A DNA stretch of 64,000 nucleotides, taken from NCBI GenBank assembly GCA_964016885.1, contig OZ024745.1:38006001-38070000 (forward strand), given 5' to 3'. The notes beneath the pieces are model-generated. The model made no database searches. It worked only from the letters and a program-made list of their open reading frames with translations, and had not been told where the DNA came from. Below are positions 1 to 64,000 of the stretch, one piece after another (position 1 is the stretch's first letter; every line of letters starts with the position of its first letter). Origin of the DNA: Eledone cirrhosa. Its lineage: Eukaryota. The position numbers were made by a program, and so were the translations under genes.

Positions 1-23
1 ACATCAATGACTGAGACTCAAAG

Positions 24-1505
24 AATAATAATGATTTCTTTATTGGCCACAAGGGCTGACATCAAGAAAAACATTACAGATGACACAGGACGGTACAGGA
101 CGGTACAGGACGGTACAATGTGGGTTTTGTGCGTGTAAAGATTTTTATTATTTATATAAGAAAAGAAAAAGAAAAGGACATAGAAACATATATATATAAA
201 CAATAAAAATGAAAATTGAAACAATTAAAAATTCCCCAATAGGGGGGAAACCTCCGAGGGTCACTCGTGGCGAAAACCACACAAGAGACAACGGCCACCC
301 TGACCACCAGGGCAAGCGCCCTCTCTCAATTTTTACATTTCTCAAACTACAGGCGTATATTCAGAGCGGTCCCGTTCACTCGGACAATTCTCGCTACATT
401 CACCCACCTTTCAACAAACTTGCTAAAAGGTGACACTTGCCTCTCCACCCTGATTTTCTTCTTCAAGTGAAACTTGAAAAAGTTAATTAGGGATTCGCCG
501 AAGTGGTATGTGTCTGTCTTTAACCCTTTCAACCTTGTCCACCACACAATCTCTTTCGCCATGGCCACCAGGCAGATGAAAACCGCCTGCCCTTCCTCCT
601 CGAAGAAAGACGGTGAGAACATCTGCACAATGGACTCAGTCAATAACCGGATAAGTCCTACACGCGACAGCAACTGTTCGACATAGCTCCACCTGTCCAC
701 GGGCACTGAACAAGTGCGTGAACGACGGTTTCGTCGCTCTGTGCGCATCTCGGACAGGCTCGGCTGACGGCACTTCAGTGCCTGTAGAGCTTATCTCGAA
801 CCGGCAACGCTCCACCTCCGCATTCACCACCTCCGCCCGGCCTTTCAGCGACAGCTTCCTCTCGGCCCATTTCTGGGTGAGGGAGGCCACCCTGCTCGTC
901 ACCTCGCTCCAGTTTTTCTCCATCTGGAGGTCCGGTCCGACCAGACCCCGAGCAATTTAACCGGTCCGTCCATCCAACGTCCCGCGACGTTGTCGCACGG
1001 CATGAACTTGTCTCTCCAGATGCCGAGCTGCAAGCCCACCGGCTTTTCCTGGGTTATATTTGCTCCTGTCACCGGTTCGTATTCCTTGAGAGCGGTGCCG
1101 AGCATCTGGATGTGTCTGGTGCTCGACACGACCACGGTGACGTCGTCGGCGGAAGATGACTCGGATTTTCCGCATGCTAGCTCGCATGTGACGCCCCTCA
1201 TCGCCCCAGTTTGTGCAGTAATGGCGCGAGAGCCTATACGTACAAGAGGGACGAGAGGGGACAACCCTGGCGGACCGAGTGCATTATGCTGAACGGCTGC
1301 GACAGGTGACCGTTCACCGTCACAACTGAGCAGTGTCGCTGTACATCGCAACGATCCAACCCCTGAAAACCGGCCCGAAACCGGCTGCCTCGAGGACCGC
1401 GGCCAGGTACCGATGGTCGACCCTATTGAATGCTTTGGATTGATCCAAGTTGATCAGGGCCCCATTCCCCACTAATCTCCTGAAACGTTCTAAAATGGCC
1501 CTTCT
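24..1505 (-). mobile_element. Decayed, 5'-truncated L1/Tx1-clade LINE (RT fragment plus 3' end)
   Basis: Minus-strand ORF pieces carry RT motifs LDQSKAFNRVDHRYL (1320-1508), SADDVTVVV and PVKLLGVW (899-1351), and WAERKLSLKGRAEVVN (636-923). There are frameshifts. AATAAA (minus, 38-43) and a short TTA tail lie at the 3' end. Confidence 0.8.
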
Positions 1506-2079
1506 CAAAAATTCAGAATTAAAAAAAAATGAAACAGGAATTTAGATCTCAAATTGACTAGCATCAATGACATGTTTATAGCAGCAAGCACACATAAAAG
1601 CAACGCAACATCCCACCTCCATTCCGCTGTCATGGCTACAAATGTTAAACTAACTAAAATAAAATACAAAAAGAGAAAGAACAACACACTAGCAGCCCAA
1701 GTGACTTCAAAAAGTAGACAATCTACTTTTAGACCGTTGTTACTGAACTTCAAACAAAATATAAAACCAAAGCAAAAACAACAGAAATAAAACTAGCCCC
1801 AGACATCAAACAATTACATTGACACTCCTCAACACCATCACTGCGACTACCGCAAGCATTTGAAAAATTAACAATTGGAAACAATGATAATAATGATTTC
1901 ATCATTAGCCACATAGTGTTCACATGAAGACAATTTTAAAGATCTTTAATGGTAAAAATGTCAATACGTGTGATATAAACTCCCAAATCCAGTGATGGTG
2001 TCACGTTTAGTGCAACATTAAATTCACTAATCTTCTTTATGAGTGCTTAAATGACGAAGCTAAATAGTTCAAATAATGG

Positions 2080-3830
2080 TAAAAAAGAGGCTGGAACTTC
2101 ACACGAAGGACTCTCACTCGGTAAGTGATCGCTGGTCTAGCAGCAGGGATCTGGCTGTCATCCAAATACTGCTGGTATTGTTGGAAAAAGAGGGAACGAG
2201 GCAAAAACCAACAGGACGAAGGAATTGATTTAAAATGTAATGAAATGTTATCTGAAAGGCTATAGGAAACGAATGCATAAAATCTGGAACGATGTTGGTC
2301 TATTTAAATTAGGTGAACAAAAGCTAGTGGGTCAGGTTCATGTAATAAGAAGTAATGGATGGATAAGCGAGTTGGAATTGGAGAAACTGATTAGAGGAAT
2401 TAAGCCGGAAATGGAAAGTGGAGTAGATCAGGCATTTGGGACTGTAGAAAACGGAGCGAATCAGGAAAATGGACTAGTAGAAAATGAGGGTTGTGAGACC
2501 TGAGGAAATAACTGACAAAGACGATGATCTAATGTTTGAGATAAACAACATCTGAAGCGAAGATACTGCCATTGAGAAAATGAACTCGAGCGGGACAGGG
2601 CAAGATTTTGTTGATATTCTGAATTTAATGTTGGATGAAATGAATAATGATAGATTGGTATAGAGAAAAAAGTAAAACGAAACGACAAATTAAAAAGGAT
2701 CGTCCTTGAGGCAAATAATCTTCAGCAATGTAACAACATTCTTTAAGCAGCCGCAAATGTGGGAAAATCGCTTGTTATCAAATCAATGGAAACAGATAAG
2801 AAAGCACAGAACCTTGGTGGAAGAAATGGTTGAATGGAACTAAGGAAATAAGAAAGAAGTCGGCGATATTACAAGATTAACAAGGAAATACAGCACAAAG
2901 GGAAAAGAGTTAAGTGTTATAAAAGTGGGACTAAAGCAACGAGTTATAGTCAAAAATGCATAAAAAAAAAAAATGAGAGTAGAGTTAGCTAGATTAACCC
3001 ACAAGTTCAACAACAACATGTTATTTGAACAGCTTGACGGGACGGAACGAATCAACGACTTTTCAGGCTTTTGAAAGGAGACCATTTACTCAAACCAGCG
3101 AACGCATTTTACTGTAACGATCCCCCACCTCATGTCGAGGCCAAAACCAGTTGCCTTGATGACAGCCGACAGGTGTAGATGTTCTTCCCTCTCAGGCAGT
3201 TCGAAATGTCTGCACTGGGAACTTGGAATGATAAAAAAAGGGAGCTAAAGATATTTCGACCAGATACCTGGAAAGCTATCTCTGCAAGAGATACAGAACA
3301 TAATACTGACTGGCACTCTCCATGTCAAGAGAAGTGTAGTATCAGTTTAAATACCTTGCAAAAACATTTACTGTGGTATCATTTAATATGGTATTATTTA
3401 CATGACAAGTAATTCTACCAAATTTTGCCTTAAATGTCAGATTGGGAAGATATGGGATAGAATCAGAATTCAGAGTAAATTTGAAATAATAATAATGGAT
3501 GTGATAACTGTGAATGTTTCTAAAGCGGTAAGGCTTCCCCTGTACAACAGAGTTGGCTAAGATAAAGTGCTGGCCGGAACAACTGGAGAGATTTAAATTT
3601 TACAATGATGGAATATTATCTAAGAATTGTACCAGAGAGACTAGGCTGTAAGGACAGAATGAGCCATATATTGGTAGACAACGTAATGTTTCAAGTGACA
3701 TGGCTACGCTTGTGTGACAAGGTAAAACAGTGAAAGAAAAACGGATGGCTGGAAAACATTTTAAAGTATCAGAATCTTGTGAGGAATAAAAAAGAGATTT
3801 GGAATGCAAAGGTTATTAGTTGTCACCCGA
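2080..3830 (+). mobile_element. Decayed R4/Dong-type RLE retrotransposon remnant, same family as the element starting at 62959
   Basis: ORF 2240-2503 (CYLK..GYRKRMHKIWNDVGLFKLGEQKLVGQVHVIRSNGWISELELE) closely matches the in-frame translation of 63122-63290. The PWWKK-encoding segment is also shared (~2811 vs ~63727). The 3' boundary is uncertain. Confidence 0.75.
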
Positions 3831-3865
3831 ACCGAAGGACAAAATTTCCAATTCATTTGTGTGAA

Positions 3866-4067
3866 ACAAAAAAAAAGAAAAAAAGAAAAAAAAAAGAAAA
3901 AAGAAGAAGAAGAAGAAGAAGAAGAAGAAGAAGAAGAAGAAGAAGAAGAAGAAGAAGAAGAAGAAGAAGAACAACAACAACAACAACAACAACAACAGCA
4001 ACATCAGCAACCACTACCACCACCACCACACCAACAACAACACCAGCAACAACAACTACAACAACAA
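3866..4067. repeat. Compound (A)n/(GAA)n/(CAA)n/(CAC)n microsatellite
   Basis: Directly visible; explains the poly-R/E/Q/T ORFs. Confidence 0.95.
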
Positions 4068-5585
4068 TGAAGTTGGAATAACAAATATATATTCTCTTCA
4101 TTTATTCGTTGTGGGTAAAAAATGTATTGAGGTTATCATCTCCCCTTCGTTAAACAAATACATGGTAACTATATTTCTAATTAGGTGCACGGTTCGAAAC
4201 ATTTACAAATGAGTATGTGTGCGTTGTTATGTAAAATAGATTAACCAGATTAGCTGATTCCATGAAATGCATGAATGTGTAGTTAACACACTGAATATAT
4301 ACTTAACGTAGAAGCTTATGTTTCTAATGGATTGATAGAATTGTTAGAGCTCTGATGAAATAAGCCACATGAGATTTCTATTGCAAGTTCTGAGTTTAAA
4401 AGCCGTGGAGCGCAATTTTCTTTTCATACCTCCAGGCTCGATAACATAAAGTCACTGAAAAGTGCATAGTGTCGATGTAATAAACTTTACTTTTCCCCAA
4501 TACTGTTTATGTTGTGATTAATTTAGAAAACATTTTTGATGCTGTCCCCACTCAGACCCAGCTAACTCTTCAATGTACAGACACTTGACATAGTAATGTG
4601 CCTCTTTCTAACAAATGAAACTATTTTGACTTACAGCTTGGTAAGCTGAATAACTTAGTTTTTAACATTTCTTGCTATGGCCACACGGAGACAGTTATCA
4701 ATCATTCACTGTAAACGACTCCCACCCACCAAACCTTGTAGTAGGTCACAACACCATACGACACTCTCTAACTATTTAGGACATATACAAAAGGCTGCTA
4801 TGTGGCAGAAATAGTTAGTGATTGATTTATTGATCACAGGAAATTATATATTTAATCGTATTATTGCAATTTTGTATAAAACAGTGTTTGTTTCAGTCTT
4901 ATTAAAGCGACACTTTAACGTCTAACCGGACTCATGTTAGGTCTAGAGCTGTCTCTCCTCACATATAAATAAATAAAACAGCCAAATATTCTAATAACCC
5001 AACTGGGCTTTAGAAAAATGTCACCATAAAAACAATTGTAATGTTCAATATAGAATCTAAAACACGTTTACTAATGAGATATTTCCTTAACTTATTAATA
5101 AGCAATATCATTTTTATTGTTCTATCGATCGTTGCTGCTACTGACTCTAGAGCAAAATCTTACTATCAGTATAGAAAAGTAAACTACATTCGTTATGTCG
5201 ATGGTTGTTCCAGTTTTTGGATAAACTACTACCTGCCCAAATAACAGTCAAGTATCAACCGATATATAAGTATATATGTATATGTATATGTATATGATAT
5301 CAACCGATATATAAGTATATATGTATATGTGTTAGATGAGAAATATTATATTTAAAATGGTTCGAGTGGGCAAAATTTAGTTTGTTTTAACTACCAACGT
5401 GAGCGCCAATGATATGCAAATTAGAACGTCCATTTCAGGATACTACACGTGATATTGTATATAATCGCTTTGATTGCGTATTTCTTTGGTGTTATTGAGA
5501 TGATGAATATACCTGCTTAAAATCGATTAAAGTGTCATTAATTTTTCAATTTACAAGGGGACACGTAACATTATATATATATATA

Positions 5586-5705
5586 TGGAAATGTTAGACC
5601 CCGACGGCAGAGCTCTAACATTTTCCTATTACCCACTCTACTGCCCTAAGTATTGAGTACTCTGGTGCGTTATGATCCATCTGGTTCCTTACCACACCTT
5701 CGTTA
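5586..5705. mobile_element. Short TA-tract-inserted repeat family A, partial copy
   Basis: Shares ccccgacggcagagctc and ccactctact.ccctaagtattgagtactctggtgcgttat..tccatctggttccttaccaca with 46765-46939, and in reverse complement with 12052-12247 and 11113-11305. Confidence 0.8.
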
Positions 5706-6484
5706 TATATATATATATATAATTACACACGTGTGTGTGTGTGTATATGTATGTGTATGGGTGAGTGCTTTGTGTGCACGTGTGTATCATGCAGATTTGT
5801 TTTTATGATATTTAAAAATACATATTCCTTTTCTCGGTCTCGTTTCTTTCTTCTTTGTCTCTCCTCCAATCGTTCCTCTCTTTATATTGTTATTTATATC
5901 TATATTGTTTGAGCGGGAGCAATATTCTGTATCGATTTAGCCAAATGCATGCATAGAGGAATCATTTAAGCTTTCTTTATTATTCATATACTTATTCCTT
6001 CATTTATTTATATTCATATCTCTATAACCATTTACCTACTATTACCGACATTGTCAAAATGTATGGTCCTCAAAATCCTCGTTTATGACCAATAACATTG
6101 TAGTCACTAATGCATAATACCCGATTTGTGCTGGTTCTTTTGTCTGATGTCACATTTGACTATGTATAGATAGAGAGAAGGAAAGAGAAAGTGTGAGGAA
6201 AATAGATAACTAAATTTCGGTTTGCAGAAAGAGAATGCAGAGTGGCCGCAGTTGAAATACCTATATATATATCTTAGTGACATATATAATATTATGTACA
6301 CACACACACACACAGACCCCCCCCCCCATATATATATATATATATATAAATTTGAAAACGTGGTGCAGAATACAAGATGTATGGCCAAGTATATTTAAAG
6401 CTTTATGGGATTATAGTCCAAAGAATGAGTGGTAATAAAACTGTTTTATCAATGAAATGATTTACTACAATAAAACTTGGTTTA

Positions 6485-6525
<41 letters not shown>

Positions 6526-7093
6526 TGTGTGCTTGTTTGTGTGAGTATGTGTGTGGGGCGGGGGGGAGGGGTAGTAAGACACATAGGTGTTATGGTTGAA
6601 CAACGTTGAACAATGGTGTTACTTGTCTGAATGAGTAACATTTCAATTAGTAAACAGCAGAATGTTTCTCAGAGATAATAATTTGGAACGACTCCCTCAT
6701 CCTCCCACACCCACACAACATCCATAGACAACAATACTGTTCAGAGTAATTGTATGATTTGAAAATCAAAGCTTAATCGATTGTGAGTTATCGCTTATAA
6801 GGTTAGCAGTGTTTATCTTTCATTTATATTAGATTAGTTATTAAGCCGCCAGTTATGAAGATGCGAGGAATTTAATGAGGTGTTCATACGGAGTCACGCA
6901 TATACGCAAACACGCACACACGAGCACATACACATAAATGCACAAATACACATATATGCTGTTGCACGCCGTCATTCATACACGGATAAAGAGAGAATCA
7001 TTAAGGTAATAATATATAAAAACCTACACCCGTGCGTATATATAATATAATATAATATTATATATACATATATATATATATATGTATATATAA

Positions 7094-7128
<35 letters not shown>

Positions 7129-7495
7129 CTAGGGCGGGTAAAATTCCCGAGATCCATGGACGAGTTCTCTCCAGCGGTCTCTGTCCCTCATTATCGCTGC
7201 CATATCCTGCGTCTCCAACAGACCAGTGTCTGTCCTTAGGGCATCAACATACGTTAACCTTGGTCTTCCTCTTCCAGTGTGTCCATGTAGGGGCTCCCAC
7301 AGGAGCACTGAGTGCAATGTCAACTCTGCATGTCGGTGATCATGTCCAGCTAACCTCAGTCTCCTCTGAATCACTTTTGAGCTGACATTTGGGAGGCTCC
7401 CATACAGCTCTGAGTTTTTCATCCTCAGTGTATACTGATTAATGTTCAGAGCCATCCTCAGCATTCTCGTGTAGTACCCATCCACCATCAGAGTT
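7129..7495 (-). mobile_element. 3' fragment of a LINE ORF2 (RTE-like C-terminal region)
   Basis: Translation DGYYTRMLRMALNI...ELYG...IQRRLRLAGH...LLWEP...GRGRPRLTYVDAL...DRDRWR is typical of the post-RT C-terminus of APE-type LINEs. Flanked by (TA)n. Confidence 0.8.
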
Positions 7496-7515
7496 ATATA
7501 TATATATATATATAT

Positions 7516-7632
7516 AATAACTAGAAATTGATTAACATATAAATAAACATGAATAATCACAGGAGATAATTATCTCCTGTGATTATTCATGTTTATTCAT
7601 GTTTATTTATATATCAATTTCTAGTTATTATA
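7516..7632. repeat. Near-perfect fold-back (hairpin) repeat next to a (TA)n tract
   Basis: taataactagaaattgat...aatcacaggagataat|tatctcctgtgatt...atcaatttctagttatta. Confidence 0.85.
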
Positions 7633-7892
7633 AAATGCTCGGACCTACCCGTTAGAATCTTAGAGCTTATTTTGCGGGTGATATGGCGCATGTCTTTCTG
7701 GCATGACACCCATAATTTTTTATTTAGATTAAATTCATTTGATTTATCTTAATTTTTGATATATATATATATATATATATATGCATATATATATAAATAT
7801 ATAAATATTTGCCCTATGGTTTTTATATATTCGATATATATATCATCCTTATCGAGCCCTCTTCGAATTTTAGTCTTCACATTTATTATTAT

Positions 7893-7928
<36 letters not shown>

Positions 7929-7960
7929 CAATTTAAAAAAAATATGATCAACACTAATGT

Positions 7961-8008
<48 letters not shown>

Positions 8009-8339
8009 AAAGGAGAAAGAAGAGACGATTATTAAGAAGAAAAATATTTTTTTTTCCTTTTTTATTTCTTTCTCTCTTTTTTTCTGGGTTAGAAAATGAT
8101 TAAAACGAAATGTTTTACTTTGTGTGAAGTGTTAAGGTAATAGTTGATTTATTTATTATTTAAAAATTTATTTATCTATCTATATATTTATCTATCTATA
8201 TATTTAATAATTGTCTATTACCGGTTTCAGCATTTTTAAGCATTATCAAATGGTAGTGATATGTATTAGTGTGGTGTCGCACATGTTGAAGAGAAGGTGC
8301 AGAAAGAATAATGTTATTTACAAACAAGGTTTATGAAGT

Positions 8340-8435
8340 GAAAAGAAAAAAGAAAAAAGAAAAAAGAAAAAAGAAAAAAGAAAAAAGAAAAAAGAAAAAA
8401 GAAAAAAGAAAAAAGAAAAAAGAAAAAAGAAAAAA
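8340..8435. repeat. (GAAAAAA)n heptamer tandem repeat
   Basis: Directly visible. Confidence 0.95.
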
Positions 8436-8734
8436 CGGTCGAAATGTAGAGCATAAAAGGTCAATGTGAAAGAAAAAATAATGTTATTTACAGGCATAGT
8501 TCATGAAGTTAAGCAGATCAAAATGTGTTAATATAGCAAGAGTGCTTAGTTGATCCATGATTCCATGAAGGAGGCAAATGGTGGACTGAGGTTTGATATG
8601 ATTTCCCTTTTTAGAGAGTCAATATGCAGGGGGAAGCAATTCTTGCTGGATGATATTTAATTTATTTAAGAAAAAGGATTAGGTAGGGTGTGAGGGAGGT
8701 AACTCTTGTAAATGTTTGATTGTTTGTTGCAGGT

Positions 8735-9268
8735 TTAGTTTGGTCCGATTTTTAGTGCATTAAGTAGGGGTTGGAATTTGTTAATGAAATATGTTTCCTT
8801 ATTAGTACGGTGGATGAAGGTAGCGTTGTCTATGAATTTGTAAATGGCGAACATTTTAAGGTTTGGATGTTGGTTGTGTGCACAATTGTCGATATGTTCA
8901 CTAAATGTAATCTTTCTGTATTCCTGTATTTTAATTTGTGATTTATGGACGGTCATACGTTGACAGAGGCTATTTTTTGTCTGTCCTATGTAGTGCTCTT
9001 GACAACCTGAGCAGGTCAAAACAAAGATTAGGTTTTCAGATGCACATGTAAAGTTGTGTTTAACTGTGAAATGTTGTCCTTGTTTAAAATGGAATGATGA
9101 GCCTTCTATTAGATTTATGCATATGCCACAGTTGGCCCTTCCGCATTTTGTTACTGTAGGGTTCATTGTGATGGTTTGTTGGATTTTGGCTTGTGTGAGG
9201 ATGTTTTTTATGGATTTAGGCTGTCTTTTGCTCTTTATGATGTTGTGTGTTTGGAGGATTTTGTTCAT
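8735..9268 (-). pseudogene. PLE GIY-YIG endonuclease fragment
   Basis: LIFVLTC..C...YIGQT motif, conserved Arg and C-terminal E..FI....PLLN. No RT lies upstream, so the element is truncated. Confidence 0.85.
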
Positions 9269-9479
9269 TCTTGGGTCTCTTTTTAGTAAAGGAATGTTCT
9301 GGAGGATGGTGTCGAATGCCTCATTGTTGAGGGGGTTGTGTGTGGAGATATATGGTAGAGATTTTTGTTGCGGTTATATATATATTCTAGTCGATCGACT
9401 TTCGTCAAATCGGACCGAGAAAACTATGTTTCCGTTGGTCTTTCCAATTGCTAATACTATCTATCGGTCGCAACTCCAG

Positions 9480-9604
9480 GTAGAAGGAGCAACGTGAAAT
9501 AAAGTGTCTTGCTCAAGGACATAACGCATCTCCTGGTTCAGGAATCGAACTCACAACCTCACGATTGTGAATCCAATACTCTAACCACTCAGCCACACGC
9601 CTTC
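9480..9604 (-). mobile_element. tRNA-derived SINE, family 2
   Basis: Minus strand: ggcgtgtggctgagtggttaga (A box) ... gagttcgattcc (B box), then tgtccttgagcaagacactttatttcac. A second copy lies at about 19965-20050. Confidence 0.8.
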
Positions 9605-9654
9605 ACTATATATATAACCCCATTTACACATTTAAATATACACACACACAAACA

Positions 9655-9925
9655 TATATATAAGTTTATCCCGGGTTCAATCGGGTGCAACCACAGTAAG
9701 TAAGGTACACAATACGTAGCAGAGTATACATATTTAATATAGAAATGGCTTCTACAGGACAAGAACTGTTTCATTCGGGAGAAATCATCAGGGGCTTCCC
9801 GATGATGTCTCCCGAATGAAACAGCTCTAGTCCTTTAGAAGCCATTTCTATATTAAATATTTATACCTTGCTACGTATTGAGTACCTTACTTACTGTGGT
9901 TACACCCGCTTGAACCCGGGATACA

Positions 9926-9930
<5 letters not shown>
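9655..9930. mobile_element. Fold-back element in a (TA)n tract with a hammerhead-like core at the apex
   Basis: Arms about 9655-9793 and 9797-9930 are imperfect reverse complements. The minus strand reads CTGATGA-tttctcccgaat-GAAAC. Stem I was not found. Confidence 0.75.
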
Positions 9931-9997
<67 letters not shown>

Positions 9998-10038
9998 TTT
10001 TGCGAGGTTTTTTTATATGAAATCGTGTGTCGGAACAC

Positions 10039-11049
<1,011 letters not shown>

Positions 11050-11112
11050 TGTGTGTGTGTATATTTAAATGTGTGTATATAAGTGTTTATATATATATTT
11101 ATAAAACAAACA

Positions 11113-11305
11113 GGCTGTGGTAAGATACCAGGCGGACCATAACGGACCAGAGTACTTAATACTTTGGGTAGTAGGGTGGGTAATAGAAAAATAGTCAGGA
11201 CCCCGACAGCTCAGCTCCGGCCGTTTCGACAGCTAGATCGGAACAGTTCGGATCTACCTGTCGGAACGTCCGGAGCTCAGCCACCGGGGTCCTGACTCTT
11301 TTCCT
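11113..11305. mobile_element. Repeat family A copy with internal hairpin
   Basis: tgtggtaag...agtacttaatactttgggtagtag, then hairpin tcaggaccccg...cggggtcctga. Confidence 0.75.
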
Positions 11306-11374
11306 ATATATATATATATATATATATAGTTTGTGATTTAAATTCAGGAATTTTATATTCTTTGAATGAAAAGA

Positions 11375-11458
11375 ACCTTCTGACGAGAATCTCTCTTTGC
11401 AACGAAGGCCGTATGGTCTCCGTTTTATTTTTGGGATTCGAAACCGATCGGTAAAGGT
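11375..11458 (+). ncRNA. Type-I hammerhead ribozyme, intact core
   Basis: acctt-CTGACGA-gaatctc...gggattc-GAAA-ccgatcg-GTA-aaggt. Stem I 5 bp, stem II closed, palindromic stem III ACCGATCGGT, GUA cleavage site. Confidence 0.9.
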
Positions 11459-11857
11459 AACTATAGTAGGTAAAGTCAATTTTTAAAAATTTATTTTGAA
11501 ACTTTTTCATTATTTACTAAACCTTGTTTATATTTGTTCTGGCTCGTTAATTTATTAACCCGCCATTGAACCACACTGGCACTTGGTTGGACAATACATG
11601 CGTACCTTGGCGCCTTGTGCGTGAAGGGACGTATTTCATATTACTACTACCTCCACAAACGTTGAGAACAAACCGGGTCATTCCGACTGCTGCTGACAAC
11701 AGCGGTGGCTAGTTTGACCTACCTCCTTTTGCCTCTATCTTTACTACGGCCCTTGATAAACCTGTTCTACATCATCCACTCTCATCCCAGGAACAGTCTT
11801 TGATAGCGCTAGTTTGTGATTTAAATTCAGGAATTTTATATTCTTTGAATGAAAAGA

Positions 11858-11941
11858 ACCTTCTGACGAGAATTTCTCTTTGCAACGAAGGCCGTATGGT
11901 CTCCGTTTTATTTTGGGGATTCGAAACCGATCGGTAAAGGT
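11858..11941 (+). ncRNA. Type-I hammerhead ribozyme, second copy
   Basis: acctt-CTGACGA-gaatttc...gggattc-GAAA-ccgatcg-GTA-aaggt. Confidence 0.9.
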
Positions 11942-12009
11942 AACTATAGTAGGTAAAGTCAATTTTTTAAAATTTATTTTGAAACTTTTTCATTATTTAC
12001 TAAACCTTT

Positions 12010-12051
<42 letters not shown>

Positions 12052-12053
<2 letters not shown>

Positions 12054-12243
12054 CGAAGGAAATGTGGTAAGGAACCAGATGGAACATAACGCGCCAAAGT
12101 ACTCAATACTTAGGGTAGTAGAGTGGGTATTAGGAACAAGTATGACCCCGACGGCAGAGATCAAGTCGTTTCGACGGCTAATTCTGGACGCCAGAATTAG
12201 CCGTCGAAACGGCTCGAGCTCTGCCATCGGGGTCATACTTGTT

Positions 12244-12247
<4 letters not shown>
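12052..12247. mobile_element. Repeat family A copy with ~110-bp hairpin
   Basis: taggaacaagtatgaccccga...aattctgg-acg-ccagaatt...tcggggtcatacttgttccta, flanked by (TA)n. Confidence 0.85.
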
Positions 12248-12318
<71 letters not shown>

Positions 12319-12616
12319 ATACGCGCCTTTCACTGAGGATTATTTTTTCCGCAGCTCGTCAGTTCGACATCTTTGAAATGGATGTTGCTAGCATTAGAGT
12401 TCTACAACAATATCTATGTGGCATCCAAGAAATATGTTAGGTAAACACGCCACTATAACTTTCCAGTTTACATAAAAGATTACCCAAACCTAAACACGAA
12501 GAACTTCTACTGGGCACAAGTCTAAATAATAGTTACCCCGTAGCTACCCTACCTGACGAGCTTCAAAGATAATAATTCTATAGAAAAACGCGCATATTCG
12601 ACAGATGAAAACTCTT

Positions 12617-12790
12617 TATATCACACCCCGTCCCTCGGACAGAGTACTCTGTCAACATTGGACCTGTTTATTTGTTTACGAAAAATCTACCTTATAAATA
12701 TATACACACATATATATATATCACACCCCGTCCCTCGGACAGAGTGGTCTTTCAACATTGGACCTGTTTATTTTTTTACGAAAAATCTAC

Positions 12791-12848
<58 letters not shown>

Positions 12849-12925
12849 GTAGAGTTGTTTTCGTAAAAGAATAAACAGGTCCAATGTTGACAGATCACTC
12901 TGTCCGAGGGACGGGGTGTGATATA
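12617..12925. repeat. ~75-bp unit: two direct copies plus one inverted copy, interleaved with (TA)n
   Basis: tatcacaccccgtccctcggacagagt... at about 12619 and 12718; reverse complement at about 12849-12924. Confidence 0.85.
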
Positions 12926-12943
12926 CTAGAATAGTGTATAATT

Positions 12944-13752
12944 AGAAAATGCCCATATTTACATAACCCGAGCAGACAAATGCACCGTTACCTCTTCAGC
13001 CAAGTTGCTGGCAATGCAGTTCTGTGCATTATACTGCAGCTGCAATGCCAGCTTCCGCAAATATCACAACCCGCTCTGCTCGTTTGAACAATCGACAGTA
13101 AACATTTGCCGGTGTCTTTTCGTGAAAATTTACAACTACAACTTTTTCTTCGCGTTATATAACTGTTTATATATCCCGCTGATACAACATTCACCCACTT
13201 ATTTTGATAAGCTAAATATTTAAGTTGACCGGTACATTCTCTATTCCTCCTTTGTTCTCTTTCTTGCTCTTTTCTCTGTCTCTTTCAGTCTCTCTCTTTT
13301 TGTCTCTCCCTCCCCCCCCCCCGTCTCTCTCACGCGCACGATCTCTTTGCATCACTGTCTTCATATCACTATCCTTTGCTTGTCTACTATTATTACTCAC
13401 ATCCCATGAGCAAACTATTGATTTAGTCTTTCAGTCGGTAACACATTACTTCGACGAAAGTCTATTTTCCCTGCTTCTGGCGTCTTATGGTGCACAGATT
13501 GTTGTTCATTCATTTCTAATTTTACATTCGCACGTATACATTCCATCTGGTCGAAAAGGCGCCTGTAATTTTGTCCTACATATTCTTTGTTTTGTTCGCA
13601 TCACACCAACAAAGCGGGCTCTGATGTGTCACGCAAACTGGCATTGCAAGTCCAGTACCATCTTCATGCACGAAATCGCACTGCAAGCAAGGTGGATGAT
13701 GAGGTATTGTGCATTTTTTTCTGCTCGTTATATGTAACTGTGTGCATTCTCT
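12944..13752. mobile_element. Putative non-autonomous DNA transposon (MITE-like) with ~40-bp imperfect terminal inverted repeats
   Basis: gaaaatgcccatatttacataacccgagcagacaaatgca vs tgcatttttttctgctcgttatatgtaactgtgtgcattctc. No transposase recognised. Confidence 0.55.
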
Positions 13753-13796
13753 GCTGATATAAATAAATGAATAAATAATATGTATATATATATATA

Positions 13797-14092
13797 TATA
13801 ACCAAAAGTTTATATGGTTCGTTCATCATTCAACGAATTCATTTTTACAACCGAAATTTATCTGGAGTATCTTTAATATTCAAAATATTAATAAATGAGA
13901 AATACTTTCACATAACCAAAGTATATATTTTATTATATATATATTTAAAGGGTACAATAGTTTTTCAGTACGCTTTCATCAGATAAAGCACAAGAAACTG
14001 GTTATTCGACATACCGCTATGAAGGATCAACACCATAATATATATACTTTGGTTATGTGAAAGTATTTCTCATTTATTAATATTTTGAATAT
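13797..14092. repeat. Fold-back repeat in a (TA)n tract
   Basis: attcaaaatattaataaatgagaaatactttcacataaccaaagtatata (~13878-13927) is inverted at ~14042-14090. Related sequence at 48240-48430 and 49917-50045. Confidence 0.75.
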
Positions 14093-14095
14093 ATG

Positions 14096-14205
<110 letters not shown>

Positions 14206-15864
14206 TGTATTGTTCAGGTCTAATATTCTTGGTAAGCCCCTAGGGAAACAGAATTCAATATCTATAATAGAATAAATGTAAATAATTTCATATATTCATT
14301 GCTTAGAGCATAATTTTGATGTTTCAGCAAAACGAATTAAGTCGGTCTGATATATATTATAAACAAAGAGGGTGTCGTAAGATACTAGGTAGACCAGTTC
14401 AGATCTAGCAGCCAAAACGGCCGGAGCTGAGCCGTCGGGGTCCTGAATCTTTTCATAAATACATTTATATACACAGAAAATACTTATCAAAGCTCCCCGC
14501 AGTGGAACTCTAAAAAAATTGTTGGGAATTAAACCAGTTAGTCTCATAGCCACGAGATAAAATTTGTTCGTAAGAATATGCAGATATATAGGCGTCGATG
14601 GGTTGAGTCCTTAGAACGTCGATAGACCGCTTTGCAGTATTCGTTCCGTCTGTCTTCCCTTTTAGTTCATATCCCGACGAGGTTTACATCCATTCTAGGC
14701 TGAGAAAGAAAGTGCCAGCCTAGTAGTGGGGTCGTTTCTTCCTCTATATCTCTTTCTATTTTTTTCATTCTCTCACTCTCTGTTCCTTCTCTAGGAAAAA
14801 TATTCTGCGTTCATAATTAGAGAGGAGATGGTCTCCGCCAGATTTTTAAAAAATGCCCCCGAAGCGCGCTATGTTAATCTGGCACCATTACGACTCCCTC
14901 TGGTGTTATGGGTACATATATGCATACATATGCAATAATATGTGGAAGGTTTATAAGGCGGTTAAATGTCGTTAGAACATATTTTGTTCTGGATTTTGTT
15001 CTGGCTCTCTGCATTTGGAGTTCAAATCCTAACGAGCTCAAATTTACATTCTATTCTTCTGAGGTCGATATGTAAAATACTAGTTCAATGCTGCAATTGA
15101 CTGTTCTTCTATATCTCATTTTCTATTTCTCTGGAAAAAATCAGATGTTTCAACCCGGAGAGAGATGTTCTCCACCAGAACTAAATTCTCAAGTCAGTCC
15201 GAATGACAGAGTTACAGATTTCTAGGCAAATATCACGAAAGAAATACGAAAAGCATCTCTTTATTGAAGAAAGAAATTTAAATTGAATTAACCCTTTCAA
15301 TACTATATTTCTTACTAAAAACACTTACTATGATTTTCAAATAACCTTGAAACTAATCAATTTTTTAAAAGGTAATATGATGTTTGAAACACAACTTAAA
15401 AAATGTTCCCATAAATTCATGACGGTATGGTTTAGATAAGTATAGTGTTTTTGTATGAGACGGTTCCAGGTGGTTCAGTATCAAAACTGTTTATGCAACT
15501 TACAGCCAAAATGATGTTGACAGATACGGTAGCCATGCCAATCTAAAATCGTTTATGATAATAATGGTAGTTTTGGAAATGGCAGCAGCGGCTTCTATGG
15601 TGGCAGTGATGGTGTTGGCAGATGGAATTATTGATAATAGAATAAACAACTCCTAATAACACAGAAGTATCGTCTCCACAGTGGGTGACTTTTTAATGAC
15701 CAACTATCTCATCTGTTGTATAAATGAATGACAGCCAATAGGCAGAAACTGTAAGTAAGGAATAATTCAAGAGATGAACCTTACTGGTTGATGATGTCTC
15801 TCAATTATAACAATAATTATGTGTGTTATTATTGTTATAACCATTATCACTATTATTTGTTGAA

Positions 15865-16058
15865 GGGCCGTGAATTGGCAGTATCGGTAGAGGGTCGGAC
15901 GCCATGCTTTCCAGCATAGTTACGTCCCTTTACGATCTGAGTTCAAATTCCGCCGAAGTTGACTTTGCCTTTCATCCTTACGGGGTCGATAAAATAAAGT
16001 ACCAGTAATGCACTGGGTATTTGCTGGCCTTGTATCAAAAGTAGAAACAATTATTATT
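15865..16058 (+). mobile_element. tRNA-derived SINE, family 1
   Basis: Head tggcagtatcggtag (A box) and gagttcaaattcc (B box). Central gcctttcatccttacggggtcgataaaataaagtaccag resembles the Meta-SINE-type domain. Tail gctggccttgt...agtagaaacaattattatt. Confidence 0.9.
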
Positions 16059-16067
16059 TGTTGATTT

Positions 16068-16217
16068 AGGACGGTGAATTGGCAGAATCGGTAGAGTGTC
16101 GCACAACATGCTTAGTGGCATAGAGGTTAGCTTTGCTTTTCCTCCATACTGGATCGATAAAATAAAGCACCAGTAATTTAATTGACTTCCCCCTCTCCCC
16201 AAAATTGCTGATTGCGC
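16068..16217 (+). mobile_element. SINE family 1, internally deleted copy
   Basis: ggacggtgaattggcagaatcggtagag...ctttgcttttcctcc...gataaaataaagcaccag. Confidence 0.75.
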
Positions 16218-17914
16218 CTATAGATGAAACATTTTCTCTTGTTGATTTTCACTTGTTTTTGCAACGATTATTATTTTTGAAATGTTTGCTGTTAACGGGG
16301 CGCCATACATTGTCCTCAAGAAAAGCAATCCCATAATATTTGGGTTTTTAGCAACAATTATTGTAAATTTTAAACACATAACATTGACAAGGATTTTATA
16401 TAAATAAAGGTGACCCCCCCCCCCCTTTACAGTCACAAAACAGTACAAAAATATGTTTCACGTACAAACAATAACTCACGATTTCAGCAAATGTTGAAAG
16501 AGCAAAAACAACAAATTGACCGTCAACACCTCCTCTGTCACTACCACCATGACAGAAAAAATCAACACGATCGCTACTGCAGATAGCAGAAACAACAATA
16601 ACAGCGAAACTGGGGCGGCTTCTTAACGACTGCTTCCTTTGTGGAGGCGATACAAATTTAGAAAACGTTTGCTAAATGAAGACTAAACAAGAGAGACCAA
16701 GCTAATGGTAAAAAAGACGGGCCACAGATTCAGACTCACACCTGGAGTAAAGTCAAGTCGAGTGGAGCGCATAACCGAATCCTAAATTCAAGTTTTGGGT
16801 TGCGTATGGGGACGCAACAACACATCGCTCCATTCAAATGATTTCGAGTGGTGGACGTTATCTTCGCAAACCCAGACGAAACCAGGCAACACCACCCTCG
16901 ACTTGCCATTCTCGGACACGGTTTCTGGCCAGGGGAGGAGTGGCAAACAGTCACCAGCAAAAAAGAAAAAGAAGAAAAACATCACCTTCGCTCAAAAATG
17001 AGAACATATAAAAAGAACTACAGCCATAAGACACACGTCACCACCAGCATCAATCCCACCACCCACCACCCACCACTTCTACCACCAACACTACAAGAGC
17101 ACATAACATCTCCAATACAACCCAACCCATACAAGCAATAATGACAGCAATAATAACAAACACAAACCCACCAACAAGACAACATATAGATAAAATATAT
17201 GTATGAAAATAACGATATTTCGCATGCTTTAGAACTATTTACGCCGGATAAAAATTGAATAAAAGATCTGAAGTTTCCTGTGAAATAGTTTATGAAATAA
17301 GAGGAAAGGAATAGTTTAAGGAAAAAATGAAAGGTGCAGAAACGATTTAAAGTTGGCAACGTGATGGATATTAAACGTCTACATTGTGAAGTATGAGGAA
17401 TTTCCCCATTAGAATCTGAAGGTTATACACAAAAAAGTGGTTGAAGGAGTAACGAATTTTATGATGGTATGAATTGAAAGGAAAAAGAGGGAAGATGCAG
17501 TGGGAAATAAAGGGCGGGAGAAGAGAATGGGAGATTAAAAATGAAATATAAGTGTGTAGTGTTATGCAGGATGTCTATATAATTGATAGCAAGGATTTCT
17601 TTTTAGAAATTTGTGTAGTTATAGTTAACAGGGAGTATGATGTCAGAGAGCGTGGTTATGTGCTGTTGTATGTGTACGTGTGGCATATAGTAAATATGTG
17701 GATGTATGAATGAGGATGATCAGCCTAGAATAGTAACATGTGTATAGCGGTGTGTGAATTGTACGATTGTACGAAATGAGATTGTACTATGTATGGTATA
17801 AATTGGAAGGATGTTCTGTGGTTGGAAATTAAAGCATTGCTCGTCGTATGGCTGGAAAGAATTCGTTTAAAAATATTTACAATTCGCAGTTATATATATA
17901 TATAATTGGTGTTG

Positions 17915-18239
17915 GATATTAAAGCGTCCGTGTGCGGTAGGCCGTATGAGCACTCGATGCTCTCATGGAGCAGAGTATGATATCACAGAAAAAAATAGAA
18001 TCAGAGTTGCGACGAATGGAATTTATTGGACATATTACAATCGTTTCTCTAGCGACCATTCTTGATTCTACGAGGAAAATCTGCTTCGTAGAATCAAGAC
18101 GTATCTGAGGGCCTTGCGATTTTCAGAGTCAGGTTCGATCATCACATCGATCGTGCCTCGAGCTGGTCGCCAGAGAAACGATTGTAATATGTCCAATAAA
18201 TTCCATTCGTCGCAACACTGATTCTCTTTTTTTTCTGTG

Positions 18240-18243
<4 letters not shown>
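17915..18243. mobile_element. Fold-back PLE-pLTR-like element, family B, with hammerhead
   Basis: Arms about 17980-18056 and 18163-18243. The tail at 17929-17980 is the reverse complement of the tail at 44518-44570. Confidence 0.8.
18099..18192 (+). ncRNA. Hammerhead motif, variant core
   Basis: acgtat-CTGAGGG-(63 nt incl. gcgatt/ggtcgc)-GAAAC-gatt-GTA-atatgt, then AATAAA. Stem I is 6 bp. Confidence 0.6.
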
Positions 18244-18272
<29 letters not shown>

Positions 18273-18430
18273 GGGATACTATTTATGGTTATGTATATAT
18301 TAACACTTTTTATAGTTATGTATATTTTAAACCCTAAACAGTGAAGGTCAGTAATTTATTACTACCTTATTACCAGTAAGATAAATAGCTCAATGTAATA
18401 ACATCAGTTGTTCTACAGAGCAGTTATATA

Positions 18431-19322
18431 GAATTCAGAAGAATCAAAGCTATGTTCAAAGCATTTATTCACTTACAATTGTTTCATCCAAACCTAGGCT
18501 TGGTGTCTTCGGAGCATTTTTCAATGTTTGTACACATAATTGACCTCCTTTCCAACGCAAGAGACATACAGATACATATATATATATATATATTGATGTA
18601 CAGTGGAGTGGCATATATTATACTATACTATTTTTGTACAGCCATTCAAATTCAAAATCAAAATCAAAATCAAAATCAAAATTAAAATCAAAATCAAAAT
18701 TAAAATACATTCGGCAATAACACAGATAATGCAAGAGGATAGTTTGATAGTCAGGTCTAGTAGGTAGTGTATGCGTTAGTTACACGTGGAGCATGCAAGT
18801 GTGTCTCATTTTTATACTATTATTGTGTGGCAGGGTGTTACACGTAATGCAAGCACTTTATACAAACCTACCTTACCTCTACAACCACCATAATAATCTT
18901 CCTTACCCGCTTAAAGTGCTTGCATTACGTGTAACACCCTGCCACACAATAATAGTATAAAAATGAGACACACTTGCATGCTCCACGTGTAACTAACGCA
19001 TACACTACCTACTACACCTGACTATCAAACTATCCTCTTGCATTATCTATGTTATCTGCCGAATGTATTTAATTTTGATTTTGATTTTGATTTTGATTTT
19101 GAATTTGAATTGCAGTACAAAAATAGTATAGTATAATATATGCCACTCCATTGTACATCAATATATATATATATATGTATCTGTATGTCTCTTGCGTTGG
19201 AAAGGAGGTCAATTATGTGTACAAACATTGAAAAATGCTCCGAAGACTCCAAGCCTAGGTTTGGATGAAACAATTGAAAGTGAATAAATGCTGTGAACAT
19301 AGCTTTGATTCTTGTGAATTCT
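18431..19322. mobile_element. Fold-back element with ~420-bp inverted arms and variant hammerheads
   Basis: 18431-18860 vs 18912-19322. Minus 18470-18516 reads tgct-CCGAAGA-caccaagc-ctag-gtttggat-GAAAC-aatt-GTA-agtg-AATAAA. Plus copy at 19236-19282. Confidence 0.9.
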
Positions 19323-19695
19323 CTCTCTCTATATATATACAGAGAGAGAGATAGGGAGGGAGGCACTTTGCACAGGTTGAACAAGCTGGTCGTCATACGA
19401 TAAACTAAAGGTACGTACCTTGTATGGCGTCGTTGTCGGACTGACCAAAGTGTTCATACATATAAGGTTACCTTAAACTTCAAATAAATGCCGTGTTCTA
19501 GAAAATAAATCACTATTTTTCTTTATATTACATCTGTTGCAAGAGTATGTATTTGGGACATGTGTTTACATATACTTTATGTATAATGAGGTCGGTATTA
19601 TAGCATGTTGGGTTGCGTCTAAATGTATGGGCGGTATTTGGATAACGTTGGATTGGAGATATTTTGTTCACGGCATATAATACTTATATATATAT

Positions 19696-19736
<41 letters not shown>

Positions 19737-20093
19737 ACGCACACATAGTCACATATATGAATATATACTATATTCACTGGTACCGCATCGGTTACATCAA
19801 TGAATATTCTGGAGAACCTGCTCTTGAAATTAATGTGCAAGTGGCTGAGCATTCCACAGGAACGCGTACAATTAATGTAGTTCACAGGGAGATTTAGCGT
19901 GGTACATGTGGGAGAAAGTTTGCTCTTCAAATTACAGGTACAACTCATTTTTACTACCTTACAGGATTGGAACACCGTGAAATAAAGTGTATTGCTCAAG
20001 GACACAATGCGCCACTGGGAGTCGAACTCATGATGTTAAGATCGTTTGCCAAATATTTTTGTAAGTAAAGAGAAACCACACACACACACACAA

Positions 20094-20127
<34 letters not shown>

Positions 20128-20433
20128 CAATATGGCTTCTTTGGTGAATTCGCATAAGAAATCTAACCATATTGTTCACAGCGCTTTTCTAATAGGATGT
20201 CGATTCAACTTATATTCATCTGTCTTTACTTAAGAAAATATTTGGCATAGACACTTTGACGTCTCTCGAAGGAAAGAGAAGACAATATGAAAATGAGGTT
20301 GAAACCTATCGCATGATCGATCAAAGTGTAATCACAGTGGTGACACACTGATAAATAGATCAAATTATATATGCCTTAAATTACCGTTGCTTTCAAGCAA
20401 AAAATAAAGAAGTAGTGATTTATATTACACACA

Positions 20434-20505
<72 letters not shown>

Positions 20506-20533
20506 TATATATATATATATGTTTGTTTGTATT

Positions 20534-20570
<37 letters not shown>

Positions 20571-20859
20571 GTGCGTGCGTTCAAATATCTGTTCTTTCGT
20601 GCAGATATATTGGCTATAAATATATATTATAGTACATTGTTAAAATCAAAGTATTGTTTAAAATCAGATCTATTCAGATTCTTACACCATGGCACCACGA
20701 TTTTCCAGCAAATACTGTTCGCTAAATTTATACAGGGAAAAGAAAATGGTGGGGTTCTCTATACAGGTGATATATATATACAGGATAGAGGTTGATAATA
20801 GGAGTGAAGAAGCCTGGTAGCGCATAATTGGAGATATGCAGACTCATGTATAAATGTGT

Positions 20860-20899
<40 letters not shown>

Positions 20900-22311
20900 A
20901 GAATGTCTCGGGAGAACTGGACAGCAGAATGCCTTCCCGATTCATACTCATATTTCAGCCCTAAATGTCTTGCGCTCTAAAACGGCTGTGCCACATGCAG
21001 ATTCTGACAATTAGCACCCTTCTACTGACGCATTTGAACCACTTGACATAGGAAACTTGTTACGCACTTAAACAATATCTATATTGCTTTTGTTCCCTTT
21101 CAGCTAGATCCTTCTGGAACTCCTCTGCGTAGCCTCTCGAATTTTCATTACATGTAACTAGCAGAAAAACCACCCTACGGGTGGTTTTCGGCTAGCATGT
21201 GTAGGGTGTATATTGATATTGTTCACAAATATATAGGCATGTAGATAAGATACATCAAATAAAATCGTAATTGACAATATACACAGAAATTGAACGGAGT
21301 CTATGTTACACTGACTTATGTAATCTGTAAAGTAATCCATGATACATTTAAAAAAAGACGATATTATATATAAACTACATTAGGAGAAAATTAGCGACGG
21401 AGATATATGCGATATTTTTATAAGTGTTATAATATAACGGCCGCTAACCGGAAGTGTTGACATTTGAATATTTTGAAGAAGTGAATTTTAAAGATCTGTA
21501 AATAAGATATAAAATATATTTCATCAACAGCCACGAAATTTAGCACATAAATTATGTAATATTCATTCATTATTTATTTAAAGTAATCCAACTTATTTTA
21601 CAAACGGGGTAAAAAAATATATTCTGGACACAATCCCGCACTCCTTTCTTTATTATAGTTAAGATTAAACGCCTGTTTGAAATCCATTTCCAATAGCTAT
21701 GAGATACTTTTACAAATAAATCGGTAGTTGTAGTATCAGTAAACTTTCATCCAGTGTCATGCTTTACTGAGTTATGGAACTTTGTCGAACAGCTATTATT
21801 TAGTGTGGGGCGTATCGTGAAGATCGTCCCGTCTCTTTCTTTTGGTCGGGATGGGCAGGCAGTTTTTCTCTGCCTGATGGCTTAAGCGAAAGAGGTTGTG
21901 TGGTAGACCAGATTGTAAGGACTGAAGAGAGACACTTGGAAAGGTAGGTCTGGATGAAAGGGTAAGTGCTGCAGCCCCCTCCTGCAGTACCTTTGTTAAA
22001 TGTGGGGGGTGGGATGTGGTTAGAATAGTCCGAATGAATGGGTGTACTCTAACCTGGGCCTTCTCTAAGCTGGTTGGCTAGTTTAGAGAGGAAAGGGACA
22101 CCATACTGTGATGCTTTTGTAGAGTTAGGTGGCTTACGGTTGGCGGAGTCTTTGAGTTGCTTCTGGATGGTTCTTCTCCTATTGGGAAGTTTTCTTGTTA
22201 TGTATTTTGTTGTCTATTGTTATGTGCTTTATATATTTTACTCCATTTTACTGTATTGTCCCCTATATGTCGGTTATTTTGTCCAATACAACAATTATTA
22301 GTATTAGTATT

Positions 22312-22530
22312 AGGGCGGTGGCTGTATCAGTAGAACGTCGAACACCCTGCTTCATGGCAGAGAGTTACGTCTCTTTACGTTCTGATTTCAAATCCCACCG
22401 AGGTTAGCTTTGCCTTTCATCCTTACGGGGCCGATAAAATAAAGCGCAAGTAATGCACTGAGGTCGATTTAGTCGACTTTCCCCACCTCCAAAATTGCTG
22501 GCCTTGTTCATATAGTAAAAACCATAATTT
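22312..22530 (+). mobile_element. SINE family 1
   Basis: Same central domain (gcctttcatccttacggggccgataaaataaag) and tail. Confidence 0.85.
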
Positions 22531-24099
22531 TTATTATTAGTAATACTAGTAGTATTCGTAATAGTAGTGATTGTTACTGTTGCTTTTTTTTTTGTGTGTG
22601 TGTTTTGCTCTAGCTTGGTTCTAGTCTGTCAAATATTATCAAAGCTCATCCAGCTATCACTCGTTTGACCCTTTTTATATTCATTTTTTTTTTTTTACAT
22701 TTAGGACTACATCATGCAACATTTTTTTCATATCTTTATATGGTAGGATGTTATTTGTGGGAAATTTAGCAACTATTGTGAGTAGAGAGAGAGAGCTGTA
22801 AAAGCGAGCGTCTTTTTTGACTACTCCTGCCATAAAAGAAAAAAATATAGTGTGTGAAAAGTAAATTAACATCCCACACAGACCTATCTACTCTCTTTCC
22901 TTTTCACTTTCCTGTTGACATTCGTCAAGGGTTCCTTGTTAGGAAAAAGTTAAATTAGATAGTTTCCCTCTCTGTTTATCCATGAATCAATCGAAATTGA
23001 GAAATAATGAATATTTCGATTTACACGTGAAGAAAATATATTAAGTAAAGAAAGAAATGGAAAAAAAGTTGAAAATAAAAGCAACAACATAACACCATAA
23101 AACCTAAACGAAAAATAATAAAGTAATATTCATATCTTTACCAAGAGCATTAGCTACGCAAGTGAAGCGAGTCTGACAGGAAATTGCAACACGGTCAAAG
23201 CCTTCGTTGAGGATTTATTGTTGCCGCCTCATTGATCATATTAATAGAAGTTGGAAATAATTACCCGAAGTCTAAATTTGGAGTTATACTAAACTGATTA
23301 TCTAATCTATGAGTATCCTTACTTTCACCTCAACGAACATTAGTTTTTGTGATTGCTGATGCCATATCCCTGGCAATATCTTAAGGACCATATCTCGTCA
23401 CCAGAAAGAAAATATGATAGATATAGATTCAGACACTGGTCTCCAAAATCTTTTTTCAAAATACGAACACCAAATATTATCAAGACATCTAACGAAGCAT
23501 TAAACTTGATAATAGAAAGATTATTTATGTACATATTATTTCCTTTATTACAAAAAAAAAAAATATATATGTATATATATATACCATTTAATAAAAGAAT
23601 GAGATTAAAGTAGGATCTTTAGAATGTCATGAAGAACTGTCAAACTTTACTAACAGACACTGTAGGAAACCCCTTTTTTCCTACTCAAATACAAGATAAT
23701 AAAACGAAAGATACTCTAGGTATATGAGCGCAGTTTCTTACTGCAGCAAGCTGTAACACACACGACCATTCAAATAGCGTGCACAGTCAACCTTACTCAT
23801 TCACTCACACGTTCTCTTCCTTACTTGCTTCTTTCATTCATTCATTCTTTCATTCAAATGTCTGAGAGAGATGAAACCTTCAAGCTGATCATTACAAAAT
23901 TATACTTTGATTGGAGGTACAATATATTCTCGAAGGTCTACCTACAATAAAAAAAATCTTTCAGTACATTGATTTAGGAAATTATTCAAAACCAGAATTA
24001 GCTGTTTATAGCTGTCCTTAGTTTCTACATTTTTTATTATATTTATGCTTCCTTTACCGTCCATTTCCTTACCTTTTTTTTTTTTTAATCTTTCTGTCT

Positions 24100-24300
24100 C
24101 TGATGTAGGCACAAGGCCAACAATTTTTGAGGAGGGGAAAGTCAATTAAATCGATCCCCAACAAATTACTGGTACTGTATTTTGTCGACCTCGTAAAGAT
24201 GAAAGGCAAATCTAACCTCGGCAGAATTTGAACTCAGATCGTATACGGCCGTAACTCTATGCCATACGGCATGTTGTCTGAAGCTCCACCGATACAGCCA
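24100..24300 (-). mobile_element. SINE family 1
   Basis: Reverse complement of the B box, central domain and tail (ggcacaaggcca...gatgaaaggcaaa...tttgaactcaga). Confidence 0.85.
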
Positions 24301-25182
24301 ATCCAACACCCTTTTTTGATTAAAAATATTAGCAATGTTTACGAAATAAATAGACAGAACTAGCTGTGCCGCCAGAGCATTTGACAAACTACCTTGTTTT
24401 ATTCGTTCCGACTCCATGTGTTCAGATTTCAACTCCCACCGTGGTCAACTGTACATTTCATTCTTCCCTGGATTTGCATCTTACACTGTTTCAAACAGTA
24501 CTATTTTGAATAACAGCAACATCAGCAAAACAACCAGTTAAATGTGCATGTGCAATTAAATATTTCGAAAGCAATTACTGTTTTTAATCTCTATAAACTA
24601 TTCAACCACTTAAGCTAAATCAATGATATTTCACTCTAATAAGACATATTATACATAAGAGACAGCACATTTGAAAAGTTAGTAATTTCCTCAAAGCAGT
24701 TAAAATGCCATTTCAATAGCAACTAGAAGTTCTTAGAAGAGATCAGTCCAAACAAGTAATAGTGGTAGGGAAAATACGGAAATTGAATTTGTGTAGATCT
24801 AATCAAAAGAAGAACTAGGAATATCTCAATTTCTAAATGAAGTATATTGAGAAAACATTTAACCACTCTGACAAATATGCAAATATATATATTGAATACC
24901 TTCAACGGAAGTTTCATATACTTCAGCTAGATTTAAAGCTTCATTATACAAATCGAATTCTCATTAACACGAGATAGCATGTAGAAAAAAAAACTATTGT
25001 CTTTTGGGCCATAAAGTTTTCTTTTTAACCCGTTCGTAACCATATTTCTAATTAAACGCACTGCGTATGATTTTAAAATTGTTTTGAACACAATCAGGAA
25101 TTCGAAAGGGGTTAGTAATATAACTATCTGCCTCATTATTAAGCTTATATTTGGAACATAGAGATAATTACATAACATTATG

Positions 25183-25366
25183 GATTGGCAGTATCGGTAG
25201 AGGGTCGGACGCCATGCTTTGACGCATAGAGTTACGGCCTTTGCCATCCTGAGTTCATATCCCGCCGAGGTTAACTTTGCCTTTCATCCTTATGGGGTCG
25301 ATAAAATAAAGTACCAGTAATGCACGGGGTGATTGCTGGCCTTGTGCCAACAAGTAGAAACAATTA
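25183..25366 (+). mobile_element. SINE family 1
   Basis: Near-identical to 15865-16058. Confidence 0.9.
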
Positions 25367-25589
25367 TGATAGAAATGTTGATATATGAACACTTTAGAAT
25401 AAACAATTTTATATTATATAATCAGTTGTTGTTTGTTGTAAGAAGTGTTAAAACAAGTTACATTTAAAGCTAAGATCTGTTAGGGTGTAGAATCTTTTAA
25501 TGTGAGTTCTCTATAAACGAAGGGAGTTGAATTGGCAAAGTTGTTACAGCATGCGATAGAATGATGTTGGTTTCTGAATAATTGTTATT

Positions 25590-26060
25590 TCTAGTAACCA
25601 GTACCTTGCGCTTTTCTGGGCTGATCTGCAATGCATATGTCTCAGACATTCCTTCCAGTTTAGTGGTGAGCTCCGGTTCTGCTTCACTGCATCACATGTT
25701 AATAATGGAGGGCTTGGAGTGTTTCTTACATAATACTTTCCAAGAAGATTTTGAAAAACAGTGGAGAGACGAAACATCCTTGTCAAACCCCAACTGTCGC
25801 CTTGAAGAATTATTCGATATTGTTATTCAGGATAACTGCAGTGGTTGAGTTTTCGTACTGCGCTTTGCAGACAAAGTTGGATCCTAAAATACCTCCACAA
25901 ACCCACATGCCAAACACGTCCATATAATTATGAAGGAGGTCAGATTATTGTTGTAGATGTTTCTCGGTCTGATATTAAATACTTGTCCCACTGGACTGCT
26001 TTTTGGCTTGAACCCTGCCTGTTATTTGCCAAGGATTTCTTCAGCCTTCATTTTAAGTCT
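25590..26060 (-). mobile_element. Decayed RTE-like LINE RT fragment
   Basis: Manual minus-strand translation gives QAGFKPK..., YENSTTAVILN..., GV*QGCFVSPLFFKIFLE..., LQISPEKRKVLV, with stops and frameshifts. Confidence 0.7.
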
Positions 26061-26262
26061 GTTTAGAAGAATTCTTAGCAGTACTTTGACAGCGTTGTTA
26101 ATTAAATAAACACAAAGTTTGCTTGGAGTCAATTAGAGTCAAGAAGGGAAAGCTTGTACACCGGAGCCCAACGTGCTAGAAATAACAACCAAATCACACC
26201 CTAACATTTTAAGTTACAAAATATGATATAGGTAATGTAGAACTTATATAGATAGAGATCTG

Positions 26263-26319
<57 letters not shown>

Positions 26320-26513
26320 GTAGAACATTGAAAGGTATTGTCCGTAGTGGTAGAGCTCTCAGTACATGGGATGCGTTTGGTAGAAGTAGAAACATAACAG
26401 TTAGATCATCATACCGAGAACAATTGTGTCACCTGATGCAGACCAGTCCGAGATGAAGATCCGCATAATGTGAAACAATTGTTCTCGGTATGGTGATCTA
26501 ACTGTTGTGTTAC

Positions 26514-26596
<83 letters not shown>

Positions 26597-26714
26597 GATA
26601 TATTAACAAACATTTCTTAATATATCGTATTTTTACTCCAGTAATTTGTTGAGTGCTTTATATCAGTTATAAAAATATTTGCTTGTTGTATCCCCAAAAA
26701 TAAAATATAACTTC

Positions 26715-26756
<42 letters not shown>

Positions 26757-26817
26757 GTTCAAGAACAAAGGAGACACACACAGAGATGTACAAATTCAAA
26801 CACCTATTGATTCACGC

Positions 26818-26856
<39 letters not shown>

Positions 26857-27024
26857 CATGATCATTACATTGCAATAATAATATATTATTTGCATGCTGT
26901 TAAAAAAGGCAAAAGTTTGAGAAACAAGAAACAAAAACGTGAGAAAACATAATTTTTCATATATGTTTATTCCGTGAATGCAAGGAGAACGAATACGGTC
27001 AGACGAAATATACTCTTGTGTATG

Positions 27025-27090
<66 letters not shown>

Positions 27091-27489
27091 TATGTTGGTT
27101 TGCGTGCAAGTGTCTCTCTGTACCCGCGAATTTCGGCTCTGTCTCTTTCTCAAGATTTTCCTGCAACTTCGGTCACTATGTGTACTCGTACTTCGTCACA
27201 AGTGCTTAGTAACTCTGTCTCTATTATATTCCCATCCTCTCTCTATGCGATGTTAAGCGAGATATCAATAAAGCAACTAACCAATTAACACATTGAATAT
27301 TATAGACGATTTTCTTGATACACTCAATGAAGAGATAACTAATTAATTTCACGTTCCTCTCAATACTCCCTACCGTGATCAGTTTCTATAAATTGCGTGT
27401 TTAGCTGGACCTTTGGTAATTGGTAATTGTTTGCCATTTCGATATCTTTAATATTTCATCTTAAGGATCTCATCGTCCACATATTTTCT

Positions 27490-27800
27490 CCACCACAACC
27501 AACAGCGCCAGCGTCACAAGCACCACCACCAATACTACCAGCAGCAGCAGCATCACCACTGCTACCACCACCATCACAACCATGACCAATACTACCAACG
27601 CCACCACCACCTCCACCACCACCACCACTATCACAACCACGACCAATACTACCAGCAGCACCACCACCATCACAACCACGACCGAAACTATCTCCCCACA
27701 ACCAACATCACCACCACCAGCACCACCAATATCAGCACCACCACCATTGCAGCCACGACCAATTCCACCTCTACCATCACCCCCATCACCCCCCCCCCCC
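27490..27800. repeat. Degenerate (CAC/ACC)-rich low-complexity tandem repeat
   Basis: Recurring accaccaccatcacaaccacgaccaatactacca units. Confidence 0.85.
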
Positions 27801-28434
27801 TCATTAGTCTCTTCCACCAAGCCCATTTGCTACCATAGAATCAACATAAAATATTGACGAAAGTTCTTTAAGACAATTTTGAATAAACTGTTTATTTCCT
27901 CATACGCCGGCGCCGGATGTGCAAGTTATTCCAATATATATGTTTTTACAATTTTTTTCCAAAACTCATGCACCCCCCCCCCTATATATATTCATATGGC
28001 TGTGACAGGATGACAGCTTATCATATTCATAGCAAGATACTTCTATGTTTATAATAATTAAATATATATATACGTTTATATGTAATTCCATTATGAACTA
28101 CGCTATGTTAATGGTACTTCTTATATATATATATATATATAAAAACAAATAACGAAACGAAATTAAATTTCGTTTCGTTTGTAACTCACTTTTGTATGAC
28201 TGACGCTTAAACAATTAAGTTAAAAATGTACATCCGCATATGTATACTGAAATACTAGTATGCATATGAATACACACACGTATACATATGTAGATGTACC
28301 GAGTCTTTCACTGGTCACTTTACTGTGAGTATCCAGCTATTCTGTATGTAAACACACAGACAAACCGGTTTTTAGAGTCATACTGGTTTTTGAGGAAACA
28401 CCTTTCCTCTATTCTCCAGAAAGCCAGACAAGGA

Positions 28435-28477
28435 ACATTGAACTAGTTTCGTTGTTGTTACAACTCATCAGCAATAT
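28435..28477 (-). ncRNA. Type-I hammerhead ribozyme
   Basis: atattg-CTGATGA-gttg-taacaa-caac-GAAAC-ta-GTT-caatgt. Confidence 0.85.
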
Positions 28478-28900
28478 TTACCTATCTTCCGGCCTTTCTG
28501 GAGAATCGTAAAAGCACATATCGTTATATGCTTTTTCTATGAAAATTAGTAGTGGGCAGACCAATTTGCATAGAGTGTGAGTACGTACCAGTTCAACGGA
28601 GACGATAAAAACAAATAACGAAACGAAATTAAATTTCGTTTCGTTTGTAACTCACTTTTGTATGACTGACGCTTAAACAATTAAGTTAAAAATGTACATC
28701 CGCATATGTATACTGAAATACTAGTATGCATATGAATACACACACGTATACATATGTAGATGTACCAAGTCTTTCACTGGTCACTTTACTGTGAGTATCC
28801 AGCTATTCTGTATGTAAACACACAGACAAACCGGTTTTTAGAGTCATACTGGTTTTTGAGGAAACACCTTTCCTCTATTCTCCAGAAAGCCAGACAAGGA

Positions 28901-28943
28901 ACATTGAACTAGTTTCGTTGTTGTTACAACTCATCAGCAATAT
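28901..28943 (-). ncRNA. Type-I hammerhead ribozyme
   Basis: Identical motif, 466 bp from the previous copy. Confidence 0.85.
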
Positions 28944-29308
28944 TTACCTATCTACCGGCCTTTCTGGAGAATCGTAAAAGCACATATCGTTATATGCTTT
29001 TTCTATGAACATTAGTAGTGGGCAGACCAATTTGCATAGAGTGTGAGTACGTACCGGTTCAACGGAGACGATAAAAACAAATAACGAAACGAAATTAAAT
29101 TTCGTTTCGTTTGTAACTCACTTTTGTATGACTGACGCTTAAACAATTAAGTTAAAAATGTACATCCGCATTTGTTTTTATCGTCTCCGTTGAACCGGTA
29201 CGTACTCACACTCTATGCAAATTGGTCTGCCCACTACTAATTTTCATAGAAAAAGCATATAACGATATGTGCTTTTACGATTCTCCAGAAAGGCCGGTAG
29301 ATAGGTAA

Positions 29309-29351
29309 ATATTGCTGATGAGTTGTAACAACAACGAAACTAGTTCAATGT
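29309..29351 (+). ncRNA. Type-I hammerhead ribozyme (inverted arm)
   Basis: atattg-CTGATGA-gttg-taacaa-caac-GAAAC-ta-GTT-caatgt; palindrome AACTAGTT. Confidence 0.85.
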
Positions 29352-29569
29352 TCCTTGTCTGGCTTTCTGGAGAATAGAGGAAAGGTGTTTCCTCAAAAAC
29401 ACCAGTATGACTCTAAAAACCGGTTTGTCTGTGTGTTTACATACAGAATAGGTGGATACTCACAGTAAAGTGACCAGTGAAAGACTTGGTACATCTACAT
29501 ATGTATACGTGTGTGTATTCATATGCATACTAGTATTTCAGTATACATATGCGGATGTACATTTTTAAC

Positions 29570-29646
<77 letters not shown>

Positions 29647-30162
29647 TACATATCTGTGTATAAAATCATATATGTGTCATATATGAAAGCATATGCGATA
29701 TATTTATGTATGATAAACATACGAGTCTCGATATGAATTCTTATTAAAGCTGTGGACATGTTACGGCTAGCTCAGTTGCCGTGAGAATGCTAACCAATCA
29801 GGTTTGCACTATGTGCAACTGACCATCCCCAGCCGATGTTCGTAAGTAAAATCCATACAGGCTTTCACCTGTTTTTGTCTCACCAAGAAATAAATGAAAC
29901 TCATTAAAGACGGATAATCATCCAGAAACAGCTGTCTGGCATTCTCACCGCAACTAAGATAGATATGATATTACCCCAGCTCTACAAAACTTATAGTAAG
30001 TTTTCTGTATATTTATTAAACATATAGCATATGCCTTTATGCACTTCCCTAGGAAGAAGCACGCTGCTAATGTATTGTCTGGATATGTGCATGAATACTT
30101 TCATACATATATACATGCATATATAATACATACATGCATACATACATATATGTATATATATA

Positions 30163-30425
30163 TATAAAGAAAAAAAGATGAAATCGAAAATGCAACTGGA
30201 GTCTTATTTAAAAATATATATATAATTATTTGGTTCCTTTACCGGTTTCGCAGTTCTTCTGCTTTTCAAAAGTAGAGTTGAGAGAAAACCACAGACCCTC
30301 CATCTTAACCCTACTTTTGAAAAGCAGAAGAACTGCGAAACCGGTAAAGGAACCAAATAAGTATATATATTTTTTTAAAAATAAGACTCCAGTTGCATTT
30401 TCGATTTCATCTTTTTTTCTTTATA
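30163..30425. mobile_element. Fold-back element carrying only the 3' half of a hammerhead
   Basis: Arms about 30163-30283 and 30303-30425. GAAAC-cg-GTA-aagg at 30337-30350, mirrored at about 30236-30249. Confidence 0.8.
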
Positions 30426-30557
30426 CTTTCACTCATGTAGGACACCGGTTATTTTTCTTTTTGTAAAAAAACCTCACTTTCTAATATATATATATATATT
30501 AAATTTTAAGCAAAATATCGCTGCTTTCGCCCTTAGTGGGATCTAAGTCTTCACATT

Positions 30558-30595
<38 letters not shown>

Positions 30596-33129
30596 TTATA
30601 CTCATTGATACTTAGATATAGCTTGCTACGTCTCAATCTTTTTCAAAGTCTTTGCTCCGTTCATGTTAACACAGTATCCTGAAGCTTTCCTTCCTCTTCT
30701 TTTGTGTGGTTGGATTAGACGTCATTGATGTGATTGCAATATTATCGTTACAGTTGTATATACGGATCCCCTGATCCTCTGCGGTTATAGAGCACAGGAT
30801 GGTAGAGTAGGGTCCTACTTCCAACCATCATTTTTACTGGGTAATTATATTATCACACTCATTCGAATGTATGGAAGGAAATTTCTTAATTATTTCTAGC
30901 ATTTCAAACAGCCACATGTAAAACCTCAAACCACTTTCTTGCGATATCTGCAAATTTAGTTTTAAAAAATCCAATTCATGTCTTACGAAAACAAACAATA
31001 ATTTAACACTTTCTAGCCCCCCCCCCCCCCCCCCTCCGCTAAATTTAATTTTAATATAATTTTGAAAATAATTAAGAATTTGGTTTTTAAAATGTCATAG
31101 AAACACCGTCAGAAATATGGAGCCCCCACCACCCCCTCGGGAGTTACAGAGAAAAGAGAAAAAAAATAATACAACTAAATTTCTCATTATTTACCTGTTA
31201 TTTGTAATATAGCTTGATAATATTCCTCCAGTAAACTTAGAATGGAAGTATTAAATTTAATCATGAACACTTGAAAAAGAACTGCTTTGTATCATGGGTG
31301 TGATTTCAGTTGCGTTGACCTCAAACGGTTTGATATAAGTGGGATATCTTAATGAATATATAAACATTAACACTCTTTATGCTTCGCGGTGTAGCCACCT
31401 CCCAATGAGACTTATCCACACATAATTCGTCTTCTGGGTCTAAAAGGATTTCCTCCCTTAGAGACATAGAAGACTCCTGCATCAGGTTTAGCGCAATATT
31501 ATTGTAAATAATTATTATGAATCATCTGCCCGTTTTTATCATGAATATTCCGTTGTTCAATCAACTGAAAGTTCGACTAATAAATTAAACTGTTGGCAAT
31601 CCATGGGTACATATAATCTGGACATAATTTTTTGGCAATATCATTTTAACATAATATATGATAAGACAGAACCTTTGATTTAAAGCTAGAACCTATCAGA
31701 ATGGCTTCCACACACTTGCAGTGAGAAAGAACCTCAAAACTCATTTTGAAATTGTTAATCCCTTAAACATGCCTGCATCGATGTCATATACAATATAGCA
31801 GACCAAAACATTTGAACTATTGTATCTAAGGCATTATTAAAACAAGCACATCTAGCGGAGAACTTGTAACATTTGTTAAATATCAATCACACATTATCAT
31901 TGAGATGTTTAGAGAGGTGAACAGCAAATTTATCAACCACACTATAGAATGACGAACAGTTGGCTTATGGTTAAAGGCCAATAACTTACTAAAAAATGTT
32001 ATCATTTTAACAAAAGTTATCTCCCCTACAAATTGGTATTTTTTTTTAAAAATGGAAATGATCTTGTTTATGTTCCGAACGAATTAAAATCGATCGTTTG
32101 ATTGAAGAGTTATAATATCATAGGTACACATGCACACCGTTGGTGTCTCTTAAATGTTATTATATGTTTTTATTTATTTATTTATCCCTAGGTGTACTAT
32201 GATTGAGTAAATCCATTGGAAAACAGTAAAAAAGGAACAAAAACAAAAAGAAATCATAGGTACTGTGAATTTCGGCTAATATTATCCAATCTTTTCTTTT
32301 ATTGTTAAGACAGTTGCTGGTTAACCCCCGATGAGCATTTATTAATAAAACTAGAACTGTCACGTCGGTGCTCGATCATTGTGCATACGTGTGCCTAAGC
32401 ACAGAGCCCCTGCCAAAAAAATACCTCCTTCATGGCCCAAGTAAGGGACCTCATAACTTAACTATCACAGGGCCTCATTTGTCCTAAATCTGGCATTGTG
32501 TTACATACATTCCGGTAGTGATCATTATATCTTATTTTCATGCACAGTATATTTTAGACTATATTATACATTATGAGACTGTTTTATAGCCAGATGCTCT
32601 TCCTGAAAAACATTTCATCAGCTCTTATAACATACAAGCTGTAATGAAGACAACTTGTCTAGGGAGACAGTAAAACATTACAGACTGTAGAAGGTACATT
32701 TAAATCCTGACTGGTATCTCTAGTGTTGGCAGCATGTTAAAATCTCGTTAAAGTGGGCCTTTCCCATTGTTTTCGTCAGAAACAATGATAGTCAATATTT
32801 AATAAGAAGATATATATATATATATATATATATAGTAATACAGACCGAAATACATTTATTGGATGCTATGTCAACGAGTCAATATAGAAATAAAATACAT
32901 ATAATTATTTAAAAAAAACAACTACGAAATTAGGGTTATAAAGTAAATATTAAGAAAGGGAAAAGTAAATAAATTACTTACATAGATGTTGCACTAACAT
33001 TCATAAGTCTTGATTATAGCTTGACAGCCGTTTATTACCCATTATTGATTCAGTTAGATTATTTTATGACTATAATAAATTATAGAAATTGTGCTTACAC
33101 TTACATGTGGTTGACCACATATAAGACAT

Positions 33130-33266
<137 letters not shown>

Positions 33267-33811
33267 GAGAGAGACGAGTATACATGCACGCAATATGTAC
33301 ATATAAAAGCATATGTATATACAGAAATTCTAAGCTTGAAAGGCACGATAAGTTTGGACAGAATATTTATATAGTAAGAAACAGGGCTTGTTTTTTTTAC
33401 CTAAATTTATTCATATCATATTTCGAGATTAATATTTCTTCTTCCGAGTCTACATGGGAACAGATATCTCAGCTGCTTCTAATATCAGAATCAGGATCGA
33501 TCATTAATCGATCGATCCTCGAGGTGATCGGCAGTGAAACATATGTAATAAATAATTAAATATGTATATAAGGCAACACTGATTATATATATATATATAT
33601 ATTTGAAAGACAACAGATAGCTGGATTTGAATATATTTTTAACGTTGCAAAAATGAAAATACGTATTTCTACGGTCTGTTTGCACCATCTTTCTCCTCTG
33701 TATTCATATATGTCTATATATATGTATAAATATACAATTGTAAAATTGTATATATATATATATATATATAAGAGAGTATTGAAGTTTGCTTGAAGCATTG
33801 TGGAACAATAA

Positions 33812-35010
33812 GTAAATATCTTTAAGTCGTTTGGAAGCCTCGACAATGCAAATGGGTAAATCTCCGGGTAACAAGGTCCGGCGGTGGAGAGAGAGATGTA
33901 AGTGGGTCTACGTTGAGATGCGTGGTGTGTATAAGATGTGTGATATTTGTAGAATGAAGGGAAAAGTATAAGGGATAAAAATAAAAATAACAACACAAGA
34001 GAGAGTTACCTTGGGAGAGATTTAATAGTCCCTATATATTTCGGATTCACATCCATCAACTGGGATTTTTTCCGGGGTGGGGGGAAAAGGTTGTCTGTCG
34101 GACAAGTCCGGAACACGTCTTTCGCTGTTTGTTGATTTGAATATCTGAGGTATTCGGCAGAGCGCGCGTGCGCGTGAAATGGGGTCGGTCGTACAGAGGT
34201 CAGCGGCCGAATAAGGGAGTGGGATGGCGCTAGCTCTCAGTCCATTCTCTGCCTGTTTGTTAAATGTTACTGTGTGTGTGTGTGCGTGTGTTGTTGTCCC
34301 GCTTGAGTGTGTGTGTTTGTGTGTGTGTGTTGTTGCCTTGTTCATCTGTATTGGCAGTGTAGTATGTTCGTATGGTGGAATGCTACTGTGTGTGTGTGCG
34401 TGTGTGTGTAGTTGTCTCGTTTGCGTGTGTGTGTGTGTGCGTGTGTTGTGTGCTGTTGCATCGCTTGTTAACTTAAACCAGCCATTTAATTTCGCTTCTC
34501 TCTGATCGGTTGTTTATTTGCGGTTGCAGTCGTTTGATAAAAAGCGCTTCCTTGATACGTAACGTGCCGACGTTTCTTTCAGTCGCTAGAATGGTGACAA
34601 TGGGCCTTCCGTCTTTGTTTCCGCATTTGTCTATGTGTTTCCGGAAAGACGAGGCCCTGGTTTTAGGCCGAATACCTCAGATGTTCAAATCAACAAACAG
34701 CGAAAGACGTGTTCCGGACTTGTCCGACAGACAACCTTTTCCCCCACCCCGGAAAAAAACCCCAGTTGATGGATGTGAATCCGAAATATATAGGGACTAT
34801 TAAATCTCTCCCAAGGTAACTCTTTCTTGTGTTGTTATTTTTATTTTTATCCTTTATACTCTTCCCTTCATTCTACAAATCTCACACCTCTTATACACAC
34901 CACGCATCTCAACGTAGACCCACTTACATTTCTCTCTCCACCACCGGACCTTGTTACCCGGAGATTTACCCATTTGCATTGTCGAGGCTTCCAAACGACT
35001 TAAAGATATT

Positions 35011-35013
<3 letters not shown>
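33812..35013. mobile_element. Element with ~345-bp long inverted arms around a ~500-bp TG-rich spacer
   Basis: 33812-34160 vs 34667-35013. Mirrored spurious ORFs on both strands. Right end abuts (TA)n. No hammerhead seen. Confidence 0.85.
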
Positions 35014-35082
<69 letters not shown>

Positions 35083-36279
35083 GTTAAAACTTAGACAGGA
35101 ACAAACACAGAGATGCAGTAAATATAAGAGTTTATTAGGTTTACGCTTTTGAGAGGGGCAGGGGGAGCGACGTTTCGGGCATTATTATTATTAGTTGTCG
35201 AGTTGGCCAAGAAGGTGGGGCGGTGAAATGGAGCAGTGTGTTAGTGGTGTTAGTGGAGGATGTGTGGGGGATATATACATATATATATATATATGTGTGT
35301 GTGCGCGTGTGTGTGTATGTATGTGTGTGTGTGTGTGTGTATTAACACATATATCTGTACATTGAGAGGAAAATATGGATATCTTCATACATACGTATAC
35401 ATATACTTACACATATATCAAAATACACATATCATTCACACACATACCTGTAGTTACATATACATTTCCATACACATACAAGTACGTGTATGTTAGTTTT
35501 TCATTTCAAGTACCAAGTATATAACTATGAATATAACTATGAATAATTATAAATAGGATTAATTCATACCCAAAGTTTATTCTCACATATAGACTTACAT
35601 ATGAATTCAAAACGTTAATTGAACTACATATATTCCTGTTTTGCATCCTCTATATTTTACATACTTAAATAGGCTGATAAGGAGGTAGAAAACATTTCGG
35701 TAGAAATAAATAAAAAATGAAGAATAATACATGACTTGATGTACACATTTAAAACATGTAAAAAAAAAAAGGAAAACAAAATTATCCTTTGTCTGAATTG
35801 CACCTGTGGAATTATGTATTTCAATTTCAGTAGTTACATATTCTGTATCTATTATAAATTTGATATAAACCTGTCGTCATAGAGAAATGTGAAAATAGTA
35901 TTTCTGAAGGAGATTATATTGGTGCGAATTACTACGTAGTATTTAAAAGCATTCATGATGTTGTTGTTACTTCTTATTTCATTTGCTATAGATTCTTTGG
36001 TTTGTAGATCATGATTTGAAATACCTCCTAAGAGTATAATGGACATGTTCTACCTTCTCATGATAGGGCTTCACCTTTTTTTTAAATGCTACATTCTAAA
36101 TTATAGATACATTGGTTAATAGCTTCCGCAAATGAAGTTACATTTTCAAGTCTTCTATGTTTAGATAAGTATGGGTGTACAATCTTTATGAAAGGTTATT
36201 CGCGGTTGTTCCTACGTAGAAGAAATGGTTTTACATTTTAAACCTCGATTTAATTTATGAACAGGATTGACATTCACAG

Positions 36280-36745
36280 TCGGGCGGGAAGCGGTATCAC
36301 GATTGGCATATGTAAAATTAGTCAGCTGGAGTTTTGCAAACGACATAGTGTTACATAACTCGACAGCAGGTGATCTCTGGCTTGCACTTGAGATCTTGAG
36401 TGCTATATAGCTGGAATTCAAATCAGTGCTACAAAAACTGAGACACTCGTCCACCCAAGGACTTACGCAGAGCACTCTGCATGTGAATGGAGTTCCACGG
36501 AAGCAGGGGCCGTGTTCACGAGTGATGGAATGCAGGAGGCTGAATCAAATGCAAGAATTGCTGGAGCTGGTACAGTAACGCGCCAGCTTCAGCTTCGGTA
36601 ATCAGAAGAAGTGGGGTAGGTATAAAAGCCAAACTCACTATCTTCAATTCGGTATCCGTGCCAACCCTCACTTATGATCATCAATCTTGCGGAATAGATG
36701 AAAGTATACGATTGCGAATAAACCCGCCGAAATGGGGTTTCTCCG
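36280..36745 (+). mobile_element. Decayed LINE RT fragment
   Basis: Manual translation with shifts: SFANDIVL (motif C-like), AGIQISATKTETLV, VFTSDG...NARI. Confidence 0.6.
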
Positions 36746-36885
36746 ATTCTCCTTTATTCAAACTTTTCATGAAGCGAAATAGGTACTTTTTAAAAACTTT
36801 AAGCAATTTATTTTCTTGTACGGATTCTGAAAACAACAAATAATAAAATGCTTATTATATTTTCTATTTAATTATCTGTTAAATC

Positions 36886-36923
36886 TGCATAGAGGTTTCA
36901 GTCCTTTTTACCTCATCAATGTA
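36886..36923 (-). ncRNA. Degenerate minimal hammerhead motif
   Basis: taca-TTGATGA-ggt-aaaaagg-act-GAAAC-ct-CTA-tgca. Confidence 0.45.
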
Positions 36924-38427
36924 ACTAGTAACTGCTGTCATGCGTTTAAATTTCTATTAATATATTTGTATCATTTCTGTTCATAACAATAATTATATTT
37001 GTATTCGTGTATAATTATGGAGATCAGACAGGTTACGTTGGAAGAGAAACAAAATTTGATAATCATGAATGTGCTTTGGTAGTGAATTCTTATTTCTGTT
37101 CAAAATATTGCCATTAATAATAATTCGTGAAATCAGATTAATTTAGAGTGGAAAGAAATAATGTTTTTAAAAATATTCATAATTTCTAATATCCTGTAAC
37201 TGATTTCAGTCACCAGTCTCCGGCCATGCAGAAGCACCGCTTTCAAGCCATTTAGACCATCAGGTTGATCTCATATATATATTACGAAGTCGTGAACTTA
37301 TTTTATCGATATCATTATGTTGAAACTTTAAGTAAACGTGTTTTCGCGCGTGTGTATATAGTTTCAATATTTCAAATTTCACTCATAAGGTATGTAGAAG
37401 ACACCGCCCAAGTTACCACGCAGTGGCAGTGTGCTCCTGTGCCATTCAACACGGAGTTGAGCCTGCGCCTAAATTTATATTTCTTCTTTTGTAAAAAAAA
37501 AAGATTTCTACCGCCCAGTATTAAACTCCTATAGTTCGATTCCACCGATAAAGACAGCAATATCGTTCATACAGTCACGTCGGTTAGGAATGTAAAAACT
37601 GCGTTCATTATCTCATGTGAACCTCGTGACGCATTGCGAGGTTAGATTCCCTTTACTAAACAACTTGCTTGTTATATTCACCGTGATCGTAAATTGTAGA
37701 TTAAAATTTTCTGAAATATATTAAATTTATTTTCTTTTATGGAATTCCAAAGGCCAACTAAGTTTATAGAGGATGTTAACAAACAAAAACCAACGTTAAA
37801 TTAATCTGATTTCATTAACTGCTATAAATGGCATTAATTTAAAAAAAGAATTATTGAAGGACATTCTAAATTATTTCACTTTCTCAATTTCCAACATAAC
37901 CTGTCTGATCTCTATAACTATACACGAATACAAATAGAATGATTAATTTGTATTGAAGTGAACAACAACAAAAAGAAACTATATGAATTTACATATACAG
38001 GAAAAGTTACCAGTCACCGTGATGAAGGTAAAGGAGCTGAAAGGTGCATGCAACCTTAATATTTCGCAGAATAAATGTAGATTACAAATGTTAGATTATC
38101 AAATTCCACCCCAACCCCTCAAAGAAAAAAGGGGAGAAAAAAGAAATGGTATAAACGACACAAAATTACAGGCCTCTTCTAATGACAAAATGAAATAATT
38201 AGTTATACGGGATTTTAGCTTCGCTTTGCGTCAAGTTGTCTACCGTTATTCTCAGGCATTATAAACACGATTGTCGGAATTGTAATAAACAGGAGCGATA
38301 TCATCAAAGTTGGCGACGAACTTAAAGAAAACGAATAAAATTCTACCGAAAACATGCAAACGCTTAGCCCCGTGCACATATGTTTATACTTAGACACGTA
38401 TATATATATATAATAATAATAATAATA

Positions 38428-38570
38428 ATTGTTTCTACATTTGGCACAAGGCCAGCAATTATCCCAGTGTATTACTGGTGCTTTATTTTATCGATCCCGT
38501 AAGGATGAAAGGCAAAGTTAGCCTCGGCGGGATTTGAACTCAGACCATAAAGGGACGTGACTCTTTGCTG
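38428..38570 (-). mobile_element. SINE family 1
   Basis: tttattttatcgatcccgtaaggatgaaaggcaaag...tttgaactcaga. Confidence 0.85.
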
Positions 38571-38573
38571 TAA

Positions 38574-38928
38574 TAATAATACAAGGCCGATTTGTTAAGC
38601 CTTCATTACGTTTATTGATTGATGACTCGCGTTTCGCTATTGATCAGCTCAAGGTTCGATCTGTATCGATCTGGCCCGACTCTGGAATTAAAGGTTCGTC
38701 GGACCTCTGTTGCTTCCAGAGTCTGGCTAGATAGATACAGATCAAACCTTGAACTGATCAATAGCAAAACGCGCGTCACCAAACGATAAACTTAATGAAG
38801 GATTAACAAATAGTCCTCGTATTATTATATTACACTCTGTCTAGCTCTACACCTCGACACTGACATGAACCTAAACATCGAGTGCTCACCTGGGTGAACC
38901 TACAGTAACTTCACGTTACACTCTCCCG

Positions 38929-38930
<2 letters not shown>
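38574..38930 (+). mobile_element. Diverged fold-back element (family B-like) with a hammerhead 3' half and tail
   Basis: Arms about 38574-38687 and 38715-38827. Minus strand GAAAC-gcga-GTC...AATAAA at 38611-38635. The tail contains catcgagtgctca, as in family B. Confidence 0.7.
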
Positions 38931-38959
<29 letters not shown>

Positions 38960-39017
38960 AAGGCTCTGATACCATCAACACTATACACACAGAGCTGGCA
39001 AATCTAAGAACTAACTA

Positions 39018-39073
39018 ACTGCCTGATGAGGTCATAGCCATTCAATGGCTATCATCGAAATATATATAGCAGT
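39018..39073 (+). ncRNA. Type-I hammerhead ribozyme, intact core, in a solo pLTR between (TA)n tracts
   Basis: actgc-CTGATGA-ggtc-atagccat-tca-atggctat-catc-GAAA-tatat-ATA-gcagt-a-AATAAA. Confidence 0.9.
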
Positions 39074-39114
39074 AAATAAAGGATTATGAGTTCGTGCAAT
39101 TGACTTATGTTTCG

Positions 39115-39157
<43 letters not shown>

Positions 39158-39882
39158 TATTTTCCGTTGTGTTGTAATATAAATATTACACACAGTAGAT
39201 TATCAGCTCACGTAGAGTTTGCTCGACGGCTAATAGCTATATATATATATATATATATAGCTAATAGCTATATATATATATATATATAGCTATTAGCTAT
39301 CAAACGACCATCTGGTCACTGGATCATACATCTCTGAACACTTCTTTCACCCTCTCTCCATGAAACAGCATCAACCCCATTAAGATAGAACAATCAGCAA
39401 AACATTTACAACAAGCGTTTATCAAATGTCCCGTCATTCCTAGCCCATAAATATCATACATGTATCCACCAATGACTCTGTAATTTATTGTCTTTTATTT
39501 TATCTGTCACTACATCGGACCCTCTACACGTATCTATGTACACCTCGAATCTGGTTTCTTATTATGGCACTAAACCCACCAACGAATCCTTATAAGAACA
39601 CTTACTCAAAAACTACTACTAACATACTATGTACTTACACGCTCTCACTTATTTATTTCTTTATATTTTCCATTTTCTCATTTGTTAATTTTTAATGTAC
39701 CCTATCTTCTATTTTACTTTTTACTTTTTACATTTGTAACTTCTCTACCTATTTACCATATATGTTTTATTATTGATGTTATTATTTTGATTATACGCTA
39801 TTTTATTATTGATGTTATTATTTTGATTATACGCTATTTTTCTATATAATTCTTGCCTCGAGTGAATTTCTTTCATATCTAC

Positions 39883-39993
39883 GTATTCTGATGCGTTGAC
39901 CAGAGGTAAATAATGTATTGGAGATCGAATGACGCAGCCTCAAGCGATTAGCGAACTCTAGACTCACCTGATCAACGAAACAATTGTCAGTAC
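39883..39993 (+). ncRNA. Hammerhead in the 5' pLTR (variant core, long stem II)
   Basis: gtatt-CTGATGC-gttgaccagaggt...acctgatcaac-GAAAC-aatt-GTC-agtac, then AATAAA. Confidence 0.75.
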
Positions 39994-40266
39994 TTTAAAT
40001 AAAGCCAATACGTTATTGTACAGCCAACCATGTTACTCTTCATTCTTTAACTATTATTACTCGAAGTATAACCTGCATAGAAATTACCGTCAAGTCGCTG
40101 CATAACTAAGGAAGCATCTTGTTGAGTCAAACAAAGCCGTACGTTAAAACTATTCACGACGCGGAGTACTCACAACCTCTAACTATATTACCTATAACGA
40201 TAACTTATTATCCCATATACCCAGCTCTCACTAGGTTGAGCAACAACCTTAACGCACGGCATTAAC

Positions 40267-42520
40267 ATGGAAAAGTACCACATAGACATGCCACTGAAAA
40301 ACATACCTATACCTACAAACATGGACTATACACTCGGCATGATACAGCGTACTAATGATTTCATCCGTCGAATCCGATGGAAGGCTTACCAGTACTACAA
40401 AGGACACGCTAATAACACGGAGGAATTTACTAGGGAAAAATACGGATTCAAATCCTGCAAGAATCCACCAAATAACACCCAGCTCGATGCCTTCGAACTC
40501 GACCTCATGAATATGATAAGTGGAACTAAATAAAAAAAAACGGACACATCACAACAAATTGCAAAACGACATCAATGCACTACTAAAAAAACTACGCAAC
40601 ACCAACAGTATTATAGTAAAGGCAGACAAAACATCAAACGTATACACCATGAGCCTCAATACATACAATAATTTTATACGCCGGGAATTGCACAAAAAAT
40701 ACAAAAAAAAAAAACCCAACAGAATCTGAATTCACTAACATTAATAAGGAAGGACTTAGCATAGTAAAAAAACTGAAAATATCTGATAGAACCGAGTCTC
40801 TAACACCTTGTAACCCCACATTTAACCTAAAGGATCACAAAAATATTTCCAAATAGACCCCCACAATTAGATTAATATGCCCATCTAAGTAGGATATCGG
40901 TAGAATTAGCAAGTAATCGCACAAATTAAGGACAAACTAATAATTAAGCTATGGGGTAACACTAACGAAGCAATAGACTGGTTCAGCAAAATAAACAGTA
41001 GAGAAACATCTAACTTCGTACAGTTCGACATTAATGATTACTACTCATCCATATCCCCAGTCGCCCTGTGTAAAGGGCTAACCTTTGCCCAGTAAAATTC
41101 GGACTTTACCTCGGACGAAATTAAAATAATACTAGCTGCTAGAAGGACTATCATTAGATTCGAAAATAGTTACTGGGAACGAAAAAACAGACAGAATAGC
41201 TTCGATATCACAATGAGATCTAGCGACTCAGCGCAGGTAACGGACTTGGTGGGAATATATATAGCGCATAACTTACATAAGGAATTCAATAAACTCCAAG
41301 GAGGAATTTATAGAGACGATACACTCCTAGCCAAAAACTTAAATAATCAAAACATGGAAAGATTACGAAAAAACAGAGTATTCTTAAAAAAAACTAGGCC
41401 TTGGTATCACTTTCGAACTTAACTCTAAAAAAGCAAATTTCCTAGATATAACTCTCAACCTAAACACCGGATTAATAAAGCCCTTCCATAAGAATAACGA
41501 AAATCTAGCCTACATTAGTTATAACTCAAACCACCCCCGATCCATGATTAACTCCATAGCACATAGTATATCCCTCAGAATATTCCGCCTATCTTCGAAC
41601 CTAGACATTTTTAACGAACACGCAAACTATTATAACATAGCTTTACAAAGACTGGACATAAGGAGAAGCTGGAATACATACTAGATAGAAACACCACAAC
41701 AAACCTAACGACAACAACACTACCCACTCATATAGAAATAACAAGCATAGAACTAAGCATAGAATTAGACAACGAGCACCAAAAATAACCGAACAGAACA
41801 CTAATATAAGGACCCCCCAAAACTATAGAATATCCAGAGATAGAAAGTAGATATGGTTCAATCCAATATTCAACTCCTCTATAAAAACTAAACTACCTTC
41901 TACATTCTTTAAACTAATAGATAAGCACTTCCCTATACTACACAAATACCATAACATCTTTAATAGAAAAACTATAAAACTTTCCTACTCTACTGCAGCC
42001 ATCATACAATCGCACATACGTAAGATCAACCACACAAATATCTCTAAAGAAATTAACCTACCAATATGCAACATAGCACCAAATACAAAACACAAACACA
42101 TAACAACATCACAACCACAAACACATCAAAACATTAATAGGCCTAAATCACAACCCACCCACAACAATTTACAAAACCGCAACGATGAACCTGCACAAAG
42201 TAAAACCTCAAATTGTAATTGCCACCTGCCGGATAAGTGCCCACTACGGAATAGATGCCTGGATTCGAGTATTGTATACCTGTGTACTGTAAATTAAGGC
42301 AACTCTACTTGGCACTACATAGGTTCCACGGCTGGGGAGTTCAAGAAAAGGTGGTACGTCCACAGACACTCCATGAAGAACCGTGGACTGGAGAACTCTA
42401 CGACAATCAAACAATAAAATCTGGCAGCTTAAGGACAAAAACCTAGAATATAAAATTAGCTGGTCAAAACTATCGGTAACAAAAGCCTACAGCTACGCTA
42501 TTTTTCCATATAATTCTTGC
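40267..42520 (+). pseudogene. PLE reverse transcriptase-GIY-YIG ORF with several frameshifts and stops
   Basis: ORF-track pieces 40267-40533, 40520-40729 and 41213-41422 (YRDD), plus manual translation. Confidence 0.88.
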
Positions 42521-42546
42521 CTCGAGTGAATTTCTTTCATATCTAC

Positions 42547-42657
42547 GTATTCTGATGTGTTGACCAGAGGTAAATAATGTATTGGAGATCGAATGACGAA
42601 GCCTCAAGCGATTAGCGAACTCTAGACTCACCTGATCAACGAAACAATTGTCAGTAC
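42547..42657 (+). ncRNA. Hammerhead in the 3' pLTR (variant core)
   Basis: gtatt-CTGATGT-gttgacc...gatcaac-GAAAC-aatt-GTC-agtac. Confidence 0.72.
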
Positions 42658-42831
42658 TTTAAATAAAGCCCTTATTGTAGAGCCAACCATGTTACTCTTC
42701 ATTCTTTAAATATATATATATACAGTATTTTCCGTTGTGTTGTAATATAAATATTACACACAGTAGATTGACAGCTCACGTAGAGTTTGCTCGACGGTTC
42801 CAGTTGTAGTTCCAAAAGTAATCTGGAGAAA

Positions 42832-42922
42832 AATATAAAGATTTGAATGGATACGTACACTTGAAAGAAAAATTTAAATTTAAATTTAAATTTTTCTTTC
42901 AAGTGTACGTATCCATTCAAAT

Positions 42923-42930
<8 letters not shown>
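42832..42930. repeat. Perfect ~100-bp palindrome
   Basis: atataaagatttgaatggatacgtacacttgaaagaaaaatttaaatttaaatttaaatttttctttcaagtgtacgtatccattcaaatctttatat. Confidence 0.9.
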
Positions 42931-42974
<44 letters not shown>

Positions 42975-42977
<3 letters not shown>

Positions 42978-43152
42978 GGAGCTTCCAACAGTAATGGTGG
43001 CATTTTTTAAGGGTATGCCAATATCTATTTATAAAACTGATCTATATTATATTTTATCTGTTGAAAGCACACCATAATTTAACTTGGTGTCCTTGAAATA
43101 TGTATAATGAAATGAATATGGTTTTATAAATATAGTTTCCATTTGTTAATAT
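42975..43152. repeat. Interspersed repeat; inverted copy at 55728-55903
   Basis: atatggttttataaatatagtttccattt and accataattt..cttggt are shared in reverse complement. The adjacent 43150-43225 matches 26622-26710. Confidence 0.75.
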
Positions 43153-43260
43153 CGTATTTTTACTCCAAATATTTGTTGAGTGCTTTATATCAGTTATAAA
43201 AATATTTGCTTGTTGTATCCCAACAATTTAAATAGAACTTTTACACACACACACACACGA

Positions 43261-43572
<312 letters not shown>

Positions 43573-43659
43573 GTTTCTACTTTAGGCACAAGGATATATA
43601 TAATAAAAGTTAATAATATATATAATATAAGTTAATTACTATAATTTTCTTATTTTACG

Positions 43660-43697
<38 letters not shown>

Positions 43698-44137
43698 GTG
43701 TGTGTGTGTCAAGCAATATTCGTAGGTGTTAGGAAGCGAAAAAGGAAAACATTTCTCAATCCGGAAAAGAGCAGAAATATTATTTTATTTATTTATGTTC
43801 ATATACGGAAGAAAAGCGATACCCAAGTGTTCACTCACGATATAAACCATACATCCAAAATGTAAGAGCAATCAAAATTGTGACCTAATCCTCTGGCACT
43901 TATACGAATTTATAAGATAACATCAAAAGTAATGCGTGCTAAAAACGGTAGTTTACGAAAAACCCATTATAACAAAGGGAAAAAACTCCAAGATGTAAAT
44001 ATGAAAATCGAGATCTTATACGTGTTAGTGTTCGAAGACTATACCAGAAGTATAGTATTATGGAGTAGAATGAATAAAAGATATTACGGAAATATCTAAA
44101 ACAAATGGAGGTGGTTCATGAAAATCAGTCGAATTTG

Positions 44138-44202
<65 letters not shown>

Positions 44203-44209
<7 letters not shown>

Positions 44210-44590
44210 AAACGAAACATCAGTGATGCATCTGAACTCAATTTATTTTGTGCTACAATTGTTTCACCGGCGGACAGCTCGAGACACGATCATTGTGTGG
44301 ATCTGTCTGATTCTGGATCTGCAGATTCGACGGACACGTCTAATGATTTCGAAGAAAATTCCTTCACTCCGAAATCATTAGACGTGCCCGTCGAACCTGC
44401 AGAACCAGAATCAGACAGATCCACACAATGATCGTGTCTCGAGCTGTCCTCGGTGAAACAATTGTAACACACAATAAATTGAGTTCAGATGCATCACTGA
44501 CTTTTCGTTTCATATTATATCATACTCTGCTCTGTAAGAGCATAGAGTGCTCAACCGGCATACCGCCCATGGAAGCACCTTAGCTACCAT
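44203..44590 (+). mobile_element. Fold-back element, family B, with a hammerhead 3' half and tail
   Basis: Arms about 44203-44351 and 44369-44518. gatcgtgtctcgagctg...GAAAC-aatt-GTA-acacac-AATAAA matches 18149-18200. Confidence 0.85.
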
Positions 44591-44767
44591 CAGACCCTCC
44601 CCCCATATATATATATATATATATAAACAAAAAAGAAAATTAGCTGTATATGGCTGAATACAATAAATGTAATCTGAGTTTTTTCGAATATTAATAATAA
44701 CATTGGATTCGTTTGCAATTTTGCAATCAAGCGTGAGCTTTTTCGAATATTATTATTAATATTCGAA

Positions 44768-44958
44768 GGGCGGTGAATTGGCAGTATCGGTAGAGGGTAG
44801 GATATGCTTTCCAGCATAGTTACGTCCCTTTACGATCTGAGTTCAATTCCCGCCCAGGTTTACTTTGCCTTTCATCCTTACGGGGTCGATAAAATAAAGT
44901 ACCAGTAATGTACTGCGATAATTGCTGGCTTTGTGCCAAAAGTAGAAACAATTATTAT
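44768..44958 (+). mobile_element. SINE family 1
   Basis: Near-identical to 15865-16058. Confidence 0.9.
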
Positions 44959-44986
44959 TAATATTCGAAAAAACTCAGATTACATT

Positions 44987-45018
<32 letters not shown>

Positions 45019-45031
45019 TATATATATATAT

Positions 45032-45109
<78 letters not shown>

Positions 45110-45937
45110 ATATATATATAACGTAGCATATGCATATATACATACATACGCCTATATAGATAAAATAACAATTTTTTCATTTTTTATGAATTATACACCT
45201 TTGCAATCAAACATATACGCACATGCATCGACGCACACACATCCACACACACAAGCATTCACACACACAATCTTCACACACTTATATTTAAACGACATTT
45301 CAATTTCTTCCTTTTTGCCTTTCGTTTTTGAATTAAGATTGAGTGAGCTTGAACTATTTATTCAGTGTGGTCTGTGAATCAGTAAATCAATGAAGAAATT
45401 CACGCCCCTCGGGAAGCGAAACAAAAGACATCTACAGAATCAGATTCTCACCTAGCAGTGATGTTTTTCAAGAGGTTTTAATATGGCTTCCGAACACACG
45501 TTATTTGTTTTTGAACAAGAATCGTTAAAGTAAATAATTCTTGAACAGTGCATTGACAAACTTCACATCATCCTTCCCTGCCAGTGGAAGCTGTCGTAAG
45601 CAATCAACACCAAAGTTATATTATTATTGCCTGAAAGCAAGATACCAGGCAGCAGAAACCTCGCTCTTCAATTTCTTGGATTCTATACGAGAGCCGATTT
45701 AGATCTTTTCTTTTTTAAAGTTTTATTTATTTAGTGAGTTTTGATTTATTTGTTTGATGGCGGCTGGATGGTAGGGTGGTTGGTTGGTTGCTTCATTTGT
45801 TGGTTTGTTCGCTTTCCATTTCGTTTTCAGATTTGTATTTCTCCATCTGTCTTCCAGTCAAATTATTTAAGAGTGGCGTTAATCCGAAATGACCTGGATT
45901 AACGCTTAGCTCGAAGCAGTTGAAGAAAGTTTGTACA

Positions 45938-45970
<33 letters not shown>

Positions 45971-46764
45971 TATATATGTATACATTTAGTTTCCTGCTGT
46001 CTTTTTCCTTCTCTCGCTCTCCCCTCATATTTTCCTCTTCCTACCATTATGCTTCGCTCTCCTTCAATCCTAACACAAACAGCATAACAAAGAGAACGAA
46101 ATATTTCAGATAAATCATATACGTGGCCATATATATGAATATACCCACACATCCCGGATAACATATATATCTATAAGTATATATATCTCTTTATTTATTT
46201 ATTTCTGTCACTTTGTGTATATATATATGTATGTATATTTATATGTATATATATATGTATGTATATGACAGGTATACATCGAAGATGTAGCCGCAATATA
46301 GCAGATACCATCGAAATATTTAGGCTGATACAAAGCACTCAATGGTGCGAAATGTTTATACATTTTCGTCTAGAGTAAACACAAAGTTAAGTAAATGTGA
46401 GACATACTACAGCAACGCTAAATACAAACAGGTCGAAGGCTAAGCTGGACTATCTCGAATAGATATGAATCAATAGAACTCGATAAAAATCTTCGAAAGT
46501 ATTTAGGGACTTCGGGAAGCTGCACCACTATGTGCATATATTTCCCTTGTTTCAAATATGAGGATCTCCGCTGTTTGGAGGAAAAATTGTCGGTGAAAAG
46601 TACTTCTGTTTTCTTATATCTGTCCCCGTGTCCGACGATGGGCTCGTTTAAAAGTGCCTCTTCCAATATATAGTGGTGGCCATAAGTGCACTTCGAGACC
46701 AATAGGCCCACAAACAAGTTAAGTAAATGAACCTTTGTTTATACTATATATATATATATACATA

Positions 46765-46939
46765 TAGGAAAAAGTATGACCCCCCGACGTCACAGCTCAA
46801 CCCGCTTTGACGGCTATTTCCAGAAATAGCCCTCGAAACGGCTTGAGCTCTGCCGTCAGGGTCCCACTCTACTACCCTAAGTATTGAGTACTCTGGTGCG
46901 TTATCGTCCATCTGGTTCCTTACCACAATTCCTTTGTTA
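46765..46939. mobile_element. Repeat family A copy with hairpin
   Basis: Related to 12052-12247 (shared hairpin; flanking segment in reverse orientation). Confidence 0.8.
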
Positions 46940-46960
46940 TATATATATATATATATATAC

Positions 46961-47057
<97 letters not shown>

Positions 47058-47358
47058 TAGTGACTCCTATCTTTTGAAATTCTTCTCCCCTACTCAAAGA
47101 ATGTTCCTTCATTCTTCCCATTCTCTCTACTCCACTTTCTACTTCCCCCTTACCTCCTCCCATCAGCTCTAATCCAGTACTTGACACCAGTTCCTTAAAA
47201 TAGGCTCCACCACCGATAGGAAACTTATACGTATCATTAACACTCTATGTTACTCGGAATTCCAGATGATTTCATACAAATGAAACAGTTCTAATACTGT
47301 ACCTGTTATTTCAACTTTTTTAAATGCGTTACCCACCGATACATCGCGTGAATCTAAA

Positions 47359-47403
<45 letters not shown>

Positions 47404-47534
47404 ACCAAATTATCGTCTTCCTGTCTTCCTCCGGTTGCAACGTTTTTTGAAATATCCAGTTCTGCGTTTACAGATTGACTTTGTTAGTTTCAGAAGATCC
47501 CGTTAAGATTCTTTGCTTAAACTTTAATCTGTTA

Positions 47535-47630
<96 letters not shown>

Positions 47631-48181
47631 ATCCATCGGATGAGTTATCTATTCCAGAGTCGGGACAATCACCAACAATCGCACACAGATTGAAATGATG
47701 GAATGCAAAACGCGCGATACTTGTGACTACAAAATACAGCGTGATTACAAAAACACTCCTTGTAGCCACCAATATTGTAATAATATTCATTTAAGTTTTC
47801 GTATTATAAGTATTTGAAATCATACTGTATATTGAAGTTATATTAATACTCTGTTCCTTCTTCTTATTATTATTAACACAACATTCTGCACGTTACACAT
47901 ACTGAAATTGGTGAAGACCCAAACGTAGAATCTCCATATCTGTCTCCACATATTAGCATTGAGCGTTCAACCTGCTGAACTATCATTAATTGAACATTTC
48001 ACATCAATACACGATATATATATATATATATATATATATATGGTGGCTACCAACTCGTTTTCGAGTACGGCCACTACTTTATATCCATGTAGGAGAACTC
48101 CTACCGATGCGCTAAACAAGTGTGACATTTTAGTCTAGCCAGCGACTTGAAAATATATATATATATATATAAATACAAACA

Positions 48182-48243
<62 letters not shown>

Positions 48244-48479
48244 AAGGGTAAACAAGGTTCAATGAATAAATCAAAGAATTAGTTTTACAATAGATTGGAA
48301 GCACTCAACAGTTAAAAAATGGTTTTCCGGAGTTATTAATATTAATTCACAAATATTAACAAAATGGAACTTCTTGTGATAAAGTATATTTTATTATACA
48401 TATTTCAGAGGTACTGAGCTAACTTCAACAGTGCGTCCTCATCATATAACTTCATATATATATATATATATATATGAAG

Positions 48480-48526
<47 letters not shown>

Positions 48527-48782
48527 TTATATTAATAATAAAATATATGTAAGTTATAATCGAATTTCGCTTGCTGTCTCGTATCCCTGGCATGAAAATA
48601 AATCTAAGATATTTTACATAAAAAAGTGATTATAACCCCCCCCCCCCCCAAACAAAAAAACATTCACGCAGACATACACAGACGCATACGCAAATATACA
48701 CACATAATGCTTCCTACACACAAACTTACACATTGACACAAACACACAGATTGACACACACACACGCACACACACAAACACA

Positions 48783-48883
<101 letters not shown>

Positions 48884-50861
48884 GAAGATGAAATTATAAA
48901 AACTATATATAACAAAATGTATAAATTAAAGAAAGGATGATATAAAGTGAATATTTGTAATTCTCTCTTGTGGTTAGATATTTTTCTTACACTGAAATAC
49001 TGAAGTACGAGGTTGTCTTCATAAGACCTCATTTGCATATTTTTCAGGTTTCATGTCAAAGGTCATTATTGATAACATTGTTGTAGCTGTGTAAATTTTG
49101 CTTTTTTCTATTTGTTTTATAGCGGGATATATTTTTGTCTATATAAAATAAACGTTTGAAATTTTCTCTTATCGATTTTTCTGTGGATTTTTTCTGAGAA
49201 AAATGAGCAAGAATTGTTAGCGTGTGTCGTTCAAGTAGTTCCACAACCTCTCTCTCTCCCTCTTTCTATTTCCCTTCCTCTTACTTTTTCTCAGTCTCTC
49301 TCTTCATCATTCTCTCTCTTTCTTTTCCTTTCTCTGTCTGTATCACCCTCTCTTTCTCTCTGCTTGGCCCCTGCCCCACAGAGAAAATGGCACCATACAT
49401 TCTGCTCCTCTCCTGCATCTCCCTCCTCCTCCTCCTCCTCCTCCTCCTCCTCCTTCTTCTTCTTCTTCTTCTTCTTCTTCTTCTTCTTCTTCTTCTTCTT
49501 CTTCTTCTTCTTTTCAATTAATTTTTCTTATATTAACTCTGTTTAATATACATTAAATGACGAGGGACGAATATGTCTGAAGATTGATCAAAGCTGTATA
49601 GCATATTTTTCGATTTACAGGGAAATTCGCATTTTCTGGCCTGTTTACATGCCTACATATTAAATATGTGTACATTCGGTGTAGTCTCGGTTACTCTTTT
49701 ACTCTTTTACGTGCTCCAGCCATCGGGCTGAGGCCATGCTGGGGCATATAATTTTACACATGTAGTTTCTGTTTGTTTTTGCACACACACACATACAGAC
49801 ATACATACATACAGACAGAAATACAGACACACACACATAGACAGACTGACAGACACACACACACCGACAGATGGACTGACACACACACAATAAACACACA
49901 CACATATATATATATATTTAATAGTTAAACAAGATTCAATGAATACATCAAAGAATGAGTTTTACAATAGATTGGAAGTACCTCTGAAATATGTATAATA
50001 AAATATAATTGATCACAAGAATATCTATTTTGTTAATATTTTGAATTTATATTATATATATATATATATATAATATCGAAAATATTTGGGTAATGGACAC
50101 TCATACCGGAAAGAATGGGCATTAGCGTTTATGGGAACCGAATCCATGCCTCTTATGTCCATTCTTTCCTTGAGGAGTTACATATTCTCTAAAATTCTCC
50201 TACTTTCTATAGTCATTTTGCGTTGAAATCTTGTAATTCTATCATCAATATTTTCAATCGACACAATATGCTAATTCACATCTGCTTTAACGTATGCACA
50301 CACACACACGCACACACACAGACACACAGACACACACACATACACACACACACACATATACACCCCACCCATATATATATATATATATATATATGTACCT
50401 CTTACTTTCATTACCCCCTATGTTAGTCACTCTCTCTCGGCTAGCCTCTTCCTCACACTTTCCCTCATTCCTTCTCTGCTACTCACCCTCTCTCACTCCC
50501 ACCCGTCTGACCTGTGTGAAATTCCTTTCTCGGTCACATTTCGCATGGCTTGGATGCGTCTTTCGTCTTCTCGTCAATGATTCGCCAGATCTTATGTTCA
50601 CTTGTATCACTGACTTGATTTTTCACCCTTTACGTTGCCTCACCATTCTCGTTTGTTTACATGTCTCTCTTTCTCCACCCAATTCTTTTTATCCCAATAA
50701 ATTTATTTAGTTATTGCTCGCGCTGGCCTGACGTATGTGATGTTTAATGCGAAGAAATACCTATGATGGCCAGAAGATCACTGATGACGGAAAGTCCTGG
50801 CTTCTTACTCTATTTTTTAACTCATATGTATCACATCCGCAACAACGCAGCACGCCATTTT

Positions 50862-50964
<103 letters not shown>

Positions 50965-51030
50965 TATGTATATATATATGTGTATATATGTATATATATA
51001 TAAGTACACACACACACACACCCACACACC

Positions 51031-51100
<70 letters not shown>

Positions 51101-52215
51101 ACGTGATTTCGCGGAATTTCAATCTAAGAGATTTTATTGACATAGAAGTGTTTAAACTGGGGCTATGGTAAATATAATTGCTCAAAGCACCGCATGATAG
51201 AATCGAAGCCGGAACTACTATTCCTCAAAGTTAACGGCTTAGCCTCATTTATATGTTGAACTGGAGCGCGTGTCTATTTGTTATAAAAATATATTGATAA
51301 CTTTCATGTTTGCATGCACATTTGTAAATAACATTGCTCATTTGAAGTTTATTTACTTTCTGACTTGCAGTGTGTCGTAGGTGAAGATGTTCTTAGTTGC
51401 AGTGTTTTGTAATATATTGTTAGCGTTAGTTTTATGTTAAGCTCTGCTTTATGCGTTTCTTTATAACAAATCCTTCATCTGTTGTATATCCAAAGTGCAA
51501 TTCATTTGGTTTGTTACATGTATTTTGTTTGTATTTACTACATGCATTCACGGATTGCATTTGTTCTTATGTTTTCCTATAAGTTAGTCTCATAATGTGT
51601 TTGTATATCCGTTATTGTCCAATGTTTCTTTTTTATTCTATACGATTCTTTTACCAGTGCTCTACTGAATTGTGACTATAACTCTGACAATATTGATGAA
51701 CTTTATTGATGAACAATAATGTTTGAACTTTCATTGTTTCCTTTCATGTACACATATTGTGAGTATATTTCGTATATTTGAACTTCATATATATCTGTTG
51801 TTTGATAAGACTAAATGGCAAACTTCAAAATCTACTCAGTTATGAGAGCAACTATCAAAGATAGAACTGCAATAACTACTTAAGCAGGATCTTCCTTTGC
51901 ACCTTAAAACCATACAATGCATTATAATTCGAAATTCTGAAAAATTAATCTATTTCTTATTAGAGAAAAAAAGAATTCATCATAAATATTAATAACTTGA
52001 TGAATATATAACCTACTCAAATCTAACTTCCTTTGTTGAGATGACGTTTCGATAACTGCACACGGAACTGTATATCTTCTCTTCCTCAATAAAGACCTGA
52101 ATCTAAATGTCGGAAATTTACTTTTCCTGCTATAATTTATTTTAATTACCTTAATTGCTTCGGCCAAACACTTGCCGACTGAAACCCAACTAGTTTCCGC
52201 CGATTCAGGATTTCA

Positions 52216-52276
<61 letters not shown>

Positions 52277-52972
52277 CACATATTTGTGCGTGTATTTTGT
52301 GTATGTATGTTTGTACAGTTTTGAGTGTGTGTGTAGACAGAAGCATTAACACATTTTATCTTCAACATAACAAGCCAAGGACAGTTGTAGGTGATTGAAA
52401 AATGTCATCTATTATAACCAATATACTCCGAGAGTTCAGATGTATTTGAAGCCAAATATTAACAGTCTGAAAGAAGTTTGTTACCTTATGAGCAAACCTT
52501 TACCGTAAAGCTTTATATTCGAAGCATAAGGAAAATCTTAGGCTAACTCTACTGAGAGTGTAAGATTGAATATTATCGTATATGAGGGTAGATTCAAGTT
52601 TCAGTTACAGAGGGAAATCATAAAAGGTATGTTAGAGTGATGGGCATGGTCAGAGTTAATGAACCTGCTCTTCGTATGGTCATGTTGATTGGAGGACAAC
52701 TTGGAGGGGCAATTGCCATAGCAATCAGCTTGGCCGTCATTTTTGTAGACACAAATATCTGTATCTTATTGTGCCGTTTTTAAACGTTTCTTGATTTCAA
52801 CCCTTTCTGCATAATAAAGCAATCATTATTGTTTTGTTGCTATATATTCAATAAGCTATCTCATGCGAGTTCCAATTGCAACATCAGGTGCACCACCGTG
52901 TTTCAGAGTTGCATGCAGCTATATGTGTTCTTATTAATAGTTATAGATTTACACACACACACACACACATAT

Positions 52973-53056
<84 letters not shown>

Positions 53057-53079
53057 ACACACACACCCACACACACACA

Positions 53080-53120
<41 letters not shown>

Positions 53121-53340
53121 AAAGTTTAATCCAAAGAGAAGAATGGACTTTTAGGTCCCGAAATGTTGGACAGAAAGAAGTAGAACAAAAAACAAAACAA
53201 AGATTACCAGGTAACTTAGTTTTACTTTTCGTTACATCATCTTACAGTCCATTTTGCATTGTTTAGCCTTCTATCTCTTTCAACGTTATATATTATATAC
53301 AATGCTTCAAGTAAACCACATTATATATATACAGGGAGCG

Positions 53341-53375
<35 letters not shown>

Positions 53376-53799
53376 GGGGGCGAGAGAGACAGTCCCGAAC
53401 TAAGCAGTCGAAATATGCATAAATAGTTATAGATACTATACTTTGACGCTAAACTCCGCCAGTGGCAGAATGCCTATCAACATGAGATATTTTACTCCAA
53501 AAAGTTCGATCACCAATAGGGGAGCTGAGAGAGCAATTATCAAGTCCAGTCCATTGGTTGACATTATGAATCCATCGTTTTGGCTGCCGGCCTCTGCTCT
53601 CTTACCAACCATCCTTCTTTACAGGTATAACCTACTCACGCCACGAATTGAGCGTTTATATAGTTTGAGTACTCTTGACATGACAATGGATATAATTAGT
53701 CTAACTATGGTAAAGTTGAACAGCTCACTGATATAGATACGGTCGCTGAGCCGCTTGCCAGTCATAAGTCTTATGTGGTTCTGGAATGTAGAGAGCTTC

Positions 53800-54210
53800 T
53801 GAAGCGAGCTTGTCGTCCAAATAACACAGTGAAGACCATATAACAAATCTCAGCTATTCAAACTATCATGAGATACTATAGAACTGATCTGCAAGACTTT
53901 CTAAATGTACTGGTCAAACATTCGCTGGATGCTGGCTTGCGCATCAACATATCCAAAACAAAGTGTATGACAACTGATTAAAACAATGCCAATCTCTAAC
54001 TAACAATCTACAACCAGCAAATTGCTCAAGTTACGGAGTTTGTATATCTCGGTCACAAACTATCATCAACAACAATGGAATGGTTGCTGCGCAGTATCTC
54101 ATCGCTCAAGGTTGGGCAACTTTCAACAAGAACAAGGAATTACTAACATCAAAACGAGTTTCCTATGATTTGAAGGCTAAGATCTTCGATACTTACATTC
54201 TACCAATTAT
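53800..54210 (+). mobile_element. Decayed LINE RT fragment
   Basis: Manual translation AGLRINISKTKCM...QVTEFVYLG...LKAKIFDTYILP. Confidence 0.7.
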
Positions 54211-54340
54211 ACATATATAGATATTACTCCAGTTCCTGAGTGAATTAACAACCCAACAAGGAACTGGGCATATCAGAGTATTGACAATATTATACACCTA
54301 AACAACATATGTACTTGTTGTCTATACCATACTAATTCAA

Positions 54341-54395
54341 ACTGCCTGAAGAGGTCACAGCCAAAGATGGCTGTCACTGAAATATATATAACAGT
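54341..54395 (+). ncRNA. Type-I hammerhead ribozyme, same family as 39018-39073
   Basis: actgc-CTGAAGA-ggtc-acagcca-aaga-tggctgt-cact-GAAA-tatat-ATA-acagt-AATAAA. The first stem-I pair is a mismatch. Confidence 0.8.
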
Positions 54396-54553
54396 AATAA
54401 ACGAAGCTAAATTTTAATCTTTTGACCTTTATTTAACTTTATTTTACACTACTCCGGAGTAACCAAACCAACCTGCGCACTTTGTCGAGTGCTCCAGCCT
54501 GCATACTGAGGTGTTGGTATACAACCAACATAAACTCAAAATCTATCTATCTA

Positions 54554-54648
<95 letters not shown>

Positions 54649-54974
54649 ATAATAATAAATTTGATGACTAAAATCCAAAGAGGATAAGGATAAATATATA
54701 TCAAATATATAAGAACCGTAGAGCAAATATTTATTAAAATAACAGATTAAAGTTCAAGCAAAGAATCGGTGCTTTCACCCTTAACGGGATATTCTGAAAT
54801 CACCATATATATATTTTGAGATTGAAACAGCGCGGTAAGAGTAAATATAGTAAGTACAGTGAACTTTTTAAAATTTATTTTAAAACTTTTTCTCTATTTG
54901 CTAAACCTTGATTATATATATATATTTATATATATATATATTTATATATATATATATTTATATATATATATATT

Positions 54975-55522
<548 letters not shown>

Positions 55523-55657
55523 GTTATCTTGACTCTGTTTTCCGTTAATTTTCACCGAAAATAGTTTTTGAATGCATCTTCTCTTTTCATGATATCCGGA
55601 TTACATTGAGTTCTTCATACGGATTGGACACTACCGTAAATTTTTGGTAGATTTATC

Positions 55658-55729
<72 letters not shown>

Positions 55730-57359
55730 ATATTAATAAATGGAAACTATATTTATAAAACCATATTTATTTTATTATATATATTTCAAGGGCAACCAAG
55801 GCAAATTATGGTGCGCTCTCATCAGATAAAATACAGATTTGTTTTATAAATAAATATTGACATACCCGGAAAGAAGACAACCTTAACGGTTGGAGCTTCC
55901 TGGATAGTGGAGATAATATTTTATTGAGAGTAAGACAAAGTTATGAGTGAGTATGCAAATGAGTGTCAGAAAATTTGAAAAGATAACGGTTTATTTAAAT
56001 TAAACTGTTGGAAGAAGAGGAAATGTAAGGGAGAGAGAAAAGAAAAAGAAAAAGAAAAGGAAGGAGAAAGAGAGGAGAGGAAAGAAAAAACGATTATGCA
56101 TAGTGATAGTGATAGTCAAGAGTGAACGAAGAAATAAATATTAATGGAAGAATATAGAGCGTAAATATATCTAAGTGAAAGAAGAAGTGAAAGAAGAAAT
56201 AAGATTAACGTGGAAGAATAATATTATAATTACGTTGTGATTATAATATTTATAATGATATGTTGAAAAAATAAAAATAAAAAATAAAAAATAAAAATGA
56301 AAGATTAAAATTTACCTTAATATTAAAAATTTAATTTAATATTAATATTAATATTAAAAATTAAAAATTAAAATTAAAACAGAAGTATTTATATTATATT
56401 AGGATGTATTAGTAATAATATATTCGTTTAGATGTGTATGTTATGGATTATGAATTATTTAAATAAATATATAGTATTTTACATTAGAGAAAATCTAGTA
56501 TAGTTTATTTGATTAAAGTAAGTTTGTCAAAATTATATTTATTAATAGTTGTAAGTCAAAACTTAAACATCCAAATAATTCCAAATTTATGAAAATTTAC
56601 GAGAGTTTGCAAAGGAATAACTACTTAATTATAGTATAAAAACAGTAAGGAAGTATAAAAGAAGTTAGAACTGATTTTTTAAGAACTCAAATGACTCCAA
56701 GGATACATAAAGACCCTTCAAAAAAACTTCTTTCAAAAAAAAATTATTTTTTTAATTTTTCAAAAATTTTTTATAAATGTTATAAAGTTAAAAAAATTTA
56801 TCTTAAGAATATAATTAAAACATAAACCATATGTTATGTTATAAGAAGTCATAAATTTATCTTAAGAATATAATTAAAACATAAACCATAGGTTATTTTA
56901 TAAGAAGTCATAATTGTTATAAAGTTAAAAAATGTATCTTAAGAATACAATTAAAACATAAACCATAGGTTATTCCACATATATATAAAAATCATATGTT
57001 ATTCCACATATATATAAATATTTGGATATATATTAAAAATGTTTGAAGATATAAAATATTGGAAGATATGAAAATAATGGTTTTTTATATCTTTCAAAGA
57101 ATTTTCTAAAACCTTCAGAAAGTCTTTCAAGGAAAGTTTTTCTTAAAAGAATTTGAAATAGTCATATAAAAAGGTTATAATCAATTGATAAGTGTAATAA
57201 TATAAAGTGTATTTATGAAGTAGAGATAATAGAAAGTAAATTAAATATATATGAATTATATATAGATATTATCTGAAGGATGAAGTTGTAGGTGGTTGGA
57301 TATAGAAAATATTATGTAAAGGAGGTTAACCATATATTATATTTTATATATATATCTAC

Positions 57360-58010
57360 CAGTTGAGTTTAAACGATGTTTACAAGAACTAAATAAATTA
57401 TTACGCAAATTAATAGAGTTCTTACTTTTTAGTATAAAGAATATTTCTTCAAAGCAAAGGGAGCAATTTTTGCTTTAGAGATAATTTTCCAAGATAAAGA
57501 ATAGTTAATATTCTTGGATTTTAAGTTCCATAATAAATTGGATAGAGAAGTTGAAGATCTTTTTACCAATATTCGTAAAGAAACATTTATGGTTATTGAA
57601 ACGAGATTCGAAGTCTGTGGAAGTAGAGCCAACATAGTTAAAGGAATTTTCATTGGTTTTGACATTACAATTGTATACTATATTTTTAACTAAACGGTTA
57701 TTATTTAGAGGACAGTTAAATTTTTTTCTACAATTACATTTATCTGAATTTATATTATTGGGAGCTGTAACATTATATTGGATATTGTTGGAGGTATTAA
57801 TGTTATTCTGGTTAGGTTTTAAGTTTCTATTTTTAAAGCTCTTGATAAGTGTTTTCCTAAGACACACATATATTACTCAATCTTTAATAGACATACTATT
57901 AAACTCTCTATTATTAATTCTATTAATATTCTGCGCTAAATTCATAGTGGTGGAATATGAGAGTTTAATAGTATGTCTATTAAAGATTGAGTAATATCTG
58001 TGTAAAACAC
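57360..58010 (-). mobile_element. Penelope-like element 3' remnant (GIY-YIG)
   Basis: IFNRHTIKLSYST; CNCRKKFNCPLNNN.LVKNIVY.C.V...YVGSTSTDFESRFNNH; LSNLLWNLK...YSLSWKII. Frameshifted. The very AT-rich 56000-57350 probably belongs to its 3' UTR. Confidence 0.85.
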
Positions 58011-58610
58011 TTATCAAGAGCTTTAAAAATCTTCTTTCCGACTTTTGGACTTGATGGCGACACATCTGTTTGTCAAGGTATTTTCCCCGTTACTGCCAAC
58101 GCCTGAGAGAGAACACTTATTTTGGCACAGGATTTATTCACTGCCTTAACCAAACATTCTTCTCACTTACTCAAACCTATATGGAACAATTCCATATTAT
58201 TCGCAGAAGTTGCTGCAAATGTTCTTTTATAGTTACCGTTGATACTGATGTTGTTCCTTTTGCTGTTGTCGTATTTATCGCTGTTGTTCTTTGCTGTTGC
58301 TGCTGCTGTCGATGTCTTTTGGATTTCAGCTGTTCCATTTTGTGGACAGCCCACTGTTTAATTCAGAGGAGGAATTTTTGTTGTTCACCAGGTCTAATTT
58401 TTAAAAGCTGAGGGCGTGTTTGTGATGAGAATCATCCCAGTCATTTAACCCCTAAGTGGTAGAGATATAGTGAAACCCGTGACCCACATAAGAAGATGAT
58501 GGTTTGGCTACAAAACAATATATAACGTTCAGACAAAGATATTTTAAAAACACATTAACAGACAACGAACTTACTTCACCGATACGTACCACCTCATGAG
58601 AGACTTAACA

Positions 58611-58690
58611 GGGAGAACAAGAACAAGAACAACAAAGGTAGCAGCAGCAGCAGCAGCAGCAGTAGCAATAGCAACAATAGCAACAACAAC

Positions 58691-58727
<37 letters not shown>

Positions 58728-58757
58728 GTAATAATAATAATAATAATAATAACAACT
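58611..58757. repeat. (AGAACA)n/(GCA)n/(AAT)n compound microsatellite
   Basis: Directly visible. Confidence 0.95.
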
Positions 58758-59161
58758 ATGGCACTGCTGGCTCCCCCCTTCCTCACCAACAATATAAAAA
58801 GCCCCAGCACCACCACCGACATAGCTAACAACAATAACAGGCAACTTCAGCAAAAAGTATATTATATTATTGTAATGCACTGGGTGATTGCTGGTCTTGT
58901 GCCTGGAGTGGAGACAATAATTTCATTCTTAAGCCACGCAATGCTCACATTAAGGAACCACTCATGATAATAACAATTTAAAAAAAACAACAAAAAGAAA
59001 ACCCCGTGACCAAGAAATACCGGGATGGCGGCCGGCGGGGAATAGCCGTGTCTCTAGGGGAGAACGACCCCTCTAGTCTTGGTTGACACTCGTTCTAGAA
59101 GTGGTAACACGAAATGATTACCCCTTGGCGGATAAGGATAAAACGCGACAAAATAAAGTAA

Positions 59162-59773
59162 ATGTCTAATGATAAAATCTCATATCGGGTCGGCCGTCAC
59201 CCGGGTAAAAAAGGGCCGCGTCCCTCAGAGAGGAACCAGACTGGGGTCGAAAAATCAGCTAATGGTTCAAACCTTCCCATCACTTCGGAGCTGGAGACCT
59301 CCCATAACCGGAATACTCCTACTGTTGGCCCTCCATGCTCACCACCAAGAAATCCAAAGAAAAAGAGAGAAAAATGGTCAAGGGAAGATAATAAAGAAGT
59401 CCTTGAGGCTTTCTACACTGCCATGTACTACTCATCAAATACATCGAATACAGAACAGACATATATCAACTGGAAAAAGAAACATCCCGAAAACAGAGGC
59501 TATATTGACAGTAACAAACTAGCCAATATACGAAGAAATATTGTAAGAAAAAAGTTACTAACTGATATAGAAATTGATCAGATCAAGCTATTAGCACAAA
59601 GTCAGCGAAGGGAAAATGAAACATGTGTCAGTGAAAACGAGGTAAATTGTAACACTTCGAATCCCAGGGTTGGGGCGGAATCACTGGCAACAGAACAAAT
59701 TAAAGAAAGCATCGAAAAAGTGGGGGCATGCATGCTCAAGATGAAACTCCAAATGAAAATAATGAGATCGTAA
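59162..59773 (+). CDS. N-terminal part of the R4/Dong ORF (upstream of the frameshift)
   Basis: RxKWSREDNKEVLEAFY...W...HP...LAN.RR.I..KKLLT..EI, the Myb-like N-terminal pattern of R4/Dong. It parallels NWTKELNRTVMQCY in the second element. Confidence 0.75.
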   Translation: MSNDKISYRVGRHPGKKGPRPSERNQTGVEKSANGSNLPITSELETSHNRNTPTVGPPCSPPRNPKKKREKWSREDNKEVLEAFYTAMYYSSNTSNTEQTYINWKKKHPENRGYIDSNKLANIRRNIVRKKLLTDIEIDQIKLLAQSQRRENETCVSENEVNCNTSNPRVGAESLATEQIKESIEKVGACMLKMKLQMKIMRS

Positions 59774-62700
59774 ATGATAAAGAAATGAATGAGAATGAAC
59801 TTGCCAACTTGAAGGATGAAATTATGATCGAATGGATGAAAATGAAAGAATCTGACATGGGGCAACGAGACACCCTCCCTAAGATCCAGAACTCCAAACA
59901 GAACCAAAAGATAATACACAAGACTAACATAATTCTCAAAAACATTATCATCACAAACAAACTAAACATTACTGATTTAAATCATCTCTATTATGCATCG
60001 GCTAAAGTCACCACTCACTTATGTGGAGTGAAGATGAAAAAACAAAGGAATTCCCACAAGAAATCTACTTGGCAAGAGAACATCACACGCCAAATAAACC
60101 TTCTCCGATCTGACATAGAAATTTTAACAAACTATAAAGTAGGTGAACATGTTAAACAAACTAAACTTAGAAAATTGAAAAGAAAGTACAGTATAAAATC
60201 AACAAGTGACATAGACATGCTGATAGAAATAATCAAGCAAAAAGTGTCGGCCAAAGCTGCTCGTATAAGGCGCTTTGAAAAACGATCTAGATTCTATAAG
60301 GACAATAATATGTTCAAAAACAACCAAAGAAACTTCTACAGAAAAATTGGTAAGTCAACAATAACTGCTAAATCAATACCACCCAAGGAGGAAGTGCAAG
60401 ATGGCTGGGAAAAGATCTGGGCCGAAGAAAAAGTTCATAACATACATGCCCCATGGATAGACAGACAAATGAAAGATACAGCTCACCTTGAGGAACAAAT
60501 ATGGGAAAATATAACAGTTGAACAGTTGCGCTTGGTTCTAAGAAAAACCAGCAAATGGAAATCCCCAGAAAAAGACAAAATACAAAATTTTTGGATAAAT
60601 GCCTTCACAGAGTCTCATGAGCTGTTAGCCCAACTTTACAATGAAATAGTTAAGGAGCCAGAAAAGATACCATCATGGCTAGTTAACGGCATTACATTCC
60701 TGCTTCCGAAGAATGATGAGACAAACAATCGCCAAAATTACAGACCGATAACTTGCTTGACCACAATGTATAAAATTTTAACATCAGTCCTAACTGAATA
60801 CACATATGACCACCTGATAATAATTGACCTATTTCCCATTGAGCAGAAAGGGTGTAAACGAGGCTCATATGGCTGTAAGGATCAGCTTTTGGTTAACAAA
60901 ATGATACTGGAAGATTGTCATAATAGACACAAAAATCTATCGATTGCTTGGATAGATTATAAAAAAGCATTCGATAGTTTTCCACACAGTTGGATTGAAA
61001 AATGTTTAGAGATTTTCAAAATATCCCCCGTTGTCAGGAGGATTTTGTCATTCAGTATGAAGACATGGAAAACGACACTCCTTTTGAATAGTGAAACAAA
61101 ATCACTGGAAGATGGAGAAGTTAATATTAATTGTGGAATTTTTCAGGGTGACTCTTTATCACCGCTTTTATTCTGCATCGCACTTATACCATTAAGTAAA
61201 ATGCTCAATGAAACAAAACATGGATATAAAGTCTATGACAAAACCATTAATCACTTGTTCTACATGGATGACCTGAAACTATTTGCAAAAAATGATGAAC
61301 AATTGCAAGGGTTATTATCCACTGTGGAGCAGTTCAGTGATGACATTAAAATGGAGTTTGGACTAGATAAATGCGCCAAAGCAACGTTCACCAGGGGAAA
61401 GCTGCTGAAGAGTTCAGACATTAATCTTGATCGGGGGAACGTGATAAGAGAACTTGATCAAGAAAAAACTTACAAATATCTAGATGTTTGTGAAGGAGAC
61501 GGAATCAAGCACTCGACAATGAGGGAAAGGATAAGGAAGGAATGTTACCGCAGAGTAAGAGCAATCTTAAGAACGGAATTGAATGCAAGGAATAGGATCG
61601 ATGCTATAAACACGCTTGCCATACCAGTAGTAACCAACAGTTACAATGTCATCAACTGGTCAAGCACAGAGATCCGTAGGCTCGATACAAAAATTCGAAA
61701 ATTCTTAACCATGTACAGACTGCATCACCCTAAGGCAGATATAGATAGAATATATCTCCCTAGGAAAGAAGGAGGACGTGGGTTAATCCAGTTAGACAAT
61801 GCAACAATTGGATTATCTACATATCTAAGGGAATCACATGATTGGATGATCAAACTCGTTTTGAAACACGAAAGCATCAAAAGATCATATTCCATTACAA
61901 AAGATGCACAAAGATACAGTAATGGACTACAAATTTCAGAAGTCCCATTTACTGCTGAAATGGAAAACACAGAAAAAGCAAAGCAGGTACAAGTAACTGC
62001 AAAGAAAGAACTGCTACAGAAACTGGCTAAGAAATGGCAAGAAAAGCCTCTGTATGGAAAATACCCAGAGCGAGCTAACAATCCTGATGTTGACAAAACT
62101 TTAACCCATCAGTGGTTGGCATCCTCTGGACTGAAATCGGAGACTGAAGGACTGATTATATCAGCACAAGATCAGTGTCTGCCAACAAAAAAATACCAAG
62201 CCAACATAATAAAAAATGGATGCAGCCCATTATGCCGTGTATGCAAAAAACAACCAGAGACCATTGACCATATAATTTCAATGTGCAGTCCTATAGCTCC
62301 AACCGAATACCTAAACAGGCATGACAGAGCTGCACAATACATACATTGGATAATGTGTAAGCATTTTGACCTGTCCCATCAAAAGAATTGGTGGGAGCAT
62401 CAACCACCACCCATACTTGAAAAAGATTACATCTCAATCTTGTGGAACTTTAGCATCCAAACAGACCGAAAAATAGATGCAAATAGACCTGATATAATAT
62501 TGAAGGACTTTAAAAAGAGGGTATGCCTGCTAATTGATATGTCTGTTCCAATAGACAAGAATGTATCTATAAAAACATTTGAAAAATTGAGCAAGTATAA
62601 GGACCTGGAGATGGAAATTGGAAAAATGTGGAAATTGAGAACTAAAACAATACCAGTGGTTGTAGGCGCTCTGGCAATGATACCTAAGGGGTCTAATGAT

Positions 62701-62793
62701 TACTTATCGCGAATCCCAGGAAACCCGCGAATAGGAGAAACGATAGTACTAATGGGAACTGCCCATATACTAAGGAAGATTCTGTCAATATAA
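59728..62793 (+). CDS. Reverse transcriptase-CCHC-RLE endonuclease polyprotein (1021 aa open frame)
   Basis: NYRPITCL, EQKG, IDYKKAFDS, GIFQGDSLSP, FYMDD, GLDKC; zinc knuckle CRVC...HIISMC; RHD; PDII...LLIDMSVP...KLSKY. Confidence 0.95.
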   Translation: MHAQDETPNENNEIVNDKEMNENELANLKDEIMIEWMKMKESDMGQRDTLPKIQNSKQNQKIIHKTNIILKNIIITNKLNITDLNHLYYASAKVTTHLCGVKMKKQRNSHKKSTWQENITRQINLLRSDIEILTNYKVGEHVKQTKLRKLKRKYSIKSTSDIDMLIEIIKQKVSAKAARIRRFEKRSRFYKDNNMFKNNQRNFYRKIGKSTITAKSIPPKEEVQDGWEKIWAEEKVHNIHAPWIDRQMKDTAHLEEQIWENITVEQLRLVLRKTSKWKSPEKDKIQNFWINAFTESHELLAQLYNEIVKEPEKIPSWLVNGITFLLPKNDETNNRQNYRPITCLTTMYKILTSVLTEYTYDHLIIIDLFPIEQKGCKRGSYGCKDQLLVNKMILEDCHNRHKNLSIAWIDYKKAFDSFPHSWIEKCLEIFKISPVVRRILSFSMKTWKTTLLLNSETKSLEDGEVNINCGIFQGDSLSPLLFCIALIPLSKMLNETKHGYKVYDKTINHLFYMDDLKLFAKNDEQLQGLLSTVEQFSDDIKMEFGLDKCAKATFTRGKLLKSSDINLDRGNVIRELDQEKTYKYLDVCEGDGIKHSTMRERIRKECYRRVRAILRTELNARNRIDAINTLAIPVVTNSYNVINWSSTEIRRLDTKIRKFLTMYRLHHPKADIDRIYLPRKEGGRGLIQLDNATIGLSTYLRESHDWMIKLVLKHESIKRSYSITKDAQRYSNGLQISEVPFTAEMENTEKAKQVQVTAKKELLQKLAKKWQEKPLYGKYPERANNPDVDKTLTHQWLASSGLKSETEGLIISAQDQCLPTKKYQANIIKNGCSPLCRVCKKQPETIDHIISMCSPIAPTEYLNRHDRAAQYIHWIMCKHFDLSHQKNWWEHQPPPILEKDYISILWNFSIQTDRKIDANRPDIILKDFKKRVCLLIDMSVPIDKNVSIKTFEKLSKYKDLEMEIGKMWKLRTKTIPVVVGALAMIPKGSNDYLSRIPGNPRIGETIVLMGTAHILRKILSI

Positions 62794-62965
62794 GTACATC
62801 ACAAGTCTAAACACTAAAGATGCATGTGTGAGTATGTATGTTCTTTCTTGAACATGGCGGACCTTGTTGTCTCTTGATGTCACTGGTTGTGACTTGGTGA
62901 TAACTCGTATGAACATAAAGCAAGATAAATGCAACTGTAATAATAATAATAATAATAACGGTGAA

Positions 62966-64000
62966 ATGGAGACTAGAATGCCATGTGACAGACTCTCACG
63001 TAACAGGTGCTCCCTGGCTCAGCAACAGGGACCTGGCTGTCAACCAAATACTGCTGGTGTCGGAGGAAGAAGAAGAAGGAAAGGGACCAGAACCAACTGG
63101 ACGAAAGAATTGAATAGAACTGTTATGCAATGTTACCTGAAGAGTAACCCCAAGGAGAAAGGCTATAGGAAACGGATGCATAACATCTGCAACGAGATTG
63201 GTCTATTTAAATTAGATGAACAAAAATTGGCCGGGCAGGCTCGGGTAATAAGAACTAATGGGTGGATAAGCGAGCTGGAACTGGAGGAACTGAGCAGAGA
63301 GATTAGCCTGGAGATAGAGAGTGGAGTATGCCAGGCAAACGAGCCAGTGGGAAATGAAGGTGAAGAGGTCGAGAGAACGGAGGAACCACCCGAAGCAGAC
63401 AATGATCTGAATACTGAGATAAATAATACCTGGAACAGAGATACGGCCACTGAGGAGATGAATGCTGACGGGCTAGGACAAGATTTGGTTGATATCCTAA
63501 ACTTAGTGGTAGATGAATTGAACAATGATAGTGGGAAACCTATGAACCTAAGATTTGTAGACAGGAAAACGTTAAAAGAAACAACAGCTAAGGTAAACAA
63601 AGTCATCCCATACCTTGAGGCGAGGAGCCTTCACCAGTGCAACAATATCCTCAAAGCAACAACAAAAACGGTGAGGAAACTACTTGGTATAAAAGCGAGA
63701 GGAAACAACAGACAAGAAAGATCAGAGCCTTGGTGGAAGAAACGACTGAGTGGTCAAATCAGGGAAATGAGAAATGACATTGGAAAGCTTGAGTCCCTAC
63801 TGAATGGGACACTAAAAAACATAGACACTAAAAATAGCCTGGAAATAAAGTACAAAACTAGGAGGAAAAAGCTAAATATTATCATAGAGGAACTGAAGCA
63901 ACGCATTGTAGCAAAGAGTGCAACAATCAGGCGATACGAGAACAGAGTGAGTCAGTATAGACAGAACCGCATGTTCGACAACAACCAGAAGATGCTGTTT
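62966..64000 (+). CDS. N-terminal ~345 codons of a second R4/Dong-type ORF, open to the window edge (absent from the ORF track)
   Basis: Manual translation from ATG 62966 has no stop: METRMP...NWTKELNRTVMQCYLKS...PWWKKRL...ELKQRIVAKSATIRRYENRVSQYRQNRMFDNNQK. This is homologous to IIKQKVSAKAARIRRFEKRSRFYKDNNMFKNNQR in the upstream element. Confidence 0.88.
   Translation, partial: METRMPCDRLSRNRCSLAQQQGPGCQPNTAGVGGRRRRKGTRTNWTKELNRTVMQCYLKSNPKEKGYRKRMHNICNEIGLFKLDEQKLAGQARVIRTNGWISELELEELSREISLEIESGVCQANEPVGNEGEEVERTEEPPEADNDLNTEINNTWNRDTATEEMNADGLGQDLVDILNLVVDELNNDSGKPMNLRFVDRKTLKETTAKVNKVIPYLEARSLHQCNNILKATTKTVRKLLGIKARGNNRQERSEPWWKKRLSGQIREMRNDIGKLESLLNGTLKNIDTKNSLEIKYKTRRKKLNIIIEELKQRIVAKSATIRRYENRVSQYRQNRMFDNNQKMLF

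Follow-up and report, generated by a model that had tools for sequence, protein, structure and literature searches.

A short non-coding element with two hammerhead motifs lies between (TA)n runs in a stretch of 64,000 nucleotides of Eledone cirrhosa DNA (contig OZ024745.1), hereafter called the window. It raises the question of whether such an element spreads as a self-cleaved circular RNA, as repeated DNA, or as the passenger of another retroelement. The initial annotation had described a direct repeat, a unique stretch and a second direct repeat, bounded by (TA)n, and our analysis confirmed this anatomy. The repeats (11327-11525 and 11810-12008) measure 199 nt each, are 98% alike with 3 differences, and are spaced by 483 nt, with (TA)n on both sides. 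In BLAST, the repeat match extends to 11533/12017 if one extra T is allowed. The unique stretch between the repeats covers 11526-11809 and has 284 nt, or 276 nt if its start is placed at 11534. The element is better read as 1.4 head-to-tail copies of a 483-nt unit with a GC content of 39.8%, namely a 5'-truncated piece followed by a full unit. Judged by analogy, such a partial tandem has a form typical of Penelope-like elements (PLEs). It had also been stated that the element has no credible ORF, and indeed no ORF of at least 100 codons was found inside it, the longest stop-to-stop frames wholly within it having 74 codons on the plus strand and 81 codons on the minus strand. A diverged 3' fragment of the same family had been placed near 54815-54912 and was recovered with slightly wider limits (Table 1). 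No tRNA genes were found in the window, and the results of a sigma-70 promoter scan were set aside as irrelevant to an animal-type genome.

Table 1. Features of the element, its flanks and its diverged relative, in window coordinates.
Feature	Position	Strand	Basis or remark
(TA)n run, 5' side, likely target site	11305..11328	.	Sequence; TA 11327-11328 common to run and element
Upstream repeat (pseudo-LTR), 5'-truncated copy of the unit's 3' part	11327..11525	+	Repeat comparison
Hairpin upstream of hammerhead 1	11342..11367	+	Fold; twin hairpin at 11825-11850
Type I hammerhead motif 1	11375..11458	+	Predicted cut after 11453
Predicted 483-nt cut-to-cut monomer	11454..11936	+	Predicted RNA, from motif positions
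AU-rich hairpin past cut site	11464..11525	+	Fold
Non-coding spacer, rest of the 483-nt unit; multicopy	11526..11809	+	Begins with GTTTATAT
Downstream repeat (pseudo-LTR)	11810..12017	+	3' terminus between 12012 and 12017
Type I hammerhead motif 2	11858..11941	+	Predicted cut after 11936
(TA)n run, 3' side	12013..12052	.	Sequence
Diverged 5'-truncated family member	54812..54917	+	83% alike; 3' half of hammerhead and common 3' end before (TA)n

Each repeat carries one hammerhead motif. The cores read CTGACGA (at 11380 and 11863) and GAAA (at 11440 and 11923), and a GTA site is present in both repeats. Helix I has 5 bp (ACCTT/AAGGT) in both motifs, helix II has 7 bp around a 39-nt loop in motif 1 and 8 bp around a 37-nt loop in motif 2, and helix III is in both cases the 10-nt palindrome ACCGATCGGT. 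In motif 1, these parts occupy 11375-79/11454-58 (helix I), 11380-86 (core), 11387-93/11433-39 (helix II), 11440-43 (GAAA) and 11443-52 (palindrome). A descriptor scan returned 5 matches in the window, 2 of them here and the other 3 within an array near 28-29 kb; 30 block-shuffled windows together gave 1. Rfam gave no match of any kind in the window at the gathering score, and no hammerhead around the element up to E=10, where it returned only 3 miRNA matches, driven by (TA)n, with E of 3-10. This lack of a hammerhead match suggests that the motif is not of the canonical shape modelled by Rfam. The canonical shape, with a helix I of about 6 bp, a helix II of about 4 bp and a contact between loops 1 and 2, is not the one seen in the element, which has 5 bp, 7-8 bp and a loop of 37-39 nt. 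The two hammerheads had initially been called intact, with a canonical CUGACGA/GAAA core. The term intact holds at the level of sequence, with this core, the 5-bp stem I, the GUA site and the palindromic stem III present in both; the overall shape is without Rfam match.

The ribozyme fits the PLE type in its 5-bp helix I, its helix II of 7-8 bp, its G10.1-C11.1 pair and its small palindromic helix III. PLE hammerhead variants are described in PMC4209133 as having a short helix I, a long helix II, G10.1-C11.1 and a palindromic helix III, and ribozymes of this type are reported to cleave weakly and as dimers (PMC4209133; review PMC6765202). Pattern scans gave 0 matches in metagenomes and 0 in viral contigs. 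A single metagenome match to a looser pattern was rejected as due to chance, having 63% GC and no further similarity. The element exemplifies a hammerhead shape with a long structured loop 2 that escapes Rfam.

Words of the element occur in 6 of 11 sequencing runs, under three organism labels, none of the runs being on record as RNA. We compared one permuted unit (11526-12012) at 80% likeness with 4 of the 11 runs (X1, X2, X9 and X6), leaving out X5, a smaller run of organism A; the copy and 3'-end tallies given here all come from reads or contigs of these runs in this one comparison. The matches comprised 905 contigs in X1, 3 contigs in X2, a single, weak contig at depth 2 in X6 and, in the raw RAD DNA of X9, 2151 reads of 12.5 million records. 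The summed contig depths in X1 (about 1,400 to 198,000) are not copy numbers. All 29 bins of the unit are covered in X1, X2 and X9, and 16 of 29 in X6. The spacer bins have about 115-510 reads in X9, where bins 11832-11967 have about 495-710, and this depth indicates that many copies normally include the spacer. The head-to-tail joint (12008 to 11526) was found in all four runs, in X9 with 62 reads from 13 starts. The 483-nt unit is multicopy, and its head-to-tail joint is present in DNA.

A further 40 X9 reads have a variant joint, with a 3' end matching the 54.8-kb fragment; these reads represent a second subfamily, which the fragment resembles. Read depth dips at 11645-11695, and 66 X9 reads diverge after 11597 into other sequence (88% agreement) that may belong to a sister family or to a longer parent element. 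The dip and these reads suggest that the family may descend from a longer element. The stretch 11526-11640 has a higher depth, and in one contig the unit gives way to terminal (TA)n after 11641. Piles of X9 reads at 11549/11552, 11827/11832 and 11964/11971 were considered as RNA ends and rejected: they fall on AATT sites and are therefore an artefact of the restriction library, and most loose ends there were discarded.

To describe the variation among copies, we used the 40 best-supported of 103 variants, with local fold windows chosen by the analyst. None of these best 40 of 103 falls in the core, helix I or helix III. Twenty of the best 40 lie at paired places, and 18 of these keep the pairing, compared with 53% expected from 5000 local permutations. 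Two-sided pair changes number 4 among the best 40, against 0.65 expected (permutation P=0.0012), a value to be read with the non-independence of changes under subfamily descent and with only 2 of the 4 pairs seen on one contig. These two lie in the hairpin before the ribozyme (11825-11850), on one X2 contig, and the other two are unphased pairs in the spacer (11601/11631 and 11695/11700). An insertion after 11930, carried by 142 of 589 reads, breaks the palindrome and would allow a 4-bp hairpin instead. Under the modelled folds, the conserved core and the pair-keeping changes point to selection on the RNA. At the 3 places where the repeats differ, the alleles are likewise found in other copies and hence do not discriminate between a circular and a linear template.

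The 3' end of the element lies 75-80 nt past the predicted cut site, where TATAT forms a microhomology with the (TA)n target. The motif where copies end, GTTTATAT, is formed by the first letters of the spacer; since this motif of the unit continues into the flanking (TA)n, TATAT belongs to both. At the 5' junction, TA is common to element and flank. Both copies in the window are dispersed and 5'-truncated and have the common 3' end before (TA)n, and 11 X1 contigs go into (TA)n after 12008. We conclude that the unit is probably a non-autonomous passenger of PLEs, present in many copies, with one hammerhead motif per unit and, at this locus, 1.4 copies inserted in (TA)n.

In the mechanism that we propose for this passenger, tandem copies would be transcribed, and a PLE protein with reverse transcriptase and GIY-YIG domains, provided in trans, would nick (TA)n DNA. 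Within the RNA, copying would begin at UAUAU, beside the base of the AU-rich hairpin and 75-80 nt beyond the hammerhead cut. The PLE enzyme would then copy through one unit and stop 0.4 unit into the next, which would produce the partial tandem. The hammerheads would likely cut slowly, as a dimer held by the 10-nt palindrome, releasing 483-nt monomers. Since the cut site is uninterrupted in the DNA copy, its template cannot have been a cleaved linear monomer, and we slightly prefer uncut tandem RNA to a re-ligated circle in this role. PMC8557442 describes PLEs with partial tandems, 5' truncation and (TA)n targets. For an anole PLE, PMC11167929 places the start of copying within the RNA, 111-118 nt into the ORF, and the hammerhead cut at 26; subtraction of these positions gives a start-to-cut distance of 85-92 nt. 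In the experiments described there, insertion did not depend on hammerhead cutting, and none of the RNA-seq reads started at the cut. The same source describes the anole start site as not homologous to the cut DNA, which counts against the microhomology proposed here. The element provides a compact substrate for asking if the hammerheads of PLEs cut in vivo and if a circle serves as template.

A circle would have a much larger role if the two hammerheads cut efficiently, the monomer was ligated into an abundant 483-nt circular RNA, and rolling-circle reverse transcription of this RNA made the 1.4-unit insert. We regard this explanation, which builds on the double cleavage and the circularisable monomer inferred in the initial annotation, as possible but doubtful. 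The predicted cut sites, after 11453 and 11936, are exactly one unit apart, structure-keeping variation is also found inside the spacer, and circles have been shown for coral, mussel and axolotl retrozymes according to PMC7229834. One X2 contig (513 letters, depth 13.8) moreover holds the whole 483-nt unit closed on itself, with 6 differences, the cycle being read by the analyst as 483 letters plus a 30-letter overlap. However, X2, which bears another organism label, is marked 'DNA?', and tandem or partial-tandem DNA closes the same cycle, which is therefore no evidence for circular RNA; the joint is also present in raw DNA reads. DNA itself contains both the junction of GTA with AAGGT and the joint from one unit to the next, so that neither junction reads nor divergent RT-PCR, as proposed in the initial annotation, can distinguish a circle from tandem transcripts or from DNA. 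The circular monomer is predicted to be mildly stable, with 56% of its bases paired, and folds only mildly better than shuffled sequences (z of -1.9, with 4 of 100 shuffles as good). Among the Xenopus retrozyme dimer elements reported in 10.64898/2026.07.22.740005, 1 of 9 cleaved in vitro and the other 8 did not. The poor cleavage described for PLE-type ribozymes (PMC4209133) and the dispensability of cutting in the anole PLE (PMC11167929) also speak against an efficient double cut.

Predicted folds of the 686-nt RNA bear on how such cutting would take place. The double-hammerhead fold has -165.4 kcal/mol compared with -155.8 kcal/mol for two monomer ribozymes, and the palindrome pairs between the ribozymes (helix III) with a probability of 0.97, the ribozyme being predicted to fold better as a dimer than as two monomers. 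The minimum of this RNA is at -172.4 kcal/mol, with the double hammerhead 7 kcal/mol above it and a helix I probability of at most 0.01. The monomer ribozyme lies above the minimum by 2.1 kcal/mol in short transcripts, chiefly owing to pairing of the core with helix III, by 5.5 in the full unit and by 4.0 in the circle. One reason for the low helix I probability is that ACCUU at the element's 3' end (11521-25), a predicted decoy partner, competes for the 3' strand of helix I (AAGGU). The decoy helix is imperfect in the 54.8-kb fragment, and a ribozyme switch is therefore speculative. We consider unlikely the joint reading of these results as an active 483-nt circular RNA parasite in more than one species, with its structure selected along the whole length and a built-in switch. 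In this speculative switch, ACCUU would copy the 5' strand of helix I, and the ribozyme-off hairpin would present the UAUAU start for pairing with nicked (TA)n DNA. If such a parasite were real, a PLE enzyme would have in it a minimal natural donor RNA, with which one could examine whether PLE transposition involves hammerhead cutting and circles in any way.

The frequent head-to-tail joints in DNA reads might also be accounted for if a PLE end gave rise to the unit on a single occasion and the unit now spread mainly as a DNA minisatellite, by unequal crossing-over, with the hammerhead as baggage. Li et al. do propose local tandem amplification from PLE ends (10.64898/2026.07.22.740005). This origin is distinctly unlikely here, however, given the dispersed, 5'-truncated window copies with the same end base before (TA)n, likewise found in the 11 X1 contigs, and given the conserved core and pair-keeping changes that point to selection on RNA.

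The passenger reading calls attention to other retroelements in the window. A GIY-YIG remnant at 8735-9373, a 212-codon C-terminus with CX4CXXC, lies about 2 kb from the element, and its sole longer relative among 973 candidates carries a reverse transcriptase (RT) domain. The remnant shows that PLEs with a C-terminal endonuclease, apparently of the Neptune/Nematis type by the description in PMC8557442, occur in this genome. The PLE remnant as a whole (8190-9390, minus strand) consists of the GIY-YIG end followed by a 3' region, ahead of (TA)n, that contains a degenerate hammerhead-like motif, GAAACCGGTA, around 8215-8260. No autonomous partner with a common repeat was found within the 64-kb window, where the best DNA match between the element and the neighbouring PLE remnant has 32 nt (E=0.014). 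An open ORF of 1029 codons with an RT domain lies at 59704-62793 (plus strand). Its C-terminus looks like that of what we take to be an R4/Dong-type non-LTR element.

Mobilisation of the unit by such a non-PLE retrotransposon is very improbable. The 1029-codon ORF is in the same window, and LINEs or PLEs are named as candidate helpers in PMC7229834, but neither a common 3' end nor a tail of the poly(A) type was observed, and the partial tandem, the hammerhead in the repeat and the 3' end inside the unit are PLE traits by the descriptions in PMC8557442 and PMC11167929. The initial annotation had itself named as an alternative a one-off internal deletion of a coding PLE; by such a deletion, or by a local duplication, the element would be part of a dead coding PLE and would not lead an independent existence. 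In spite of the depth dip and of the 66 reads that leave the unit, this is scarcely credible and, as a one-off event, already largely refuted, since the whole length of the spacer is covered in 3 of the 4 runs with many variants, the joint is found in all 4, the whole unit with 6 differences occurs in a run of another organism label, and the element has no similarity to two retroelement proteins from the window that were compared with it (best E=0.49). An origin of the whole family by deletion would fit the passenger explanation.

Other repeats in the window are of related interest. A second non-coding hammerhead repeat family at 28139-29575 has a 466-nt unit in about 2.2 tandem copies that are 99% alike, with motifs on the minus strand at 28471 and 28937 and an inverted copy with a motif at 29315. 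It has (TA)n at both ends and no ORF of 100 codons, and its outer ends differ by 74 nt of the unit. Its motif is compact, with a helix I of 6-7 bp, a helix II of 5 bp, the palindrome AACTAGTT and a GUU site, and its layout is a textbook PLE-style tandem-plus-inversion. The presence of a second hammerhead repeat family within the same 64 kb points to such elements being common here. At 39017-39083, 54340-54404 (read by eye) and 55777-55833 (minus strand), there are small, single hammerhead-like motifs with a helix III of ATATATAT; the first two are 82% alike, and all three end shortly before (TA)n. A dispersed family of about 200 nt (11100-11305, 12053-12247, about 5620-5720, 14360-14455 and 46740-46960) has at its end, ahead of (TA)n, a long hairpin (z of -9.4 for the DNA fold), and its copies at 11100-11305 and 12053-12247, 75% alike, flank the element on both sides. 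Long inverted repeats of 94-97% likeness (9928-10404/10502-10975 and 33808-34158/34667-35017) and a 100-nt tandem-plus-inverted set centred on (TA)n (12617-12925) have the same layout as PLE-type insertions.

How, then, does the element compare with described systems? Like the metazoan non-LTR retrozymes presented in PMC7229834 and 10.64898/2026.07.22.740005, it is non-coding and below 50% GC, is built of head-to-tail units a few hundred bases long, each with a single type I hammerhead, has two consecutive motifs, and occurs in a genome with PLE remnants. The type I motif, the two motifs one unit apart and the short non-coding unit agree with the broad definition of non-LTR retrozymes in Li et al. 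2026. Its 483-nt unit is above the range of 150-450 bp given in PMC7229834 and inside that of 51-972 bp given in 10.64898/2026.07.22.740005. Helices I and II have 6 and 4 bp in canonical retrozymes as described, whereas the element has 5 and 7-8 bp, a 37-39-nt loop and no Rfam match. In contrast with metazoan retrozymes, it has only 1.4 units at this locus, and its cleavage and circles are predicted. The kinship with these retrozymes that had been suggested for it is thus borne out by the non-coding, hammerhead-bearing, multicopy 483-nt unit, but not by the anatomy, which is PLE-like, nor by the ribozyme, which is of the PLE dimer type.

The element also has the traits of a non-autonomous PLE, that is, a pseudo-LTR partial tandem with 5' truncation, a PLE-type hammerhead and a fixed 3' end in (TA)n. 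As in the PLEs with pseudo-LTR hammerheads described in PMC4209133 and PMC8557442, a group compared here together with non-autonomous PLEs such as MRC1, a 5'-truncated copy precedes the full unit, the hammerhead is near the 3' end, helix III is palindromic, and the target is (TA)n without discernible target duplication. According to PMC8557442, MRC1 groups with Chlamys elements, most of which are without canonical hammerheads. A further, optional feature of PLEs is a tail of 30-40 bp from a second start site, to which the higher depth over 11526-11640 and the contig with (TA)n after 11641 may relate. Unlike the hammerhead PLEs of these accounts, the element has no RT or GIY-YIG ORF, as an autonomous PLE would have, and no inverted copy at its own locus. 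It also lacks the extra base between positions 9 and 10.1 that PMC4209133 describes as common in PLEs. The anole Poseidon element PAc (PMC11167929) resembles it in 3' ends just past the cut (85-92 nt compared with 75-80 nt here), a stem-loop and AT-rich targets. PAc is described as coding, with an AC-rich start lacking homology to the target, whereas the element ends in TATAT matching (TA)n. We conclude that the element is likely a retrozyme in the broad sense, outside the strict sense of PMC7229834 as that source sets it out, and that it adds one family to the described class, the literature having been compared by topic and not by sequence. Retrozymes are viewed as PLE derivatives in 10.64898/2026.07.22.740005. 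The occurrence of both sets of traits in one small element supports this recent view, by which animal retrozymes derive from PLEs as non-autonomous elements.

What the first reader, a model, noticed from the sequence alone, without database searches (positions are those of the whole stretch)
28141..29574. 466-bp hammerhead unit in a 2.2x tandem array plus an inverted copy
Seen: units at 28141/28607/29073 differ by only a few bases, followed by an abrupt inversion at about 29171, with three identical minimal hammerheads (GUU triplet, stem-III palindrome AACTAGTT). Inference: more than two tandem copies is what rolling-circle reverse transcription of a circular 466-nt RNA would give, and the inversion fits a template switch or snap-back. 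Near-identity suggests a recent insertion.
Basis: partly seen in the sequence, partly recalled or inferred. Interest (0 to 1): 0.85.

Follow-up and report, generated by a model that had tools for sequence, protein, structure and literature searches.

The report
Two-armed hammerhead retrozyme insertion
This is one young copy of a non-coding jumping repeat, present at about two thousand places in an animal genome, that carries a predicted self-cutting RNA motif and sits as two back-to-back strings of units with two fixed ends, a layout that likely records a Penelope-type transposon enzyme copying one small, probably circular RNA into both sides of a DNA cut.

Summary
Observation confirmed. A 466-bp unit with a type I hammerhead forms a 2.2-unit arm (28141-29171) joined head-to-head to a 0.87-unit arm (29170-29575) inside (TA)n. 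It belongs to a young family with 2,161 exact tail-end junctions and 7,428 unit-unit junctions in the genome. The inversion is not a snap-back: both outer ends are RNA 3' ends. In 54 of 54 two-armed insertions with canonical ends, one arm stops at unit position 462-466 and the other at 389-399, never like with like. Relatives have 9-14-bp target duplications, and both arms share one haplotype. This is the Penelope 'inverted copy plus tail' footprint, best explained by priming from both strands. Relatives with 20-26 near-identical units favour a circular template (about 0.6), but this locus alone does not prove it, and one locus favours a multimer. No helper element was identified; RNA, circles and cleavage are untested. 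It is a non-LTR retrozyme, a known class. The strict two-site rule was not in the papers I read. The scan had already reported this family and sister families on other DNA of this genome.

The parts
28122..28140 (.). Left (TA)n target run; a target-site duplication cannot be resolved in pure TA
28141..29171 (-). Arm 1 ('tail' arm): 2.2 units, RNA 3' end at unit position 466 against (TA)n, 5' end at about unit position 368
28141..28212 (-). Tail (unit positions 395-466, with a 13-bp hairpin), present at the outer end of arm 1 only; the 67-72 nt between the two inferred priming sites
28435..28477 (-). Type I hammerhead, unit 1; predicted cut between 28441 and 28440 (after GUU)
28564..28571 (-). 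Octamer ATGCAAAT (unit positions 36-43), possible internal promoter element; also at 29030-29037 (minus) and 29215-29222 (plus)
   Evidence: promoter role inferred
28901..28943 (-). Type I hammerhead, unit 2; predicted cut between 28907 and 28906
29170..29171 (.). Head-to-head (5'-5') junction with a 2-nt microhomology
29170..29575 (+). Arm 2 ('short' arm): unit positions 457-466 plus 1-394, RNA 3' end at position 394 against (TA)n
29309..29351 (+). Type I hammerhead in arm 2; predicted cut between 29345 and 29346
29576..29639 (.). Right (TA)n target run

Best explanation
This is a young two-armed insertion of a non-coding 466-nt hammerhead repeat (a non-LTR retrozyme) in (TA)n, likely written in by a Penelope-like RT/GIY-YIG protein supplied in trans that primed cDNA from both strands of a staggered cut on the same, probably circular, RNA. 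Shown: the anatomy, copy number, two fixed 3' ends paired one per arm, 9-14-bp target duplications in relatives, one haplotype on both arms, and conservation of the hammerhead. Inferred steps: (1) arrays are transcribed, perhaps from an internal snRNA-type promoter; (2) hammerheads, probably acting as dimers through the palindromic stem III, cut after unit position 166 and the monomer is ligated into a 466-nt circle; (3) the PLE protein binds the tail region and cuts both strands of (TA)n about 10 bp apart; (4) one 3'-OH primes at unit position 466 and the other at 394-399; (5) each cDNA runs from 0.1 to about 18 units; (6) the two cDNA ends join by short microhomology, giving head-to-head arms with the tail on one side only; (7) later unequal exchange lengthens some arrays. 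Component odds: PLE-type two-ended priming about 0.9; monomer circle as the usual template about 0.6.
For: Ends: 54 of 54 two-armed rows with canonical ends pair 462-466 with 389-399, including 37 of 37 in the sets picked by sequence score alone. Of 40 further tail-end loci, 26 show a short-end partner (7 of them tiny and read by eye) and none a second tail end. Target duplications of about 9-14 bp are visible at imperfect TA sites L044, L046, L048, L059, L060, L067. The two arms of a locus differ at 30 of 2,989 diagnostic sites, against 32,495 of 174,938 between loci. C1:30.83 Mb has 6.9+13.0 units with 17 full units of one sequence, L220 has 6 full units of one sequence, and C18:30.95 Mb has 17.6+8 units with no substitution and one 3-nt deletion. 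Minority variants are mirrored between arms at matching rank 3 times versus 103 not, so templates were mostly homogeneous. The hammerhead core and stem III are invariant in 82 of 82 loci, stem II shows a compensatory U-A to A-U change in 12, and the cut base is U or C only. An Anolis PLE protein cuts and extends both strands at AT-rich DNA and starts RT at two internal sites that bound the tail (PMC11167929). Retrozyme monomers form circles in coral, mussel and axolotl (PMC7229834). The genome holds young RT+GIY-YIG elements with the same geometry.
Against: No helper shares sequence with the unit in 50 loci from six PLE families, and 65 flanks gave no clean hybrid. L221 has G190A in the outermost unit of both arms and A216G only in inner units, the pattern of a heterogeneous multimer template. 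In this locus, unit 1 carries two alleles (A119, C306) that are common elsewhere in the family and absent from the other units, and the arm geometry would fit a linear 3-mer. The A36G/A40G/A41G cluster, which looked like a one-off RNA edit, is shared by 7 loci (69 units), so a homogeneous donor array is not excluded; one such arm runs into an assembly gap. The ribozyme is weak on paper (one-pair stem III, GUU). In PMC11167929 unprocessed RNA was the main in vitro substrate, and 8 of 9 Xenopus dimers did not cleave (10.64898/2026.07.22.740005). The tail here is 67-72 nt, longer than the 30-40 bp in the literature.
Confidence: 0.6

Rival explanations
1. Same two-ended PLE priming, but the template is an uncut multimeric transcript (linear or circular) of a young homogeneous array. 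The hammerhead serves another step, and arrays grow at DNA level.
For: L221 shows a rank-mirrored variant. Unit 1 of this locus has family-common alleles. The identical 468-nt lineage is spread over 7 loci, with one arm at a gap. Older arrays have higher-order repeats. Unprocessed RNA is the in vitro substrate in PMC11167929.
Against: Only 3 mirrored against 103 unmirrored variants. Arms reach 17.6 units without a substitution and no longer donor is among the 7 loci. Marker alleles are nearly all-or-none within loci: G45 in 8 all, 49 none, 0 mixed; G171 in 8 all, 53 none, 0 mixed. L1-style abutting of arms fits only 15 of 54.
Confidence: 0.26
2. The RT builds concatemers by jumping from the 5' end of a hammerhead-cut linear RNA to the 3' end of the same or another cut RNA, with no covalent circle.
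For: On C744 an arm changes lineage between unit positions 166 and 236, a window that begins at the predicted cut (one event, about 15% by chance). L061 has an arm ending at position 165.
Against: Haplotype changes within loci are rare. 5' ends are not enriched at the cut: 5 of 128 against 3.0 expected.
Confidence: 0.1
3. The inversion is a snap-back or template switch of one cDNA, a later DNA rearrangement, or an assembly artefact.
For: Some junctions lie in hairpins, with overlaps of 18-32 nt (L052, L214, L218). This junction was not read-verified.
Against: The inverted arm ends at a fixed second 3' site in 54 of 54 cases, junction phases of the two arms usually differ, and target duplications enclose both arms.
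Confidence: 0.04

Closest known systems
Metazoan non-LTR retrozymes (Cervera and de la Pena 2020, PMC7229834, parts 2-4 of 6 read; Li, Clavereau and Pollet 2026, 10.64898/2026.07.22.740005, parts 1-3 of 5 read)
   Same: Non-coding, low-GC (35%), strongly self-paired tandem unit of a few hundred nt with one type I hammerhead; thousands of copies; target duplications longer than 4 bp; coexists with PLEs. The one-pair stem III with a palindromic tetraloop matches the newt/axolotl HHR_Amex1 type, which cleaves as a dimer.
   Different: The parts I read describe head-to-tail arrays and propose circle copying and PLE mobilisation without insertion-level evidence. They do not describe two-armed insertions or two fixed priming sites. 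Circles and cleavage were shown there and are untested here.
Penelope-like elements (Craig et al. 2021, PMC8557442, passages read; Frangieh et al. 2024, PMC11167929, parts 1-2 of 4 read)
   Same: Inverted 5'-truncated copy, tail often at one end only, (TA)n targeting (Neptune, Naiad), both strands cut and extended, two internal RT start sites bounding the tail.
   Different: No ORF; both arms can be many-unit concatemers; tail of 67-72 nt rather than 30-40 bp. Frangieh saw no difference in start site between strands in vitro, whereas genomic insertions here use one site per strand in 54 of 54 cases.
L1 twin priming (recalled, not from a call)
   Same: Two target 3' ends prime on one RNA, giving a 5'-5' inversion with microhomology and a target duplication.
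   Different: The second site here is fixed, both sites are internal, and the arms usually overlap in sequence rather than abut (39 of 54).

Membership tests
Non-LTR retrozyme | Tandem units of a few hundred bp, each with a type I hammerhead | tested here: met
   7,428 unit-unit junctions
Non-LTR retrozyme | No protein coding | tested here: met
   Longest stop-free stretch is 57-60 aa in a trimer
Non-LTR retrozyme | Low GC and highly self-paired RNA | tested here: met
   164 of 466 G+C; z -11.4
Non-LTR retrozyme | Dispersed mobile copies with target duplications longer than 4 bp | tested here: met
   2,161 tail-end junctions; 9-14 bp at six imperfect TA sites; not resolvable at this locus
Non-LTR retrozyme | No PBS or PPT | not tested
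   No LTR-type layout seen; PBS and PPT were not searched
Non-LTR retrozyme | Self-cleavage and accumulation of circular RNA | not testable with these tools
   No run on record as RNA; contigs cannot show circles
Type I hammerhead | CUGANGA and GAAA core, NUH triplet, stems I and II | tested here: met
   Invariant in 82 of 82 loci; compensatory stem II pair in 12; GUU 73, GUC 9
Type I hammerhead | Rfam gathering score | tested here: not met
   HH9 34-35 bits against 52; none
Type I hammerhead | Loop 1-loop 2 tertiary contact | not tested
   Not modelled
Autonomous Penelope-like element | RT plus GIY-YIG ORF | tested here: not met
   None in the unit; so it works like a PLE but is not an autonomous one
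PLE-mobilised element | Inverted 5'-truncated copy with the tail at one end, AT-rich target | tested here: met
   54 of 54; tail 67-72 nt
PLE-mobilised element | Sequence kinship to the pLTR of a helper PLE | tested here: inconclusive
   No match in 50 loci of six families; the genome gave 10,597 GIY-YIG candidates, 150 scored
L1-type twin priming | 5' end of the downstream arm abuts the priming site of the inverted arm | tested here: not met
   15 of 54 within unit positions 360-435, about 9 expected by chance, sample biased

The most novel reading that the evidence does not exclude
A Penelope-type dimer docks on the tail of one ribozyme RNA circle, assigns one fixed start site to each strand of the cut, and both RT subunits roll round the same circle up to about 18 times with strand displacement. 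This would be natural double rolling-circle retrotransposition in an animal germline, and it would explain the PLE inverted-repeat-plus-tail structure. An excess of A-to-G among locus-fixed variants (9 of 19 against 32 of 257 private) may record RNA editing frozen into every unit.
Probability: 0.45. Interest if true: 0.8.

Novelty: new variant of a known kind. Interest (0 to 1): 0.6.

Why it matters
Two open questions meet here: whether animal retrozyme circles are really the templates that get written back into genomes, and how Penelope-like elements make their inverted copies with a one-sided tail. About two thousand young insertions give a strict rule (one start site per strand, one template for both arms, staggered cut of about 10 bp). 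They also give a defined 466-nt RNA with mapped start sites that can be tested in an existing in vitro PLE assay.

Tried and rejected
Helper search. An abundant older PLE family (30 loci) and 20 GIY-YIG loci, most picked for long frames, show no sequence match to the unit. The GIY-YIG 3.3 kb from a copy (L159) is a neighbour; the adjoining pLTR piece is a separate insertion in the same TA run. L256 joins unit position 131 to the pLTR of another PLE family, but the join lies 13 nt from that element's own head-to-head centre, so a later deletion is the simpler reading. A genome search with that piece returned nothing (uninformative).

One-off RNA editing at C1:30.83 Mb was rejected as a single event because the triple is in 7 loci. 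Three of the 9 A-to-G variants are that triple, and A-to-G against T-to-C alone is not significant (9 against 3, p 0.09). Selection for G-U-tolerant changes is a rival reading.

Expression: no RNA holder listed; this is no evidence either way. Raw DNA run X22 laid 0 reads, which is no test. No contig bridging this junction was among the pieces listed. Siblings of this locus's exact haplotype were not obtained. The Rfam sRNA and miRNA hits are chance matches to hairpins and TA-rich sequence. Paper searches for a prior description of two-armed retrozyme insertions or a one-site-per-strand rule found none; older Penelope papers are mostly outside the library.

Full report
Anatomy. The window comes from a 3.0-Gb, microsatellite-rich genome; other scan notes call it cephalopod, which I did not test. 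Unit positions below count along the reverse complement of 28607-29072. Arm 1 (28141-29171, minus) holds two full units and positions 368-466 of a third. Arm 2 (29170-29575, plus) holds positions 457-466 and 1-394. They meet 5' to 5' over a 2-nt microhomology, and both outer ends run into (TA)n. Within the locus there are 5 substitutions and one 2-nt insertion in 1,427 nt. Each unit has a type I hammerhead at 130-172: 6-bp stem I, CUGAUGA, 4-bp stem II, GAAA, one A-U pair closing a palindromic CUAG loop, and a GUU triplet with the cut predicted after 166. That stem III is the type described for newt and axolotl ribozymes that cleave as dimers (PMC7229834). The unit is non-coding and strongly folded.

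Family. Exact whole-genome counts give 2,161 junctions of position 466 with TA and 7,428 unit-to-unit junctions. There are 591 plus-strand junctions of 394-399 with TA; the minus-strand count of 1,186 is inflated by overlapping matches, so about 1,200 sites. All are lower bounds. A sister family with a 430-nt unit, alignable over its whole length, has 7,044 hits to a tail motif and the same layout. Across 82 loci (391 segments) the hammerhead core and stem III never vary at locus level, stem II has a compensatory change in 12 loci, and the tail is less variable than the rest (5 of 73 against 68 of 377 sites, p 0.015). The octamer ATGCAAAT at 36-43 is intact in 20 of 24 sister copies examined. 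A snRNA-type promoter drives the newt hammerhead satellite (two passages of PMC2220036), so an internal promoter is a lead only.

The inversion. One search parsed 80 fetched stretches into 65 head-to-head rows and 20 single arms. Eleven rows have one non-canonical end (two of them are one locus, L215, split by the script). The other 54 all pair an end at 462-466 with an end at 389-399. Seventeen of these were picked because both ends were listed near each other; the 37 picked by sequence score alone also all obey the rule. Forty more tail-end loci, chosen mostly for lacking a listed partner, gave 26 with a short-end partner (7 tiny and read by eye; L244 and L245 look like one duplicated insertion), 3 that ran off the fetched stretch, 2 with a partner ending elsewhere, 9 with none, and none with two tail ends. 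Where the target is imperfect TA, duplications of about 9-14 bp enclose both arms. 5' ends fall all over the unit, and junctions mostly overlap by 0-9 nt. A snap-back cannot give a fixed second 3' end. This is what follows if both strands of a staggered cut prime cDNA at two fixed internal sites. PLEs are known to carry an inverted truncated copy and a tail often at one end only (PMC8557442, passages), and a purified PLE protein extends both strands from two internal start sites that bound the tail (PMC11167929). A young RT+GIY-YIG family in this genome (L160, 938-aa frame) shows the same short-end/tail-end pairing with a tail of about 60 nt, including a remnant at window 30163-30482.

One template for both arms. 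In 59 two-armed loci the arms differ at 30 of 2,989 diagnostic sites (40 loci identical), against 32,495 of 174,938 for arms of different loci. This locus fits: all its units carry G45, G171, G291 and C371.

Circle or multimer. For a circle: insertions of 6.9+13.0 and 17.6+8 units have essentially one sequence; minority variants are mirrored between arms 3 times against 103 not, in 46 loci; marker alleles are nearly all-or-none within loci; and retrozyme circles exist in other animals. Locus-unique fixed variants are enriched for A-to-G on the RNA strand (9 of 19 against 32 of 257 private, Fisher p 0.0005). Against: three of those nine form one cluster that proved to be a lineage in 7 loci, so a homogeneous donor array remains possible. 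L221 shows the mirrored pattern of a heterogeneous multimer. Unit 1 here has two family-common alleles. Older arrays (L039, L040, L213, and a 30-unit arm at C1:5.74 Mb) have higher-order repeats, so DNA-level growth happens and copy number alone proves little. One arm on C744 changes lineage between positions 166 and 236, compatible with a jump at the ribozyme cut. I put a monomer circle at about 0.6, multimers at about 0.26 and end-to-end jumping at about 0.1; more than one may operate.

Helper. Not identified: 50 loci of six PLE families show no sequence match to the unit, and 25 plus 40 flank sets gave no clean hybrid. The hybrid lead in note e1-8667327 was therefore not reproduced in my sample.

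Other organisms. One search lists 20 runs holding part of the stretch, in 16 studies and 17 coded organisms, none on record as RNA. Laid runs of organisms B, D, E and F cover most or all of the unit, with most pieces 95% alike or better, at depth 4.5-190 (to 430 where pieces overlap), against about 10^5 in two runs of organism A. Carry-over is the simplest reading; horizontal spread is not shown.

Standing. The element class, its proposed PLE link (10.64898/2026.07.22.740005) and the PLE inverted-plus-tail layout are known. I did not find two-armed retrozyme concatemers or the one-site-per-strand rule in seven searches. I did not read the supplements of PMC7229834 (life-cycle figure) or PMC11167929 (genomic tail ends), the bioRxiv supplements are closed, and older Penelope papers are recalled only; any of these could lower the novelty. 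The scan had already reported this family and sister families in this genome; my reading was recorded before I saw those notes.

Noticed in passing
window 30163-30482: Small head-to-head remnant of the pLTR of a young RT+GIY-YIG family (L160). The left arm ends at the short site and the right arm about 60 nt further, both in TA. It carries a hammerhead-like motif with UUGAAAA in place of CUGANGA and the palindrome ACCGGU.
   Followed up: partly
L170:7550-9901; L179-L208: Sister hammerhead family with units of about 430-500 nt, 7,044 motif hits, GUA triplet, the same tail motif and octamer, and the same two-end layout.
   Followed up: partly
L235 (G000:C744:12764-17802): One arm changes from one lineage to another between unit positions 166 and 236, next to the predicted ribozyme cut.
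   Followed up: partly
L211-L212, L229-L235: A 468-nt lineage in 7 loci, with almost no substitutions among its units, has lost the octamer through three A-to-G changes yet is among the youngest.
   Followed up: partly
runs X4, X7, X8, X9 (coded organisms B, D, E, F): The near-identical unit appears in contigs of other coded organisms at low depth. X4 is a single closed 496-nt contig and X8 one haplotype at depth about 190. Carry-over versus real presence is unresolved.
   Followed up: partly
L040, L039, L209-L210, L213: Long arms with 3- or 4-unit higher-order repeats; in L040 some units have a broken hammerhead core (G141A).
   Followed up: partly
L061:2511-2535 and 2582: Arms ending at unit position 165, one base from the predicted cut, on both sides of one TA run.
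   Followed up: no
L256:3018-3265: A retrozyme arm is joined without TA to the pLTR end of another young PLE family; probably a deletion between neighbouring insertions.
   Followed up: partly
window 8735-9373 (minus), 57505-57876 (minus): Two GIY-YIG fragments of different PLE families; the first belongs to an older family with 15,732 first-look candidates.
   Followed up: partly
window 59704-62793 and 62852-64000 (plus): A 1,029-aa frame with a reverse transcriptase domain (PF00078), followed by the start of a related element.
   Followed up: no
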